Shown: positions 1 through 64,000 of the stretch, piece by piece | Layout: each line of letters starts with the position of its first letter | How positions within the stretch are numbered: position 1 is the stretch's first letter | Assembly: GCA_963821635.1 (NCBI GenBank) | Contig: CAWGEP010000001.1 | Span: 613,157 to 677,156 of the forward strand | DNA: 64,000 bases | Direction of reading: 5' to 3' | Source: an uncultured bacterium | GTDB taxonomy: Bacteria; Zixibacteria; MSB-5A5; GN15; FEB-12 | The notes under the pieces: model-generated | Database searches by the model: none | What the model was told of the DNA's origin: nothing | Seen by the model: only the letters and a program-made list of their open reading frames with translations | Made by a program: the position numbers and the translations under genes

Positions 1-828
1 CAACTGCGGGTAGCCGTCGAGATTCTCGACCGGAATTTGCCAGCGGGCCAAAAAATTTCCCACGCTGACCGGATCGTTGACCCGTAGCAGAAGAAAATCG
101 GCGGCCGTGATCCGGCTTTGCATCCCCAGTCGGTTGAGGCCGGTGGCCACGCGAAGAGTCTCATCGTGCAACTCTTTCAGGCGTTTTCCCAGCGGACCAT
201 CGTTGTCCATCGTCAGGGCGATCGTGCGATACAAAGTATTGGAAATATTTTTGAAGCCGAGGTTTTCCCGGACTCTCGCCACCACGGGCGAGCTGGCGAC
301 CAGATACCCGGCATTGGCCGAGTTGATTCCAAAGGAGGCCGTGAAGGAGCGAAGCACCACTACATTTGGATATTTGTCCAACAGTGGGGTGGCCGTGATT
401 CCGAAGTAGTCGAAATAATATTCATCGACAATCAGCAATCCTTCACTGACCTTCTGGGCCAGCGCTTCCAGGTCGGCCAGACCGAAATTAGCTCCGGTGA
501 TGCGATTGGGATTCGCGACATAGAGAACGGCCCGGGACACATTCGTGACTTCGCGGACCGCTTCAGCATCTGAGGAAAATGGGGAGACCCCCAGCAGTTC
601 CCGTACTTTCAGGTCAGCCCGGTCGGCAGCGACGGCAATATCCGGCGAGGCATGGCCAAGGCTCAGCAGTTCGTCCTGATCGCCTCGAGCCATTTTCAAC
701 AGTTCGGGCATGAAATCATCGAACTCCGCAAAGGGCAGAACCATATCCGCGGAGACCATAAGTTTTCGCGCGAGCGATCCGGCGAGTTCATCGACTCGTT
801 CCGGCGAAACGGGGGGTACTAAACGCAT
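1..828 (-). CDS. Class I/II (fold-type I) aminotransferase-like protein, HisC-like; 3' end lies outside the window
   Basis: My own translation of the minus strand from ATG at 826-828 gives 276 codons with no stop down to position 1. It is absent from the ORF track because no stop lies in the window. RBS GGAAGGAAG lies upstream. Motifs YVANPNRITGANF and LRSFTASFGINSANAGYL resemble PNNPTG and LRTxSKAFGLAGLRxGY of histidinol-phosphate aminotransferases. Confidence 0.7.
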   Translation of the reverse strand, partial: MRLVPPVSPERVDELAGSLARKLMVSADMVLPFAEFDDFMPELLKMARGDQDELLSLGHASPDIAVAADRADLKVRELLGVSPFSSDAEAVREVTNVSRAVLYVANPNRITGANFGLADLEALAQKVSEGLLIVDEYYFDYFGITATPLLDKYPNVVVLRSFTASFGINSANAGYLVASSPVVARVRENLGFKNISNTLYRTIALTMDNDGPLGKRLKELHDETLRVATGLNRLGMQSRITAADFLLLRVNDPVSVGNFLARWQIPVENLDGYPQL

Positions 829-1081
829 CCTTGTCTTCCTTCCATGGCCGATCCATCGGCCGTCCTATCCCAGCCCCATTCCGGCCGCCATCCTTGGGCT
901 GGCCGGAGAGGAATTTGGGACTACTACACCAAGGACAATTCAACTCACGTGCCCGACTGTTTCGTTTTTGAACAGTTGATCTTAACCGATTATGATACAA
1001 GTGGTTATCGGATGGCGGGGGCCGTCGGATGGCCGAATTTGTCATCGGTTTGGCCCTGAACCAGAACTATTTTTCCGCCAG

Positions 1082-1103
1082 ATTGGGAATAAATTGGGAA
1101 TAA
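1082..1103. repeat. Perfect tandem duplication of the 11-mer ATTGGGAATAA
   Basis: Read directly: gATTGGGAATAAATTGGGAATAAc, in the intergenic region upstream of the HisC-like gene. Confidence 0.9.
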
Positions 1104-1115
1104 CAGGTTGGATTA

Positions 1116-1152
1116 AGAAAAAGCCGGCGTGTCCTGCTCGACATCGCCGGCT
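1116..1152 (-). terminator. Rho-independent terminator downstream of the polysaccharide export gene
   Basis: On the minus strand: AGCCGGCG, a 15-nt loop, CGCCGGCT, then TTTTTCTTAA. It lies about 64 nt after the stop at 1216. Confidence 0.6.
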
Positions 1153-1215
1153 GCTGGTAGGAAGGTGAGACTGTAAAGGCGAAAGCTTGAATTCTACCTC
1201 TCGAATATCTTTTGC

Positions 1216-3546
1216 TCAAAGTTTAGTGATCAAGAGTACCGTCGTTAGTATACTCGTCGTGGCGGCCAGGGTGGTTGTGACTGACTTGAACCAATCGTGT
1301 TCCTGTTGAATTTTGGTCGGTACGACGATTAAGTCGCCGACTTCCACTTTGCGGCCAAGCACCCCTCCTCCGGCGAATACTGAACCGTTGGCTTTGATCA
1401 GGCGGGTTCCGCCTTTGTCGGCGCGCGGAGTGAAATTGCCGGCGGCATCGACATAGTACCGAACTTTCTTATCCGCTTCATACTTGATTGTCCCGGTCGC
1501 CCCGACTGCCCCCATGACGGTGATACCGGAAGGGACCGGCGGAATGTAAATGCGATCCCCCGGCTGAAGCACGAGATCCCCGCGCTTGCCGTCGGAATTG
1601 AGGATCCGGTCAAAATCTATTACGATGCGGTTGACCAGGCTGGAATCGTAGGTCATCACCATCTGCGAGTCGACTTGTCCGGTGGAATCCTTGAGGATCG
1701 GCTTGCTGTTTTCCAGAATCTTGGGAATCTGCAGGCGCTGTAATTCTCGATCGATCGTGGCCCGCTCGAAGATCACTCCCCGCGGAAAGGCGCTTCGGGT
1801 AAAGCCGCCCGCCCGTTTCAACAGGTTGTACAGAGTTTCATCGCGATCCGAGATCACATATTCTCCCGGAAACTGCACTTCCCCTTCGAGCTTTACCGTC
1901 CGGTGTAATTGCCATTCCGGGATCGTCCTGATATAAAGCCGGTCATCGTCCTGAAGCTTCTCTTTGGCGCTCGAGGTGTCATTTAGGGGCACGTATTCGA
2001 TATTCACGTTTCCGAGCGAGTCAGTGCGGGCAATTTCTCCCTGGAGACGGGAGGCAGCCCGGGTAAACGAGCCGGCCAGAAAGATCAGATCATTGACCGT
2101 CATGTGGTCATAGAGCGGGTAGCTGCCGGGACGCTTTACTTCGCCGCCGATATACACCTGTTTGTCTCTCTGGACATCCTGGATGGCGTAAATTTGGATT
2201 GAATCCCGGTCGGTCAGGAGAATGTTTTGAGTCTTGTCGCCGTTCAGGACAGCCTTGAGATCGATCGGCATAACTTCCACCCGGCGGTCCGGAAACTGGC
2301 GGAACAGATCGGCGCGCTCGTAATAGACATCGTAGTCCTGGAGTTGGCCGCGTTGGAGGATATCCAGAATGCGGGTCGAGTCGTTCCGTTCGTAGTAGCC
2401 GGGATGTTTTACTTTCCCGGAGATCGATACCATGTTGGTCTTGACGTCATAAATGGAGTAGACCGTCATGCGGTCCCCGTCCGTCAGGGGAACATCGCTG
2501 ACCGGCCTGGTTGAATTTTTGTTCAGATTCAAATCTACCACTTCCCATTCCCCTTTGGCGGAAATCCGTTCCAGGAGCACCCGGTCCAGATGGGCCTGCG
2601 GGGTGGGATTGCCGGCCAGACCGAGAAGCTGCATGGCGGTTTCGCCGCTGCGCAACTCGTAAACAGCCGGGCGGCGAATTTCACCGCGAATCGCTACCCG
2701 TGCGCCGGCCACCGGGACAAAAATGGCGTCGCCGCTTTCGAGCCGGACATCCGAAGTGTTGTCTCCCTGAAGCAGAAAGCGATACAAATCGAGGGTGGCC
2801 GAGACTTTACCGCTTCGCATGAGCCGTATATCCCGCATGGAACCATTGTTGTTCGGTCCCCCCGCGAGATACAGGGCATTGAACAGCGAGGTGAGCGAAG
2901 AAACCGTGTAAGCGCCCGGCAGGTTGACTTCACCGGTCACATAAATGCGAATAGAGCGAATCTTGCCGAGCGAGGCGTTCATTTGAAAATCGGAGTACAC
3001 GGCCGTCAGTTTCTTGCGCACATAACTCTTGAAATCATCTAGGGATTTCCCCCAGGCGCTGATTTCTCCCACTTTCGGGATGAACACTTTCCCTTCGCGG
3101 TCGACCGTCAGGTCATATTCCTGTTCGACCCGCCCCCAGAGACTGACGATCACATTGTCTCCCGGTCCCAGGATATAGTCGCCGCTTGAGGCGATATCCG
3201 CCGGGGGAGTGGTTTCCCTCGGGCCGCCGAACAGCTCCTGGCCAAACGGCTTGAGCTCCTCAAACGGGGTCATTCTATCTTTCGGGACCGTTACCGAGTC
3301 CGGGCTCTTGGCCTGTTTTTCGGGACGGACCGGTGTGCCGACCGCATCACTGGTGTCAAAGATTTTCGGGGTGCGGTAATGATCGGAATCGCGACTCGTG
3401 TCGGCCAGCCGACCCTGGTACTTCTGGAGCAGAGAAGCTTTCTGGTGGTCGGACAGGGTCGACAGATCCTGGGCCATCAGTTCGCGGAACCAGTTCAGCG
3501 AGACCAGAATGATCACGATGATGATAAGAAACAGCAGTTTTCGCAT
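1216..3546 (-). CDS. Polysaccharide biosynthesis/export protein (Wza-like Poly_export domain plus multiple SLBB domains)
   Basis: ORF 1216..3897. I trimmed the start to the internal ATG at 3546 (MRKLLFLIIIVIILVSL signal/anchor) because GGAAGGTGG precedes it. PGDNVIVSLWGRVEQEYDLTVDREGKVFIPKVGEISAWGKSL is a typical Poly_export motif, followed by repeated SLBB-like units. Confidence 0.85.
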   Translation of the reverse strand: MRKLLFLIIIVIILVSLNWFRELMAQDLSTLSDHQKASLLQKYQGRLADTSRDSDHYRTPKIFDTSDAVGTPVRPEKQAKSPDSVTVPKDRMTPFEELKPFGQELFGGPRETTPPADIASSGDYILGPGDNVIVSLWGRVEQEYDLTVDREGKVFIPKVGEISAWGKSLDDFKSYVRKKLTAVYSDFQMNASLGKIRSIRIYVTGEVNLPGAYTVSSLTSLFNALYLAGGPNNNGSMRDIRLMRSGKVSATLDLYRFLLQGDNTSDVRLESGDAIFVPVAGARVAIRGEIRRPAVYELRSGETAMQLLGLAGNPTPQAHLDRVLLERISAKGEWEVVDLNLNKNSTRPVSDVPLTDGDRMTVYSIYDVKTNMVSISGKVKHPGYYERNDSTRILDILQRGQLQDYDVYYERADLFRQFPDRRVEVMPIDLKAVLNGDKTQNILLTDRDSIQIYAIQDVQRDKQVYIGGEVKRPGSYPLYDHMTVNDLIFLAGSFTRAASRLQGEIARTDSLGNVNIEYVPLNDTSSAKEKLQDDDRLYIRTIPEWQLHRTVKLEGEVQFPGEYVISDRDETLYNLLKRAGGFTRSAFPRGVIFERATIDRELQRLQIPKILENSKPILKDSTGQVDSQMVMTYDSSLVNRIVIDFDRILNSDGKRGDLVLQPGDRIYIPPVPSGITVMGAVGATGTIKYEADKKVRYYVDAAGNFTPRADKGGTRLIKANGSVFAGGGVLGRKVEVGDLIVVPTKIQQEHDWFKSVTTTLAATTSILTTVLLITKL

Positions 3547-4188
3547 TGCCACCTTCCTATGGTATTCGTGCGATACGTTTATGGCCGCAGTGCGGCCGGT
3601 CGCACAGATGCCTGAGCAAGCCGGGTGCCGGGCCTGATCCCGGCGTGACAACCGCTTGTTATCCAACCGACTATCCGTTCGGTGAATCAGCGGCAGCTCG
3701 CCTGACAAAGCGCCACCGGGTAAATCATTCCGATCAGTCGGTCCTCTTTTTTCCGGAGCGATATTGATTTTCACGATGGAAGAGCGAGTAACGGGAAAAC
3801 GTCGAATACTTGAGGCAATCGTACTAACTGCAACGGGACCAAGCGATTTGAGTTTACTAAAGTCGATCAATGTGGAGTCCGGCAAGTTGTATTCCACATT
3901 TGCCGGTCTGGCACGTCTGAGTTGGTGATAAGTGATGATTCTACATTGGTTTATTGCGCTCGCACCGGGACAAAAAGAACCCCGGAACGCTTGACAACAG
4001 ATAGTGCCGGTTGTAACTTGGCACCCTGTTTTTGGAATGGATTAGTGTAGTCGCTCGAAATTGGTTAAACGAACACGATCGGCGTTGAATGATAGGTTTG
4101 ATATCGACCGGGTCCCGCCTCCGCACCCCCGCGCGGCCCGTAACATCTCGGAAAATCAAAGAAAGTGCTTTGCATAATGGAGAATAGG

Positions 4189-5676
4189 ATGGGGATAATT
4201 CGACTCGTTGCCGGCGCCCTGTTGGCCATCGCATTGCTGTCTTCCCTCGCTCTCGCCAGTGGCTTTGAGACCACCGGGCTGGGTTGGAAGGCGCGCGCGA
4301 TGGGTGGCGCTTTCACGGCTATCGCTGATGACTGGACGGCTGCTTATTACAACCCCGCCGGATATGCCTGGATTAAGGACAATCAGTTCGGCGGCAACTC
4401 GGCCTTTTTGCATTTCCGCAACTCCCTCAACCCGAATTATGCCTTCGGAGGGATTGCCGACTCCACCGGCTACTTCAACGGCCGCCAGATCAATAACAAG
4501 TTTGAGGTTCTTTCAAACCCGTCCGCCGGTGTGCTCACCCGGATGCCGCTCTGGGGCGAGACCGTCATTGGGTTTTCGATCTACGAGCTGTTTGACCAGA
4601 ATATCACCTGGAATCTCTTCCGCCCGCTTGACGCGTACAATGACTCGCTCAACGGAGCGCTGCCTCCGAAGGAATTCTACAACAATCTGGATGTCGTCGC
4701 TTTCCAGTTGACGATCGCCCACGAGTTCATGAAGGATAAGCTCTCCGGTGGAATCGGCCTCCAGCTGCTTCGCGGGGATTTGGTTTATAATACCATGACC
4801 TTCCGGCCCAATCCGATTCATGACTCCATCGCTTCCCAGAGCATCAACTACCGTCCCTTCGACCAGATTCCCGAGTTCAGCTCCCAGGACGGTAACGGCT
4901 GGGGTTTCGGCTTCCGCGCCGGTCTCCTCTGGAAAGCCACTAACCGGGTGAATGTCGGTCTCACCGCGGCCGTGCCGTTTGATATCACGATCAAGGGGAA
5001 CAGCTCGCTGTCATTCTTCATGCCGTATATTCGGGCCGATCTCCGCACCGGCTCCACCATCTATCCCGGCACGGTGAAATATCTTTTTGTCGCCGGCGAG
5101 AAGCTTGACCTGAACGGCAACTACTCCACGAAGCTTCGCATGCCGCCATCGTTTACGGCCGGCATCGCCTATAGCGTCAACGACAAGCTGACCTTGGATC
5201 TCGATGCCCAGTACACCATGTGGTCGCAGTTCAAGGGCTTTGATTTCATTTATTCCAATCTCCTTGCCGAAAACCGGGTTATGGACTCGGCCGCTGTCCG
5301 CGGCTTCTTCAATTCCAATCTGTCCAGTCCGGTCAAGTGGTCCGATGCCGGCAAGATTGCTCTCGGCGGCATGTATGAACTGGACAAGACGGTCACCTTG
5401 CTGGCCGGCGCGTTTTACGACGGCAGCGCCGACAAGGATAACGCCGGCGTGGTTCCCCAGATGGCCGATCTTGGAAGCAAGGTCGGCATCAATGGCGGAA
5501 TTACCGTGCATCTGCAGCAATGGGATCTCGGATTCTCGACCAGCTACACGCACTATCCCGACCTGGTGGTATCCGGGTTGCAGGATCTAAATGGCGACGG
5601 TATCAACGACAACGTGCCGGGCAGCTACAAAGCCCAGACGTACGAGAGTGTGTTCTCGGTAATCTATCGGTTCTAG
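4189..5676 (+). CDS. Outer-membrane beta-barrel transport protein, OMPP1/FadL/TodX-like
   Basis: ORF 4165..5676. ATG at 4189 follows GGAGAA. It has a signal peptide (MGIIRLVAGALLAIALLSSLALA) and an N-terminal GFETTGLGWKARAMGGAFTAIADDWTAAYYNPAG motif typical of FadL-family porins. The C-terminus ends in aromatic residues, ...VFSVIYRF. Confidence 0.8.
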   Translation: MGIIRLVAGALLAIALLSSLALASGFETTGLGWKARAMGGAFTAIADDWTAAYYNPAGYAWIKDNQFGGNSAFLHFRNSLNPNYAFGGIADSTGYFNGRQINNKFEVLSNPSAGVLTRMPLWGETVIGFSIYELFDQNITWNLFRPLDAYNDSLNGALPPKEFYNNLDVVAFQLTIAHEFMKDKLSGGIGLQLLRGDLVYNTMTFRPNPIHDSIASQSINYRPFDQIPEFSSQDGNGWGFGFRAGLLWKATNRVNVGLTAAVPFDITIKGNSSLSFFMPYIRADLRTGSTIYPGTVKYLFVAGEKLDLNGNYSTKLRMPPSFTAGIAYSVNDKLTLDLDAQYTMWSQFKGFDFIYSNLLAENRVMDSAAVRGFFNSNLSSPVKWSDAGKIALGGMYELDKTVTLLAGAFYDGSADKDNAGVVPQMADLGSKVGINGGITVHLQQWDLGFSTSYTHYPDLVVSGLQDLNGDGINDNVPGSYKAQTYESVFSVIYRF

Positions 5677-5685
5677 GAGAAGCGA

Positions 5686-7026
5686 ATGATGAAGAAGCAA
5701 GTTATCAGCCTGATATTGACCGCAGTGGCGGTCCTGCTGCTCGTCGTGAGTTGCTCCGACCGCGGCACGAATGTTCCGAGCGCCTCGTTTGACGGCACGT
5801 TTGCCGAAGGGATCGACAGCCACGTGTTCGTGGATTCCCTTTCCAACGGCGCCCGGCAGTTGCTCCTGCAGATCGGCAATGCCGCCGCCAACGAACTCCA
5901 ACTGCGCTATTATCTGCCCGACTCAAACGTGACCAATGTCCCGGACAAGTGGAAAGGGAAAAAGATGCCGGTGGTGATTCTACTGGCGCCTCAGGATGCC
6001 GATGCCAGCTACTTTTACGCCCATGGCTTGATGCAGTTGGCCAACGAAATGGTCGCCAACGGGACGATCCGCCCGATGTTAATTGTCATGGTCCCCAATG
6101 ACCGGGTTTTCGGCGGCTACTTCTACGGCAATAGTGATCCGGCCGGCTACTACGATGAAATTATCGACAGTGCCCTGATCGACTATGTCGAGAATCGGGC
6201 TTTCTTTGCCTATGCGATCGGTGACTCGCTGCACCGCGGTATCGGCGGTTTCGGCCAGGGAGCCTACGGCGCCTATCGCGCCGTCCTAAAGCGCCCCGGC
6301 GCCTTTTCCGTGGTCGCCACCAACGACGGCCCGTTGGACTTCGACGGAGAGAGCGGCAGCGGCGGCCTTGTTCCGCTCTTTGCTCAGGCCATGGCCGAGC
6401 AGGGGCTCACCGCGGCCACCTATAAGAATTTTGACAGCTCGCTGGCCTGGCCGATCTCGCGCATGCTGATCGGCGGCTCGCTGGCCTTCTCCCCGCACAT
6501 TACCCAGGTCCGGGACAGCCTCGTGTTCACCGGCGGGAACCCGCCGCGGAAGACCTTCCTCAAAGTGCTCGATACGATCCCTGACACCACCACCCTGATA
6601 ACCAAGTGTATTGATGGCCAGTCGCTGGGTCAGATCTACGTTAATCCGGGTGTCGGAAACATTAACTGGGATTTCCATCTCCCCTTTGACGCCAACGGCC
6701 AGCCGTATCGCGGCGACGGACCGGGCGCACCGAATGATATTTGGGGGCGCTGGCTCGCCAACAACCCTGAAGAAATGCTGACCGCCGCTCCCACTGCGCT
6801 CACGGGCGTCAAGATGTGGTTTGCCACCTCATCGCAGTCCGAGTTTGGTTTCTACGACCAGACCCAATCCTGGATTAAGACTGTGAAGGCCAACCCCTCG
6901 TTTGCACCCAATGTTACGGAGCGCCCGTTCAGCGGGTACCCGGGGAATCCGACGACGAACGGCCAATACACCTATGACGTTCTGCGCGAGATGCTGATCT
7001 TCTTCTCGAACAGTTTCCCGCAGTGA
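5686..7026 (+). CDS. Lipoprotein, putative-esterase (esterase D / enterochelin esterase, PF00756-like) fold
   Basis: It has a lipobox (LLLVVSCSD). VVILLAPQDADASYFYAHG...MLIVMVPND...GIGGFGQGAYGAYRAVLKRPGAFSVV resembles the putative-esterase family. It starts 9 nt after the FadL-like gene, so the two likely form an operon. Confidence 0.7.
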   Translation: MMKKQVISLILTAVAVLLLVVSCSDRGTNVPSASFDGTFAEGIDSHVFVDSLSNGARQLLLQIGNAAANELQLRYYLPDSNVTNVPDKWKGKKMPVVILLAPQDADASYFYAHGLMQLANEMVANGTIRPMLIVMVPNDRVFGGYFYGNSDPAGYYDEIIDSALIDYVENRAFFAYAIGDSLHRGIGGFGQGAYGAYRAVLKRPGAFSVVATNDGPLDFDGESGSGGLVPLFAQAMAEQGLTAATYKNFDSSLAWPISRMLIGGSLAFSPHITQVRDSLVFTGGNPPRKTFLKVLDTIPDTTTLITKCIDGQSLGQIYVNPGVGNINWDFHLPFDANGQPYRGDGPGAPNDIWGRWLANNPEEMLTAAPTALTGVKMWFATSSQSEFGFYDQTQSWIKTVKANPSFAPNVTERPFSGYPGNPTTNGQYTYDVLREMLIFFSNSFPQ

Positions 7027-7046
7027 TCTGATTTAATTGAGTTCAC

Positions 7047-7078
7047 GGCCCGGAGAGATTCTTCTCCGGGCCTTTTTT
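7047..7078 (+). terminator. Rho-independent terminator
   Basis: GGCCCGGAGA, loop gattct, TCTCCGGGCC, then TTTTTT, immediately after the stop at 7026. Confidence 0.9.
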
Positions 7079-7094
7079 AAACACGGAGTTTGCC

Positions 7095-7817
7095 ATGGAT
7101 AGTTCTCCGAAGTACGATCTGCTCTCGATCGGCGCCCATCCGGACGATATCGAAGTCGGCACCGGCGGGGTGCTCATTGACCTGACCAAGCGCGGCTACA
7201 AATGCGGCATCGTCATCATGACCGAGGGGGAGATGGGGACCGGCGGAACGGCGGAAATCCGCGCGCAGGAAGTTCGCGACGCAGCCAAAGTTCTGGGAGT
7301 GGATATTATTGAGACCTTCAACTGGGGGGACACCCGGCTGGAAGATTCGTATGACAAACGGCTGGAACTGGCCCGAATTATCAGGAAGGCCCGCCCGAAA
7401 ATCCTCCTGGCTCCCTATCCGCACGTCGGCCACGGCCGGCGGCAATCCCATCCGGACCATGTGGCTTCAGGAGTGATCGCCATTAACGGAGCGAATTTGG
7501 CGGCCCTGAAGAAAATCGACACGCCCGGAGATCCGCACCTGGTGACCCGGATCTTCCACTATTTCCTGCCCCCCGGGGTGACGCCGAATTTTGTCGTGGA
7601 TATTACGCCGCATTATGACCAGTGGATCGCCGCTCTCTCCGCCCATCGCTCCCAGTTTCTCAACCCGGAAAAGAGGCGGGACTATATCGAGCAGCTTTCC
7701 GCCATGGCCCGTTCGTTTGGGCTTCAGGCCCGCTGCAAGTATGGTCAGGGATTCTACGCGGTCGAGCCGATCCTGGTCAAAGATATGCTCACGCTGGCGG
7801 CCGAAGACAACAGTTGA
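7095..7817 (+). CDS. PIG-L/LmbE family deacetylase, BshB1-like
   Basis: LLSIGAHPDDIEVGTGGVLIDLTKRGYKCGIVIMTEGEMGTGGTAEIRAQEVRDAAKVLG matches the AHPDD...G.GG signature and BshB1-type N-terminus. Confidence 0.8.
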   Translation: MDSSPKYDLLSIGAHPDDIEVGTGGVLIDLTKRGYKCGIVIMTEGEMGTGGTAEIRAQEVRDAAKVLGVDIIETFNWGDTRLEDSYDKRLELARIIRKARPKILLAPYPHVGHGRRQSHPDHVASGVIAINGANLAALKKIDTPGDPHLVTRIFHYFLPPGVTPNFVVDITPHYDQWIAALSAHRSQFLNPEKRRDYIEQLSAMARSFGLQARCKYGQGFYAVEPILVKDMLTLAAEDNS

Positions 7818-7829
7818 ACCCGGTGTCGC

Positions 7830-9005
7830 TCAGACTCTTTTGACCTTCGTCCGAATCGCCTCAAAGGCTTTTCGCAGATCAATAAGCAGATCGTCGATAT
7901 GCTCTATCCCGACCGACAGCCGCACCAGGCTGTCCGTAATCCCGAATTTTTCGCGGACTTCTTTGGGAATCGACGAGTGCGTCATCGAGGCCGGGTGGTT
8001 GATCAACGATTCAACGCCTCCGAGCGACTCCGCCAGCACAAACACTTCGGTCGCCATGACAAAGGCTTTGACTGATTCAAAATCCGCTTTCAACGTAAAC
8101 GTCACCATGCCGCCCGGCATGGTCATGCCATTGGCCACGGCTTTGCCGTCATGCCCCGGGAAGTAGATTTTGTCGACCAGATCCATGGTCTCGAGAAATT
8201 CGACCACTTTCATGGCGTTGAACGAGTGCCGCTCCATCCGCACATGCAGAGTCTTGAGACCTCGTAGCACCAACCAGGAATCAAAGGGACCAAGGGTGCC
8301 CCCGACAGCGTACTGGTTGAACCGGACTTTTTCGGCCAGCGCTTCATCTTTGACTACCAGGGCACCGGCGATAACGTCACAATGACCGGCGAGATATTTG
8401 GACGCCGAGTGATGCACGATATCGGCTCCCAGCTCCAGCGGCCGCTGAATAAACGGGGTGGCGAAGGTGTTGTCGACTCCCACCAGAATTCCGTGCCCTT
8501 TGGCAATCTTGGCGACCGCCGCGATATCAACCAGATACAGAAGGGGGTTGGTCGGCGACTCCAGCCAGAACAATTTGGTATTTGGTTTGACCGCCCTGCC
8601 AAAGTTCTGCGGATCGCGCCCATCGACATAGCTGAAATCCAGATTGAAATTCCGCATGAGGCGCTCAAACAGCCGCCGGGTGCCGCCATAAAGATCATCG
8701 ACTGCGACCACGTGGTCCCCGGACTTGAGCAAATCAAGCACGGCATTCAGCGCCGCCAGGCCCGAGGCAAAAGCAAATCCGTGGCTGCCGTTTTCGAGCG
8801 CCGCCAGCGCTTTTTCCAGCGCGAGCCTCGTGGGATTGGACCAGCGGGAATAGACATACCCGGATTCATCCCCGGGGAATCCGACACGATAGGTCGAACT
8901 CGGGAAAATCGGCGTGCTGACCGAGCCGGTCTGATCCTCCGGAACCTGTCCGGAGTGAATCGCCTTGGTTTCAAATTTGAAATTGTTGAATCTGCTGGAA
9001 CTCAT
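7830..9005 (-). CDS. Cys/Met-metabolism PLP enzyme (cystathionine gamma-lyase / gamma-synthase family)
   Basis: ORF 7830..9083. I trimmed the start to the ATG at 9005 (MSSSRFNNFKFETKAIHSGQ), which follows AGGTGG and avoids overlap with the upstream gene. The family is recognisable from FETKAIHSG, SGLAA, HSASKYLAGH (PLP lysine) and ESLGGVESL. Confidence 0.85.
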   Translation of the reverse strand: MSSSRFNNFKFETKAIHSGQVPEDQTGSVSTPIFPSSTYRVGFPGDESGYVYSRWSNPTRLALEKALAALENGSHGFAFASGLAALNAVLDLLKSGDHVVAVDDLYGGTRRLFERLMRNFNLDFSYVDGRDPQNFGRAVKPNTKLFWLESPTNPLLYLVDIAAVAKIAKGHGILVGVDNTFATPFIQRPLELGADIVHHSASKYLAGHCDVIAGALVVKDEALAEKVRFNQYAVGGTLGPFDSWLVLRGLKTLHVRMERHSFNAMKVVEFLETMDLVDKIYFPGHDGKAVANGMTMPGGMVTFTLKADFESVKAFVMATEVFVLAESLGGVESLINHPASMTHSSIPKEVREKFGITDSLVRLSVGIEHIDDLLIDLRKAFEAIRTKVKRV

Positions 9006-9055
9006 GGACCACCTGTACTCAAAATCTATGTTGACCGTTCCGAGAGGCTCGAGGC

Positions 9056-10042
9056 TTAGAGAAACCCCTTTTCCTTCATCCAACTATCATTAAACATCTT
9101 GCTGATATACTTGCTCCCGCTATCCGGAAGAATGACAACCATCAGTTTGTCCGCCGGGAGCGTTTTGGCATGCTTGAGCGCCACTGCCACCGCCGCCCCG
9201 CTTGAGCCGCCGGCCAGGATCCCTTCCTTGCGGGCAAGGTCCCGCCCCGCCTGGAAACTCTCCTTATCACCGACTTGATAAATCGTATCGATTACGGTCA
9301 GATCGATCGAGGGGCAGAGCATATCTTCCCCGATTCCCTCGACAAAGTAAGTGTGCGGCTCGATCATCGTCTTGTCTTTGTGGTACTGGTAGTAAACCGA
9401 GCCATATGGGTCGGCCGCCACCACCTGGATTTTCGGGTTTTGCTCTTTGAGATATTTCGCCACTCCGGAGACAGTGCCGCCGGTTCCAATTCCCCCTACC
9501 AGCACATCCAGTTTTCCCTTGGTCTGCTTCCAGATCTCCGGCCCCGTGAGGTTGTAGTGCGCCTCGATATTGTTCAGATTAAAGTACTGGCCGACGAAAT
9601 AGGAGTTCGGCGTCTCCCGCTGGATCCGCTTGGCGGTTTCGTAGTAGCTTTGAGGGGATTCCGCCGGAACGGCCGTCGGGCAGATGTGCACCTCGGCGCC
9701 AAACGCTCTCAAGGCATCGACTTTCTCCGAGGACATTTTGTCCGGGATCGTCAGAATCGCCTTGTAGCCGTACACGGCCGCGAACATCGCCACCGCCGCG
9801 CCGGTGTTGCCGGAGGTCGCCTCGACGATCGTCCCGCCCGGCTTAAGCTCGCCGCGTTCAATTGCCTGTTTCAGGATGTAGGTGGCCATCCGGTCTTTGA
9901 TCGAACCGGTCGGATTGAGGAATTCCAGTTTCGCCAGGACCGTGGCTTTGATCCCCTGTTCGGCGGATAGTTTTCGAAGATGCACCATCGGCGTATTGCC
10001 GATGGTCTCAGTAATGTCATGCGCAAAAAACGATTCAGTCAT
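9056..10042 (-). CDS. Cysteine synthase / cystathionine beta-synthase-like PLP enzyme (no CBS domains)
   Basis: ORF 9056..10093. I trimmed the start to the ATG at 10042, which follows GGAGAAAGT. IGNTPMVHLRKL, NPTGSIKDRMA, SGNTGAAVA and GIGTGGTVSG are CysK/CBS signatures. Confidence 0.85.
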   Translation of the reverse strand: MTESFFAHDITETIGNTPMVHLRKLSAEQGIKATVLAKLEFLNPTGSIKDRMATYILKQAIERGELKPGGTIVEATSGNTGAAVAMFAAVYGYKAILTIPDKMSSEKVDALRAFGAEVHICPTAVPAESPQSYYETAKRIQRETPNSYFVGQYFNLNNIEAHYNLTGPEIWKQTKGKLDVLVGGIGTGGTVSGVAKYLKEQNPKIQVVAADPYGSVYYQYHKDKTMIEPHTYFVEGIGEDMLCPSIDLTVIDTIYQVGDKESFQAGRDLARKEGILAGGSSGAAVAVALKHAKTLPADKLMVVILPDSGSKYISKMFNDSWMKEKGFL

Positions 10043-10375
10043 ACTTTCTCCAAAAAGATCTTCATCCCGTCGCCGGGGCCAGTCAAGATACATAACGACA
10101 TCACCCCAAACAACCGCGAGATCGGGCGGTTCACGCCAATTATCGACCCTTTTTAGCGGAACTCCGGCGCTTCTTTTCTTGTATTACGGGACAGGCGCGC
10201 CGGGTGCAAACCGGCCAACGCTGCAACCGCCTAGCCGACCCGGAATTTATTTGACATCAATCAGGCTTCGCGTAGATTGACCGCCGCTGCCACGTCGCGG
10301 CCCTCAACGCCGGCCGAGCAACGGTTCTTCCGGGTGAACTTGAGTACGGAACATGACTAATGGAGGAGTTGCCAG

Positions 10376-10549
10376 ATGTTCTGCCGACAGTGCAATGAGA
10401 AAATCGAAGGGAAACCGGTCAAGCAGGGGGACGAACTGTACTGCTCTTTGGAGTGCGCCAATCTCGCCTCCGGAGTCGAGCCGGAAGAGACTGAGGATTA
10501 CTTTGATGAAGACGGAGCCGAAGAGTTCTTCGAAGATGATGAGAAGTAG
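10376..10549 (+). CDS. Small (57 aa) Cys4 zinc-ribbon / TRASH-like protein with acidic C-terminal tail
   Basis: Not in the ORF track because it is under 60 aa. ATG at 10376 follows GGAGGAG. Translation: MFCRQCNEKIEGKPVKQGDELYCSLECANLASGVEPEETEDYFDEDGAEEFFEDDEK. A candidate TTGACA-N16-TAGATT promoter lies about 125 nt upstream. Confidence 0.6.
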   Translation: MFCRQCNEKIEGKPVKQGDELYCSLECANLASGVEPEETEDYFDEDGAEEFFEDDEK

Positions 10550-10560
10550 CGGTCCCCGGC

Positions 10561-11037
10561 CTACTCTCTGGTTATTCTCAATATCTCGTAGGTGATTTTC
10601 CCCGCCGGAACTGTGATTACCACCACATCCCCGACCGTTTTCCCCAGGAGCGCCGCCCCGATAGGGGACTTGACCGAAATGACATCGTTATCGACATCGG
10701 CTTCGTCGGCCGGTACGATCGTATAAAGCGTTTCTTCGCTATCCCGACTATCTTTCACCAGGACCTTCGAAAACAAATACACTTTGTCGTTGGGGATCTT
10801 CTCGACATCGACCGTCCGGACCCTTGAGAGTTTGTCCTCGATCTCCGAGATCTTCCGCTCGATATGGACCTGGGCTTCTTTGGCGGCATGGTACTCGGCG
10901 TTTTCCGAAAGGTCCCCTAACTCCTTGGCGCGCTTGATCTCCGCGATGATTCGCGGGCGTTCCTCAAATTTCAGCCGTTTGAGCTCAGCCTCCATTTTTA
11001 ATCGTCCGTCGCGGGAAAGGTAGATATGGTCGCTCAT
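10561..11037 (-). CDS. greA: Transcription elongation factor GreA
   Basis: 158 aa. LSENAEYHAAKEAQ and the C-terminal SPIGAALLGK motif are characteristic. Confidence 0.95.
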   Translation of the reverse strand: MSDHIYLSRDGRLKMEAELKRLKFEERPRIIAEIKRAKELGDLSENAEYHAAKEAQVHIERKISEIEDKLSRVRTVDVEKIPNDKVYLFSKVLVKDSRDSEETLYTIVPADEADVDNDVISVKSPIGAALLGKTVGDVVVITVPAGKITYEILRITRE

Positions 11038-11065
11038 CGTGCTCCAGTATAACCTTTTTCGAACA

Positions 11066-12443
11066 CTAGTGCAACGATACCGGCTCTCTGCGGGAAAACA
11101 GCCCGAAAATCACCAGCGAGACAATGAGCCCCGGAAAGATCGGCTCCAGCCCCAGCCAGTCCGCTCCCTGGCGGTACGAGAACAGGTACCAGACCAACGC
11201 CACCCCGCCGCTCAGAATGATCGAGGCCAGACTGTACTTCGGGGGGAGCCGCCGGTTCCCCACAAACGTGCTCACCACCGGCACCAGCAGCGCCGGTGCC
11301 CCGATAGTGCCGTACAGATACCAGATTTCGATCACCGAGCGGAAATAGATCGCCAGGACGACCGCCACCGCCGTCGAGACAATCAGCCCGATCCGAGTGT
11401 ATTTCGTAATCTGGTCTTTCGCCTTCGGGATTAGTCTTGGCATCAGATCGTTACCGAAAGTCGAGGCTGAAATCAGAGAATAGGCGTTCACGGTGGACAT
11501 TACGGTAGCAAACATGGCCACCACAAACAGTCCCAGTATTCCAGCCGGGAGAACTTTGAGCGCCAGCGCCGGGTATGATGTCACCGGGTCGGCCAGATCC
11601 GGCAAGATGGCCCGGGCGTACAGACCGCAGAAAGTGGTCATGAAATCAAACAATATCCAGAACAGAATTGAGATGAATATCCCGGTGCGGGCGGTTCCCA
11701 CGCTCTTGACCGCATAGCAGCGTTGGAAGAAGATCGGCTCGGTCAGGGTCATAGCGCAATGATATACCAGCTGGCAATATACCATCCAGAATTGCCGCCA
11801 TGCCAGGTCAACTGAAGGGGCGGAAGGTGCGCCACGAGCCAGCCAAACCCGCCGTAGTTGATCATCAGGAAAATCAACATCACCGCGAATCCGGCGTACA
11901 TCAGAACGAATTCAAACACATCAGTTCGGACCACCGAGTTGAATCCGCCCCAATACACATACACAATTGAAACAAACGTCCCCAGCAGCACTCCGACCCA
12001 GAGGGGCCAGCCAAACATGATCGCACAGAGCTCCCCGACAATCAGGACATAGGCCGCCGGCGGAGTCAGCAGAAAGAGAATCGTCGCTCCGGCCAGGGCA
12101 GTGCGGTTGTCGTACTTCTGGCCAGCCGATCCGGGATCGTGAGCAGCATGCTTTGACGCGCCTTTTTGGCGAGCAGTACAGCAAACAAAAACGCCGCCAA
12201 ATAGTATGGTACCCCTTGCACCAGCCAGTTGGAGATCCCGTAGCGGTAGCTGTATTCTCCAACCCCGAGTACCCCGCCATACCAGGCGGAAACCAGCGTT
12301 CCGACAAACGCCGGCAGCGTCAGAAGCCGGCCGCCTATAATCATGTCCGCCGCCGATGACCCCGGTTTGAGGCGGCGGAAGAATCCCAGCCCGAGCACGA
12401 TCAGGGCGTAGACGACAACTATGGCATAGTCAAGTTGATGCAT
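11066..12443 (-). pseudogene. Sodium:solute symporter (SSF) family transporter, ThiV/PanF-like, split by two frameshifts
   Basis: Three consecutive minus-strand ORFs (12066..12443, 11749..12018, 11066..11785) each carry SSF-like transmembrane sequence. My retranslation shows the frame continuing as ...TIPDRL/QKYDNRTALAGATILFLL... near 12120 and as ...WYIASWYIIA/MTLTEPIFFQRCYA... near 11755. Confidence 0.8.
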
Positions 12444-12453
12444 TTGGTCTCAA

Positions 12454-14958
12454 TCAGAAGAATTCCAATTCGAGTTGGGCGTAAAAACTTCGCTCCGCCG
12501 CTACATAGTACCAGCCGTCCCCCCGCACCACCGTGTTACTCCGCGAGGTTCCGTCAACCCAGTTGTCACCGTACCCGCCGGTGAGATACTTCTGGTTGAA
12601 CAGATTGTCCACCGTCACCGCCAGGCGCGGCCGCCCAATTCCCAACAGATTGGAGAAAGTGTAGGCGGCGGTCACCGAAGTCGTAGTGAACGGCTTGATC
12701 GCCAGGCTGTCGATATTGTACAGCTCGACAAACTGTTTCCCGACAAACCGTGTCCGAAGCGTCAAGCGGGCATGCTGATCGTTGTAATCGAGAATCAGAT
12801 TGCCCAGATAATTGGGAAATCCGGAGATCGTCTTGTTCTTGTAGTCGACCGTCAGCACGCTGTCTGTGGCATAGCTGAAGTCCGAAGAAAACTTCTCCAC
12901 GCGGTTGAAATTAAACGCCCAGTTTCCCGACAGTTTAAGATTCTGGTGGGCCATTAGATCGCCGGTCAACTCAATTCCCGAATGAACCGATCGATCCGCA
13001 TTGATCGTATACGCCAGACCGTTATTGGGATTGATCCCGCCGTACGGAAGTATCTCGTTGCGAAAATCCATCCAGAACAGATTGACTCCGAACGCATATT
13101 TCTCGGCGCGATGATGCGCACCAAGTTCCAGGTCAAGAACACGTTCGGCTTTGGCGGTGGGATTACCAAAAGTGAAAGTGGTATCGCCATTCGCCTTGAT
13201 GGTCGTCGACTTGACATCGAGCGATGGAAACAGGGTCGGATCGGAACCATCGTAGATGTCCGCGTCGGTCGGGGTGCGCGAAGAAACAGCCGCATTGGCA
13301 AACAGGCTGGTTTTGTCATCGAGGGCGTAATTGAGTCCAAGGCGCGGGGAGAAGAAGAGCCAGTCGACATCATAGGCGTAGCCGTGGAATGCTCCCATCT
13401 TGTCCTGATTGAATTTGTATCGCTGATACCGGAACTGTGCGGTCGCCTGCAGGCTCAGCTTGTCGCTGAAATTGTATTCCTCCAAGCCATACAAGGACCC
13501 AACCCATTTCTTGCCATAGTATTGATAATACCGGTGCCTCGGGTCGAGCGGGCCGCTGATATTTTGCGCCCAGACCACCTGTCCCCAGTGATTCGAATCG
13601 AAATAATAGAACGATCCGCCGAGCGAGTGGCGCCCCTTGGCGTGGTCGATATCCAGCCTGGGATTCCAGCCCCACTGATTTTTGTCCACCCACTGCTGGC
13701 GTACGAGATCGCCGATACTGTCCCCGGCCACATAGAGCGACGGATCAATATCATAGTAGCGGTACAGTTCCTGCGGCTGGAACTGCTCGTAGTACCCTTT
13801 CCCCTGGATGTAGTAGAAAGTGTTGGTCAGAGTCGCACTGTCCGAGAGCTTGTACGTGTTCTTCAACTGGTAATGCGGCTGATTGAAATCATCGACTTCG
13901 TTATTGTAAGTCAGATCGTTGGTTCTTCGGTTGGCGGCGATGTCGTCCAGCGTCGCCCCATCGTAGGCGAGGTGATTGAGTTCCGGCCCGCCGTAGACAT
14001 GCAACTCGGTCGTCGATCTGGGGTCGAGTCGCGCCGCCGAGAGGTAATAAGCCCAGCCATTGTACCAGCTGTTCTCGCGATACCCGCCGGTCTGCTGTTT
14101 GGAAAACCGTCCCGTAAAATTCCAGCGCCCGTCGATCAGCCCGGTCGAATATTCCATCGATTGTTTCTGTATCTCCCCTGCCTTGCTTCCACCCGCAGTG
14201 TATTCCCCCCATCCACTGGTGACTTTGATTTCCCGCTGACGGGCAAAGGCATTGGTCACGATGTTGACCGACCCGCCGAACGAGGCATCTCCATAGAGTG
14301 AATTCCCCACCCCGCGCTGTACCTGAATATCGGTCACGGTTGAGGCAAAATCCGGCAAATCGACAAAGTAGGTCGTCTGATCCTCTGGATCATTCAGCGG
14401 CACACCGTTGATATAGACCGAGACCCGCTTGTCATCGAATCCCCGGATCGACATGTAGCTGTCCCCGAGTGTCCCGCCGCCGTCGGAGCGGGCATAGAGG
14501 TTGGGGGTTGATTCAAGCAAAAGCGGGAACTCTCCTACTTGATAGTCTCGCTTGATGTCATCGCGCGTGAAATTCTCAAACGCAATCGGTGTCACTCCCT
14601 TGACTGCCCGATCCGCCGAAACGGTGATATCCTGTCCCCGGTAGTATGTAGGAATCAGTGACACCGAGTTCGGCACCTCGCCAACCCGATACTGGGTTGA
14701 TTCATATCCGACCGAGGAGAAGGTCACCCGAGTAACTTGATTTGCAGGCATCCCGACCGCTGCCCCCGAATCCGGCAAAACCAGTCGGTAGTCGCCGTTG
14801 AGGTCGGTTTGGGTCCCGATCCCGGCTACATTGGTGACAACCGACACTCCGGGCAGCGGTTTTCCCTGCTGGTCGGTAACTTTGCCGGCAAGTTCCCGGG
14901 CTTCGACCAGCCTGCCGACACAAGCCAGGACGATAATGGCGGTGATGAAACGCTTCAT
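12454..14958 (-). CDS. TonB-dependent outer-membrane receptor with N-terminal carboxypeptidase-regulatory-like domain; probable thiamine-related uptake (riboswitch-controlled)
   Basis: ORF 12454..15069. I trimmed the start to the ATG at 14958 (MKRFITAIIVLACVGRLVEA signal peptide, GAGGT RBS). It has a plug region (SIRGFDDKRVSVYINGVPLNDPE) and a C-terminal beta-barrel ending ...YAQLELEFF. A TPP riboswitch lies upstream. Confidence 0.9.
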   Translation of the reverse strand: MKRFITAIIVLACVGRLVEARELAGKVTDQQGKPLPGVSVVTNVAGIGTQTDLNGDYRLVLPDSGAAVGMPANQVTRVTFSSVGYESTQYRVGEVPNSVSLIPTYYRGQDITVSADRAVKGVTPIAFENFTRDDIKRDYQVGEFPLLLESTPNLYARSDGGGTLGDSYMSIRGFDDKRVSVYINGVPLNDPEDQTTYFVDLPDFASTVTDIQVQRGVGNSLYGDASFGGSVNIVTNAFARQREIKVTSGWGEYTAGGSKAGEIQKQSMEYSTGLIDGRWNFTGRFSKQQTGGYRENSWYNGWAYYLSAARLDPRSTTELHVYGGPELNHLAYDGATLDDIAANRRTNDLTYNNEVDDFNQPHYQLKNTYKLSDSATLTNTFYYIQGKGYYEQFQPQELYRYYDIDPSLYVAGDSIGDLVRQQWVDKNQWGWNPRLDIDHAKGRHSLGGSFYYFDSNHWGQVVWAQNISGPLDPRHRYYQYYGKKWVGSLYGLEEYNFSDKLSLQATAQFRYQRYKFNQDKMGAFHGYAYDVDWLFFSPRLGLNYALDDKTSLFANAAVSSRTPTDADIYDGSDPTLFPSLDVKSTTIKANGDTTFTFGNPTAKAERVLDLELGAHHRAEKYAFGVNLFWMDFRNEILPYGGINPNNGLAYTINADRSVHSGIELTGDLMAHQNLKLSGNWAFNFNRVEKFSSDFSYATDSVLTVDYKNKTISGFPNYLGNLILDYNDQHARLTLRTRFVGKQFVELYNIDSLAIKPFTTTSVTAAYTFSNLLGIGRPRLAVTVDNLFNQKYLTGGYGDNWVDGTSRSNTVVRGDGWYYVAAERSFYAQLELEFF

Positions 14959-15125
14959 GACAGTAACCTCGCATGGTATGAGACGTTGCAAGATTCCGTC
15001 CTGATTTGATAGGTGAGCCAGGTAGGGCATGGGACTGGGCAGATGGCGCACCGGTGCGTGGTTACTCATCCCCCACCCTAAAGGGTGGGCGACCGCGACG
15101 GGTAGGGCACCGTGAAGAGAGGGGC

Positions 15126-15172
15126 GAGATCGCCACGTCGTCCCGCTCCTGGCGGGACTCCTCGCGATGACA
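15126..15172. repeat. GC-rich palindromic repeat element (GAGATCGCCACGTCG, hairpin, CTCCTCGCGATGACA)
   Basis: Both 15-nt flanks are identical to those of the element at 16303..16355, while the central hairpin differs. It lies inside the 5' leader of the TonB-dependent receptor. Confidence 0.8.
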
Positions 15173-15291
15173 TTGCTCAGAATCGCCGTCGGTTCGAGCG
15201 GAGACGAGTACCACGATCAGGCCAAGGCACGCGCTGCCGAGTCCGTCTGACCTCTACATAGCTGGAACGGGGGATGTGACTCTACGCATCT

Positions 15292-15374
15292 TCCGTTTCC
15301 CTACGCCGGTATTACCCGGATCAGGTCGAGGGGGTATGATCTCAGGCGGTCGTTTGTACGCCACCCCCAACGGA
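15292..15374 (-). promoter_or_regulatory. TPP (THI-box) riboswitch aptamer
   Basis: The minus strand reads UCCGUUGGGGGUGGCGUACAAACGACCGCCUGAGAUCAUACCCCCUCGACCUGAUCCGGGUAAUACCGGCGUAGGGAAACGGA. It contains the conserved GGGGUG, CUGAGA, ACCC and ACCUGAUC..GGUAAUACC.GCGUAGGGAA blocks, plus a closing P1 helix UCCGUU/AACGGA. Confidence 0.9.
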
Positions 15375-15561
15375 TCTCTGTTCTGACAAATGTATACGAT
15401 ACTTCCCCCAGACAGCGCAAGTCTCTTTTTCGACCGGCAAAGACCGGCCGCATACACAAAATCCGCCTCAAACCTTGCGCCGGAGTATAACTCCTGATAA
15501 TCTGATCGCGATCAGAACGATTGTTCGCCAGTTCGATAACATCAAATTTTGGGAGGTCCTC

Positions 15562-16038
15562 ATGAAGAAGTTAATCGTTGTCCTTGGAATCGCTGCTCTG
15601 TTGTTTTCTGGCCTGGTGGTCGCACAGGACACTACAAAGGCCAAAACTGAGCCGCCGGCTCAGAAGCCGAAACAGACCTCGGTCACCCCGGCTGAAAAAC
15701 CGGCCGCCGCCGGACTCGCTACCGAGGTGCAGATCTGTACTTCGATCACGGATCGCGCCTGCACCGGTGGGGCAACCACGTTTGACGCCAATGTCGGCAA
15801 GCTGTATTGTTGGAGCCAGATTACCGGCGGCAGCGCCGACATGACCATCAAGCATATTTGGTCGCACGGCGGCAAAGTGGTTGCCGAAGTTCCACTCACG
15901 CTTAAGAGCAGCAAGTATCGCACCTGGAGTTCCAAGACGATCCCGGCCAGTTGGACGGGCGAGTGGGAAGTAAAAGTGGTTGATGCTTCCGGCGCCGAGT
16001 TGAAGACGGTGACGTTTACGGTAGGCGAGAAGAAGTAA
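15562..16038 (+). CDS. Secreted protein with Pro/Ala/Lys-rich linker and C-terminal DUF2914-like domain
   Basis: ORF 15475..16038. I trimmed the start to the ATG at 15562, which follows GGGAGG. The signal peptide is MKKLIVVLGIAALLFSGLVVA. The C-terminal pattern IKHIWSHGGKVVAEVPLTLKSSKYRTWSSKTIPASWTGEWEVKVVDASG resembles DUF2914, recalled from memory. Confidence 0.7.
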   Translation: MKKLIVVLGIAALLFSGLVVAQDTTKAKTEPPAQKPKQTSVTPAEKPAAAGLATEVQICTSITDRACTGGATTFDANVGKLYCWSQITGGSADMTIKHIWSHGGKVVAEVPLTLKSSKYRTWSSKTIPASWTGEWEVKVVDASGAELKTVTFTVGEKK

Positions 16039-16044
16039 TCTCGT

Positions 16045-16406
16045 ATGTCGGTCGCCGTCGAGGCGCCCGACATCTTGTCTAAATTCCCGCCATCGCAGGA
16101 ATGACATTTGCGGTAAGCGACGTCTTTTCAAGATGTGCGATTTGCCTTGTGGCACGAGTACGGCAACTCGTGCCCCACATGAATTCTCATCACTGTCATT
16201 CCGAGGAGGCCCCGCATCATGCGGGGACGACTTGGGAATCTCAATTTCTATAATCAAAAGAAAGAGTCACAGGCACGGGTAAGCCGACCACAACACTGAA
16301 CTGAGATCGCCACGTCGCTCCCCCGCTTGAAGCGGGGTCGCTCCTCGCGATGACAATCATATGGAATTTGGCGCAGCTTAAGTCGGCCGCCGTCGAGGCA
16401 ATGACA
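16045..16406. repeat. Cluster of at least five GC-rich palindromic (REP/MITE-like) elements
   Basis: - 16045-16073: ATGTCGG..CCGACAT hairpin.
- 16083-16106: ATTCCCGCCATCGCAGGAATGACA.
- 16151-16174: GGCACGAG..CTCGTGCC.
- 16195-16242: TGTCATTCCGAGGAGGCCCCGCATCATGCGGGGACGACTTGGGAATCTC.
- 16303-16355: GAGATCGCCACGTCG..CTCCTCGCGATGACA.
- 16382-16406: shares GTCGGYCGCCGTCGAGGC with 16047-16064. Confidence 0.8.
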
Positions 16407-16410
16407 ATTC

Positions 16411-16936
16411 TTACGAATTACTCGGCTGCGTTTCCTGCACCGGCGCTTCGATCTCTTTCGGCCGGGCAAACAGCATCTTGATAATCAAAAACACCAGCGC
16501 GCAAGTAATCGCCGAATCGGCAATATTGAATGTCCACCAGCGATCCATGTGGAACCCGGCGATATTGATCTTGAAGAAATCGACATCAATAAAATCGACC
16601 ACTTTCCCAATTCGCACCCGGTCCACCGCGTTCCCGATCGCCCCGGCGATGATGAAGGCCAGCGGCCAGGAATACGAGGCATCGTTGCGATACTGGTACA
16701 GAAAGTATCCGAGAATCGGCAGGATAATCAGGGCAATTACTAGATGAATAGTGGGAGGTACCGAGAACCGTCCCCATCGCGCCCCCTTCGTTGTACACGA
16801 GCGTAAATCGAAGGAAATCCCCTATCGCTTTCAGAGAATTTTGGCCGGTGAGCGTGTCAACCGCCCAAGCCTTAGTGATCTGGTCAAGGATGACCACGGC
16901 GAGGATAATAATCGAGGGCCAAAGGAATCGCTTCAC
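16411..16936 (-). pseudogene. lspA: Lipoprotein signal peptidase II (LspA), reading frame broken once
   Basis: ORF 16586..16936 carries the N-terminal part (LDQITKAWAV...LVYNEGGAMG). ORF 16411..16626 carries the C-terminal part (GNAVDRVRIGKVVDFIDV...FNIADSAI). My retranslation in the +1 frame gives the missing TIHLVIALIILPILGYFLYQYRNDASYSWPLAFIIAGAIGNAVDR. The shift is near 16752-16760, at a CCC/GGG run. Confidence 0.8.
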
Positions 16937-16939
16937 ACT

Positions 16940-17308
16940 CTACCGGCCGCGCTCGGCTTCCTCTTCCTTGGCCTTGCAGTCAATACAGAGGCGGGCGTGC
17001 GGGACCGCTTCGAGACGGGCCTGGCTGATCGGCTTGCCGCAGGTATGGCAGAGCCCGTAAGTCCCTTCCTGAATCCGGCGGAGCGCTTCATCGATATGGT
17101 AAATCAATCGGCCCGATTTCGAGGCAAACATGAACGCCATTTCGCGATCCATCGTCTCGGTCCCCTGGTCAGCCATGTGGTAGGAGTACGAAGAGAGGTC
17201 TCCGGTCGAATCCTTGGCGGATGTCCCGACAATCCCCATCTCCTCCATCAGGGTCTTCTTCTTGGCCAGAAGCAAATCTTCGAATTTCTTCATGTCGACC
17301 TTTTTCAT
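16940..17308 (-). CDS. DksA/TraR family C4-type zinc-finger protein
   Basis: ORF 16940..17371. I trimmed the start to the ATG at 17308, which follows GGAG. CHTCGKPISQARLEAVPHARLCIDC is the DksA zinc finger. The gene sits between ileS and lspA. Confidence 0.85.
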   Translation of the reverse strand: MKKVDMKKFEDLLLAKKKTLMEEMGIVGTSAKDSTGDLSSYSYHMADQGTETMDREMAFMFASKSGRLIYHIDEALRRIQEGTYGLCHTCGKPISQARLEAVPHARLCIDCKAKEEEAERGR

Positions 17309-17322
17309 GGTATCTCCAGGGG

Positions 17323-20300
17323 CTAAAGTTTCTGGACCGCAATGGCGGCCTTTTCGCCATTGATATTCCACTCGGTACCGTCGTTCAGGATGCCACTATC
17401 AATAAACTCTATCTTGTGGGCCAAAGTTTCCCGCCGAATGAACTCTTCGTGCTTCCCGGTGGCCGCCTTGAGGGGCCCCGATCCGGTCATCCGGATCGCG
17501 ATATGGTCGGTTACTTCGAATCCCGAGCTTTTCCGCATATTCTGTATCTTGTTGACCAGCTCCCGGGCAAACCCTTCGTCGATCAACTCCTGGGTCAATT
17601 CGATCGCCAGGGCGATCGTGATCCCGCCGTCCGACTCGACCGCATACCCTTCGGTTTCGATCCTCAGGACCTCAACGACCTCCGGGTCGAGCACGACTGT
17701 GGCGCCGTCCGCTACAAAACTCAATTTCCCCGACTCGGCGAACTGCTTCACCTGGTCGTTGGTCAGCGCTCCGACAAACGCCTGCGCCGCCTTAACATGG
17801 CTTCCGAGTTTCGGTCCGGCTACTTTGAAATTCAGCTTGGCCGAGTACCGGACATACTGGTCTAAGTTCGGGGCCGGCACGACCGCTTTGACATTCAACT
17901 CATCTTCGACAATTTCCAAATATTCCTTGAGCGCCTCGAAATCCTTCTCCCGCTTGAGGCTGACCAGAAGTTTTGACAACGGCTGCCGGACTTTCAGGTT
18001 CTTACGAGACCGCGCCGCCCGGCCAAGAGACACGATCTTTCTGACCGAATCCATCACATCTTCGAGCGCCGAGTCAATTTGCGTCTCGTCCGCCTTAGGG
18101 AATTTGGTCATATGGACCGAGAGCGGCTCCCCCAGTTTTTCACGGTTCTCGCCATGAAGTTCCTTCCAAAGCAGCTCCGCCGTAAACGGCGCGACCGGCG
18201 CTCCAAGTTTGGCGACGCCATCGAGGATCGTAAACAGCGTGTGATACGCCCGCATCTTTGAGGGATCATCCGCCTTGGCCCAAAACCGGCGGCGGTTCAG
18301 CCTGACATACCAGTTGGAAAGATCATCGATCACAAATTGCTGAATCGACCTGACCGGCCGGGTGATCTCGTATTTGTCGAAGCAGTCGGTCACCTCTTTG
18401 ACGAGAGTATTGTACCGCGATAGAATCCAGCGGTCAAACCGTTCTGGTTCCCCCGCTTTGGATGCCAGAAACTGCTCCACACTCTGTCCGGCCTTGTCCG
18501 ATCGCGCCAGAAGGTCATCAATATTGGCATAGATCACGAAAAACGAATAGGTATTCCGGAGCGTGTCAAAATACTTCCGGCCGACATCCGCCAACCCATC
18601 TTCATCGAATTTGGTCGGAAGCCAGGGATTGGAGTTCGCCAGCAAATACCACCGGACCGGGTCGGCGCCGTATTTGTCGATGGTCGTGAACGGATCGACC
18701 ACATTCCCTTTATGCTTGGACATCTTCTTCCCCTCCTTATCAAGAATGAATTCGAGCACGATTACATTCTTGAACGGGGGCTTGTCAAACAGCATGGTCG
18801 AAATCGCCAGGAGCGAATAAAACCAGCCGCGGGTCTGGTCAACCGCTTCGGATATAAAATCAGCGGGATACTTCTTCTCGAAAATCTCTTTATTCTCAAA
18901 GGGATAATGCCACTGCGCATACGGCATCGCCCCGGAATCAAACCAGACATCGATCAGTTCCGGCACCCGGGTCATGGTCGAGCCGCACTCGCACTTCAGC
19001 TTGATGTCATCGATATACGGCTTATGCAAGTCAAGATCCGGCGGGACATTGATCCCTTCTTTCCGGAGCTGCTCCACCGAGCCGACCGCCCGCATCTTGG
19101 GGCACTTGGGATCATCACATACCCATATAGGAAGCGGCGTTCCCCAGAACCGCTCGCGCGACAACGCCCAGTCGACATTGTTCTCCAGCCAGTTGAGCAT
19201 CCGGCCAGTCCGGATTTCATCCGGTATCCAGTTGATGGAATTGTTGTTTTTGATCAACTGTTCTTTGAATTGGGTCGTCCGGATATACCAGCTCTGCCGC
19301 GCGATATAAATAAGCGGCGAGTCACACCGCCAGCAGAACGGATAGTTATGCTCGTACAGCTCTTTCTTGAACAGCTTGCCGGCGATCTTTAGATCTTTGA
19401 TAATGATCGGATCGGCGTCCTTGACGAACATTCCGGCATAAGCGCCGGAACCTTCGCGGAAATGCCCGTTCGCTTCGACCGCCTGAAGCATCGGCAGATC
19501 ATACACTTTACCTATCTCATAGTCATCCGCGCCATATCCTGGAGCGATATGGACAATCCCGGTGCCGTCATCGAGCGTCACGAAATCCGCGTTGATCGCA
19601 TAGAAGGCGTTCGCCGACTGATCTTTGAAGGTATCAAACAGCGGGATATATTTTCGTCTGAGATACTCGCTTCCCTTTTTTCGGTCCAGCGCCTGCTTTT
19701 CTTCGCCGAACACCTTGTGAATGAGCGCCTCGGCAAGGACCAGCTTCTCCCCTTCGTGCTCGACCGTCACATAGTCGGCATCCGGCTTGAGGCAGATCGC
19801 GGCATTCGAGGGAAGCGTCCAGGGGGTCGTCGTCCAGACGAGGTAGCTGAAGTCTCCATCTGCCGCTTTCATTTTGACGAACACTGAGGGATCTTTGACC
19901 AGGTCGTACCCCTGGGCCACTTCGTGCGAGGACAACCCGGTGCCGCATCTCGGGCAGAACGGAATCGTCTTGAACCCTTTGTAGAGGAGGTTTCGGTCGA
20001 AGAAATTCTTCAGAATCCACCAGACCGATTCGATATATTCATTGGTCAGGGTGACATAGGCATCTTTGAGATCGAGCCAGTACCCCATCCGCCGCGTGAT
20101 CTTGTCCCACTGATCCAGATACTTGAAAACCGATTCCCGGCACTTCTGATTGTATTTGGCGATGCCGTACTCCAGCACTTTCGCCTTGGTTTCGAGCTTG
20201 AGTTCCTTTTCGACTTCGATTTCTACCGGAAGCCCGTGCGTATCCCAGCCTGCTTTGCGATCCACCCGATATCCCTGCATCGATTTGTACCGGCAGACCA

Positions 20301-20502
20301 GGTCTTTGACCTCGCGGGCGATCACATGGTGGATGCCCGGTTTTCCGTTGGCGGTGGGGGGACCCTCGTAGAAGACGAACTCCGGCCGATCCTTGGCCGC
20401 GGCCATAGCCTTATGGAACACATCATGTTGGTCCCAGAAGGCCAGCACTTTGAGTTCGGCCGAAGGCTGTGAAAAGTCGTCTTTAAGCGGGTCGAATTTC
20501 AT
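17323..20502 (-). CDS. ileS: Isoleucine--tRNA ligase
   Basis: About 1060 aa. It has the class I HIGH-type motif (PPTANGKPGIHH) and KMSKS (KMSKHKGN). The start is probably the ATG at 20502 after GGAGAA; the ORF track starts at 20517. Confidence 0.95.
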   Translation of the reverse strand: MKFDPLKDDFSQPSAELKVLAFWDQHDVFHKAMAAAKDRPEFVFYEGPPTANGKPGIHHVIAREVKDLVCRYKSMQGYRVDRKAGWDTHGLPVEIEVEKELKLETKAKVLEYGIAKYNQKCRESVFKYLDQWDKITRRMGYWLDLKDAYVTLTNEYIESVWWILKNFFDRNLLYKGFKTIPFCPRCGTGLSSHEVAQGYDLVKDPSVFVKMKAADGDFSYLVWTTTPWTLPSNAAICLKPDADYVTVEHEGEKLVLAEALIHKVFGEEKQALDRKKGSEYLRRKYIPLFDTFKDQSANAFYAINADFVTLDDGTGIVHIAPGYGADDYEIGKVYDLPMLQAVEANGHFREGSGAYAGMFVKDADPIIIKDLKIAGKLFKKELYEHNYPFCWRCDSPLIYIARQSWYIRTTQFKEQLIKNNNSINWIPDEIRTGRMLNWLENNVDWALSRERFWGTPLPIWVCDDPKCPKMRAVGSVEQLRKEGINVPPDLDLHKPYIDDIKLKCECGSTMTRVPELIDVWFDSGAMPYAQWHYPFENKEIFEKKYPADFISEAVDQTRGWFYSLLAISTMLFDKPPFKNVIVLEFILDKEGKKMSKHKGNVVDPFTTIDKYGADPVRWYLLANSNPWLPTKFDEDGLADVGRKYFDTLRNTYSFFVIYANIDDLLARSDKAGQSVEQFLASKAGEPERFDRWILSRYNTLVKEVTDCFDKYEITRPVRSIQQFVIDDLSNWYVRLNRRRFWAKADDPSKMRAYHTLFTILDGVAKLGAPVAPFTAELLWKELHGENREKLGEPLSVHMTKFPKADETQIDSALEDVMDSVRKIVSLGRAARSRKNLKVRQPLSKLLVSLKREKDFEALKEYLEIVEDELNVKAVVPAPNLDQYVRYSAKLNFKVAGPKLGSHVKAAQAFVGALTNDQVKQFAESGKLSFVADGATVVLDPEVVEVLRIETEGYAVESDGGITIALAIELTQELIDEGFARELVNKIQNMRKSSGFEVTDHIAIRMTGSGPLKAATGKHEEFIRRETLAHKIEFIDSGILNDGTEWNINGEKAAIAVQKL

Positions 20503-20682
20503 CGTTGATTTCTCCAAGAGGGCCTAAATGTAGGCATGTTATCAACATTGGCAAGGGGTTTTTGGAGAGGGGGCCAGGCAGTTGCTCGACAAGTTTTCTT
20601 TTGCAAAACAGAGCTTCCAACGTCTATATTACACTTAGTCGAACCGTGCGGCCAGGGGAACGGCCGCAGAAAGGGTGGAATT

Positions 20683-21387
20683 ATGAAAATCTCAATCTGT
20701 TTACTGATCCTTGCCGCGATTATGTTGGCGGGCTGCTCGGAAGACCCGCCGGTCACTAGCCCCCCAGTCTGGCGTTTCTATCTCCGCCACCGTTATGGCG
20801 TACCACTGCAGCCACTACGATGTCGGGAAAACATACGCTGAATACTCCGGCGGCAGGAGCGCCAAAGTGACTCTGGCTCGCGCCGACAGTGTGATATACA
20901 CCGCCTACACCGATCGACGCTCGCGGGTTTGGTTCTCGGTCGACACCGGCATGTACTATGTCACGATCGAGACTTTTCACAACCCGTATCCCCGGTCTGC
21001 ATCGTTCCATGTTACCGGCGATACCTCCGGCGTATCCTTTGGTCGAGCCTGGCCTTTGATCCGCCTGATTCAGTGATCGCCAGCTTCTATTATGACGACA
21101 AGTTGAAGATCGATGAAACGGTGGAGCGGCAGGCTATGAGCCTGCTGGCCAGGAGTATCCCGGAACAGCTTAATCTGAGGACCGCGAACCGATATGTCGA
21201 CTCATTTCCGGAGACAAATTATGCCAATATCCACTATTTCGGAATTGCCGTAGAACAAGACCAGCCGGCCTGGCTGGCAGTCCAACACGCCAATACCGAA
21301 CTGAGTACTCATCCGGAGAAGTATCCGAGTAATTTCTACCTTGGGGGATACTTGCGTGCTTGCTATAGTGCGACCCCACAGCTGTAA
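20683..21387 (+). pseudogene. Lipoprotein of unknown function, paralog 1, two frameshifts
   Basis: MKISICLLILAAIMLAGCSEDPP (lipobox) starts at 20683. The frame changes at the C6 run at 20760-20765 and again near 21035. The three pieces (ORFs 20536.., 20711.., 20929..) align colinearly with paralog 2. Confidence 0.7.
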
Positions 21388-21414
21388 GCAGGCCCCTATT
21401 CAGAGGACCGGAAT

Positions 21415-22096
21415 ATGAAAATCTCGATCTTATCTGCTGATTCTCGCCGCAATCTTGTTGGCGGCCTGCTCGGACAACCCTGTCAACCCTTCAAAACCGT
21501 CGCTCATCACGGTCTCCGGCACGGTTACAGTCTGGGACTGTCCCGGCTGGAGCCCGATTTACAATTACACCGAGTACACCGGCAAACCGGCCACGGTCAC
21601 TTTGACCGGTAGCGACGGTATCGCTCATGTCGCCACAACCGATCCCCACTCTCGTTTCAGTTTCTCGCTGGACTCCGGACTCTATTCCATCACCCTCTCG
21701 ACTTTCCATATGCAGCCCGAAACATACGGCTACCTATATGTCGAGCGCGACACCGGCAATATGGAGCTCCGGTCCGTTCTGGCCTATTCCCCCAGCGACG
21801 CGATGACTGCTTACTTTTATCATTCGACCGGCGATACGGTCAATGTCGAGCAGTTCGAGCGCGAGACTCTCGCCTATCTATCGGATCAGATGCACGGGGT
21901 AATCGATGTCCGTCAGGCCGTCAGACAAGTGTCTCCGTCGAATAATGGGTGGGTGTACTATGCCGATATTCGTGTTCGTGCCGATGTGCCGGCGTGGCGA
22001 GCCAGGTTGATTGCCGAGGAGATCATGCAGTACAACTCATCGCATTTTCCGGCCGGATTCTCCATATTCGCAAATTACTATCCCTGCCTCTCCTGA
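21415..22096 (+). pseudogene. Lipoprotein of unknown function, paralog 2, one frameshift in the signal peptide
   Basis: ATG at 21415 gives MKISI.. and then goes out of frame near 21430. The main ORF 21455..22096 continues as ..LLILAAILLAACSDNPVN. It is homologous to paralog 1 (TVTLTGSDGIAHVATTDPHSRFSFSLDSGLYSITLSTFH versus KVTLARADSVIYTAYTDRRSRVWFSVDTGMYYVTIETFH). Confidence 0.7.
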
Positions 22097-22215
22097 GTCG
22101 TGAGTGGGCGGGAATTGGGATCCGACGTTTCCTGTTTCTCTAAAATCGCTGTCCCAGCCCCAGCAGAAACGTGAATCCGCCGCTCGTTGGAATGATCGGT
22201 GACTGGCTGCGCCGC

Positions 22216-22491
22216 TCAAGAATCGGCTGGATTCTCCCCCATCACTTCAAACGTCGTCTCCCCCGTCGTTAACATCTTCTTCACATACGGGTGGCACAGC
22301 TTGCAGTTCAGTCCGAAATCAATATGCTCCTGTAACTGCTCGATCGATTTGATTCCGTATTTGGTCCGCGATCTGCTTTCAGTTCGGCAAACGACCGATT
22401 GTAGCACACGCAATGGGTCACCATGATCTGGCACAACGATATAACCCCCGCAACAGTTCCGCTTCCCCGTCTGGTCGTAAGTCAAGACCAT
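22216..22491 (-). CDS. BFD-like [2Fe-2S]-binding domain protein; N-terminus uncertain, probable frameshift
   Basis: The C-terminal GIKSIEQLQEHIDFGLNCKLCHPYVKKML is BFD-like. An ATG at 22424 in another frame gives MVTHCVCYNRSFAELKADR, supplying the expected CxC pair. This suggests a shift near 22370. Confidence 0.6.
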   Translation of the reverse strand: MVLTYDQTGKRNCCGGYIVVPDHGDPLRVLQSVVCRTESRSRTKYGIKSIEQLQEHIDFGLNCKLCHPYVKKMLTTGETTFEVMGENPADS

Positions 22492-22802
22492 TACTTACGC
22501 GTATTTCCCTGACCTGTCGCAGATCGTGCCCAGGTGCCCCACAGCTTGCTGTGGGTTAGTGGCACCTCCGGACGGCTGTCAATCACCTTTGAAAGGTTTA
22601 CCCCCATAGCATGCTATGGGGCACCGCCGCTTCGAACGCCAGTCGGGCACCGACGCCCGCCCCGGCGGCCGAAACCCGCCGTGAACCGCCTTGGGTTCAA
22701 CAGTTTGCTCCCTGTCAAAAAGTGACAGTGGAAACCGCTTTCCCCCTTGGACCGCCCGGCTTTTCGCCGTATCTTCCGGGTTGCCCGATTTATGGAGTAA
22801 TT

Positions 22803-25653
22803 ATGTCAACAAACGGTAAGAATTCACGATATCAGGATTTCATCTATGTCAAAGGGGCGCGCGAACATAACCTTAAGAACATCGATGTCAAGATTCCGCG
22901 CGATTCCCTGACTGTCATCACGGGTCTTTCCGGCTCCGGCAAAAGCTCCCTCGCCTTTGACACGATCTACGCCGAAGGCCAGCGCCGGTATGTCGAGTCC
23001 CTCTCGGCGTATGCCCGGCAGTTCCTCGGACTCATGGAAAAGCCGGATGTCGACTTCATCGAAGGGCTCTCCCCGGCGATCTCGATCGAACAAAAGGGAA
23101 CCGCGAAAAATCCGCGCTCAACGGTCGGCACCGTGACTGAAATTTACGACTATCTCCGCCTCCTCTTCGCCCGGATCGGCATTCCGCACTGTGTCAAGTG
23201 CGGTCAGCCGATCAGCCAGCAGACAGTCGAACAGATTGTCGATTCCGTTCTCAGTTTCGAGGAAGGAACCCGCCTGATGGTCCTCGCCCCGCTCATCCGC
23301 GGCAAAAAGGGGGAGCACAAGGATGTCATCGAGGAAGCCAAACGCGAGGGATTCATTCGGCTCCGTATCGACGGCGAAGTGAGTGAAACCGATGAAGACA
23401 CCTCACTGGAGAAAAACAAAAAACACAACATCGAAGCCGTCGTTGACCGTCTGGTAGTCAAGCAAGTCTTCGCGCCGCCGGCTCGCCGACTCGGTCGAAA
23501 CTGCCCTGAAAATGGCCCAGGGGACGGTGGTTATCAATATCAAGAGTCAGGACCTGCTTTTCTCCCAGCAGTTCGCCTGTCTAAATTGCAATATCAGCTA
23601 CGAAGAACCGACTCCGCGTTTGTTCTCCTTCAATTCGCCGTTCGGCGCCTGCAAAACTTGCGATGGTCTCGGACAGAAAATGGAGATCGATCCCAAACTG
23701 GTCATTCCCAATCAATCGCTGTCTATTGGCGCGGGGGCCATTCAGCCCTGGGGGGGTGAAGATATGTCCAATTGGTACCGCTATATGCTCAAAGGGGTCG
23801 CGAGCCATTACAATTTCAAATTCTCTACGCCGTTCAACCAGCTTCCGGAAAAGACCCAAAACATCGTCCTCTACGGCTCCGGCAAAGACGAAATTTCATT
23901 CGAATACGAACACCTCTCCGGCAAAGGACGCGGCGGCGGCACTTATCGCTCCAAATTTGAAGGAGTCATCCCGCATCTCGAACGGCGGTACCGGCAAACC
24001 CAGTCCTCCGATGTCCGCAACTGGATCGAACACTATATGGCGGTAAGTCCGTGCCCGTCCTGCAAGGGAGCCCGGCTTCGGCCCGAGGCCCGCGCCGTCA
24101 TTATCGACCGAGAGACAATCGACTCGGTCGCCGATATGTCGGTCAAGCAGGCCAAGAAATTCTTCGCCGAAGTCAACCTGACCAAGCGCCAGCAGACGAT
24201 TGCGCGCCAGATTCTCAAGGAAGTGCGGGAGCGGCTCGGTTTTCTGTCCAATGTCGGTCTGGATTATCTCACGCTCAGTCGTGCCGCCGCCACGCTTTCG
24301 GGCGGCGAAGCCCAGCGGATTCGTCTCGCCACTCAGATCGGCTCCCGTCTTGTGGGTGTGTTATATATTCTCGATGAACCTTCCATCGGCCTGCACCAAA
24401 AAGACAACGACAAGCTGCTTAATACCTTGGTCGAGCTCCGGGATCTCGGCAATACTGTTCTCGTTGTTGAGCATGACCGGGATACCATCGAGCATGCCGA
24501 TTTCGTTATCGACCTCGGCCCCGGCGCCGGTGTGCATGGCGGCGAGATTGTCGGTATCGGCACTCCGGACGACATCAAAAAGAACCGCAAATCACTCACC
24601 GGCCAGTATCTCTCCGGCCAGCGGCAGATCGAGACCCCGAGAAAACGGCGCGAAGGAAACGGCGACAAGATTTCCCTTTTCGGCGCCACCGGCAACAATC
24701 TCAAGAAAGTCGATGTCGAGTTCCCGCTCGGCCTCTTCATCTGCGTGACCGGCGTATCCGGCTCCGGCAAATCGTCACTGATCACTGAAACCCTTTTCCG
24801 GATTCTTGCGAAACACTTCTACGACTCCCGTACTGCCCCGTTGCCGCACCAGAAGATCGAAGGACTCGAGTTCATTGACAAGGTGATTGATATCGATCAG
24901 TCGCCGATTGGCCGGACCCCCCGCTCCAACCCCGCCACTTATACCGGGTTATTCACTTTTATCCGGGATCTGTTTGCATCGCTTCCCGAAGCCAAAGCCC
25001 GCGGCTATCAGGCCGGGCGCTTTTCGTTCAATGTGCATGGCGGACGGTGCGAAGCCTGCGAGGGAGACGGTATTATCAAAATCGAAATGCATTTCCTGCC
25101 CGATGTCTACATTCCGTGCGAAGTTTGCAAAGGAAAGCGGTACAACCGCGAGACGCTCGAAGTCGTCTACAAGGGAAAATCAATTTCCGATGTTCTTGAT
25201 ATGACAGTTGACGAAGCAGTCGCCTTCTTCGAGCATATCCCCCGCCTCAAGAAGAAACTCCTGACGCTCAAAGAAGTCGGGCTCGGTTATATCCATCTCG
25301 GCCAGCAGGCGACTCAGCTTTCCGGGGGTGAAGCCCAGCGGGTCAAGCTCGCCACCGAGTTATCCAAATTCGCCACCGGCAAGACCCTCTATATTCTGGA
25401 TGAACCGACCACCGGGCTTCATTTCGAAGATATTCGGATGCTCCTGAGCGTTCTTAATGAACTCGTCAACCGGGGAAATACGGTGCTCGTTATTGAGCAT
25501 AATCTCGATGTGATCAAGACAGCCGACTGGATTATTGACATCGGGCCTGACGGCGGCGATGAAGGGGGCAGGATTCTCGCGATCGGCACCCCGGAGCAGC
25601 TGACGAAGATTAAAGAGTCCTACACTGGGGAGTATCTGAAGAAGGCGCTGTAG
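22803..25653 (+). pseudogene. uvrA: Excinuclease ABC subunit UvrA, reading frame broken once
   Basis: ATG at 22803 follows GGAG ([63 protein letters not shown]). The frame is lost near 23461-23472 (..VVDRLVVKQ). It resumes in ORF 23512..25653, whose frame reads ..[22 protein letters not shown] upstream of its first Met. Both ABC modules and the zinc modules are present. Confidence 0.9.
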
Positions 25654-25692
25654 GTCGGAGCGCCTCCTTGATCACTCAATAACTGTCGGCCC

Positions 25693-26913
25693 TCATTTGC
25701 TCATCAACGTATCGAGATGAAGCATGAGCGCAAGTTGATCAGTCGGAAGGTCCCCTACTTTCAGATTCTGACGGGGGGAATACCAGAACTGACCCTCGGC
25801 CAGCTCGCTCACCCTGTGATCTTCCGGGATGAGACCGAAATAGGCTCCGATCATTTGTCTGACGACTTCCAACTGTTCTTTCTTCGGATTCTTTCCGTAA
25901 ACCGTTTGGATCAACGAATCCAGCCCGCCGACTGTTCGGGGGAACTGAGTCAAAAAGTATTCTACTCTGAGCGATGAGTCTGGTAGATAGTTGTCAAAAG
26001 TCCATGCGATGTCGCCATTTTTCTCTTGCCAGCCTCCCGGCGAGATTCTCCTTGACACAAAAACCTGGTTGAAAAAGAATGTCGACCCCGTGTTGGCTCT
26101 GAGCCACGGCGGGTTCTTTTTCGAATTCTCCATGCTCATCCTTTGGACTGCCGAGTCCATCACGCCTCGCTTGTTGAGATATTTCTCAAACACAGAGCAA
26201 TGAACAATAAATTCTGCGTGCCCAATTGTCCTGGCCCAGGACTTGCCGGTCGACGTGACATAGTCGAAGTATTCATCAATCCCCTCGCAAAAGCGTTCGC
26301 ACTTCAGCGACTCTGCCAAATCCCGCAGTCTTGCGCACGTATCTCGCGCACTTGCGTTATAGTAATCTCGATCGCAGCGATATGTTTCCGCAGCGGTAAT
26401 CGACACGGAGAGTCTATAGTGTACCCTAACGATTTTTTCTTCTCGGGGAGCGAACCTCATTTTCCACGCAAATAACCCGTGGTAATGATCCCTCTGGTCC
26501 TCAGCCGAATATGTCGTCGTATACGTTTGTTCCTGGTCCTTAACCACAAAACCATATTCTCTGACGTAGTCTCGATCTGAAACATCTCGGTCATTATGCT
26601 CCCTGTGATAATTGCCATCTGTGACGTAATCCGAGTTGAGCGGAAAGCCGACCTGAATGTTCAACGTATCATCGGTAAGATTCTTAAGTTCGTACTCTCC
26701 CTCGAAGCGCACCACATCGTTGGGTACTTTAACGCCCTGAACTATGATCGCTTCCGGCTCCGGGAACATCTCAACTCTCTCTGACACCATTTGCACGTTA
26801 GGACTTGACATGAGTTTCAAGGTTTGACCCGATCCGCTGAAGATCCCTACGTTGGCAAATGCATAGTTAGCCACGACCAAGATCACGCTCGCCAGGAGCC
26901 ATCGCTTAGTCAT
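25693..26913 (-). CDS. Secreted protein of unknown function
   Basis: 406 aa with signal peptide MTKRWLLASVILVVANYAFA. The sequence is visibly more AT-rich than its neighbours. The start overlaps the stop of the upstream GNAT gene (ATGA at 26910-26913). Confidence 0.75.
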   Translation of the reverse strand: MTKRWLLASVILVVANYAFANVGIFSGSGQTLKLMSSPNVQMVSERVEMFPEPEAIIVQGVKVPNDVVRFEGEYELKNLTDDTLNIQVGFPLNSDYVTDGNYHREHNDRDVSDRDYVREYGFVVKDQEQTYTTTYSAEDQRDHYHGLFAWKMRFAPREEKIVRVHYRLSVSITAAETYRCDRDYYNASARDTCARLRDLAESLKCERFCEGIDEYFDYVTSTGKSWARTIGHAEFIVHCSVFEKYLNKRGVMDSAVQRMSMENSKKNPPWLRANTGSTFFFNQVFVSRRISPGGWQEKNGDIAWTFDNYLPDSSLRVEYFLTQFPRTVGGLDSLIQTVYGKNPKKEQLEVVRQMIGAYFGLIPEDHRVSELAEGQFWYSPRQNLKVGDLPTDQLALMLHLDTLMSK

Positions 26914-27686
26914 CTCCCCTCAAACCATCCTTCCTCATATTCGCATACTTTGACGAATCCCAACTTCTCGTAACACTTGATGGCCCCGCTGTTGTCCCCT
27001 TTGACATTCAAACAGACCATCAACCCTTCACTTGCCAGCTCCGCACATAAATGCCCGGTCACCGCCGAAGCCAATCCCTTTCCCCGGTAATCCGGATGCG
27101 TCGCGATATTCCCCAGCACTGCGGTCTTGTACTCTTTCGAATGCACATGCACGCCGGCCACGGCCGCGAGCTTCTTGCCGTCCCGAATTCCAAAATACTT
27201 TCCGGTCTCAAGCATCCTGGGGGTGAAGTAATTGCTCGGGTATGCTTGGTGGTAAAAGTCGAGCAGGCCGCTTGAATTTTCGGGGGTTAATCTGACAACT
27301 TCGACACCGGCATGTGGCCCGACTTTCAACTTCTCCAGCTTCATCTTGTGATGCGTCCCGAGCTGCTTCTCGCGGAACCGCTCGGTCAAGGCGCCGCGGT
27401 ATGGCCGAAGATAATGACAGAAGAATTTTGACGGGAAAAAATCACTCAGTTCCCGCAGCAACCCCTCGTATCGATCCGTCAATCCAAACGCCAGCACGGT
27501 CGGCGCGGTCCCGCCGGTGTATATCAGAACCGTGTCTTCAATTCGCGCGGTAGTCGAGTAAATCGAGGGAAACTGGCAATGCGGGAAGAAAAAATCATCG
27601 AGATCCCCGATGTGATACCCGAACAGCACCGGGTCTTTTCGGAAATGATCGAGGAGTCTGACTTTATCGATGGCGAAAGTAAACAT
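26910..27686 (-). CDS. GNAT family N-acetyltransferase (FR47-like C-terminal domain)
   Basis: LGNIATHPDYRGKGLASAVTGHLCAELASEGLMVCLNVKGDNSGAIKCYEKLGF is the acetyl-CoA-binding core motif. Confidence 0.85.
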   Translation of the reverse strand: MFTFAIDKVRLLDHFRKDPVLFGYHIGDLDDFFFPHCQFPSIYSTTARIEDTVLIYTGGTAPTVLAFGLTDRYEGLLRELSDFFPSKFFCHYLRPYRGALTERFREKQLGTHHKMKLEKLKVGPHAGVEVVRLTPENSSGLLDFYHQAYPSNYFTPRMLETGKYFGIRDGKKLAAVAGVHVHSKEYKTAVLGNIATHPDYRGKGLASAVTGHLCAELASEGLMVCLNVKGDNSGAIKCYEKLGFVKVCEYEEGWFEGR

Positions 27687-27704
27687 GTGTCAATACTACT
27701 TATG

Positions 27705-27960
27705 ATTGTCGGGCGGCTTCGTCGGTTCGAGCGCTAGTCGAGAACCGGGAAAGGCCCGCACCCGCAACTCGCTTCTCGTCTCCGCTCGAAGCGACCGCAT
27801 CCTGGTTCGCGTTTGACTCTGTTCACTCATCCCGAGTCCCGGTTCAGTCATCCCGAGCGTAGTCGAGGGATGAACCAGGCAACTATCGTTCATGGCTCGA
27901 CTACGCTCGCCATGACAACCACGAATCGCCGCCGGCCTGTGCGGAGTCGAAGACCACGAC
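27705..27960. repeat. Cluster of palindromic repeat elements (GTCATCCCGAGCGTAGTCGAGGGATG type)
   Basis: The 13-mer GAGCG(C)TAGTCGAG occurs three times: at about 27729, at about 27855, and inverted at about 27896. Each copy sits inside a short hairpin. TCATCCCGAG is also directly repeated. ORF 27696..27962 is a translation of these repeats. Confidence 0.75.
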
Positions 27961-27976
27961 AACAGGCGCCTTAAAC

Positions 27977-28474
27977 CTATCCCCGCTTATACCCGATCTT
28001 CCGCAAAAACTCCACCCGCTCTTTCTTGTCCGTGTCCTTCTCTATTCCGAGCGGCGTCTCTCCATCGATCACCCCCATGATCCCACGCCCCTGTTCGGAT
28101 TCGGCGACTATCACCTGAAGCGGATTGGCCGTGGCACAGAAAATACAACAGACTTCCTGCACCTCTTTGACCCGGTTCAGAATATTCACCGGAAAGCCGT
28201 CCTTCATGTAAATGAAGAACGTGTGTCCCGCGCCGATCTCCTGGGCCGCTTTCTCCGCCAACTGGATTAATTCTGCATTGTTGCCATCGGAACGAATCAA
28301 CCGCTTGCCGGACGCTTCACAAAACGCAATCCCGAACTTGAGCGTCGGCGATGAACTCACCAGCGCTTCGTACACATCCTCGACCGTCTTGATAAAGTGT
28401 GACTGCCCGAATATGACATTGGTCCCGTCCGGGACCGGCACCCGGAAGATCTTCAGCGATATTGTATCCGCCAT
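27977..28474 (-). CDS. Adenosine-specific kinase family protein (PF04008-like)
   Basis: ORF 27977..28636. I trimmed the start to the ATG at 28474, which follows GAGGTG. The 165-aa product reads [39 protein letters not shown]...GIAFCEASG...[20 protein letters not shown]. Confidence 0.75.
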
Positions 28475-28532
28475 ATGCACCTCGTGAATGTACGAGAATT
28501 TAATTTGGCGCCTGATCGGACAGCCAGACTCA

Positions 28533-29345
28533 TTATTGATCCTTTTGCGGTCTATCCGATAGAAACAGACTTTCGCTGATCCCGGTATTGATGATCGGAC
28601 TCCGGTAATACTCCGCCCCCTGGACCTTGACTCCAATCACCCACATCGCCTTGGCCTTGAATTGAATATCAAACTCCGTCGGGAACCATTGGCCGGCGGA
28701 ATTCGGTTGATAACTCAGCGCCATGTGAAATTCGCTCATCTTGAACATCGCCCGGTGCACCAGCTTCGAGGGTGAAAAATCAAGTCTGACGAGGTGCAGC
28801 CCCTGGGCTTCAAAATAGTAATCCCCATTAATCAGGCTGTCCGCCGGCTCCTTGGCAGTGACGACAAAATGATGGCAGCTCCGTCCGTTTACCTGCTCCG
28901 CCGCGATCCCCTTGTACTCAATGTTGTACAGTTCTCGTCGCCCCGGCGTGAAGGCTCTTAAGATCGGGAACGAAATATCCAGCGCTCCGCGCCTTCGTTT
29001 CTTTTCCTTTCGATCCGCGGATTCTTTCCTCAGATCATCCTGACTCTTAAGCTTCCCCTCCTCAAAGTATTGCAGGAACTCCTCGTGGTACCACGAAGTA
29101 TCCGGAAAATTCTTGATATAGATTCTCTTGACCAGGCGGACTTTCTCTTTGGAGTCGGTGCTGTCACCCGTCTCTTTTTCGATATACTCGGCGTCGAAAA
29201 TGACATCCTTGATTTGCGCCCGCTGCTCCTGGTCAACCGCCAGAATTTGCGCTACGAGGGAGTCAGGGTTGGTCTCCGCGCACAGGCGTGAATGAAACAT
29301 GGCCAGCGGAATCAAAAGCAAGATCAGATAACCAAATCGCCTCAC
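28533..29345 (-). CDS. LolA-like outer-membrane lipoprotein-sorting family protein
   Basis: It has a signal peptide and overall similarity to the LolA_like/DUF4292-type fold, judged from memory. The GTG start overlaps the stop of the upstream gene (GTGA). Confidence 0.6.
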
Positions 29346-31342
29346 AGCTTGCCGTCCTCAATCGTAATCTGCTGAATCGTATCCCCACGGACGATCTGTT
29401 CCGCCACCTCCATACCCGAGGTGACCTGGCCGAACACGGTATACCGTGCGTTCAGGTGCGGCTGCGGCGAGAGAGTGATGAAGAACTGTGACCCGCCGGT
29501 ATCCTTTCCCGAGGTGGCAATGCCGACCGTCCCTTTGGCAAACGGCTCCTCTGAATATTCGCACCGGATGTAGTATCCCGGCCCGCCCCAGCCATCGCCG
29601 CGCGGATCCCCCCCTTGGATCACGAAATTCGGAACGACGCGATGGAATATGAGCCCGCTGTAGAATCCTGACTTGACCAGCGAAATGAAATTCAGGACCG
29701 TCAGCGGCGCCTGGTCGAAATACAGTTCGAGCCTGATCTTGCCCCGGTTGGTAATAATATCGGCGAGCGGATTTGCGGCGTATCGCCCGAGGGCACTCCG
29801 AATATCCTTTTCGCTGAGGCGCGTCTCGGCCGGCGGAACCAGTTTCCATTTATCTTCATGCAGTACTGATTCATACACCTGGGCCGCCGAACGCCGCACG
29901 ATATAACTCTTGTCCAGCAGGCCGTCGATCAGGATTCTGACCAAACTGCTGTCATGCCCCATCACGGCAAAGAAGTCCGGCAGGGCATCGATAATCGCTC
30001 TCCGGACATCCGGCTCAACATCCTTGGGCTTCTTCAGAATCGCCGCAAGGTTCGGCACATATTTGACCAGTTTCTTTTCCTGAATTTTGGCGATCGCCTG
30101 GGCCTGCAGCACAAAATCGCTGTCGTTGAGCGCCTTGGTGATATAGAAATCCAGGTTGGTGGAATCCAAAGCGGTTAACACATCAAACGACGCCGAGCGG
30201 ACCTGAGGCGAGGCATCACTGAACAGTCCCGCCACCCGTGGCACCACCAGCGGCTGTTCCATCATACCGTACGCCTCGGCACAGGCCGCTCGCACGCGCG
30301 CCGAGGGCTTGGTCAGCAGAATTGAATCGAGCAGATTGACCGCGCGATCCTTCTGCGTGGTTGCATAGAAGCGCAGACATGATGCCAGTACATTGGGGGA
30401 GATGCCCGGTTCGAGATAGGTGTTGATCATATCGGTGGCCGGGAGATAGTTCGCCTTTTGAAGCGCGTCAATCATCTCCGTTTGTACTTTCTCATCCCGG
30501 ACTTGCGGCAGCCGGCGATAGATATACCGGGCTGCTTCGACCGATCTCTTGGCGCCTAGTCCCGCCACTGCCTGCGCTTCAACCCCCGGATCGACATCGT
30601 TGAGTCCGATGGCCAGATATTGCAAGGCCGAGGGATCATGCGAGGCGCTCAATCCTCGAATGGAAAGGGACCGCACATACGGATCGGCGTCAGCCAGATT
30701 GCGGAAATAAACCGAGGTCGCTTCCCCTACTCCGAGCCGGGCCAGCGTAAACAAGGCCGCCCGCTGCACCATCGTGTCCTGTTCCGTGGAGAGCAGATCA
30801 ATTAGCGCCAGAGACTGTCCTTTCCCCTTGGCGTAGAACAGGGCATAGCAGGCCGCCTCACGCACTGCTGGTGACCCATTTGTCATGAACGAGGTCAGTC
30901 GGCTGGGGAAATCGGTCTGCGAGGAATCGGCGAGACGTCCTGCCGAGAGAACAGCATTAGCCGCTACGGCGCCCGGAAGTTCATCGGCTTGCTGCAACAA
31001 TCGTTGCGCGTACCCTTTGGCGCCGGTTAACCCGATTGCGAAAGCGGCCGTGGAAGCGACATCTAGCGACGTATCCTTAATCAGATTAAGAAGAAGTTCC
31101 GCGCTCTTGTCTCCGCCAATGCGGCCGACCGCCAGGGCCGCCCGTTCCCGAATCTGGAGCGAATCATCTTTGAGACAGCTCTGCAACCGGCTGGTCAGAA
31201 CCCGTGTGTCTTCATCGTGAATTATCCCCGCCAGCTTCTCCACCGCCGTGCGTCCGCGGAGATTGTCATACAATAGATAGGCCACCACCGCCACGGCGAT
31301 AACCAGAATGACCATGAGAGCGCGTTTGAGAACCGGTTTCAT
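29342..31342 (-). CDS. Membrane-anchored HEAT-repeat protein fused to a cyclophilin-type peptidyl-prolyl isomerase
   Basis: It has an N-terminal transmembrane segment (ALMVILVIAVAVVAYLLY) followed by about 480 aa of HEAT/PBS-lyase-like repeats. The C-terminal FHRVVPNFVIQGGDPRGDGWGGPGY...GGSQFFITL is a cyclophilin core. Confidence 0.85.
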   Translation of the reverse strand: MKPVLKRALMVILVIAVAVVAYLLYDNLRGRTAVEKLAGIIHDEDTRVLTSRLQSCLKDDSLQIRERAALAVGRIGGDKSAELLLNLIKDTSLDVASTAAFAIGLTGAKGYAQRLLQQADELPGAVAANAVLSAGRLADSSQTDFPSRLTSFMTNGSPAVREAACYALFYAKGKGQSLALIDLLSTEQDTMVQRAALFTLARLGVGEATSVYFRNLADADPYVRSLSIRGLSASHDPSALQYLAIGLNDVDPGVEAQAVAGLGAKRSVEAARYIYRRLPQVRDEKVQTEMIDALQKANYLPATDMINTYLEPGISPNVLASCLRFYATTQKDRAVNLLDSILLTKPSARVRAACAEAYGMMEQPLVVPRVAGLFSDASPQVRSASFDVLTALDSTNLDFYITKALNDSDFVLQAQAIAKIQEKKLVKYVPNLAAILKKPKDVEPDVRRAIIDALPDFFAVMGHDSSLVRILIDGLLDKSYIVRRSAAQVYESVLHEDKWKLVPPAETRLSEKDIRSALGRYAANPLADIITNRGKIRLELYFDQAPLTVLNFISLVKSGFYSGLIFHRVVPNFVIQGGDPRGDGWGGPGYYIRCEYSEEPFAKGTVGIATSGKDTGGSQFFITLSPQPHLNARYTVFGQVTSGMEVAEQIVRGDTIQQITIEDGKL

Positions 31343-31418
31343 ACGGAGTGCTGAATCTAGTGATGAAGAGCTTGCCGGTCAATCATTTAACCCGGTCCTT
31401 GAGAGACTGAAAGCAGGC

Positions 31419-31449
31419 AAAAAAGAACCCTCGGTGGTCGGCCGAGGGT
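31419..31449 (-). terminator. Rho-independent terminator-like hairpin about 77 nt upstream of the HEAT-cyclophilin start codon
   Basis: On the minus strand: ACCCTCGG, loop ccgacca, CCGAGGGT, then TCTTTTTTG. Confidence 0.7.
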
Positions 31450-31732
31450 GTTGGTCTAACAATCCGGCATTTTCTTTCTATTAAATGCCGGAGTACCTAA
31501 GAGCAAAGCTTGTGCCGACCAATCCGTCTCAGGCCTACCGCTCCCCCGCCGTTGTAATGACTTATTGTCCAACATCTTGAGTCTGCGCCACAACCGCCCC
31601 CTGTGCAACCCTGTTCATTTAATGAACAGCCATTTACCGAGATTTCCCATTTTCACCCGCTGTGTGTGCAGCGCACCGGCAATATCCAAATTCTGCCCGC
31701 AGGTAAGGTCGCGAGTCACTCCGATCCCGGAA

Positions 31733-31769
31733 TCAAAAGAAAACCCCGCGGCCACGGTACCGCGGGGTT
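31733..31769 (-). terminator. Rho-independent terminator of the TonB-dependent receptor/HmuY-like operon
   Basis: On the minus strand: AACCCCGCGG, loop taccgtgg, CCGCGGGGTT, then TTCTTTTG. It lies 27 nt after the stop at 31796. Confidence 0.9.
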
Positions 31770-31795
31770 CATTTGGGCGCACCCTTAATCACCCA

Positions 31796-32869
31796 CTAGA
31801 TTTGCTTCCAGTAGATTATGTAATCCGCAGATACCGGCGCACCGGCGACGTTCGCGTAGTATGAGAATATCTGGATCTTGTAGAGTTTCCCTTTGGTCTC
31901 GATCAAATAGACCAGGTTCTTCGATGTCAGGATGTGAGTCGCTTCATTGTAGTTGTACCAGCCGCTGAAAATGGAACTGGCCGCATCCGGAAAGAGCGGC
32001 GCCGCGGCCTGCCCGGCATACACATCTTTGACTGTATCGATATTGGTCGGATCGGTAATGAACTCAAACGCGTAGAACGCCGCCGCCTGGCCCAATGGTC
32101 CGTTCGGGCCGCTGTTCTGACCGATATTGTAATTGCTGAACATCAGATCCCAAGCCGTTGAGGCCGTCGGATAGGCCGGGGTCACCACTCCGCCGGTGGC
32201 AAAACTGAAATACACCGTATTACTTCCGACCGGAATCACCACCTGAGTGGTCGGTCCCGATAGCGTTTTCGAATCGGCCGTCGGGTTGTAGTAGTACGTC
32301 ATGTAGACCGTCCCCATATTCGGCGGCATACCCGGATTCACCAGCGAGTCGATGCGGAACTTGATGTAATGATGCCCGGTGGCGTCATTCATGGTGTACA
32401 CGTTCCGGTTGTTGGTTAACTGGTGCGTCACAATATTGTAGTTGTACCAGTTGTTGATGAAATACGCGATCGCATCTGTGGACCAGGCTTTCCCAACCGT
32501 GTCAGCCGCCGTCACCGCAGCGAAATTGGTGCTGGTCAGAGCCATTCCCTGCAGATTGCCGCCGCTGATCGAAATCCCGCTGTTGGTCTTGAATTCGGTC
32601 CGCTCAATCCCGATATCCCAAAGCGAGTCGCTTCCGCCCGGAATCACCGTGTCCTTCTTGGCAAAAGAATAATATGCCGGAGTGGTGTAACTTGAGGCGT
32701 TCACCGTCGCAATCCAATATGTGCCGGTGCTGTCCGGCACCGTCGTAGCCGTCCCTTGCGGGGGCGGCGGGGGATTGGTCGTGGATACCGGATTGCTGCT
32801 CGAGGAACATCCCGCGATCGCCATCATCATCAGGGCCAGCATCAGCATCAGCGCATGTCGTGTAGTCAT
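31796..32869 (-). CDS. HmuY-like lipoprotein with internal duplication (two HmuY-like modules)
   Basis: It has a lipobox (MMMAIAGCSSS). The two halves align: YYSFA..WDIGIERTEFKTNSG..NNWYNYNIVTHQLTNNRNVY..HYIKFRIDS versus YFSFA..WDLMFSNYNIGQNSG..SGWYNYNEATHILTSKNLVY..LYKIQIFS. I prefer the ATG at 32869 because it follows GGAAGGA; the ORF track starts at 32881. Confidence 0.75.
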   Translation of the reverse strand: MTTRHALMLMLALMMMAIAGCSSSSNPVSTTNPPPPPQGTATTVPDSTGTYWIATVNASSYTTPAYYSFAKKDTVIPGGSDSLWDIGIERTEFKTNSGISISGGNLQGMALTSTNFAAVTAADTVGKAWSTDAIAYFINNWYNYNIVTHQLTNNRNVYTMNDATGHHYIKFRIDSLVNPGMPPNMGTVYMTYYYNPTADSKTLSGPTTQVVIPVGSNTVYFSFATGGVVTPAYPTASTAWDLMFSNYNIGQNSGPNGPLGQAAAFYAFEFITDPTNIDTVKDVYAGQAAAPLFPDAASSIFSGWYNYNEATHILTSKNLVYLIETKGKLYKIQIFSYYANVAGAPVSADYIIYWKQI

Positions 32870-32884
32870 ATGTCCTTCCATCGT

Positions 32885-35119
32885 TTATCGTTTATTCATT
32901 GACCGAAGATTGAGATCGAACTTGTACCCGGCATAAACCGAGAATCCCGGACCGTAATAGTATTCTGCGTTTCGCTCGTTGAGCAGGTTTTCCATCCGAA
33001 TTTGAAATTCCCCGCCCCACAGCTTCTTCATCAGCGAGAGATTTATCGTCGTGTGGTGTGGCGCGTAGATCGTCGGGCCCCCTTCGTTTCCCCCCGTGTT
33101 GGTTACCGGCACGAATACCTTGTTGGACTCGTATGTTCCCCAGAGCGTCGCCCCGATCCCCTTCTTGTCAGAGTGCGTGTTGAGAAACAGCTTCACGGTA
33201 TGGTCCGGAACATTTCTAAGTTTTTGATGCGGGATATCCGAGAGATCGCGCGTAAACAGATAGTCGTAGCTGAAAGAAAAATCCACCGACGGCGTCACTT
33301 TGACCCGCGATTCCCACTCCACTCCTTCGGTGATCGCCCGCTGGACATTCTGGTAGACATACACGCCGTTGGTATAGGCGGTGCCGGGCGGAAAGCCGAC
33401 CAGCATGAACTGGATGAGGTTTTCCAGATGATTGTAGAAATAGGTGATCCGGTGCATGCCGATCGAGCCGTACGATATTTCGGCCGAAACCGAGCTGTTG
33501 ATCGAGGTCTCCGGCTCAAGCGGCTTGAACGTCAGCCCGTTCCGCATCGAATCCGGGATCGGCACATACCCGCCATAGACGATATAGCCGGCCGAACTAT
33601 GATCGAAAATGAAATACTCTTCTTTGAGCGATGGCGCCCGGAATCCCTGCGCAATCGAGCCGCGGAATTTGAGCCCTTCCGATGGCTGAACCATCAGGTT
33701 GAACGACGGATCTACTTTCTGCCCGAACGACTGGTGGTTCTCGTAACGAACCCCCGGAAGAACCGTCACCCCTTTGACCGGCGTGTATTCATAGGACAGA
33801 TAGGCGTCCCCTGATTGATCTGACTTATCGTCCTGGAACAGTTCTTTGGACTTGAGCCCGGCATATTCGTAATCGCCGCCATACGTAATCACGTGGTTAT
33901 GCCCGATCACATAGTTGGAACTGTAGGCCACTTCGTAATACCGGTCGGTTGTTATGGAAGTATCAATCCAGTTGGTGTGGCTGGTGTCCCACTTCTGGAA
34001 ATTGTGATTGTAAAAAGTCGTGAAGACCCGAAGCTTCATCGAGTACTTGTCCCCCGAAAGGTAATCAAGGGTGGCGGCCCCTTCATATCGGTGATTCCGT
34101 TCGATATCGGCGTAATTGAACAGAAGCGGCCCCACCGGCTGGTCCTCGAACCAGTTAAGCTGCTCATCCATGTACCGTCCGTCCATCGTAACCTTCCACC
34201 GGGGCGAAAACTGATGGGTCAGCTTGGCATCTAGATTCCCGCGATTGACTTTGTCTCCGCCCTGGGTGCTCAAGGTGCTGGGGTCAAGATCGTACCCGTC
34301 GGTGCGATAGAATTTCCCCCCCAATGTCAGGCCGGTATTGTTGTTCGCAAAGTTCAGCTGAAGGGTCGGGTTGATGCTCCGCTGGGAACCGTAATCCACG
34401 TATAAGTCGGCCGTCCGAGTATCCGGCTCCGGCTTCTTGGTGATGATGTTGATCACGCCTCCCATGGCGTCGGAACCGTAAAGAGTTGATCCGGTCCCCT
34501 TGACGATCTCTATTTTGTCGACGTTGGAAAGAGAGTATTGCCCCAGATCGATATTGCCGTTCACTCTGCCGACCTGGCGCTCGCCGTCGACTAATATGAG
34601 GACCTGGTCCCCCTGGATGCCGCGAATCGCCGCGCTCTGGCTGACGAAATCCTTGTTGATCTGGATTCCGATCGAGGAACTCAGCGCCTGGTCCACCGAT
34701 TTCGCGCCGACATGTTGAAAATCGGTCTGGCTGACCACTTCCGTCTGGACCGGCACATCTTTCAGCAGATGCGGCGACCGGGTTCCAGTCACTACGACAT
34801 CATTCAGTACCCAGGCCGAAGCTTTTAAATGAATATCAACCGACTGGGCGCCGTGAAGAGCCACCGCAATCGTGTCGCTTCGTTCGTAGGCGATATGCGT
34901 CACGATCAGGTGATAGGTGGAATCAGGGAGATTCTTGAAACTGAACTCCCCCTTCTTGTTCGAAGCGGCCACTTTGCCGGTTTCTAAGATCCGAACATTC
35001 GCATCTTTGATCAGATTATCCGTCTCGGATTCCATCACCCGGCCGGACAATTCTCCCGCCCGCACCGAGAATCCAAGCGCTGAACAGAGAGCTGCGATTG
35101 TCAGAATTCTGCTTCTCAT
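32885..35119 (-). CDS. TonB-dependent outer-membrane receptor (HmuR/BtuB-like) with carboxypeptidase-regulatory-like N-terminal domain
   Basis: 744 aa with a signal peptide and a plug region (VVVTGTRSPHLLKDVPVQTEVV..IRGIQGDQVLILVDG). The beta-barrel ends ..YAGYKF-like. An HmuY-like gene is adjacent. Confidence 0.9.
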   Translation of the reverse strand: MRSRILTIAALCSALGFSVRAGELSGRVMESETDNLIKDANVRILETGKVAASNKKGEFSFKNLPDSTYHLIVTHIAYERSDTIAVALHGAQSVDIHLKASAWVLNDVVVTGTRSPHLLKDVPVQTEVVSQTDFQHVGAKSVDQALSSSIGIQINKDFVSQSAAIRGIQGDQVLILVDGERQVGRVNGNIDLGQYSLSNVDKIEIVKGTGSTLYGSDAMGGVINIITKKPEPDTRTADLYVDYGSQRSINPTLQLNFANNNTGLTLGGKFYRTDGYDLDPSTLSTQGGDKVNRGNLDAKLTHQFSPRWKVTMDGRYMDEQLNWFEDQPVGPLLFNYADIERNHRYEGAATLDYLSGDKYSMKLRVFTTFYNHNFQKWDTSHTNWIDTSITTDRYYEVAYSSNYVIGHNHVITYGGDYEYAGLKSKELFQDDKSDQSGDAYLSYEYTPVKGVTVLPGVRYENHQSFGQKVDPSFNLMVQPSEGLKFRGSIAQGFRAPSLKEEYFIFDHSSAGYIVYGGYVPIPDSMRNGLTFKPLEPETSINSSVSAEISYGSIGMHRITYFYNHLENLIQFMLVGFPPGTAYTNGVYVYQNVQRAITEGVEWESRVKVTPSVDFSFSYDYLFTRDLSDIPHQKLRNVPDHTVKLFLNTHSDKKGIGATLWGTYESNKVFVPVTNTGGNEGGPTIYAPHHTTINLSLMKKLWGGEFQIRMENLLNERNAEYYYGPGFSVYAGYKFDLNLRSMNKR

Positions 35120-35225
35120 ATTTTGGCCGTCATCTCTTCTTCGTCACCACAACAGCGGCCAAATTAGTCTAGTCCCCACTTATTTTGTCATATTTCTGTC
35201 ATGGAAGTAGAGTACAAGACGATTT

Positions 35226-35243
35226 TTGTGATATTTATCACAA
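35226..35243. promoter_or_regulatory. Perfect 18-bp palindrome TTGTGATATTTATCACAA (TGTGA-N6-TCACA, CRP/FNR-type half-sites)
   Basis: Read directly. It lies in the AT-rich ilvC/TonB-dependent-receptor intergenic region, about 110 nt upstream of the receptor start codon. Confidence 0.5.
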
Positions 35244-35324
35244 TATTTTCTAACTCCTTGCAACATGGAGGAGTTGACCTAAAATATACAGACTTGTAAT
35301 GATTGATTTAACGGAGAAATAAAG

Positions 35325-36275
35325 TCAAGATTGTTTGAATTTGCGCGCTGCTTTCTCGAGCGATTTTCGACTTAATTGGACCACATTCTGATCGATTTGC
35401 GCGATCTGTTTCTGATTCAGCTCATTCAACTTGCGCGGGAATTTTCCCGAATCTATCTCCCGAAAGATCTCGCGCATCCGAGCTTTCACTCGCTTGTCTA
35501 TGACCTTCGGCCCGGACAAAATTGAACCAAACCGCGCCGCCACGGATATTCTTCTCAACATCCCCTCGATTCCGAAATTCTTGATCAGCGCGATTATCAG
35601 ATCCAGCTGGTACGCGACCTCGAGATAGGCGTGTTCCGGTTTCAGGCCCTGCTCGACTAGAACATCGTACCCGGTCCGAATCAACATCGCCATTCCCCCA
35701 CACAAAACCGCCTGTTCTCCGAACAGATCCCCCACCGACTCATTCCGTGCCGTCGTCTTGATAAGTCGTTTCTTCTCGAATCCAATTCCAATTGCCAGCG
35801 AGTAAAGAGTTCGAAGCCCCCTCCCGGTTGCATTCTGCTCGACCGAATAGAAGGCCGAGATCGACCGATCGGTCAGGAATTTCTCCCGCACCGCCATCCC
35901 GGGCGCGTGCGGCGCGATCATGATCACATCGCGGTCGCACGGCGGTTTGACAAAGCCAAACGCCAGCGAAGTTCCGTGCAGAAACAGCAGAGTCGCGCCC
36001 GGTTTCAGATACGGCCCGATTTCCTTCTGGTATACCCGGCCATGCAAATGATCTGGAAAAGCAAAGCAGATGACCTCCCCTTGCGCCACCGCCTCGCGCA
36101 CCGACATGACCTGACTAATTTTGTCAGACTTCGCGAGCTTTTTCGATTTGGACCCGGTCCGAAGCCCGACTATCACCTCGAATCCTGAATCCCGCAAATT
36201 CAGCGCAATCGCTCTTCCCTGCGAGCCATACCCGATCACCGCCACGCGCTTTTTGGCTTTTCCTTTGGAGTTCAT
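35325..36275 (-). CDS. ilvC: Ketol-acid reductoisomerase (class I)
   Basis: VAVIGYGSQGRAIALNLRDSG is the NADP-binding motif, and the whole 316-aa sequence is family-typical. Confidence 0.9.
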   Translation of the reverse strand: MNSKGKAKKRVAVIGYGSQGRAIALNLRDSGFEVIVGLRTGSKSKKLAKSDKISQVMSVREAVAQGEVICFAFPDHLHGRVYQKEIGPYLKPGATLLFLHGTSLAFGFVKPPCDRDVIMIAPHAPGMAVREKFLTDRSISAFYSVEQNATGRGLRTLYSLAIGIGFEKKRLIKTTARNESVGDLFGEQAVLCGGMAMLIRTGYDVLVEQGLKPEHAYLEVAYQLDLIIALIKNFGIEGMLRRISVAARFGSILSGPKVIDKRVKARMREIFREIDSGKFPRKLNELNQKQIAQIDQNVVQLSRKSLEKAARKFKQS

Positions 36276-36329
36276 TGGTGTAATATAGCCGCACGACGTT
36301 GCTTTGCCAACCGGGACGTCGGCCGACTC

Positions 36330-37208
36330 ATGGATGCACTGCAGGAATCAATCATTCGTCTGGTCAAAGATGCCCTCAAGGAAGACGTCGGTCGCGGCGA
36401 CCTGACCTCGATCGCCTGCCTTGAACCGAATCCGCTGAAAGCACGGATAATCGCCAAGTCCTCCGGCGTCCTTTCCGGTCTCCGGCCGATGCTCTGTGTC
36501 TTCGAGATTGTCGACTCTGCCAACAAAGTGACGCCGCTGCTGGCCGATGGCAATCATTTTAGGTCCGGCGACACAATAGTCGAAATCGACGGCTTTAATC
36601 AAACCATCCTGGCCGCCGAGCGGGTTGCCCTCAATTTTCTCGCGCACCTCAGCGGAATTGCAACCCTCACTAATCATTTCGTTAAAAGAGTCGAGGGGAC
36701 CAACTGCCAGATTCTTGACACCCGCAAAACCACCCCCGGTTGGCGTCATCTGGAAAAGATGGCGGTCGTTCACGGCGGCGGGGTCAATCACCGGATCGGC
36801 CTGTATGACATGATCTTGATCAAAGACAACCACATTGCCAGTTCCGGATCGATCAAATCGGCAGTCGCCCTGGCCCGTGAGTTTCTCGCCACCCGCGATT
36901 TCCGCACCCAGTTCCAGACCGAAGCTGACAAGATTCTTATAGAAGTCGAAGTCACTAACGAAGTTCAGCTGACTGAAGCGATTGAATCCCGCACCGACCG
37001 CCTGCTTCTGGACAACCAGTCTCCCGATGCGCTAAAGCGCCTGGTCGCACTGGCCCGCAAACTGAATCCGGCGGTGAAGCTCGAAGCTTCCGGTAATGTC
37101 AATCTCGACACGGTCGCCGCGATCGCGGCGACTGGAGTTGATTTCATTTCGATAGGGGCTTTGACCCACTCCGCCCCGGCGTGTGATTTTTCGCTGAAAG
37201 CGCTGTGA
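36330..37208 (+). CDS. nadC: Nicotinate-nucleotide diphosphorylase (carboxylating)
   Basis: LKEDVGRGDLTS, RKTTPGWR, DMILIKDNH and the C-terminal ISIGALTHS motif are present. Confidence 0.9.
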   Translation: MDALQESIIRLVKDALKEDVGRGDLTSIACLEPNPLKARIIAKSSGVLSGLRPMLCVFEIVDSANKVTPLLADGNHFRSGDTIVEIDGFNQTILAAERVALNFLAHLSGIATLTNHFVKRVEGTNCQILDTRKTTPGWRHLEKMAVVHGGGVNHRIGLYDMILIKDNHIASSGSIKSAVALAREFLATRDFRTQFQTEADKILIEVEVTNEVQLTEAIESRTDRLLLDNQSPDALKRLVALARKLNPAVKLEASGNVNLDTVAAIAATGVDFISIGALTHSAPACDFSLKAL

Positions 37209-37316
37209 TGTGGGCGAAGCTCAGCGGCCTCGGTCCAGGCGACTGAGATATGCTGTCTTGCGTTTGGCTCGTGGCCATCCAAAACTGATCATTGGTTTTC
37301 GAGTATAGCAAAGACT

Positions 37317-39346
37317 ATGTCCAGGGAACACGCGACTTCAAATGACAATTGTCAAAATGGTCAAACCCGTTCAATTATAGTCTACATTTTCTTACTTGTT
37401 GCCCTGTTTGGTACTTCCTTCTTGCCCACGCAGCGGATGTGGGGTCTGAGTGTTTGGGCGTACTTCCCATTGTGGGCAAGATTCCTGCTTCTGGCAGCGG
37501 GAGGCGCTGCATTACCGGCAGGCCTTTGGATTAGTCGACGAGTGGACTCCCGACCGCTACCGCTCAAACCTTGGGTTCACTATGCCACGCTTTGCTCAAT
37601 AGTTCTGATCGGTGCTGTCTCATTCTGGCTTCTTCGGAACACAACCCACTTTCTTGGTAATGGCTACAGTCACCTTGCAAATCTCTCTGGCGCCCACCCG
37701 ATTATAAAGTGGCATGAGCCCGGCGAGAGTCTATTGCATTTGTGGCTCGCTCAGGCCTTTGGTGAAAACAGCACGGCTCACGTCCTGCTCAGCTATCAGC
37801 TGTTCTCGGTGTTCGCTGGGATTTTATTCCTGACAATTGTCGTCTGGACTTCGATGCGCCTGTTTGACGACTTGCCGCGCCGGCTTCTATTTAGCCTGGG
37901 GCTTGCGACCTCAGGACACATGTTACTGTTCTTCGGCTATGTCGAAAACCGAAGTCTCTTCGTTCTGGGAGTGGGTGCATTCACGCTCGCGGGGATTCTA
38001 ATCGCGCAGAAGAAACTTCCGGTTTGGCTTGCTCCTGCCATACTTGGTCTGACCCTTTTCATGCACATATTCGGAGTTATTTTGATTCCTGCTACGATGT
38101 ATATGCTCATCTCCAGGACACGTCTCGGATCAATCCTGGAGGAGCTGTCACAAAAATTAAGGATCCTGTTGGGGCTTGGCTTGGCTTTGGCGCTGCTGTC
38201 TGCTCTTGCAATAGGGTTTCAGAAGAGTCTGTTTTTCCGCATCGCACTACTCACTATTACGGAGTCGCGCTTTACTATCGAAGGTTACACATTGTTCTCC
38301 GCAGCGCACCTGGCGGATTACGCGAACCTGCTATTCATTCTAGTCCTGGCATTCCATTGTTGGCGGCTGTTATTCCTGCCTCCAGCTTAAGAGAACGATT
38401 CGCGCGATCGGAATACCGCTTCCTCGGCATTCTCATCTTGTCCGCACTGTCGCTTGCGTTTATTTTGATACCGAAACTCGGAATGCCGCGCGATTGGGAC
38501 CTGTTGACTTTCCATCCACACCGCTTAGCGCCGCGTTCTACTTACGGTTCAGACCATGCGCGCCTACCCCGGAAGGCGATTTCCGCGGCGATATTCGGAG
38601 TATGCCTGAGTGGCCTGATCTTGAGCGCGCGAGTCGTAACGCTGTTCTATCCTGAGGCGGCGACTGCGCAAATTGAGAACTACTTGAATCTCGACATCTG
38701 AAGGCTCGAAACGCCACGTCTATTTGAAATCTATTACGATCAAATTGGCGACTCCGCCAATTCGCCAAGGCCGGGCAACTCTACGCATCCTACCCGGATG
38801 ACTCCTTCTTCCAAGCGACTCAATCCGACATTGCAAATCAGAGATATTATGACGTTATCGTAAGAGCAGAGACTTGGGCTCGGCGCAATCCGATGTCGTC
38901 AGATGCCTACTCGGCTTTGGGTTTCGCCTATCTCCGTCTGGGACAGCCGGATTCAGCGGTCAATGAGCTATCCATTGCATGGGTTTAAACCCGCATAATT
39001 CCGGTGCCGCCACTGGGCTAGGCATTGCCTACATTACCAGGGCAAATTCGATCGTGCGTTGAACAGTCTGCGTGACGCCGCTGAATTAGGGCCCGACAAA
39101 GCAGGGGCATTTTATTACCTGTCGAAGATATACGGGAAGAAGAATCAAGTCGACCAGCAATTGGAGACCCTCCGGGCCGCTATTTCAAAAAGTGACGCAA
39201 CACCGGAGATGTTCACCGAATCAGTGAATCTCCTAATCCGCCTGGGGCGTTACGCGGAGGCCCGTGAGGCGCTCAGAATTGGAGCTCAACATGGGCTCGA
39301 CTCGGGTCAATTAATGAACCGGATTCCACGCGGTGATGATAGATAG
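37317..39346 (+). pseudogene. Polytopic membrane protein with C-terminal TPR repeats, fragmented by at least three frameshifts
   Basis: ORF 37317..38390 encodes multiple transmembrane segments. The sequence continues in ORF 38024..38701 from about 38345 (..IPLLAAVIPASSLRERFARSEYRFLGILILSAL..RDWDL). TPR-like sequence follows in shifting frames across 38760-39060 (SDAYSALGFAYLRLGQPDSAVNELS / AATGLGIAYI). It ends with ORF 39059..39346 (AGAFYYLSKIYGKKNQVDQQLETLRAAI). Confidence 0.65.
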
Positions 39347-39384
39347 TAAGCCACCTTAGTCCTAATCGTCTCCGCCCCAAAGGG

Positions 39385-39795
39385 TCACCCCAAAAACTTC
39401 CTTCGGTCTCTCTCCTCCGGCATCGGGCACGACTCTAACCTTCCGAACCAGCGATACCTGTTCCGGGCTATCAGATTATAGCATGGATTTAGAAACGACG
39501 CGGGGAGTATCCAACAAAGACCGGCCAGCCGCCAGAGTCCCGAGCTATTCCGCGCAATGAACAGGGTTGCCTCCCCACGCTCCAGGAGTCGCTCGGTCGG
39601 AAGCAGATAATCCGCGATCACGATGACCGTCACCAGGTCAACATTCTTCCGCCCATATTTCGCCAGGATCTCGGATGCTTTTTCACTCTGAAGTGAGAGA
39701 AACCGGAAGACGTCTTTCTTATCGCGTTTTAAAAGCAACCGGTTCATCCGATTGCAGTAACCGCAGACGCCATCGTAGAAAATCAGATGAGGCAT
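39385..39795 (-). CDS. Thiol-disulfide oxidoreductase DCC family protein (DUF393)
   Basis: The sequence contains FYDGVCGYCN, which is the DxxCxxC family signature. Confidence 0.85.
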   Translation of the reverse strand: MPHLIFYDGVCGYCNRMNRLLLKRDKKDVFRFLSLQSEKASEILAKYGRKNVDLVTVIVIADYLLPTERLLERGEATLFIARNSSGLWRLAGLCWILPASFLNPCYNLIARNRYRWFGRLESCPMPEERDRRKFLG

Positions 39796-39821
39796 GAACT
39801 CGAGTAGATTCTATCGGTCGA

Positions 39822-40763
39822 TCACCGATCTGCTTTCCATCGCGCCGCCAGGTCCCTGACCGCCTTATCATACCGGATATAAACCTGAATCCGCTTCCAG
39901 CAGCCGCCCGGGATAGACTCTCCGGCTCTTCAACAACAATTCGCTTTCAGTCCGCATGAAGAATGTCCCGATCTCAAGCATGAGCGGGTAGCCGGCAAGC
40001 CGATTTTGACGCCAAGTGCTCTTCGAAGCGCCGCCATGAATTCTCGTTGCGGCAAAGGGGTCGGGGCTGCCAGGTTCACCGGCCCGGACAATTCTTGGTG
40101 TTCGATCAGAAAATCTACCGCCCGGACAAAATCCGTTTCGTGAATCAGGACATGTACTGTCTTCCCCCGCCGTCCGGCCCGCCGAGCCCAATTTTAGTCA
40201 GACCAGATAGCAGGTCGAATGTCCCGCCCTTCTGGGGGCTCATCAACATGGCGGTCCGCATTGCTACTTTGCGGGTGCGCGGTGTAACCGCTTTCTCCAA
40301 TTCCGCTTCCCAAGCCGTGGCGATCTTGATACTGTGTCTCCAATTCGATGGTGCGTCCAGTTCATTCCCGCCAATAATGCCGCTCACTTCGTCATTGGTC
40401 GCATCGAAACGGTGCGCATAAATCGTTGCCGTGCTCATCTGGAGCCAAACTTTCGGCGGATTCTTGGCTTGGGCAATGGCTTGACCGATTACCCGGGTGG
40501 AATCGATTCGCGAATTCATCATGTCGGCAAGGTTTTGCGCTGAGTATCGGCAATTGACACTCCGCCCCGCCAAATTGATCACGACATCCGACCGGTCGAT
40601 CTCCCCCGCCCAGTCATCGAGATTCTTCCCGTCCCACAGACGGTCATTTGGCCCACTGACCCCGCGACGGACCAGCGAGACTACCTGATATCCCCTGTTT
40701 GTGTATGCTGAGACCAGGATTCCGGCCGATTTGGCCGGTCGCTCCGGTAATGACAATCTTCAT
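39822..40763 (-). pseudogene. TIGR01777/YfcH-like NAD-dependent epimerase (SDR with DUF1731), at least four frameshifts
   Basis: - ATG at 40763 gives MKIVITGATGQIGR, then the frame is lost.
- ORF 40145..40756 carries the core.
- After ..GGRQYMS the protein continues in another frame as WIHETDFVRAVDFLIEHQELSGPVNLAAPTPLPQREFMAALRRALGV.
- It then changes frame again to LMLEIGTFFMRTESELLLKSRRVYPGRLLEA.
- Finally it reads YIRYDKAVRDLAARWKADR* with the stop at 39822-39824. Confidence 0.75.
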
Positions 40764-40920
40764 CGAATGCCGCCTGTGGCAATACTGATACGCTTTGCCA
40801 TGAGAACTGCCTGCACTTGAATTTGTTCCTTAGAATTCAGATTCATCCCATAAAAAAGCCGCCGACCAATAGGTCAGCGGCTTGCAATTGTGCCTCGAAA
40901 TAGCGAGCCTGAACTCCCGA

Positions 40921-41451
40921 TTACTTGGGAGCTCCTTTGGCCGATGCGGAACGCAGGTATTCAAGAACTTTGCGCGCCTGGTCCTGGTTGAGATCGAGCC
41001 CGGTCATGTAGGTCTGATATTGGGCCACCAGCTTCTTGACGATCGGGTCCTTCTTCTCCATCACGTCGGCGTTAAGAATCATATTCATGATAAATTCCGG
41101 CGCCTGCTGTTTGACGATATCGCGAAGCGGCGGCCCGACTTTCTTCGTGTCCAATTGATGGCAGACCGTGCACTTCTTGGTAAAGATCCGCTCGCCGTCT
41201 GCGGCCATGTCTTCGTCAATGGAATCCAACTTGACCTCAGTGATCGGTCCGATCCCCTTGTCCACTGTGCCGGCGGCCGGTTCCTTGGCCTTGGGTTTCT
41301 CTTTCGGCGTGGTCTTCGCCGAAGCCGTTGTGTCGGCAGCCGCTTTGGTGCTATCGGCCGCGGTCGCCGCGTTCACACTCGAGAAATTCCGTTCGGCGCC
41401 AAGCGCCAGGATAACCAGGCCCAGCAGAACCATCGGGATTAAATACTTCAT
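40921..41451 (-). CDS. Periplasmic monoheme c-type cytochrome (class I) with low-complexity linker
   Basis: ORF 40921..41574. I trimmed the start to the ATG at 41451, which follows GAGGAA. It has signal peptide MKYLIPMVLLGLVILALGA and a single CTVCH heme motif in the C-terminal globular part. Confidence 0.85.
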   Translation of the reverse strand: MKYLIPMVLLGLVILALGAERNFSSVNAATAADSTKAAADTTASAKTTPKEKPKAKEPAAGTVDKGIGPITEVKLDSIDEDMAADGERIFTKKCTVCHQLDTKKVGPPLRDIVKQQAPEFIMNMILNADVMEKKDPIVKKLVAQYQTYMTGLDLNQDQARKVLEYLRSASAKGAPK

Positions 41452-41470
41452 CGCTGTTTTCCTCACTAAT

Positions 41471-42823
41471 TTACATTGCCAACCAAAGGGAAATATAGAG
41501 TGTATTGTTATCAGATGCCTTTCGACCCGAGCCATCGTAGTTGTCCGAGGCCCCGTTGAACTTGTTATACGCAATGTACTGCGCTCCGATCTTGGTGTTC
41601 AGCCAGGGGAGATAATCAAGCTCCAGGATCAGGCCGGAACTGTTGGGACTTCCGGTCCGGGAACCGGTGACCGGGGCCGGAGCATAAATCAGCGTGTCGC
41701 GGTCGCCAGAAGATTGGAAATATCCGACCGCCGCCCCATAGCGTCTCCGGTAGTAGAAATTGGCGTCAATCTTGAATAGGTTCAGATTCTCCGAGGGGCG
41801 TTCCGAGCCTCCGGCGGCGAAAGTGGTATCCAAAGTTCTCTTCTCGCCAACCCAGTTTGCGTGCCCGGTCAAAGTTCCTTCCCCAAACTCGGACATGACC
41901 TGAAGATCAAAGCCGTAATCGGTATACTTGTCCTGTGGACCAGCGATGCCCATGGGATAAAAACCGGCATACATACCGTAGGTCCCCGCTTCGACATACA
42001 GGTTGGTCCACTGATGCTGAAGCGCCACACGCCAGTACGGAGCGACACTCTTCATGATATAGGTGGAATTCGTGTCAGGCGGGTGAGCTGTGCTGTTTAG
42101 CGTGGTGCGATAGACTGTGAATTCCGTGTAGAGAAGATTATTGTAGAGCGCATACCCGCCCAGCCCGGCGACTGAAGAACCGAGTGAACCCAAACCGCCG
42201 GCAATCAGCGGAGTTGCCGCCGGGGTCGGTGCCACATTGGAACTGATATACGGAAATCCCCAGGCGGTCGTGCTGTTCCAGACATCCTGCACCGTGGGGG
42301 TGTTATTTAAAGTCAGGCCAAGGATCAGGGCGCGGTCGGCTAGGGTAGTATGATGGGAATACCGAAAATCCATGAAATCCATGTCAAAGGCAGATGACTG
42401 GTCGTCGAAAGTCACTTGAACGAATCCGCCCACTTCGTTGGAAATCTCCCCGGCAAAGAAAAAGCTGAACTGCTGTGGAAACGACACATTGCTGTTTTGG
42501 GTGCCGGGTTGCGTCTTCCCTAGCTGAGTGTAGGATGTCTGCGCCATGGCGGAGAAGGGCGGGATTTTGGGCAGGCGGAGACTCACGTTTTCGGATGAGT
42601 CCTTGACTTCGATCGCCTCTTCACTGCTCAAGGTATACCCTTGCAGCTTAAACAAGCGCCCAAACGGAGTCAGTTCGGGAAACACCGTGTGGCAATTGGA
42701 ACAGGCGAGCTCGGTCTGGCGGGCAAAGCTCGGGACAGAACGAGTAACCTCCGGGGTGAGCAACATGACCGCGAGGAGCAAGCCCAACACCACGGCCGTG
42801 CAAGCGTAACGTGCCGGCATCAT
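41471..42823 (-). CDS. Fused monoheme cytochrome c / outer-membrane beta-barrel protein (Cyc2-like architecture)
   Basis: 450 aa with AGGAGG RBS and a signal peptide. A single CSNCH motif lies about 15 residues after the predicted cleavage site (SFARQTELACSNCHTVFPELTPFGRLFKLQGY). About 400 aa of alternating, aromatic- and Gly-rich beta-strand-like sequence follow. The soluble cytochrome c gene starts 19 nt downstream. Confidence 0.7.
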   Translation of the reverse strand: MMPARYACTAVVLGLLLAVMLLTPEVTRSVPSFARQTELACSNCHTVFPELTPFGRLFKLQGYTLSSEEAIEVKDSSENVSLRLPKIPPFSAMAQTSYTQLGKTQPGTQNSNVSFPQQFSFFFAGEISNEVGGFVQVTFDDQSSAFDMDFMDFRYSHHTTLADRALILGLTLNNTPTVQDVWNSTTAWGFPYISSNVAPTPAATPLIAGGLGSLGSSVAGLGGYALYNNLLYTEFTVYRTTLNSTAHPPDTNSTYIMKSVAPYWRVALQHQWTNLYVEAGTYGMYAGFYPMGIAGPQDKYTDYGFDLQVMSEFGEGTLTGHANWVGEKRTLDTTFAAGGSERPSENLNLFKIDANFYYRRRYGAAVGYFQSSGDRDTLIYAPAPVTGSRTGSPNSSGLILELDYLPWLNTKIGAQYIAYNKFNGASDNYDGSGRKASDNNTLYISLWLAM

Positions 42824-43286
42824 AAACCTCCTGAGTTAGTATCTTGACTCGTGAAATTGGCGAACTGAGATCGTGAACCTGACTTTCCGAGAGGAGCGAT
42901 CGACGGAGCCCAGATTTCGGCTTCCACCTTCAACTCTCTGCAATGATTTCCAAAATTCGTAACCAATCTGCCTCGGCGCAAGCCTTTCACGTCGGCTTTT
43001 TGCATTTAGCGCTGTTCTCGCCGGCCGCGCTAGTCGACCTGGCCGGAAAAGTTGACTGACAGGATAGGAATTCTCTTGATGGGCGTCAATCGAAAAGTAT
43101 ACAAAACAGACCGCGATGGTCCGCTTATCGGACGGAAGTTCGGTCATGGGACCGTCACGCGACTGTCGCTTTATATTTTACCTGATAGTAGGTGTTTGGC
43201 CGATACACCACACCATCTCTCCGTAATCGGAGGCGACGGCGTCAACTGGGTAGAAACGGTTCTCCTTGAATCGAACATTGTGAGGC

Positions 43287-43318
43287 AAAAAAAACCGCCC
43301 CGGTTTAGGCCGGGGCGG
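43287..43318 (-). terminator. Rho-independent terminator after the response-regulator gene
   Basis: On the minus strand: CCGCCCCGG, loop cctaaa, CCGGGGCGG, then TTTTTTTT. Confidence 0.9.
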
Positions 43319-43342
43319 CACAGTTTTCGAATTTCAATTTCT

Positions 43343-43699
43343 TTACAGCAGCGTGTTTAACAGCCGCTCGATATCCGACATCATGAGCGGCTTCCCCAAA
43401 AATCCATCCGCCTTCAAATTTTCCGTCGCATGCTCCATCTCGCTAACAGAGTAGCCGGAGATCAGGACGAAGGGAAGTTTCGGGTGTCTGGTCTTGACTT
43501 CTTTGAGCAGTTCCAGCCCGGTCATGTTCGGCATCCGCATGTCGGAGATGACCATGGAGAATTCCCCTTTGGCCAGTTCCTCGAGCGCTTCGTTGCCGTC
43601 GTTCGCCCGGACCGATTCATAATCGAACACCTCCAACATCTCGCAGAGGAGCGAGGACATGTTCGGGTTGTCATCCACGATGAGTATTTTCTTTGCCAT
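43343..43699 (-). CDS. Single-domain response regulator (CheY-like receiver)
   Basis: 118 aa. ILIVDDNP...SDMRMPNMTGLELL...PFVLISG is the receiver signature. Confidence 0.9.
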   Translation of the reverse strand: MAKKILIVDDNPNMSSLLCEMLEVFDYESVRANDGNEALEELAKGEFSMVISDMRMPNMTGLELLKEVKTRHPKLPFVLISGYSVSEMEHATENLKADGFLGKPLMMSDIERLLNTLL

Positions 43700-43728
43700 A
43701 GTCCTTGATGACTATTATCGGCAAAGAG

Positions 43729-44850
43729 TTAGCCGAATTTAGGATAATCCCGGCCTTTCACAAATTGGTCCGAACGGGCAATGATTTCTGCCTGTAACTC
43801 GATGATACCAAGCTTCTTCTCGGCGGAAATCAAAAACGGCAGGGCATCGTCGGGCGGGGGGACAAAATCGGGACTATTATCTATCTTATTGTAGACCAGC
43901 ACATATGGAATCGGCTCTGCCCCAATCTCCGTAAGCACTGTCCGGGTCTGCGCTATCCGCTCTTCCAGCTGCAATTCGTGGCAATCTACTACATGCAACA
44001 GCAAGTCCGCCTGGGCTACTTCCTCTAACGTCGACTTGAACGATTCCACCAGCTGGTGCGGCAGTTTCTTGATAAACCCGACCGTGTCCGAAAAAATCAC
44101 GCGGCACGGATACCCGGACGACATCACCCGCGTGGTCGAGTCAAGAGTCGTGAACAGCATGTTGGCGGTCGGCACATCTGACTTGGTCAGCAGATTGAAC
44201 AGGGTCGATTTCCCGGCATTGGTATAGCCGACCAGCGCCACTTTGAATAAATCCCGTCTCCCCTTCCGCTGCGTCTCACGCTGAGTGCCGAGTTTCTTCA
44301 GTTTTTCCTTCAGAGTCGCGATCCGTTCCCGTACCTGCCGGCGGTCCGTTTCAAGCTGCGTTTCTCCCGGCCCTTTTGAGCCGATTTGCCCGTACTGCCG
44401 TGAGAAATGCACCCAGGCCCCGGTTAGCCGAGGCAAGGTGTATTCAAGTTGCGCCAGCTCTACTTGCAAGCGCGCCGCCGCCGTGCGCGCTCTCGTGGCG
44501 AAAATGTCCAGAATCAGAATTGATCGGTCGATTACTTTGGTATCGAGCGCTTCCTCGAGATTCCGCTGCTGCGCCGGGTTCAAGGGATCATCGAATATGA
44601 CGCAGTTTCCGTTTTGTTCCTCAAGCAGAGCCTTGATTTCATCCACCAGCCCCCGGCCGATATAGAACGCCGGATCCGGATGCGGCTTAACCTGAATTCG
44701 CTTGCCGACCACTGCCGCCCCGGCGGACAACGTCAGCGAGTGGAGCTCGTCAAGTGAAGACGCTATTTCCCCCCGTTTGCGCGAGTCCCGCGCCAGCCCG
44801 ATGAGGATGGCCCGCTCGGAGTCCTTCTGTCTGTGGTCTATTAGCTTCAC
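43729..44850 (-). CDS. hflX: GTPase HflX
   Basis: It has the HflX N-terminal domain and a G domain (VALVGYTNAGKSTLFN, DTVGF, NKID). The start codon is GTG. Confidence 0.9.
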   Translation of the reverse strand: MKLIDHRQKDSERAILIGLARDSRKRGEIASSLDELHSLTLSAGAAVVGKRIQVKPHPDPAFYIGRGLVDEIKALLEEQNGNCVIFDDPLNPAQQRNLEEALDTKVIDRSILILDIFATRARTAAARLQVELAQLEYTLPRLTGAWVHFSRQYGQIGSKGPGETQLETDRRQVRERIATLKEKLKKLGTQRETQRKGRRDLFKVALVGYTNAGKSTLFNLLTKSDVPTANMLFTTLDSTTRVMSSGYPCRVIFSDTVGFIKKLPHQLVESFKSTLEEVAQADLLLHVVDCHELQLEERIAQTRTVLTEIGAEPIPYVLVYNKIDNSPDFVPPPDDALPFLISAEKKLGIIELQAEIIARSDQFVKGRDYPKFG

Positions 44851-45049
44851 AGTTTTCGATCACCTGTGGTAAATGTAAGGAAGTGGCCCAACTCCGCCGG
44901 CGTGAGGATGACCCGTCCGGGAATTTATTTGGAAATAGCACGTCCCCATTCTTCCATCGCACGGGCTGGGCAAGCTGGTGTAAATGCCGCCTTCGGCCCA
45001 GATTGACCATATTGACCAAGAGCGCTGACTATTTAATCTCACACGCGGG

Positions 45050-45595
45050 TCAGTTTGGCATATCGCAAAAATCTGATGACTTTCCTTCAGTTGTAGTCCA
45101 ATTGTATGTTTCAGAGCCTCGGAAAAAGTGAGTGGCTGGGGTGGCGGTGGCAGAAAGCTTGAAATATCGACCACGAAATTTCTCGTCTGCGAACGGTGCG
45201 ACACAGGATCCAGGCGGCTTGTCCCCGATTGGCGTGCTGTATAGTTCAACGAGGAAACCACCCACCGGATCGATGAACACGTTGAAGTCGCGCAACACCC
45301 CCGGAGCCAGGATATTAACGTCACAGAAAGTGACAACCCAAAGATTTGATTCCTTTGTAATTGTGTGCCCCAGCGAGTCTTTGCTGGGCTCGACCGCCAG
45401 TCGAAATTTCTTCAGTCTGATCTCGCTTAGTGTTGTAGAGTCAAACCCGGTATATGCTAGAGCTAGGTGAAAAGCATCCTGAGGCGAAGACACTTTCATC
45501 GAGCTGTCGCTCACCGAAGTCGTATCCGCGAACACCGGCCCGGCGGCGCATTCCATGATTGAAGCCGCTACAACTATTGCAACGAATCTCCTCAA
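45050..45595 (-). CDS. Secreted hypothetical protein; possibly continues to 44860 after a frameshift at a T5 run
   Basis: The signal peptide is MRRFVAIVVAASIMECAAGPVFA. ORF 44860..45336 stays open in the adjacent frame and ends 9 nt before hflX. The junction would be near 45123-45130. Confidence 0.55.
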   Translation of the reverse strand: MRRFVAIVVAASIMECAAGPVFADTTSVSDSSMKVSSPQDAFHLALAYTGFDSTTLSEIRLKKFRLAVEPSKDSLGHTITKESNLWVVTFCDVNILAPGVLRDFNVFIDPVGGFLVELYSTPIGDKPPGSCVAPFADEKFRGRYFKLSATATPATHFFRGSETYNWTTTEGKSSDFCDMPN

Positions 45596-45636
45596 CTTTA
45601 CCCTTCGGTCATGCCGGAAGCCGCGGCGCCGTCCGG

Positions 45637-47910
45637 CTACTTCTTCTCCATCGAAACGTTGTCCATCGACATTACGCTGAAATACTCATTGAACTTAAAG
45701 TCTTTTGGCTGAGCCGGAAAAGGGCCAATCTGGAAGGTCGAGCTATTTCCTTTCACCGTCTGGCGGCTCAAGCTTGCGCTCCCGTCACTCTTGACCACAT
45801 TCATGATCACCGGCATCTGGAAATTCCCGTCCACTCCCTTGGTACTGACGGTCCCATCGACAAACCAGTCGCTCCCCTTTTGCTCGAACAAGTACTTCAC
45901 ATTGAATTCGGGAACGTGCCGTCCATAGACCCAGTAGTTGAAGAACCAATCCAGCTTGTCGCCGTAGTATTTCTCCGCGATCCGCTCTATATCGGCGTTC
46001 GTAAACTGCCGGAAATTTGCAAAGCTCCCCAGTTCGGTCAGAAACTTCCTGAATTTCTGATCGGGATCCTTGTCGGCCGCATCGAGCGAGAACATCAATT
46101 GCCGGAGCATGTGTACCACCCATGCCCCTTTGGTCGTGTGCAGCGAATCGGAGACCCGGTCACCGGTCGCCAGCGGACGGTCGTTGTCGCGCGAAAGATA
46201 GACGACATCGAAATTCTGTTTTCTTCGGAGCATTTCCGTATAGAACGGGTCTCCCGGCAACGATCCCTGGACATACCAGAGTCCGAGATACTCACACACG
46301 GCATCGGCTAGCCAGGCTTCCCGCTCGGAGGCGGGCCGCATAAACTCTCCGAACCACTCGCGGGCCAGCCGCGGCCCAGCCACAATCTCAAGCTGCCCGT
46401 CCCCGGCCGTCAGACAGTACACCTGGGGGATCTCCACCCAGCCGGCCGAAGTAAAGTCCGAGGCATATGACATGGCCGACGATCCCCAGCCCTGCACCGA
46501 CAAGTCGGAGAGCGGATAAATCTCTAAGCCGAACGTTCCGGGGGGGTTCCCCAGCCGCGCCCCGATAAACTCCACGCCCTCTTTCACTACTTTTTGGAAC
46601 ATCTCATCGGTAATGTAGCAGTCATATTTGGTCTTGGAGATGTCCGGAGACTTCAAGATCGTCAGCGGAATCCCGACACTGGTGGTCACCTCGGTGGAGT
46701 CAAACCCGGAAGCGTATGGCCTGAACACAAACGAACTTATCGGCTTGTCCGGCTCGACCGTAAAGGTCTGGCGGCCGTGCGCCCGCGTAACCTGTCCCAT
46801 CCCTGGCATGACATAATTGAACTCGGCCGGAGCATCGATATTGAGTTTGATCTCGGTCGCCGCCGGATTCTCCACATACGGGAACGGCGTCAAATACTTG
46901 CTCCCGTGATACCACATCCGCACCTCCAGGGTGTCCCCCTTGTGGTAATATTTGGGCAGGACTGCTCCGATGAAGTTGAAATCGGAACGCCGGGAGAATT
47001 CGGTCCCGACCCCATTCACCGCCATCGAGTCCAGTGTCAGGAAATAATGCAGAAAAATCGACATGAACTTCAGACTGTCCGCATTGACTACAATCCGGGC
47101 GTCGGTTTGAGCCTTTTCGATGTTGGTCCCTTCGAGCCCCGACAAAGTCAGATTGGCGCTGCGCGACACGATCGTGGTCGGGAACAGGATATCGGACATC
47201 TTCGAATCATCGTAAATATTCCGCTCTTTGCGCTGCATCACCGCGCCTTCGGTGATGTTCTGGTCTCCCGGCTCGTGCTCAAACCCGACAATCGACTGCT
47301 CGGGAATGTTCGGATCGAACGTGTAGGTATACCGCCCGAAATCGGCGAAAAAGTAGCCGTCGGCCGCCCGCTCGTAGACCGACCGGAGCAGTTCAAAGTA
47401 GTTGTCGTACCGGCTCTCGATGGTCGGCTTGAAATGAAACTCTCCCTGCGCCTGCTTCGTGATCGTGAAATTTTTCCAGTCGAGCTGCTTTTTGGCCAGA
47501 GGGAATTTCTCCTTAACGATTTTATCCAGATCGTCCGCCATCCGAATGAAGCAGAAATTGAAATCCTCGTTTACCACGCTGTCGCGCGCGGCATACCAGA
47601 GCGCCTGGCGCTCCACATGCGACGGTATCGCCACCGTGGCATTCCCTTTGCCGATAAATATAGCCGTCGTCGGCCGGTCATTTATGTAACGGAGGAAGAA
47701 GATCGTTCCTTCCTTAAACGTGATGGTCGCCACATCTTTCTGGTAAACAAAGTCCTTGATCGTGCCGGTCTCCCCGACATTGTTCATCAAATCCTGGTTC
47801 AGCGTCTTGTAATCCTCGTTGAACTGCTTCATGAACGGCGACTCGGCCCGCAACGAGCCGGACACCGGAATCAAAATCGCCAGGGACACCAGTATTCGCT
47901 TCCAATTCAT
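45637..47910 (-). CDS. Secreted M1-peptidase-like protein lacking the HExxH zinc motif
   Basis: ORF 45637..47997. I trimmed the start to the ATG at 47910 (MNWKRILVSLAILIPVSGSLRA). The region GPRLAREWFGEFMRPASEREAWLADAVCEYLG aligns by eye to HELAHQWFGNLV...WLNEGFA of M1 aminopeptidases. Confidence 0.65.
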   Translation of the reverse strand: MNWKRILVSLAILIPVSGSLRAESPFMKQFNEDYKTLNQDLMNNVGETGTIKDFVYQKDVATITFKEGTIFFLRYINDRPTTAIFIGKGNATVAIPSHVERQALWYAARDSVVNEDFNFCFIRMADDLDKIVKEKFPLAKKQLDWKNFTITKQAQGEFHFKPTIESRYDNYFELLRSVYERAADGYFFADFGRYTYTFDPNIPEQSIVGFEHEPGDQNITEGAVMQRKERNIYDDSKMSDILFPTTIVSRSANLTLSGLEGTNIEKAQTDARIVVNADSLKFMSIFLHYFLTLDSMAVNGVGTEFSRRSDFNFIGAVLPKYYHKGDTLEVRMWYHGSKYLTPFPYVENPAATEIKLNIDAPAEFNYVMPGMGQVTRAHGRQTFTVEPDKPISSFVFRPYASGFDSTEVTTSVGIPLTILKSPDISKTKYDCYITDEMFQKVVKEGVEFIGARLGNPPGTFGLEIYPLSDLSVQGWGSSAMSYASDFTSAGWVEIPQVYCLTAGDGQLEIVAGPRLAREWFGEFMRPASEREAWLADAVCEYLGLWYVQGSLPGDPFYTEMLRRKQNFDVVYLSRDNDRPLATGDRVSDSLHTTKGAWVVHMLRQLMFSLDAADKDPDQKFRKFLTELGSFANFRQFTNADIERIAEKYYGDKLDWFFNYWVYGRHVPEFNVKYLFEQKGSDWFVDGTVSTKGVDGNFQMPVIMNVVKSDGSASLSRQTVKGNSSTFQIGPFPAQPKDFKFNEYFSVMSMDNVSMEKK

Positions 47911-47939
47911 ACATCTATCTCCACATGAAAATCTTGCTC

Positions 47940-48494
47940 TCAACTCTCGGTGCGCACTCCCGCCAGTTCCAGAGCGATCTCCTCGCACCGCCGGCACTTG
48001 GCGCCGAAATCCGCTTCGGCATCCAAAAACCGATACCCCGGATGCCCCTTCCAGACCCCTTCTATCGCCTGCTCGATAAACAGCGCCTCCTCGATCGATT
48101 CATTCCGTATTTCATCGCCGCGATAGTAAGCGCTCCCCAGGCGGGCCGCCGAGCCGAGATGGATCACCGCCGAGTAGCGCTGATACTCTCGCGCGATGGT
48201 CGTCCCGACTTCTTCGATAGTTTCCGGGTGAAACGCAAAGGCGTCGATCGTTCCCCGATCGCTGAAGAACGGCCTCTCCCCGGCCTCCATCTCGCGGGCG
48301 CACTGGAGACGGTAGATCTCCTGATGAAATTCCCGCCGCTGTTGACGAAATTGCGGATTCTCCACCAGCAGGCGGCGCGCCAGTTCTTCGAAAAACAGAA
48401 AATGACCGAGTGCGGGATTGCTCTGAAGCTTCTGCAAGCAGACCGTCTTCCCTGAACCGGGGCCGCCCGTAATCACAATTCGTGGTATCATCAA
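47940..48494 (-). CDS. AAA_28-type P-loop NTPase
   Basis: IVITGGPGSGKTV is a Walker A motif. The protein is 184 aa. Confidence 0.75.
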   Translation of the reverse strand: MMIPRIVITGGPGSGKTVCLQKLQSNPALGHFLFFEELARRLLVENPQFRQQRREFHQEIYRLQCAREMEAGERPFFSDRGTIDAFAFHPETIEEVGTTIAREYQRYSAVIHLGSAARLGSAYYRGDEIRNESIEEALFIEQAIEGVWKGHPGYRFLDAEADFGAKCRRCEEIALELAGVRTES

Positions 48495-48603
48495 TTGCTT
48501 GTGTTCCGAGCCAATCTATCCCGATGTTTGGGCCCTGTCAAGCCAAGCCGCCAGTTGTGTCTTTCCAACCGCTCTGCTATTATACAGATACGAAGGAGCA
48601 CCT

Positions 48604-49773
48604 ATGGATATCCAAAAGATTCAAGAGTATCTCACCGAACACGAGCTCGATGGCTGGCTGCTGGCTGATTTCCATGCCCGGAACGATATCGCCGTCTCAC
48701 TGCTCGGCCTCAGCGGACTGGTCACGCGGCGATCCTTTTACTTCATCCCTGCCCAGGGAGAGCCGATCGCCCTGGTCAATCCGATCGAAAAGGAGAAATT
48801 CCGCCATGTCGCCGGGAGTATCCGAACCTACCAGGGTTACGCCGGACTCGAAAACGATCTCAAACATACCCTGGAACGTTCCACCCGGATTGCGATGGAG
48901 TATTCCCCTATGGGTCGTCTCCCTTACATCGGGCTGGTCGATGCCGGCACGATCGAGATGGTCCGAAGCTTCGGTCTCGAAGTGGTTTCTTCCGCTGATC
49001 TGGTCGCCAACTTTCAGGCCCGGTTGTCGGTCGAGCAGATGGCCCAGCACCGAGTGGCGGCTCACAATCTGATTGAAATCAAGAGCGCCGCTTTCGCCAC
49101 GATTGCCGCCGCGATCAAAGAGAACCGCACGCTGACTGAGTACCAGGTGGTCGAATTCATCATGAAGAAATTCACCGAGTATGATATGGTCACGGAGCAT
49201 ATGGTGAATTGCTCGGTCGGTGCTCACGCCGGCGATCCGCATTACGAGCCGTCACCCGATTCCTGGCCGATCACGCGCGGTCAGGTGGTTCTTCTTGATA
49301 TCTGGGCCCGTCTGAATCTGCCCGGGGCCCCGATTGCCGACATCACCTGGGTCGGTTTTACCGGCGCCAAAGGGGAAATTCCCCAGAAATACACAGACAT
49401 TTTCGAGACGCTTGTCCGGGCGCGCGACAAAGCGGTCGCCTACATCCGTGAGAACATCGAGAAACAGCCGGTCCACGGGTTCGAAGTTGACGACATCTGC
49501 CGCAACGTCATCAAAGCCGCCGGCTACGGCGAGTACTTCACGCATCGCACCGGGCATTCCATTACCGATTCCGTTCACGGTGTCGGCCCGAATATCGATA
49601 ACCTCGAAACCGAGGATCAGCGCCGCCTGCAGAAAGGGCATCTGTTCTCGATTGAGCCCGGAATCTATATGGAGGAGTGCGGCTTTCGGACTGAGATCAA
49701 TGTCTTGATCGGCCACGAGGGAGCCGAAGTGACTACCCAGCCGCTGCAAACTTCGATCATTCCGTTGTTGTAG
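48604..49773 (+). CDS. M24 family metallopeptidase (Xaa-Pro aminopeptidase-like)
   Basis: ORF 48499..49773. I trimmed the start to the ATG at 48604, which follows GAAGGAG. HRTGHSI...FSIEPGIY...RTEINV are pita-bread metal ligand motifs. Confidence 0.85.
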   Translation: MDIQKIQEYLTEHELDGWLLADFHARNDIAVSLLGLSGLVTRRSFYFIPAQGEPIALVNPIEKEKFRHVAGSIRTYQGYAGLENDLKHTLERSTRIAMEYSPMGRLPYIGLVDAGTIEMVRSFGLEVVSSADLVANFQARLSVEQMAQHRVAAHNLIEIKSAAFATIAAAIKENRTLTEYQVVEFIMKKFTEYDMVTEHMVNCSVGAHAGDPHYEPSPDSWPITRGQVVLLDIWARLNLPGAPIADITWVGFTGAKGEIPQKYTDIFETLVRARDKAVAYIRENIEKQPVHGFEVDDICRNVIKAAGYGEYFTHRTGHSITDSVHGVGPNIDNLETEDQRRLQKGHLFSIEPGIYMEECGFRTEINVLIGHEGAEVTTQPLQTSIIPLL

Positions 49774-49778
49774 CCATC

Positions 49779-50363
49779 ATGTACGTCACCGATGATCTGA
49801 TCCGGGATATGGAGCGCCAGTTCGGTGTCCCGGCGTTCCGCAAATTTCAAATTCCCTCGACTCTTCAGGAAGTCGAGCGAATAAAATCGTCGCAGCGCGA
49901 TGGCCGCAATCACGACGCCACGCTCTATGTCCGCAAAGGGTCGCAGCTCATCGTCATTTCCAAACATCCCTATCCCCCGGGACTGTTTCGGGCTCCTTCA
50001 GGCGGCCTGCATCCCGGCGAAGATTTTCTTACCGGTATCAACCGGGAGATAGCCGAAGAAATCGGCTGCGAAATCGAACTCAAGAAATTCCTGCTTAGAA
50101 CAGCTGTTGATTTCAATGCCGATGACGGTTCCAATAAGAGTGTCTTCTGGCGTTCGTTCGTGTTTCTGGCCGATTATGTCCGAGGGGATTTCAATTTCAC
50201 GGATCATCATGAAATTCGCGAGGTCCGCCTGGCCGATTGGGCCGAATTTGAGAATTTTGGCAAGATCATGCGTCAGCTCGGCTGGGGAGGCCTGATCTAC
50301 CGGGCCCAACTGCACGAGGCGGTGGTCGGAGCTGCTCGCCGGTGCGGCAGCCAGCTGATCTGA
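49779..50363 (+). CDS. NUDIX hydrolase
   Basis: The Nudix box is GGLHPGEDFLTGINREIAEEIGCEI. Confidence 0.85.
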   Translation: MYVTDDLIRDMERQFGVPAFRKFQIPSTLQEVERIKSSQRDGRNHDATLYVRKGSQLIVISKHPYPPGLFRAPSGGLHPGEDFLTGINREIAEEIGCEIELKKFLLRTAVDFNADDGSNKSVFWRSFVFLADYVRGDFNFTDHHEIREVRLADWAEFENFGKIMRQLGWGGLIYRAQLHEAVVGAARRCGSQLI

Positions 50364-50532
50364 TCCGCACCCACAGCTCAATCGAAATTTCAACATATTG
50401 TGCCACAATTACTTAATAAGTATCTCGACGCATTCGAGTGGATGAATATATAAATAGTATTTGTAATTACTGTAATATATTATACAACTATCACGATTGA
50501 TATATGTATATAGTTCTGAAGGTAATGATATA

Positions 50533-51681
50533 ATGATATTCAAGGCACCGAGAATCGACGGGGGTGAGATCGAAGTCATCGCCAAGATCGATGAATTCAG
50601 GAAAAATCTGCAGCCAGCGGTTCGCACCCCTTCCAAATGGACCGGCACGCTCCGCAAGAATATGATCGCTCGGGCTATCCGAGGATCCAACACGGTCGAG
50701 GGGTACAATGTCACGCTGGAAGAAGCTGTGGCTGTTGTTGAGCACGAGGAAATCGATGTCGATTCCGACACTCGTCTGGCTATCGAGGGCTACCGGAATG
50801 CGCTGACTTACATCCTTCATTTGGCTGAAGATAAGCAGCATTACGTGGTCAATGAGGAGCTGCTTCGAAGTCTTCACTACATAATGCTCTCGCATGATTG
50901 GAAAAAACACCCCGGACATTGGAGACCCGGCCCCATATATGTCAGGAGAGAACCAAGCGGGGAGCGCGTGTATGAAGGACCTGATTCCGGATTGGTTCCT
51001 GAACTGATGAAGGAATTCGTGGAGACTGTTCAAAATTGTGATGATTCTATCCCGGTTCTGATACGGGCGGCGATGGCTCATCTCAATTTGGTTCTGATCC
51101 ACCCTTTCTCGGACGGGAATGGAAGAATGGGCCGAGCCGTTCAGACCCTTGTTTTGGCGCGTGATGGGATCCTGCCGCCTGAATTCTCCAGCATCGAAGA
51201 ATATCTGGGTTCGAGAAACAACACCGAGTCATATTACAGCGTGCTGGCGGAAGTTGGAGCCGGGAGCTGGCACCCCGAGCGAGACGCCCGGCCGTTCGTC
51301 CGATTCTGCCTTCGCGCTCACTTGCAGCAACTCATTACAATTGATCGCCGGATCCGGGAGATATCACGCCTTTTCGGTGATCTGGAAACAGAAATCAGTA
51401 ACCGAGGGCTGAATCCTCGAATGATCTCGGCGTTATATGACGCCGCTGTGGGGTTTCGCGTCCGAAGCATGCGATATCAATCAGGGGCCGATGTTTCACC
51501 GCAGGTCGCGGCGCGCGACCTGGGTCTGTTGGTTGAACAGGGCCTTTTGGAGCCGCACGGAGAAAAGCGAGGTCGGGTCTATGTTGGATCGCAACGGCTC
51601 TTCGACATTAGGGAGAAATGCCGGGAGGCGCGAAAGATCCTGCCGGCGGACATCTTTTCCGGCCAACTGAAGCTTCTCTGA
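50533..51681 (+). CDS. Fic family protein (AMPylase-type) with N-terminal inhibitory motif
   Basis: The Fic motif is HPFSDGNGRMGRAV. The N-terminal GSNTVEG fits the (S/T)xxxE(G/N) autoinhibition motif. The gene is preceded by about 130 bp of very AT-rich DNA. The ORF track starts at TTG 50497, but I prefer the ATG at 50533. Confidence 0.85.
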   Translation: MIFKAPRIDGGEIEVIAKIDEFRKNLQPAVRTPSKWTGTLRKNMIARAIRGSNTVEGYNVTLEEAVAVVEHEEIDVDSDTRLAIEGYRNALTYILHLAEDKQHYVVNEELLRSLHYIMLSHDWKKHPGHWRPGPIYVRREPSGERVYEGPDSGLVPELMKEFVETVQNCDDSIPVLIRAAMAHLNLVLIHPFSDGNGRMGRAVQTLVLARDGILPPEFSSIEEYLGSRNNTESYYSVLAEVGAGSWHPERDARPFVRFCLRAHLQQLITIDRRIREISRLFGDLETEISNRGLNPRMISALYDAAVGFRVRSMRYQSGADVSPQVAARDLGLLVEQGLLEPHGEKRGRVYVGSQRLFDIREKCREARKILPADIFSGQLKLL

Positions 51682-51884
51682 TATTCGCCCTATCGGGCCT
51701 GTAATGATAAACTCCGTATTGTGGCCTTTATTCACCCGAAGGCGGCTCCGCCGCAGCTCCAGCACCCCATAGAGCGAGCCGGTCAGAGCGCAAACTTCTT
51801 CATCCGGCTGCGGGAATCGATTGACCTAGCGAGAATCACCGGAAACCCAGATCGAGATTGGTCCACCCCCCCTTCAATCCCCCC

Positions 51885-51912
51885 TTGACCTTTCCCTGAT
51901 TTTTCGTATCAT
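51885..51912 (+). promoter_or_regulatory. Candidate sigma70-type promoter of rpmH (TTGACC-N16-TATCAT)
   Basis: Read directly. It lies about 30 nt upstream of the rpmH start codon. Confidence 0.45.
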
Positions 51913-51943
51913 ACGCGGCTAATTACCTAAGGAAAGAACAGGA

Positions 51944-52096
51944 ATGAAGAGAACCTTTCAGCCGTCGAACGAAAAGAAAATCAACGACCACGGCTTCCGG
52001 AAACGGATGTCCACCAAAGATGGTCGCAAAGTCCTGGCCCGCCGCCGCGCCAAGGGCAGAAAAAGACTGACCGTCAAAGTTGGTCGCAAAAAATAA
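51944..52096 (+). CDS. rpmH: 50S ribosomal protein L34
   Basis: Not in the ORF track because it is only 50 aa. My translation is [50 protein letters not shown], with RBS AAGGAAAG upstream. Confidence 0.95.
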
Positions 52097-52427
52097 GCTT
52101 CCCCGCACCCTGACGCTCAAGAGCCGGGTCGACCTCACCGACCTGATCAATTCCGGCCGACGCCTCTCAGGAAAAACCTGCGGCGTCGCGTGGAAACCAG
52201 CCGAATCCTTTCGCTATGCGATCCTGCTCTCGAGAAAAAGCGGCCCAGCCCATGTGCGCAATCGCATCAAACGAATATTCCGCGAAGCGGTCCGGCATAG
52301 CCGATCCGGACTTGACTTGCCGGTCTGGTGTGCGTTCTTTCCAAGGATAGGCGGCACAGAGCCGGCCTTATCAATACAAAACGATGTCAATCAACTGTTT
52401 AGAAGAATCAGCGCACAGTCCGAATAG
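52080..52427 (+). CDS. rnpA: Ribonuclease P protein component
   Basis: 115 aa and basic. It lies immediately after and overlapping rpmH, with a TTG start. The sequence contains [23 protein letters not shown], a match to the RnpA RNR motif. Confidence 0.85.
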
Positions 52428-52647
52428 GACCTCCTTGATTGCCTATCCCTTAATCGCGCTGATTTATCTCTATCGCTTCACACTCTCGCCAATCATCGGC
52501 AACCAATGCCGCTATGAACCTACCTGCTCACACTATGCTGAGGACGCTCTTCGGAAGCACGGTGCGATCAGAGGCTCCTGGCTGGCCCTGAAGCGGATCG
52601 TCCGCTGCCACCCATGGCACGACGGAGGGTTCGACCCGGTCCCGTAA
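52384..52647 (+). CDS. yidD: Membrane protein insertion efficiency factor YidD
   Basis: [54 protein letters not shown] is the YidD signature. The start is uncertain; an in-frame TTG at 52435 would avoid the overlap with rnpA. Confidence 0.8.
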
Positions 52648-52712
52648 GCAGCTGGCAATCGGGAGCACGGACCCAAGAGACCCTCTCCCCTCAATCGAAC
52701 AAGGATGTATTT

Positions 52713-54425
52713 GTGGACAAAAAGACAATCGCCCTCATGGTCCCGCTGGTCCTGGTAATTCTCTTCTACTGGCAGATCCTGGGATTTCTCGGCATCGTTA
52801 AGCCCAAACCGGCTGCTCCCCCGGCCATCGTTGTGGACACCACCCTGATCGCCAAAGATACCTCGGCCGTCAAACCATCAGCCCCGATCGATACCCTGGC
52901 CAAGGGTACCCCTTCTCCCGCTGCCACTGTGGCCACACCGGCTGACACGATCAAGGCGGATTCGCTCGTGGTCGCCACCAAAGTCTACACGGTCATCTTG
53001 TCCTCCCATGGCGGCGGCCCGGTTTCGTTGAAGCTGAATCATTACGCGCTCCGGAACGGGGCTCCAATCGAAATTCTCCCCGATAACAAAGCGGCTACTC
53101 CCGAGGTCACGTACGCCGGCGGCACCGTGTCCAGTTCCTCCCTCGGATATAAATGCAGCCTTGCTCCCGGAACCTACGATGCCACCACCCGCCCGCTCGA
53201 TATCGATTACACTTATTCCTCTCCCTCCGGCGGTGAACTGATTCGCCATTTCAAATTTTATCCCGACAGCAACCACTATCAGTTGGTGATCGAGGCCAAA
53301 AATCGGGACAAGCTCGGGTTTGACCGCCAGTACAGCCTGGTCTGGAACACGCCGCTCGGTGTCACCGAACCACAGCCCAGCACCGACTACGATGCTATGG
53401 AAGCGGTCGCTATGATGGCCAATTCCCGCGAGCAGCTCAAAGACTTCAAGAATAACAAACTCAACCAGTCCCTGACCGGGACCACCACCTGGGCGGCGGT
53501 CAGAAACAAATATTTCGCGGCCATTATGATTCCCCGCAATAAGACCGCCGATGGTGTCACCGCGGTGGGAGATCAGTTTCCCAAGGTTGACGTCGAGTTC
53601 GGCAAATTCATGGAGCGGCGTCTGACCATCGGTCTGGAACTCGCCATACCGGCTGCTCCGCAATTCGCCGACACGTTCAGCGTCTTTGTGGGCCCACTGG
53701 ACTATCCGTTGCTCGCTAAATACGATATCGGCATGCAGGATATCCTCGGGATCGGTACTACCGCTTACGTCGGATGGATCATAAAACCTTTTGCCCTAAT
53801 GGTCATCTGGCTTCTCCCCCGCATGTTTACACTTTTCGGAAACTATGGCGTCGTGATCATTCTGTTCGCCCTCCTGGTGAAACTGGTCACGCTCCCGCTT
53901 TCGCTCAAGTCAATGCGCTCCATGAACGCCATGAAAGAGCTGCAGCCCAAACTCGAAGAACTCAAAAAACGGCTTAAGAACAAACCTCAGGATTTGAACG
54001 CGGAAACTATGCGTCTCTACAAGGAGCACGGCGTCAATCCGCTCTCGGGCTGTTTCCCGATGCTGGCTCAGATGCCGCTGTTCTTCGCGCTCTTCTCGGT
54101 TTTTCGCTCGACTATTCTGCTCCGCAATGCCCCGTTCGTCTGGTTCATCACCGACTTGTCGCGCGGAGCGATCGGATTTCTGGATCCTTACATGATCCTG
54201 GTTGTCCTGATGGTTGTATTCCAGTTTGTCTCTCAAATACTGAGCATGCCCTCCAACCAGCAGAACAAATTCATGTACTATCTCATGCCGTTGATTTTTG
54301 CCTTCTTCTTCTATAAGCTGGCCGCCGGGCTGGTGCTCTACTGGACCTGCTTCTCGCTTTTCACGATCGGCGATTACTACATCTTCCGCCGTCAGAAAAA
54401 GAACGCCGAGGTGAAGATTCTTTGA
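52713..54425 (+). CDS. yidC: Membrane protein insertase YidC
   Basis: ORF 52614..54425. The likely start is GTG at 52713, after AAGGA and just before the first transmembrane segment (KKTIALMVPLVLVILFYW). The C-terminal 60KD_IMP core reads NYGVVIILFALLVKLVTLPL...LYKEHGVNPLSGCFPMLAQMPLFFALF. Confidence 0.9.
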   Translation: MDKKTIALMVPLVLVILFYWQILGFLGIVKPKPAAPPAIVVDTTLIAKDTSAVKPSAPIDTLAKGTPSPAATVATPADTIKADSLVVATKVYTVILSSHGGGPVSLKLNHYALRNGAPIEILPDNKAATPEVTYAGGTVSSSSLGYKCSLAPGTYDATTRPLDIDYTYSSPSGGELIRHFKFYPDSNHYQLVIEAKNRDKLGFDRQYSLVWNTPLGVTEPQPSTDYDAMEAVAMMANSREQLKDFKNNKLNQSLTGTTTWAAVRNKYFAAIMIPRNKTADGVTAVGDQFPKVDVEFGKFMERRLTIGLELAIPAAPQFADTFSVFVGPLDYPLLAKYDIGMQDILGIGTTAYVGWIIKPFALMVIWLLPRMFTLFGNYGVVIILFALLVKLVTLPLSLKSMRSMNAMKELQPKLEELKKRLKNKPQDLNAETMRLYKEHGVNPLSGCFPMLAQMPLFFALFSVFRSTILLRNAPFVWFITDLSRGAIGFLDPYMILVVLMVVFQFVSQILSMPSNQQNKFMYYLMPLIFAFFFYKLAAGLVLYWTCFSLFTIGDYYIFRRQKKNAEVKIL

Positions 54426-54426
54426 G

Positions 54427-55821
54427 ATGGCAAAGCGCTCCAGGAAGATCCGCTCCGATGACGACACCATTGTCGCCATCATAACTCCTCCCGGCGAAGG
54501 CGGGATTGCGGCGATTCGTCTGGCCGGTCCCGCTGCTCGCACATTGGCTTTAAGGTTTTTCACGCTCTCGAACAATGAGCCTCCGGACTGGACCCCCTTT
54601 ATGCTCCGTTTCGGACATTTCCGCAGCACGACAGGGGAGAGGCTCGATGAAATCATGTCGGTCTATATGCCGCAGGGCCGTTCGTACACCGGACAGGAGC
54701 AGGTCGAAATTTTCTGCCACGGCGGCCGCCTGATTGTCCGCCGCCTGCTCGACGAACTAATCGCCGCGGGAGCGCGCCCGGCCGAACCTGGCGAATTCAC
54801 CCGGCTGGCATTTCTCAACGGCCGGATCGACCTGGCTCGCGCCGAAGCGGTCGCCGAGATCATTTCAGCCAACACTGACATTTCCCTCAGCGCCTCACGG
54901 GAGCATCTCCTGGGAGCATACTCGGAGCACATCGCCCAACTGCGCGAACTGCTGGTGCGAGTGTGCGCCGAGGTCGAAGCTTCGATTGATTTCCCGGATG
55001 AAGAGATTACTCCGGCCGGCAGGGAAGAGCTGATCAGGACGATCGATCAGGTTGAACAGGAGCTTCGCACGCTCATCAATTCCTACAAGGGTGGGCGGAT
55101 CATCAACGAGGGATACCGGATCGTGATTGGCGGACGCCCCAACGCCGGCAAATCTTCGCTGTTTAATCTGCTCCTTCGCGAAGAACGGGCACTGGTCAAC
55201 CCCATCCCCGGAACGACTCGTGATTATCTCTCGGAATGGATTGATATAGAAGGATTTAAGGTCAATATCATAGACACCGCCGGCCTTCGTGAACGAGGAG
55301 GGAAACTCGAGAAACAGGGTCAGGCCCGGGCCAAAGAGATTATCAAAGAAAGTCATCTTCTGGTTTGGCTTGTCGATCTCTCTCACAAATCCTGGCCCAA
55401 AGACCTTGCCACCGATCTTCACAGCCTTCCGGCAGGGGAGAGGTTGATCGTGGGAAACAAGCTTGATCTGGTCCGCAAGCTATCGCCAAAATCGGATGAC
55501 TCCCAGCTGCAGCTCTCAATCTCCTGCCGCACCGGCACGGGCCTAAGCGACCTGCATCGCCTGCTGGTGTCGAGGATCAACTCCCAGATGCCGGATCTCA
55601 CTTCCGGCCAGATAGTCACCTCGGCCCGACATAAACAGAAACTCGCTGCCGCCTTAAAGGCCACACGCGCCGCGCGAGCCAAGATTCACGAGGGAGATTC
55701 ACCCGATTTGATTGCTTTCGACCTCCGCGAAGCTTCTAACTCCCTTGATGAAATCACCGGCAAACTGTATACTGAACAGATTCTGGAGCGGATTTTCGCA
55801 AAATTCTGCATCGGCAAGTGA
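54427..55821 (+). CDS. mnmE: tRNA modification GTPase MnmE
   Basis: It has the G domain motif GRPNAGKSSLFN and the C-terminal CIGK motif. Confidence 0.95.
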   Translation: MAKRSRKIRSDDDTIVAIITPPGEGGIAAIRLAGPAARTLALRFFTLSNNEPPDWTPFMLRFGHFRSTTGERLDEIMSVYMPQGRSYTGQEQVEIFCHGGRLIVRRLLDELIAAGARPAEPGEFTRLAFLNGRIDLARAEAVAEIISANTDISLSASREHLLGAYSEHIAQLRELLVRVCAEVEASIDFPDEEITPAGREELIRTIDQVEQELRTLINSYKGGRIINEGYRIVIGGRPNAGKSSLFNLLLREERALVNPIPGTTRDYLSEWIDIEGFKVNIIDTAGLRERGGKLEKQGQARAKEIIKESHLLVWLVDLSHKSWPKDLATDLHSLPAGERLIVGNKLDLVRKLSPKSDDSQLQLSISCRTGTGLSDLHRLLVSRINSQMPDLTSGQIVTSARHKQKLAAALKATRAARAKIHEGDSPDLIAFDLREASNSLDEITGKLYTEQILERIFAKFCIGK

Positions 55822-55829
55822 CCGAGCCA

Positions 55830-55845
55830 CGTTTCACGTGAAACG
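55830..55845. promoter_or_regulatory. parS centromere-like site (CGTTTCACGTGAAACG)
   Basis: This perfect 16-bp palindrome matches the tGTTtCACGTGAAAca parS consensus in the 14 central positions. It lies 9 nt after the mnmE stop. Confidence 0.8.
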
Positions 55846-55961
55846 ACCAGCGGGTGGCTGCTCCCCATCTGAGAAGTGTGCGACAGACCCGTCGCACTGA
55901 GCGAAGTCGAGATGCGACCGAGGGGTAGCTCGGGAAGTGCTTCTGTTTGAGTAGTAAGACA

Positions 55962-57836
55962 ATGCCCAACACTGACTTTGACATAATCATCATCGGCGGC
56001 GGACACGCCGGGGTAGAAGCTGCCCTGGCCGCTGTGCGCATGGGTAAATCGGCCGCGATCGTGACCATGGAAGCTTCCAAACTTGCCCTCATGTCCTGCA
56101 ATCCGGCTGTCGGCGGAATCGGCAAATCTCAACTGGTGAAAGAAGTCGATGCCCTCGGCGGCCTCATGGGAGTAGCGATCGATGCTACCGGTATTCAATT
56201 TCGCCGCCTGAATCTCTCCCGTGGCCCAGCTGTGTGGTCCACCCGGGCCCAGGCGGATCGGCGATTTTACAATCAGTACGTGGTTGATTTCTGCCGCGCT
56301 CAGGCGAAGGTTGAGATTATCGAGGCTTTGGCCGGTGCGATCTTGCACGAGCATGGTTGGGTGGTTGGCATCAGAACCGAAGACGGAACCCCTATTCTCG
56401 CACGGGCGGTGGTGGTTGCCACCGGCACTTTCCTCGGTGGACTGATTCACATCGGAGAAAAGCAGATTCCTGCCGGCCGCATAGGGGAGAAGGCGGCCTA
56501 TAAGCTCTCCGAGTCTTTTCGGGAGTTAGGTTTTGAACTGGGGCGCCTCAAGACCGGCACTCCGCCCCGTCTCGATGGCGACACGATCGATTGGTCTGTG
56601 TGCGAGGTTCAGCCGGGCGAGGATCCCATTCCATACTTCTCCTACCGAACTTCGTATCGGGATTTTGTCCAAACCCCCTGCCACCTAACCGCAACCACGG
56701 CAAGAACTAAAGAAATCATCGCCGCCAATTTCCATCGTTCGCCGATCTTTTCCGGTCAGATAACATCAAAAGGGCCAAGATATTGCCCGTCTATCGAGGA
56801 CAAGTTCTTCCGCTTCGCCGACAAGGCCACTCACCACATCTTTCTTGAACCAGAAGGAAACGGTACTAGTGACGTCTACCCCAACGGCTTCTCCACCGCC
56901 CTCCCGGAGGAAGTTCAAAATGAGGCGATCCGAACTGTGCGAGGTCTCGAGCAGGTCCGCGTCACCCGCCCCGGATATGCGGTCGAATATGACTACTGTC
57001 CCACCCACCAGATCAAACCTTCTCTGGAAACCCGCCGTCTCAAGGGACTATTTTTCGCCGGCCAGATTAACGGGACTTCGGGGTATGAGGAAGCTGCCGC
57101 CCAGGGAATCATGGCCGGAATTAATGCGGTCCTTTCAATCGAAGGAGACGAGCCCTTTATTCTCGACCGTTCCGAAGCCTATATCGGAGTGATGATTGAC
57201 GATCTTTGTACCCGATCCACCACGGAGCCGTACCGGATGTTTACTTCTCGCTCCGAATATCGTCTGGCTCTTCGTGAAGATAACGCACGGGATCGGCTGG
57301 CTGAATTCGCCCACAAATACAGGCTGATTACCGATGATGACTTCTCCGATTTCCAGCGGCTCCAGGCCGAGACTGAGTCTGAAATCAAGATTCTATGCAA
57401 AACGCGAATTCGTGTCTCCGAACTTGGAGCCATGGCCGTGCGATTCAAGAAGTATGAGAGGGTGAGCCTTGACCAGATCATCCGGCAGCCCGGGATTGAG
57501 CTGCCCGATATCTTGCCGATTCTCGCCCGATTCGACGGCGCCTTCTCATCTGACCGCCAGATCCTCGAGCGGGCAGCGATATTTATCCGATATGAAGGGT
57601 ACATTGATAAGCAGGACCGTGAGATTTCACGGTTCAAGAAGCTTGAATCCGAAGTAATCCCCGACTCCTTTGAATATCAGATTGTCACCGGCCTCCGTAA
57701 CGAGGCCCGTGAAAAATTCTCCCGCTTCCGCCCAATCTCGCTGGGCCAGGCTGGCCGAATTGAGGGGATCACTCCCGGTGATGTCGCCGTCCTCTCCGTC
57801 CATCTCAAAAGGCACAAAGCCGAGCTGCCGGCCTGA
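55962..57836 (+). CDS. mnmG: tRNA uridine 5-carboxymethylaminomethyl modification enzyme MnmG
   Basis: The FAD-binding motif is DIIIIGGGHAGVEAA, with full-length family similarity. I prefer the ATG at 55962 to the TTG at 55947. Confidence 0.95.
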   Translation: MPNTDFDIIIIGGGHAGVEAALAAVRMGKSAAIVTMEASKLALMSCNPAVGGIGKSQLVKEVDALGGLMGVAIDATGIQFRRLNLSRGPAVWSTRAQADRRFYNQYVVDFCRAQAKVEIIEALAGAILHEHGWVVGIRTEDGTPILARAVVVATGTFLGGLIHIGEKQIPAGRIGEKAAYKLSESFRELGFELGRLKTGTPPRLDGDTIDWSVCEVQPGEDPIPYFSYRTSYRDFVQTPCHLTATTARTKEIIAANFHRSPIFSGQITSKGPRYCPSIEDKFFRFADKATHHIFLEPEGNGTSDVYPNGFSTALPEEVQNEAIRTVRGLEQVRVTRPGYAVEYDYCPTHQIKPSLETRRLKGLFFAGQINGTSGYEEAAAQGIMAGINAVLSIEGDEPFILDRSEAYIGVMIDDLCTRSTTEPYRMFTSRSEYRLALREDNARDRLAEFAHKYRLITDDDFSDFQRLQAETESEIKILCKTRIRVSELGAMAVRFKKYERVSLDQIIRQPGIELPDILPILARFDGAFSSDRQILERAAIFIRYEGYIDKQDREISRFKKLESEVIPDSFEYQIVTGLRNEAREKFSRFRPISLGQAGRIEGITPGDVAVLSVHLKRHKAELPA

Positions 57837-57840
57837 TTCT

Positions 57841-58443
57841 ATGTCCCCTAGCAATCCGACACAGCTTGACGTCCGGGCAACCCTCGACCTGTTTCTGAAA
57901 CCAGCGGAGCTTGATCGTTACTTCGACCTCCTCATGTCCGAAAACGCCAAGGTCAACCTAGTTTCACGTGAAACATCCCGGGCTGATTTCGACCGCATGG
58001 TCGCCGAGTCGCTCCTCCCGCTAACCACCCTTACCGGTGAGTTCATCAATTATCTGGATATCGGGTCCGGCGGCGGACTCCCGGCCATCCCTGTCATTCT
58101 CTCTGGCCGGATTACTGGGAAATCCATGCTGTGTGAAAGAACTCTGAAGAAAGCTGTTTGTCTGAAGAACCTGGTCTCCGGCTTGGGAATCAAAGCCGAG
58201 GTCTCCCCAAACGAATTCCTCGACCTGAAAACGAAACTCAAATTCGATCTTGTCACCCTCCGCTATGTCAAGCTTGCCCCGATCCTCCTGAAGTCGGTTC
58301 TGGCCTCGTTGACCCCAAAGGGAACCTTTCTCTATTACTCTGAACCGGCATTTATCCCGGCAAATTGTCGTGTCGAGCGTCACCAATTTATCGACCCAGT
58401 CGGTTCGATAACAAAGAGTTTCATTCTTTTCCGTATCTCTTGA
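57841..58443 (+). CDS. rsmG: 16S rRNA (guanine527-N7)-methyltransferase RsmG
   Basis: ORF 57670..58443. I trimmed the start to the ATG at 57841, just after the mnmG stop. The SAM-binding motif is YLDIGSGGGLPAIP. Confidence 0.85.
   Translation: MSPSNPTQLDVRATLDLFLKPAELDRYFDLLMSENAKVNLVSRETSRADFDRMVAESLLPLTTLTGEFINYLDIGSGGGLPAIPVILSGRITGKSMLCERTLKKAVCLKNLVSGLGIKAEVSPNEFLDLKTKLKFDLVTLRYVKLAPILLKSVLASLTPKGTFLYYSEPAFIPANCRVERHQFIDPVGSITKSFILFRIS
57960..57975. promoter_or_regulatory. parS centromere-like site (AGTTTCACGTGAAACA) inside rsmG
   Basis: It matches the TGTTTCACGTGAAACA consensus at 15 of 16 positions. The 14-bp core GTTTCACGTGAAAC is identical to the site at 55830. Confidence 0.8.
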
Positions 58444-58529
58444 TGCCCAGAGGGATTTTTTAGTTGCGCCAGAGCTCCCGGTCCCGTAACATACCAAGCC
58501 ATGCGGCGTAAGGCGAAAAGGAGTGTCGC

Positions 58530-59288
58530 TTGAGTAGGATTATTGCCATTGCCAACCAAAAAGGGGGAGTAGGGAAGACCACCACGGCGGTCAACCTGAG
58601 TTCCTGTCTGGCCGCGGCCGAAAAGAAGACCCTCCTGATTGATATGGATCCCCAGGCCAATTCCACCAGCGGGGTCGGGTTCGACAAAGCAAATATGGAA
58701 TCATCGATTTATGATATCCTTATCGGCCGCAAGGAGGTCGGCGAGGTTATCAAGCCGACCGGTCTGCAGTTTCTCAACGTGATTGCTTCATCCATCTCAC
58801 TCGTCGGCGCCGAAGTTGAACTGGTCTCGATGCTCTCGCGCGAAGGCCGCTTGAAAAGCGCCTTGCGCACGATCGTCAATGAGTACGACTACATTATTAT
58901 AGACTGCCCGCCGTCGCTCGGACTGCTCACCATCAATGCCCTCACTGCCGCGAATTCGGTGCTGATTCCAATCCAGTGCGAGTACTATGCACTCGAAGGT
59001 CTGAGTCAGCTGATGAACACCGTAAAACTAGTTCAGCAGCATTTGAATCCGGCGCTTCAGATCGAAGGAATTTTGCTCACGATGTTTGACGGCCGCCTGA
59101 ATTTGTCCAAGCAAGTGTCGGATGAAGTGCGCAAACATTTCGATAAAAAAGTCTATCAAACCGTGATCTCGCGCAACGTGCGGCTCTCCGAAGCTCCGTC
59201 GTTCGGCAAACCGATCATTCTCTATGATATTCTCTCCAGCGGAGCGGAAAATTATATGGCTCTCACCAAAGAGGTAATGGCGCAATGA
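58530..59288 (+). CDS. parA: Chromosome partitioning ATPase ParA/Soj
   Basis: The deviant Walker A motif is NQKGGVGKTTT. It has a TTG start after AAAGGAG. Confidence 0.95.
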   Translation: MSRIIAIANQKGGVGKTTTAVNLSSCLAAAEKKTLLIDMDPQANSTSGVGFDKANMESSIYDILIGRKEVGEVIKPTGLQFLNVIASSISLVGAEVELVSMLSREGRLKSALRTIVNEYDYIIIDCPPSLGLLTINALTAANSVLIPIQCEYYALEGLSQLMNTVKLVQQHLNPALQIEGILLTMFDGRLNLSKQVSDEVRKHFDKKVYQTVISRNVRLSEAPSFGKPIILYDILSSGAENYMALTKEVMAQ

Positions 59289-60136
59289 GCAAACTGGTAT
59301 TGGGAAAAGGACTCGGGGCATTGATTCCAACCGAGGAGGACAGTCCTGCCGCAACGCAGCACTACCGCACCGTGCCGACCGCCGAGATCGCTCCCAATCC
59401 GATGCAGCCGCGCCACGCCTTCGATGCCGAGAGTCTCGCAGAGCTTTCCGAATCGCTCAAACAGAACGGCATGATGCAACCGCTGGTGGTGCACGAGCAG
59501 AACGGGCGCTATGTGATCGTCGCCGGCGAACGCCGCCTGCGCGCCGCCAAAATGGCCGGGCTGCCCGAAGTTCCGGTGCTGTTGATTGACAAGCCCGATG
59601 ACACCCGCATGCTCGAGCTGGCGCTCATTGAAAATATTCAACGCGAAAATCTCAATCCCATGGAGCTCGCCTCGGGCTACAAAAAGCTTATCGAGCAGTG
59701 TCATATCACACAGCATGATCTCGGCGCCCGGGTCGGAAAAAGTCGCACGGCCGTCGCCAACACCCTTCGGCTTTTGACTCTTCCGGCCGATATTCAAAAT
59801 ATGATTCGTCAGGGACAGCTCACCGAAGGTCACGCCCGCGCGCTGCTTTCGCTTCCGGATGAAAGTGCCATGCGCGAGATGGCCCAGCGGATTATCAACG
59901 GCGGGCTCTCCGTGCGCTCGGCCGAGCAGGAAGCGACTAAGACGAAGAAGAGGCGGCTCGTTCCGAAACGAAAACTCCCCGCGCTCAGCGAAATCGAGAA
60001 TCAGTTGAAGCAACTACTCGGTACATCAGTCAAAATAATCCCCGGGCTGAAGCGGGGTCGAATTGAAATAGAATATTACGGCGATGACGATCTGGAACGC
60101 CTGATCGAGCTGATGCGCCGCATTGAGAACCGCTGA
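59285..60136 (+). CDS. parB: Chromosome partitioning protein ParB/Spo0J
   Basis: It has a ParB box (VIVAGERRLRAAKMAG, IENIQRENLNPMELA) and an HTH. The start overlaps the parA stop (ATGA). Confidence 0.95.
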   Translation: MSKLVLGKGLGALIPTEEDSPAATQHYRTVPTAEIAPNPMQPRHAFDAESLAELSESLKQNGMMQPLVVHEQNGRYVIVAGERRLRAAKMAGLPEVPVLLIDKPDDTRMLELALIENIQRENLNPMELASGYKKLIEQCHITQHDLGARVGKSRTAVANTLRLLTLPADIQNMIRQGQLTEGHARALLSLPDESAMREMAQRIINGGLSVRSAEQEATKTKKRRLVPKRKLPALSEIENQLKQLLGTSVKIIPGLKRGRIEIEYYGDDDLERLIELMRRIENR

Positions 60137-60918
60137 TGTCGACGGGAAAATATGTCACGATCATGTTTGTCCCCGAAGGCACCGACGCCGGAAAGAGCTT
60201 TCGAGTCCGCCGTTATATTCTGGAGATGGCGGCGGTCGCCTTTGGCCTGACGATCATTGGGATCATCCTGTTCTTTGTGTTTTACGGTACGATGGTTGCC
60301 CGCACCGCGATGGCGGAGCGATTGAAAGCTGAAAACGACGAACTGCGGCGTTACCGGTATAAAGTGAAATTACTTGAAGATAACCTTTTGCAGACGCGAG
60401 ATATGGTGAATCGCCTGACCAAGATGGCCGGAATCGATTACAAATTTCCGGATATTCCTCCGGACTCGGTGCTGCTCGAGGCCACTTCCCGCCCCGACCC
60501 CGCGGTCCTGGATCGTTCGAGCGCCAATCCCACTATTCCGGCCGGTATGCCGGTCCGCGGCTTTGTCTCGCGCGATTTCATCCAGGAAGGGGGACTCTAT
60601 CACCCCGGCATCGATATCAGCTGTGCTATCGGCACGCCGGTTCTCGCCACCGCCTCAGGGGTGGTGAGTTTCGCCGGAGTTGACACCGCCTATGGAAACA
60701 TGGTCATCATCAAACATAGCGACAGTATCAGCACTGTGTACGGTCATAACGACACGCTCCTGGTCAAGGTTGGCGACCAGGTAATGGTGGGGGGAAGGAT
60801 TGCCTTGTCCGGTAATACCGGCAAATCAACCGCGCCTCATGTCCATTACGAAGTACGGGTGCATGATAAACCTATAAATCCGTTGGAAAGTCCTTATGAT
60901 CAAAAAACCATTCAGTAA
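60136..60918 (+). CDS. M23 family metallopeptidase, membrane-anchored with coiled-coil
   Basis: HPGIDI...GNMVIIKHSDSISTVYGHN...GNTGKSTAPHVHYEV is the M23 signature. The start overlaps the parB stop (TGATG). Confidence 0.9.
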   Translation: MSTGKYVTIMFVPEGTDAGKSFRVRRYILEMAAVAFGLTIIGIILFFVFYGTMVARTAMAERLKAENDELRRYRYKVKLLEDNLLQTRDMVNRLTKMAGIDYKFPDIPPDSVLLEATSRPDPAVLDRSSANPTIPAGMPVRGFVSRDFIQEGGLYHPGIDISCAIGTPVLATASGVVSFAGVDTAYGNMVIIKHSDSISTVYGHNDTLLVKVGDQVMVGGRIALSGNTGKSTAPHVHYEVRVHDKPINPLESPYDQKTIQ

Positions 60919-61336
60919 CGAAGAGGATGGGCTGATGAACACCATTATCGGGAAAGACACACTCATCACCGGCACGATCGATGTGAAGGGGGCGCTGCGG
61001 GTCGACGGCACGGTCAAGGGAAAGATCATCTGCACCGATTGCGTGACCGTGGGCGCGACCGGTTTGATTGAAGCCGATATCGAATCCGTCACCGCCGTGA
61101 TCGCCGGACGGATGGTCGGCAATGTGGTGACCGCCGACAAGATCGAATTGCAGGCCAAGTGTGAGCTCGAAGGTGACATCAAGACTAAATCGCTGGTGAT
61201 CGAACAGGGAGCCATGTTCTGCGGCGCCTGTAACATGAAAGGCGGCAACAACCGCTCCGAACTAGGTTTCCTGCCTCCTGAAGAGAGAAAAGAAGAGCTG
61301 CTCTCTCAGGAAAAGAAGACGTTTAAGCTCCCGTGA
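60896..61336 (+). CDS. Bactofilin (polymer-forming cytoskeletal protein)
   Basis: The beta-helical repeat pattern is IIGKDTLITGTIDVKGALRVDGTVKGKIICTDCVTVGATGLIEADIES..VIAGRMVGNV. An alternative start at ATG 60935 would remove the 23-nt overlap with the M23 gene. Confidence 0.85.
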   Translation: MIKKPFSNEEDGLMNTIIGKDTLITGTIDVKGALRVDGTVKGKIICTDCVTVGATGLIEADIESVTAVIAGRMVGNVVTADKIELQAKCELEGDIKTKSLVIEQGAMFCGACNMKGGNNRSELGFLPPEERKEELLSQEKKTFKLP

Positions 61337-61347
61337 TTTCCCCCTCG

Positions 61348-61450
61348 TGTGGATATCAGGGGAAAACTGTGGACAACCGCATAACCTGTTGCTGTTCAGA
61401 CTGATAAAAAAGAACCGAATTGGTCCATCCTTGCGGTTTGTCCACAGTTC
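61348..61450. promoter_or_regulatory. DnaA-box-like motifs arranged as a long inverted repeat
   Basis: Three motifs each lie one mismatch from TTATCCACA/TGTGGATAA: TGTGGATAT (61348-61356), TGTGGACAA (61368-61376) and TTGTCCACA (61438-61446). AACTGTGGACAACCGC (61365-61380) is the near-perfect inverse of GCGGTTTGTCCACAGTT (61434-61450). Confidence 0.4.
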
Positions 61451-61748
61451 TTGACTTTCTTAGTGATTGAGATTTAGTCGGTTAGGACTGTATCATCAAG
61501 TAGTTCGTTAATTCCGTCACATTCCCACCTTGGCATATTCAGTCCAGTTTTGGTTTGTTTATCTACTTCCTGTCTTTGCCTTTTCAGTTTCGCTTGAGCG
61601 TGGAGCCACCTTTCACGTTTCGTTTGGTTTTCCCTCTCGGTCCTCGTATTTTGGCGCGCATTATTCATTTGCACAGGCGAAGGCGAAACATGGTCGGCCC
61701 TTGAGAGTACAAGAGCCATGACCCCACTGCAACTTCTCGGAGGAATTC

Positions 61749-62753
61749 ATGTCCCCTTCTGAACGTTCCGATCTCCAGGCTGTCGAATACCTGCATACCT
61801 CGTATGAACGGATCCGCAAAGAGATCGGCAAAGTCATCATCGGCCAGGATAAAGTCATCGAACAATTACTTGATTTCCCTGCTCTCGTCCGGCCACTGCC
61901 TTCTGGTCGGCGTCCCGGGATTGGCCAAGACCCTCCTGATCTCGACTCTCGCCCGTGTCCTCAACCTGAAATTCAGCCGCATCCAGTTCACCCCCGACCT
62001 GATGCCTTCGGATATCACCGGCACGGAAATCATCGAAGAGGACCAGGCCAGCCGCCGCCGGGATTTCCGCTTTGTCAAAGGTCCGGTATTTGCCAATATC
62101 ATATTGGCCGATGAAATCAACCGCACACCGCCCAAAACCCAGGCCGCACTGCTCCAGGCGATGCAGGAGCACGAAGTCACCGCCTCCGGCATGACCTACA
62201 AACTGGATGAACCGTTCTTCGTCCTTGCCACTCAGAACCCGATCGAACAGGAAGGGACCTATCCGCTTCCCGAGGCACAGCTCGACCGCTTTATGTTCAA
62301 CGTGTTTGTTGATTATCCCTCTGCTCTCGAAGAACGCGATATCGTCAAATCCACCACGACTGTGATAACGCACCAGCTGGATAAGGTCCTGTCCCTGAAG
62401 AGATCGTAGCGTTTCAACAACTCGTGCGGAGAGTCCCGGTCTCAGACCATCTGGTGGAATACGCCGTGCAACTGGTCCGTGCTACTCGGCCCAAAGAAGA
62501 CGGCGCTCTTGAATTCGTGAAGAACTGGGTCAACTGGGGCGCCGGTCCCCGTGCCTCGCAATATTTGATTTTGGCCGCCAAGACCAAGGCGATTCTCGAG
62601 GGACGCCCGACTCCCGGTCCCGAAGATGTCCGGTTCGCCGCGTATCCGGTTCTGCGCCATCGGATCGTGACTTCGTTCAACGCCGAAGCTGACGGCGTCG
62701 ACACCATGGAGATCATCAAGCGAATTATGGAGACGGTTAAGGAGAAGGCGTGA
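61749..62753 (+). pseudogene. MoxR-like AAA+ ATPase, two frameshifts
   Basis: ORF 61749.. gives the N-terminal piece ([20 protein letters not shown]). ORF 61804..62409 gives the core ([39 protein letters not shown]). ORF 62424..62753 gives the C-terminal lid (GAGPRASQYLILAAKTKAILEGR). The shifts are near 61870-61876 and at the CCC run at 62393-62395. Confidence 0.85.
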
Positions 62754-63766
62754 CCGCTCACCGCGTAATTTTCGGCGATTCGCGCTCCATGTCGCTTCTC
62801 CCGGAGAAGTCGGTTCACCTCATTATCACATCGCCCCCTTACTGGCAGCTCAAGGATTACGGCGCCAAGAACCAAATCGGTTATGACGACACCTATGAAG
62901 CCTATATCAACAATCTGAACCTGGTCTGGATGGAGTGCCACCGCGTACTTCACGATGGCTGCCGGATGTGCATAAACATCGGCGACCAGTTCGCCCGCTC
63001 GGTCTATTACGGACGATACAAAGTCATTCCGATTCGCACCGAGATAACCCGCTTCTGCGAAACGATCGGCTTTGATTTTATGGGCTCGATCATCTGGCAG
63101 AAAGTCACGACCTGCAACACCACCGGCGGCGCGAGTGTGATGGGTTCATTCCCTTACCCGCGCAACGGCATTGTCAAAATTGACTACGAGTTCATCCTGT
63201 TGTTCAAAAAACACGGCACCGCGCCCGAGGTCAGCCAGGAGGCCAAAGAGCTCTCCAGGATGACCACTCAGGAGTGGAACGAATACTTTTATGGCCACTG
63301 GACCTTCCCCGGTGAGAGACAAGCGGAACATATCGCCATGTTTCCGGAGGAATTGCCAAAACGGTTGATCCGGATGTTCAGTTTTGCCGGCGAGACGGTA
63401 CTCGATCCGTTTCTCGGCAGCGGGACAACCTCGCTGGCAGCTCTTAAGCTGGGGCGAAGTTCGGCGGGATATGAAATCAATCCCGATTATGATTCCGCCA
63501 TCCGGGCCAAACTCGGCTCGGAGCCTGACCTTGTCACTGAGAACATCGTAACGTTCGAACACCCCCTGGAGGCTGGAGTCGTGCCTTCGCTCCAGAAATT
63601 ACCGTATCTGTTTCATGATCCACTTAAGTTTGACAAGAAGATTGATCCGAAAAGCCTGACTTTTGGATCGAAGATCGATGCCGGCACACCGGTCCGGACC
63701 GATCTACTCCAGAAGCGGCGGGCCGTTTCCCAACCCGCCCTTCGTCGAAAGGAAGCTTTGAGGTAG
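62750..63766 (+). CDS. DNA methyltransferase, beta-class (motif IV SPPY before motif I), probably N4-cytosine or N6-adenine specific
   Basis: HLIITSPPYW is motif IV, and VLDPFLGSGTTSLAALKLGRSSAGYEINPDY is motif I (FxGxG). The GTG start after AAGGAG overlaps the MoxR stop (GTGA). Confidence 0.85.
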   Translation: MTAHRVIFGDSRSMSLLPEKSVHLIITSPPYWQLKDYGAKNQIGYDDTYEAYINNLNLVWMECHRVLHDGCRMCINIGDQFARSVYYGRYKVIPIRTEITRFCETIGFDFMGSIIWQKVTTCNTTGGASVMGSFPYPRNGIVKIDYEFILLFKKHGTAPEVSQEAKELSRMTTQEWNEYFYGHWTFPGERQAEHIAMFPEELPKRLIRMFSFAGETVLDPFLGSGTTSLAALKLGRSSAGYEINPDYDSAIRAKLGSEPDLVTENIVTFEHPLEAGVVPSLQKLPYLFHDPLKFDKKIDPKSLTFGSKIDAGTPVRTDLLQKRRAVSQPALRRKEALR

Positions 63767-63787
63767 GCCGGTTGAATTATTTTGTGC

Positions 63788-63867
63788 CACACCCGAAGGG
63801 TGTGATTTAAAATCTAACGTAGCCGAGACTGTTCGAAGAATTGTCATTCCCGCGAAGGCGGGAATCC
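63788..63867. repeat. Palindromic repeat elements (CACACCCGAAGGGTGTG and TGTCATTCCCGCGAAGGCGGGAATCC)
   Basis: These belong to the same family as the elements at 15072-15172, 16045-16406 and 27705-27960. The first hairpin parallels CCCACCCTAAAGGGTGGG at 15072-15089. Confidence 0.75.
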
Positions 63868-63892
63868 AGACCAACCAGACGCAAGAAGTATC

Positions 63893-64000
63893 ATGACCAC
63901 TGACCCGTTCGAACAATTCCGCCTCTCCAATCTGCCCCACTACGCCAAGTGGTTTGTCGGGATTATTACCGTCCTCATGCTCTGTGTTTGCTTCTGGGCC
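63893..64000 (+). CDS. Membrane protein of unknown function, 5' fragment (runs off the window)
   Basis: ATG at 63893 is followed by 36 codons with no stop: MTTDPFEQFRLSNLPHYAKWFVGIITVLMLCVCFWA, which includes a hydrophobic segment. Confidence 0.4.
   Translation, partial: MTTDPFEQFRLSNLPHYAKWFVGIITVLMLCVCFWA

What the first reader, a model, noticed from the sequence alone, without database searches (positions are those of the whole stretch)
11066..15374. TPP riboswitch controlling a TonB-dependent receptor plus an SSF symporter: candidate two-membrane thiamine/precursor salvage operon
A textbook THI-box aptamer (15292-15374, minus strand) lies upstream of a TonB-dependent receptor. The receptor stop is only 10 nt from the start of an SSF-family transporter. 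TPP riboswitches in front of TonB-dependent receptors are known from Bacteroidetes, and SSF-family ThiV was predicted as a thiazole/thiamine-related importer from THI-element linkage. The combination receptor plus SSF symporter under one THI box is not a described pairing, as far as I know.

Two oddities stand out. The aptamer is separated from the start codon by about 330 nt, with no obvious terminator or RBS-sequestering helix next to the aptamer. The inner-membrane partner is frameshifted twice.
Basis: partly seen in the sequence, partly recalled or inferred. Interest (0 to 1): 0.6.

Follow-up and report, generated by a model that had tools for sequence, protein, structure and literature searches.

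The report
Thiamine riboswitch-controlled two-membrane uptake operon
A vitamin-B1-sensing RNA switch really does precede an outer-membrane receptor gene and an inner-membrane sodium symporter gene in this Zixibacteria genome, but the arrangement is widespread and already reported in a related phylum, and both oddities have ordinary explanations.

Summary
An RF00059 TPP aptamer lies at 15281-15378 (-) and scores 70.9 bits against a gathering score of 54.3. It precedes an 834-aa TonB-dependent receptor, and an SSF symporter starts 10 nt after the receptor's stop codon.

The arrangement is the rule in this group. In 80 related species-level genomes (Zixibacteria, Calditrichota, GN15 and other FCB MAGs), the aptamer is present wherever upstream sequence exists. 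The SSF gene follows the receptor in 69 of 72 loci.

The 322-nt leader is explained. The family has a conserved ~85-nt expression platform that ends in a hairpin burying the Shine-Dalgarno sequence and the AUG. The window keeps this hairpin at 14956-15003. The extra length is an expanded variable hairpin, which includes an 88-nt insertion carrying a small dispersed repeat.

The two SSF frameshifts are probably assembly indels. lspA and at least one other gene in the window are also broken. A close relative has intact SSF and lspA. SSF dN/dS against that relative is 0.03.

The pairing is not new. The Caldithrix abyssi genome paper (2017) reported TPP riboswitch, TonB receptor, sodium-solute symporter and thiamin pyrophosphokinase together. 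Verdict: a new member of a known kind, of modest interest.

The parts
15391..15420 (-). Promoter-like element: TTGCGC, 18-nt spacer, TATACA, preceded by an A-tract and about 12 nt upstream of P1
   Evidence: Read from the sequence. A CTTG[ACT] motif occurs 30-65 nt upstream of the aptamer in 74 of 75 loci, against 8.6% of random windows. TTGnnn-16..19-TAnnnT occurs in 38 of 75 loci, against 2.7%. It is inferred to be the promoter; there are no transcript data.
15281..15378 (-). TPP riboswitch aptamer (THI element), with a short P3
   Evidence: RF00059 at 70.9 bits against a gathering score of 54.3. It scores 105.7 bits with the family-specific model R1. It is nearly identical to the aptamers of 10 related loci, with 88% mean column identity.
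15267..15296 (-). Small hairpin ACGGAAGAUG..CAUCCCCCGU that overlaps the P1 3' strand; candidate anti-P1 element
   Evidence: GAUG/CAUC pairing is conserved in 46-48 of 48 leaders. It forms in the window's predicted folds. Its role is inferred.
15018..15265 (-). Expanded variable hairpin domain; in most relatives this is a 15-25-nt stem-loop
   Evidence: The leaders compared. The window's fold shows it as one self-contained irregular hairpin. About 150 nt of it is shared with the close relative L081, and less with L070.
15101..15188 (-). 88-nt lineage-specific insertion inside the variable hairpin; it carries a 47-nt small palindromic repeat at 15126-15172
   Evidence: Absent from L081 at the homologous position. 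Further repeat copies lie at 16303-16356 (-) and 16193-16243 (+).
14956..15003 (-). SD/AUG-sequestering hairpin. The anti-SD strand 14988-15003 (CAGGACGGAAUCUUGC) pairs with 14956-14972, which includes the SD GAGG at 14967-14970 and the AUG at 14956-14958
   Evidence: dG -18.7 kcal/mol and z -3.1 for the isolated segment. The homologous helix is 98.6% paired across 48 leaders, against 34-45% in slid registers, with one compensatory pair. The SD is fully paired in the MFE of 43 of 48 leaders.
15370..15378 (-). P1 5' strand and its 5' flank (GAGAUCCGU); candidate anti-sequestor partner of the anti-SD strand
   Evidence: When the SD is forced free, 15370-15378 pairs with 14990-14999. The equivalent long-range helix is 96.6% paired in 48 leaders, against 15-70% in slid registers. 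One position shows GU 19, AU 18, GC 8. This role is inferred.
12454..14958 (-). TonB-dependent receptor, 834 aa, with a signal peptide, a CarboxypepD_reg-like domain, a plug and a barrel
   Evidence: Pfam. More than 100 homologues at 53-71% identity, many named Zixibacteria. It is 92% identical to the protein of L081.
11066..12443 (-). SSF (sodium:solute symporter) gene. It reads as 459 aa once two single-base gaps are restored, at ~12120-12122 and ~11752
   Evidence: Pfam PF00474. Three-frame translation. The stitched protein aligns over 1-458 with no gaps at 94% identity to the intact 459-aa L081 gene. It is 84% identical to P0121.

Best explanation
This is a two-gene operon for taking up thiamine or a closely related vitamer across both membranes, switched off by thiamine pyrophosphate (TPP).

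Transcription probably starts at a conserved promoter-like element just upstream of the aptamer (inferred). The RNA begins with a TPP aptamer (shown). When TPP is bound, helix P1 is held closed. A downstream strand, CAGGACGGAAUCUUGC, is then free to pair with the Shine-Dalgarno sequence and the AUG of the receptor gene. Translation of the receptor is blocked, and so probably is translation of the symporter, whose start lies 10 nt after the receptor's stop. The helix is shown by conservation and folding; its effect on translation is inferred.

Without TPP, the anti-SD strand contains a copy of the P1 3' strand (ACGGA) and can pair instead with the P1 5' strand. That would free the ribosome-binding site. 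This relay step is inferred and is the weakest part of the model.

The window's leader is 322 nt rather than the usual ~85 nt. A variable hairpin between the aptamer and the sequestor has grown by insertion, including an 88-nt piece that carries a small dispersed repeat. The insert folds on itself, so the two functional ends of the leader are still brought together.

The two frameshifts in the symporter gene are most likely single-base errors in the assembly, so the organism probably has an intact gene.
For: Aptamer: (70.9 bits against 54.3).

Conserved linkage:
- RF00059 is present in 10 of 10 loci tested.
- The family model finds an aptamer upstream of the receptor in 74 of 75 loci with upstream sequence. 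The 75th has a 5'-cut copy.
- SSF follows the receptor in 69 of 72 loci, mostly within about 10 nt.
- The next gene is greA in 49 of 63 loci, so the unit is two genes.

Expression platform:
- The conserved sequence GGAGAUG-loop-CAUCCCC-hairpin-ACCUAUCGAUUCAGGACGGAAUCUUGC-N~20-GCGAGGUUACUGUCAUG is seen in the leaders.
- RNAalifold recovers the SD/AUG helix.
- The helix is 98.6% paired, against 34-45% in slid registers, with 4 sequences carrying G-C to A-U at one pair.
- The SD is paired in the MFE of 43 of 48 leaders.
- The window hairpin has dG -18.7 kcal/mol and z -3.1.
- No terminator-like or sigma-70-like site lies inside the leader.

Relay: with the SD forced free, the P1 5' strand pairs with the anti-SD strand in the window and in relatives. 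That helix is 96.6% paired across 48 leaders.

Insertion.

Frameshifts as artefacts:
- lspA is split by an extra C at 16746.
- A yfcH-like gene is split.
- The gene at 37317-39346 probably lies in several frames.
- Five short-read assemblies of a close relative have the same receptor protein followed by SSF. SSF is a full 459 aa in four of them and cut by the contig end in the fifth. lspA is intact in the one locus that reaches it.
- dN/dS against that relative is 0.028 for SSF and 0.038 for the receptor. All three SSF fragments are at or below 0.045.

Literature:
- The same gene set plus a thiamin pyrophosphokinase was reported in Caldithrix (PMC5317091).
- Bacteroides OMthi and PnuT are shown genetically to act in thiamine uptake (PMC5613172).
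- The TPP riboswitches of the B. thetaiotaomicron transport operons act on translation (bioRxiv 10.1101/867226).
Against: - No expression, binding or transport data exist for this family.
- The sequences are so conserved that covariation is thin. The sequestor has one compensatory pair and the proposed anti-sequestor has none.
- The SD-free fold is about 10 kcal/mol less stable than the sequestered fold, in the window and on average. An ON state would therefore need kinetic, co-transcriptional control, which was not tested.
- The 248-nt insert lies between the aptamer and the anti-SD strand and could weaken or abolish coupling in this genome.
- The substrate is not established. It could be thiamine, as the pyrophosphokinase in the Caldithrix locus suggests, or a pyrimidine precursor, as proposed for ThiV.
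- Two indels in 1.4 kb is more than the window-wide rate of roughly 1 per 10 kb predicts, so a recent real inactivation cannot be excluded.
Confidence: 0.8

Rival explanations
1. The locus is decaying in this genome. The symporter is a true pseudogene with two real frameshifts, and the riboswitch has been uncoupled from the ribosome-binding site by the leader insertion. Only the receptor, at most, would still work.
For: - Two frame breaks lie in one 1.38-kb gene.
- An 88-nt repeat-bearing insertion is absent from the closest relative.
- The leader is four times the family norm.
- With roughly 6 frame breaks in 64 kb, two in this one gene is unlikely by chance alone (about 1%, my estimate).
Against: - The essential gene lspA, 4.3 kb away, also carries a single-base frame break, and a yfcH-like gene is split as well. 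This points to consensus errors in a long-contig assembly; one search gives the contig as 1.41 Mb.
- All three SSF fragments are under strong purifying selection relative to L081, with dN/dS 0.015-0.045, lower than the receptor.
- There are no in-frame stops, and the stitched protein aligns without gaps.
- The aptamer, the promoter-like element and the sequestor hairpin are essentially identical to those of L081.
- The insert folds as a closed domain.
Confidence: 0.15
2. The operon imports a thiamine precursor or breakdown product, such as HMP, AmMP, FAMP or a thiazole moiety, rather than intact thiamine. The SSF protein would then be a ThiV-type pyrimidine symporter served by its own outer-membrane receptor.
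For: - SSF transporters under THI-box control (thiV) are treated in the marine B1 literature as putative HMP/pyrimidine symporters (PMC10881298; PMC12442306).
- No thiamin pyrophosphokinase is linked in the Zixibacteria loci examined.
Against: - In Caldithrix the same kind of locus carries a thiamin pyrophosphokinase. Its receptor is reported as highly similar to the Bacteroides thiamine receptor BT2390 (PMC5317091; PMC5613172).
- No thiD, thiE or tenA gene is linked in any locus examined.
- Orthology of this SSF to SAR11 or Rodionov ThiV could not be tested here.
Confidence: 0.3
3. Regulation acts mainly on transcription, through Rho-dependent or other premature termination in the long leader. 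The hairpin at the start codon would play only a minor part.
For: [quoted passage not shown]
- A few family members (L052, L062, L069, L049) have hairpin-plus-U-run platforms instead, and the tandem loci have a terminator-like element after the first aptamer.
Against: - No intrinsic-terminator-like site lies in the window leader.
- The conserved helix covers the SD and the AUG exactly.
- Translational repression could in any case cause secondary Rho termination, so the two mechanisms are not exclusive.
Confidence: 0.15

Closest known systems
Caldithrix abyssi thiamine locus Cabys_3975-3977 (Kublanov et al. 2017, PMC5317091)
   Same: A TPP riboswitch lies well upstream (163 nt) of a TonB-dependent receptor, with a sodium-solute symporter in the same locus, in an FCB-superphylum bacterium. 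Calditrichota MAG loci L061 and L072 belong to the same family as the window. Their receptors are 48% and 52% identical to the window's, and the L061 SSF is 62% identical.
   Different: The Caldithrix locus also carries a thiamin pyrophosphokinase, which the Zixibacteria loci lack; there greA follows instead. The paper gives a one-paragraph annotation with no analysis of distribution or expression platform. Direct sequence comparison with Cabys_3975/3976 was not possible with these tools.
Bacteroides OMthi (BT2390) - PnuT - Tnr3 thiamine uptake system (Costliow & Degnan 2017, PMC5613172; bioRxiv 10.1101/867226)
   Same: A TPP-riboswitch-controlled TonB-dependent outer-membrane transporter is teamed with an inner-membrane transporter. 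Regulation of the B. thetaiotaomicron transport operons is translational.
   Different: The inner-membrane partner there is PnuT, a facilitator trapped by a kinase, not an SSF sodium symporter. Bacteroides transport riboswitches lie on average 21 nt from the start codon, and less than 5 nt in B. thetaiotaomicron. Here a separate ~85-nt platform with its own sequestor hairpin is used, stretched to 322 nt in the window.
ThiV, the THI-box-linked SSF transporter (Rodionov et al. 2002; SAR11 thiV, as cited in PMC10881298)
   Same: It is an SSF-family (PF00474) inner-membrane symporter under TPP riboswitch control. Its nearest curated relatives are PanF and PutP, and the window protein scores below their cut-offs.
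   Different: ThiV genes are described as directly riboswitch-led or next to thi/tenA genes, without a dedicated outer-membrane receptor, and are assigned to HMP. Orthology with the present SSF is untested.
omr1, the TPP-riboswitch-linked TonB-dependent receptor used as a marker in marine B1 studies
   Same: It is a TonB-dependent receptor with a nearby TPP riboswitch and a presumed role in B1 uptake.
   Different: It is reported as a stand-alone marker in SAR86, Flavobacteriales, Sphingomonadales and others. No SSF partner is mentioned in the passages read from those papers.

Membership tests
RF00059 TPP riboswitch aptamer | Covariance-model score at or above Rfam's gathering score | tested here: met
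   70.9 bits against 54.3, with the full model 1-105 matched.
RF00059 TPP riboswitch aptamer | Location in the 5' leader of a thiamine-related gene on the same strand, conserved in relatives | tested here: met
   On the same strand upstream of the receptor in 74 of 75 loci with upstream sequence, plus one cut copy.
RF00059 TPP riboswitch aptamer | Binding of TPP and ligand-dependent change in expression | not testable with these tools
   This needs in-line probing or reporter assays.
TonB-dependent thiamine receptor (OMthi / omr1 type) | TonB-dependent receptor architecture (plug plus 22-strand barrel) with a signal peptide | tested here: met
   PF07715 and PF00593, plus an N-terminal CarbopepD_reg_2 domain. 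The N-terminus MKRFITAIIVLACVG is seen.
TonB-dependent thiamine receptor (OMthi / omr1 type) | TPP riboswitch control | tested here: met
TonB-dependent thiamine receptor (OMthi / omr1 type) | Sequence orthology to BT2390 | not testable with these tools
   No BT2390 sequence or model could be reached. The only link is indirect, through the published statement about the Caldithrix receptor. No solved structure matches at E<=1e-5. NCBIfam gives only sub-threshold generic receptor hits.
TonB-dependent thiamine receptor (OMthi / omr1 type) | Demonstrated thiamine uptake | not testable with these tools
   Experimental.
ThiV (THI-linked SSF transporter) | Membership of the sodium:solute symporter family | tested here: met
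   PF00474 hits on two fragments. TIGR00813 and panF/putP score below their cut-offs. The nearest solved structures are SLC5A7 (6e-13) and SMVT.
ThiV (THI-linked SSF transporter) | Conserved genomic linkage to a THI element | tested here: met
   It is the second gene of the riboswitch-led unit in 65 of 69 loci where both flanks are available.
ThiV (THI-linked SSF transporter) | Orthology to the ThiV proteins of Rodionov 2002 or SAR11, and HMP as substrate | not testable with these tools
   No reference sequence or curated model was available. The 120 best homologues are all of the Zixibacteria type and carry only generic names.
Translational (SD-sequestering) riboswitch expression platform | A conserved helix that pairs the SD and/or the start codon | tested here: met
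Translational (SD-sequestering) riboswitch expression platform | A mutually exclusive alternative pairing that links aptamer state to the sequestor | tested here: inconclusive
   A candidate exists: the P1 5' strand pairing with the ACGGAAU part of the anti-SD strand. It is 96.6% paired and has three pair types at one position, but no double compensatory change. It is about 10 kcal/mol less stable than the OFF fold.

The most novel reading that the evidence does not exclude
The SSF protein may define an uncharacterised family of inner-membrane thiamine or B1-vitamer symporters. This family would be distinct from PnuT, ThiT, ThiBPQ and possibly from SAR11-type ThiV, and would work obligately with its own TonB-dependent receptor across Zixibacteria, Calditrichota and relatives. 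Its riboswitch may use an unusual long-range relay, in which the anti-SD strand mimics the P1 3' strand. That relay tolerates insertions of hundreds of nucleotides between sensor and effector.
Probability: 0.3. Interest if true: 0.45.

Novelty: new member of a known kind. Interest (0 to 1): 0.3.

Why it matters
The finding supports annotating these two genes as a vitamin B1 uptake pair throughout Zixibacteria and neighbouring candidate phyla. These are abundant, uncultured sediment and soil bacteria, and their vitamin dependencies shape cultivation attempts and cross-feeding models. The 65 or more conserved instances give a clean target for finally testing what THI-linked SSF symporters transport.

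On the practical side, this window carries several single-base frame breaks. Apparent pseudogenes in this assembly should not be interpreted biologically without checking the reads.

Tried and rejected
- Bacteroidetes-type promoter: I looked for the TAnnTTTG motif upstream of the aptamers. It occurs in the window but in only 2 of 75 loci, so I rejected it. A sigma-70-like CTTGC...TAnnnT element is the conserved feature instead.
- Frame switches by codon usage: my own sliding codon-usage scan for frame switches across the window was too crude. It missed lspA, so I used Pfam on candidate ORF pairs instead.
- Window protein look-up: the look-up of encoding contigs had no record for the window's own receptor protein. 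The cluster mate P0241 did give five loci from a close relative.
- Linked pyrophosphokinase: I looked for a thiamin pyrophosphokinase or any thi gene after the SSF gene in loci that lack greA. None was found.
- Other anti-sequestor pairings: I considered the aptamer's CCUGA pairing with the platform's UCAGG, and CAUCCCC pairing with GGGGGUG. These are only short invariant matches with no supporting variation, so I did not pursue them.
- Programmed frameshifting in SSF: rejected, because homologues are single intact ORFs of 456-473 aa.
- Literature: one search with poorly chosen terms returned only noise. Rodionov et al. 2002 is not held in the library.
- L012 anomaly: its SSF match covers only residues 1-75 and stops just before a run of masked N bases at 8655-8754, which probably explains the short match.

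Full report
**1. What is in the sequence**

A scan of the whole window against Rfam gives a single hit. It is RF00059 (TPP riboswitch) at 15281-15378 on the minus strand, at 70.9 bits against a gathering score of 54.3, with the complete model matched.

Downstream on the same strand is an ORF whose likely start is the ATG at 14956-14958. The N-terminus, MKRFITAIIVLACVG, looks like a signal peptide, and GAGG lies 8 nt upstream. The 834-aa product has CarboxypepD_reg-like, Plug and TonB-dependent barrel domains.

The receptor's stop codon is at 12454-12456. It is followed 10 nt later by an ATG at 12441-12443. This opens a sodium:solute symporter (SSF, PF00474) gene that reads in three successive frames down to 11066. 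greA follows at 10561-11037, and ileS lies upstream.

Every factual element of the finding is therefore correct. The organism is a member of Zixibacteria: the receptor's homologues at 53-71% identity are mostly labelled as such, and the identical protein is recorded on a 1.41-Mb contig.

**2. Is the linkage real?**

I aligned 23 receptor homologues and used the alignment to fetch 80 loci from species-representative genomes. These are Zixibacteria, MAGs labelled Ignavibacteriales, Calditrichota, GN15 and other FCB-group bins.

- RF00059 was found upstream of the receptor in 10 of 10 loci tested.
- A covariance model built from those aptamers found an aptamer on the receptor strand in 74 of 75 loci that have at least 350 nt of upstream sequence. 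The remaining locus has a copy cut by the contig end.
- tblastn with the frame-corrected SSF protein finds the gene immediately after the receptor in 69 of 72 loci with downstream sequence. Of the three exceptions, two have only about 325 nt available. Only L056 clearly lacks the gene.
- The gene after SSF is greA in 49 of 63 loci, followed by a PLP-dependent enzyme as in the window.

The regulated unit is therefore the two transport genes. It sits in a conserved chromosomal neighbourhood and is inherited vertically. No thiamine enzyme gene is attached in these lineages.

**3. The long leader**

In most loci the distance from the end of the aptamer model to the start codon is 83-90 nt. In the window it is 322 nt.

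The short leaders share a strikingly conserved platform (alignment A4). In order, its elements are:

- the P1 3' strand running into GGAGAUG-loop-CAUCCCC;
- a short GC-rich hairpin of variable sequence;
- the invariant stretch ACCUAUCGAUUCAGGACGGAAUCUUGC;
- about 20 variable nucleotides;
- GCGAGGUUACUGUCAUG, which holds the SD and the start codon.

RNAalifold pairs CAGGACGG..UCUUG with CGAGG..ACUGUCAUG, so the helix covers both the SD and the AUG. On 48 leaders this helix is 98.6% paired, against 34-45% when one strand is slid by 1-3 columns. Four sequences carry a G-C to A-U double change at one pair. Folded one at a time, 43 of 48 leaders have the SD fully paired in the minimum-energy structure.

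The window keeps this element unchanged at 14956-15003. Its dG is -18.7 kcal/mol and its z-score -3.1. No terminator-like or sigma-70-like site lies within the leader.

The helix lies at the RBS, not next to the aptamer.

**4. Where the extra 235 nt come from**

The extra sequence occupies the position of the variable hairpin and is predicted to fold as one closed, irregular hairpin domain at 15018-15265. The closest relatives show stepwise growth. L070 has a shorter version that shares the first 40 nt. L081 shares about 150 nt. The window has a further 88-nt segment (15101-15188) that L081 lacks.

That segment contains a 47-nt palindromic element, TGTCATCGCGAGGAG...CGACGTGGCGATCTC. Two more copies lie within 1.2 kb, at 16303-16356 (-) and 16193-16243 (+). 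Their termini covary: ATCGC/GCGAT in two copies against ATTCC/GGAAT in the third. Other family members also carry repeat-like insertions in their leaders (L019, L054, L044, L059, L056).

The long leader is thus an insertion-tolerant loop and does not represent a different mechanism.

**5. How the aptamer might talk to the sequestor**

The anti-SD strand contains ACGGA(AU), which is the same sequence as the P1 3' strand. When the SD is forced single-stranded, the predicted fold pairs the P1 5' strand and its 5' flank with this part of the anti-SD strand. This happens in relatives and in the window, where 15370-15378 pairs with 14990-14999.

Across 48 leaders this long-range helix is 96.6% paired, against 15-70% in slid registers. 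Its outermost pair shows G-U in 19 sequences, A-U in 18 and G-C in 8. In addition, the small hairpin GGAGAUG..CAUCCCC overlaps the P1 3' strand and could compete with P1.

The model has two states:

- With TPP, P1 is closed, the anti-SD strand is free, and the SD and AUG are buried (OFF).
- Without TPP, the P1 5' strand captures the anti-SD strand and the SD is free (ON).

The model is consistent with the data but is inferred. There is no double compensatory change in the long-range helix. The ON fold is about 10 kcal/mol less stable than the OFF fold, so kinetic control would be required.

Upstream of the aptamer, an A-tract followed by CTTGC and, 16-19 nt later, TAnnnT is conserved. CTTG[ACT] is present in 74 of 75 loci against 8.6% of random windows. 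In the window this element is TTGCGC-18-TATACA at 15391-15420. This is a plausible promoter that would place the aptamer at the very 5' end of the transcript.

**6. The frameshifts**

Compared with intact homologues, each SSF break is one missing base. At ~12120-12122 the window reads CTGGCCAG, where L081 has an extra G and P0121 implies an extra C. At ~11752 it reads GCGCTATGACC where L081 has GCGCTGATGACC.

They are not the only frame breaks in the window:

- lspA, an essential gene, is split between 16586-16936 (Peptidase_A8 profile positions 1-48) and 16411-16737 (positions 61-142). The cause is an extra C at 16746 relative to L081.
- A yfcH-like epimerase is split between 40145-40756 and 39868-40191.
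- A membrane/TPR gene at 37317-39346 appears to lie in three frames.

The 90%-identity cluster mate of the receptor led to five loci from short-read assemblies of a close relative. That relative is about 85% identical at the DNA level, 92% for the receptor protein and 94% for SSF. In those loci SSF is a full 459 codons in four, and is cut by the contig end in the fifth. lspA is an intact 174-codon gene in the one locus that reaches it.

Between the window and L081, dN/dS is 0.028 for SSF and 0.038 for the receptor. Each of the three SSF fragments is at or below 0.045.

Together this points to single-base consensus errors in a long-contig assembly, not to a decayed gene. A very recent real inactivation cannot be excluded without the reads. 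I put the artefact explanation at about 75%.

**7. Comparison with what is known**

TonB-dependent receptors behind TPP riboswitches are known as omr1 or OMthi. In Bacteroides thetaiotaomicron, OMthi (BT2390) and PnuT were shown genetically to serve thiamine uptake (PMC5613172). The riboswitches of the transport operons there act on translation (bioRxiv 10.1101/867226).

THI-linked SSF transporters are known as ThiV and are treated as putative pyrimidine (HMP) symporters (PMC10881298; PMC12442306).

[quoted passage not shown] It describes the receptor as highly similar to BT2390 (PMC5317091). Calditrichota MAGs are among the loci of the present family (L061, L072).

What this analysis adds:

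- The pair is near-universal in Zixibacteria and relatives, and there it lacks the kinase.
- The expression platform differs from that of the Bacteroides transport riboswitches. Those lie within about 5-21 nt of the start codon. This family uses a separate sequestor hairpin about 85 nt away.

The substrate remains inferred. The Caldithrix kinase and the BT2390 similarity favour thiamine, while the ThiV precedent favours a pyrimidine precursor. The nearest solved structures to the SSF protein are the choline transporter SLC5A7 and the multivitamin transporter SMVT, which is not informative. Orthology to BT2390 and to ThiV could not be tested with the available tools.

**8. Verdict**

The novelty claim and both oddities are not upheld. 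This is a new, well-conserved member of a known kind of system, of modest interest (0.3).

The most novel reading still open has two parts. First, this SSF clade may be a distinct, uncharacterised thiamine or vitamer symporter family. Second, its riboswitch may use a long-range P1-mimic relay that tolerates large insertions. I give this a probability of about 0.3.

Noticed in passing
window 15126-15172 (-), 16303-16356 (-), 16193-16243 (+): A family of ~50-nt palindromic repeats with conserved ends (TGTCATCGCGAGGAG ... CGACGTGGCGATCTC) around a variable GC-rich hairpin. The ends covary between copies (ATCGC/GCGAT against ATTCC/GGAAT). One copy lies inside an 88-nt insertion in the riboswitch leader that the closest relative lacks. 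Similar elements sit in the leaders of L019, L054, L044 and L059. It looks like a REP/MITE-type mobile element.
   Followed up: partly
window 16411-16936 (-): lspA (signal peptidase II, essential) is split into two frames by an extra C at 16746 relative to L081. In L081 it is an intact 174-codon gene.
   Followed up: yes
window 39868-40756 (-): A yfcH-like gene is split into two overlapping ORFs in different frames. The Epimerase domain lies in 40145-40756 and DUF1731 in 39868-40191. This is another probable single-base frame break.
   Followed up: partly
window 37317-39346 (+): A large membrane protein with C-terminal TPR repeats appears to be spread over at least three reading frames: 37317-38390, 38024-38701 and 39059-39346. 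The TPR-like sequence is visible in two frames. There are probably more frame breaks here.
   Followed up: partly
L075 5742-6004; L077 5616-6005; L079 5623-5911; L080 5275-5899: The most divergent branch of the receptor family (39-42% identity) has two TPP aptamers in tandem. The first is followed by a hairpin plus U-run, which resembles a terminator. In three of the four loci (L075, L077, L080) the second aptamer ends 4-5 nt past the start codon, so its P1 3' strand overlaps the SD (GGAG) and the AUG, as in Bacteroides transport operons. In L079 the second aptamer lies 68 nt upstream of the assigned start.
   Followed up: partly
L043, L049, L052, L062, L069 leaders: A minority of family members replace the conserved SD-sequestering platform with a GC-rich hairpin followed by a U-run, which resembles an intrinsic terminator. 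The same aptamer-receptor pair therefore seems to use different expression platforms in different lineages.
   Followed up: no
window 15391-15430 (-) and the equivalent position in 74 of 75 loci: A conserved A-tract, then CTTGC, then 16-19 nt later TAnnnT, lies just upstream of the aptamer. This is a sigma-70-like promoter with an UP-like element. The Bacteroidetes-type TAnnTTTG motif is not conserved here, occurring in 2 of 75 loci.
   Followed up: partly
L024 8496-9864: The SSF gene of another long-contig MAG (MFD02416.bin.1.319) also aligns in two frames, residues 1-194 and 196-454. This suggests that frame breaks of this kind recur in such assemblies.
   Followed up: no
window 7830-11037 (-) and L081-L083: The order receptor, SSF, greA, small ORF, PALP enzyme (cystathionine beta-synthase/cysteine synthase-like), Cys/Met PLP enzyme is conserved in close relatives. 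greA follows SSF in 49 of 63 loci across the family.
   Followed up: yes
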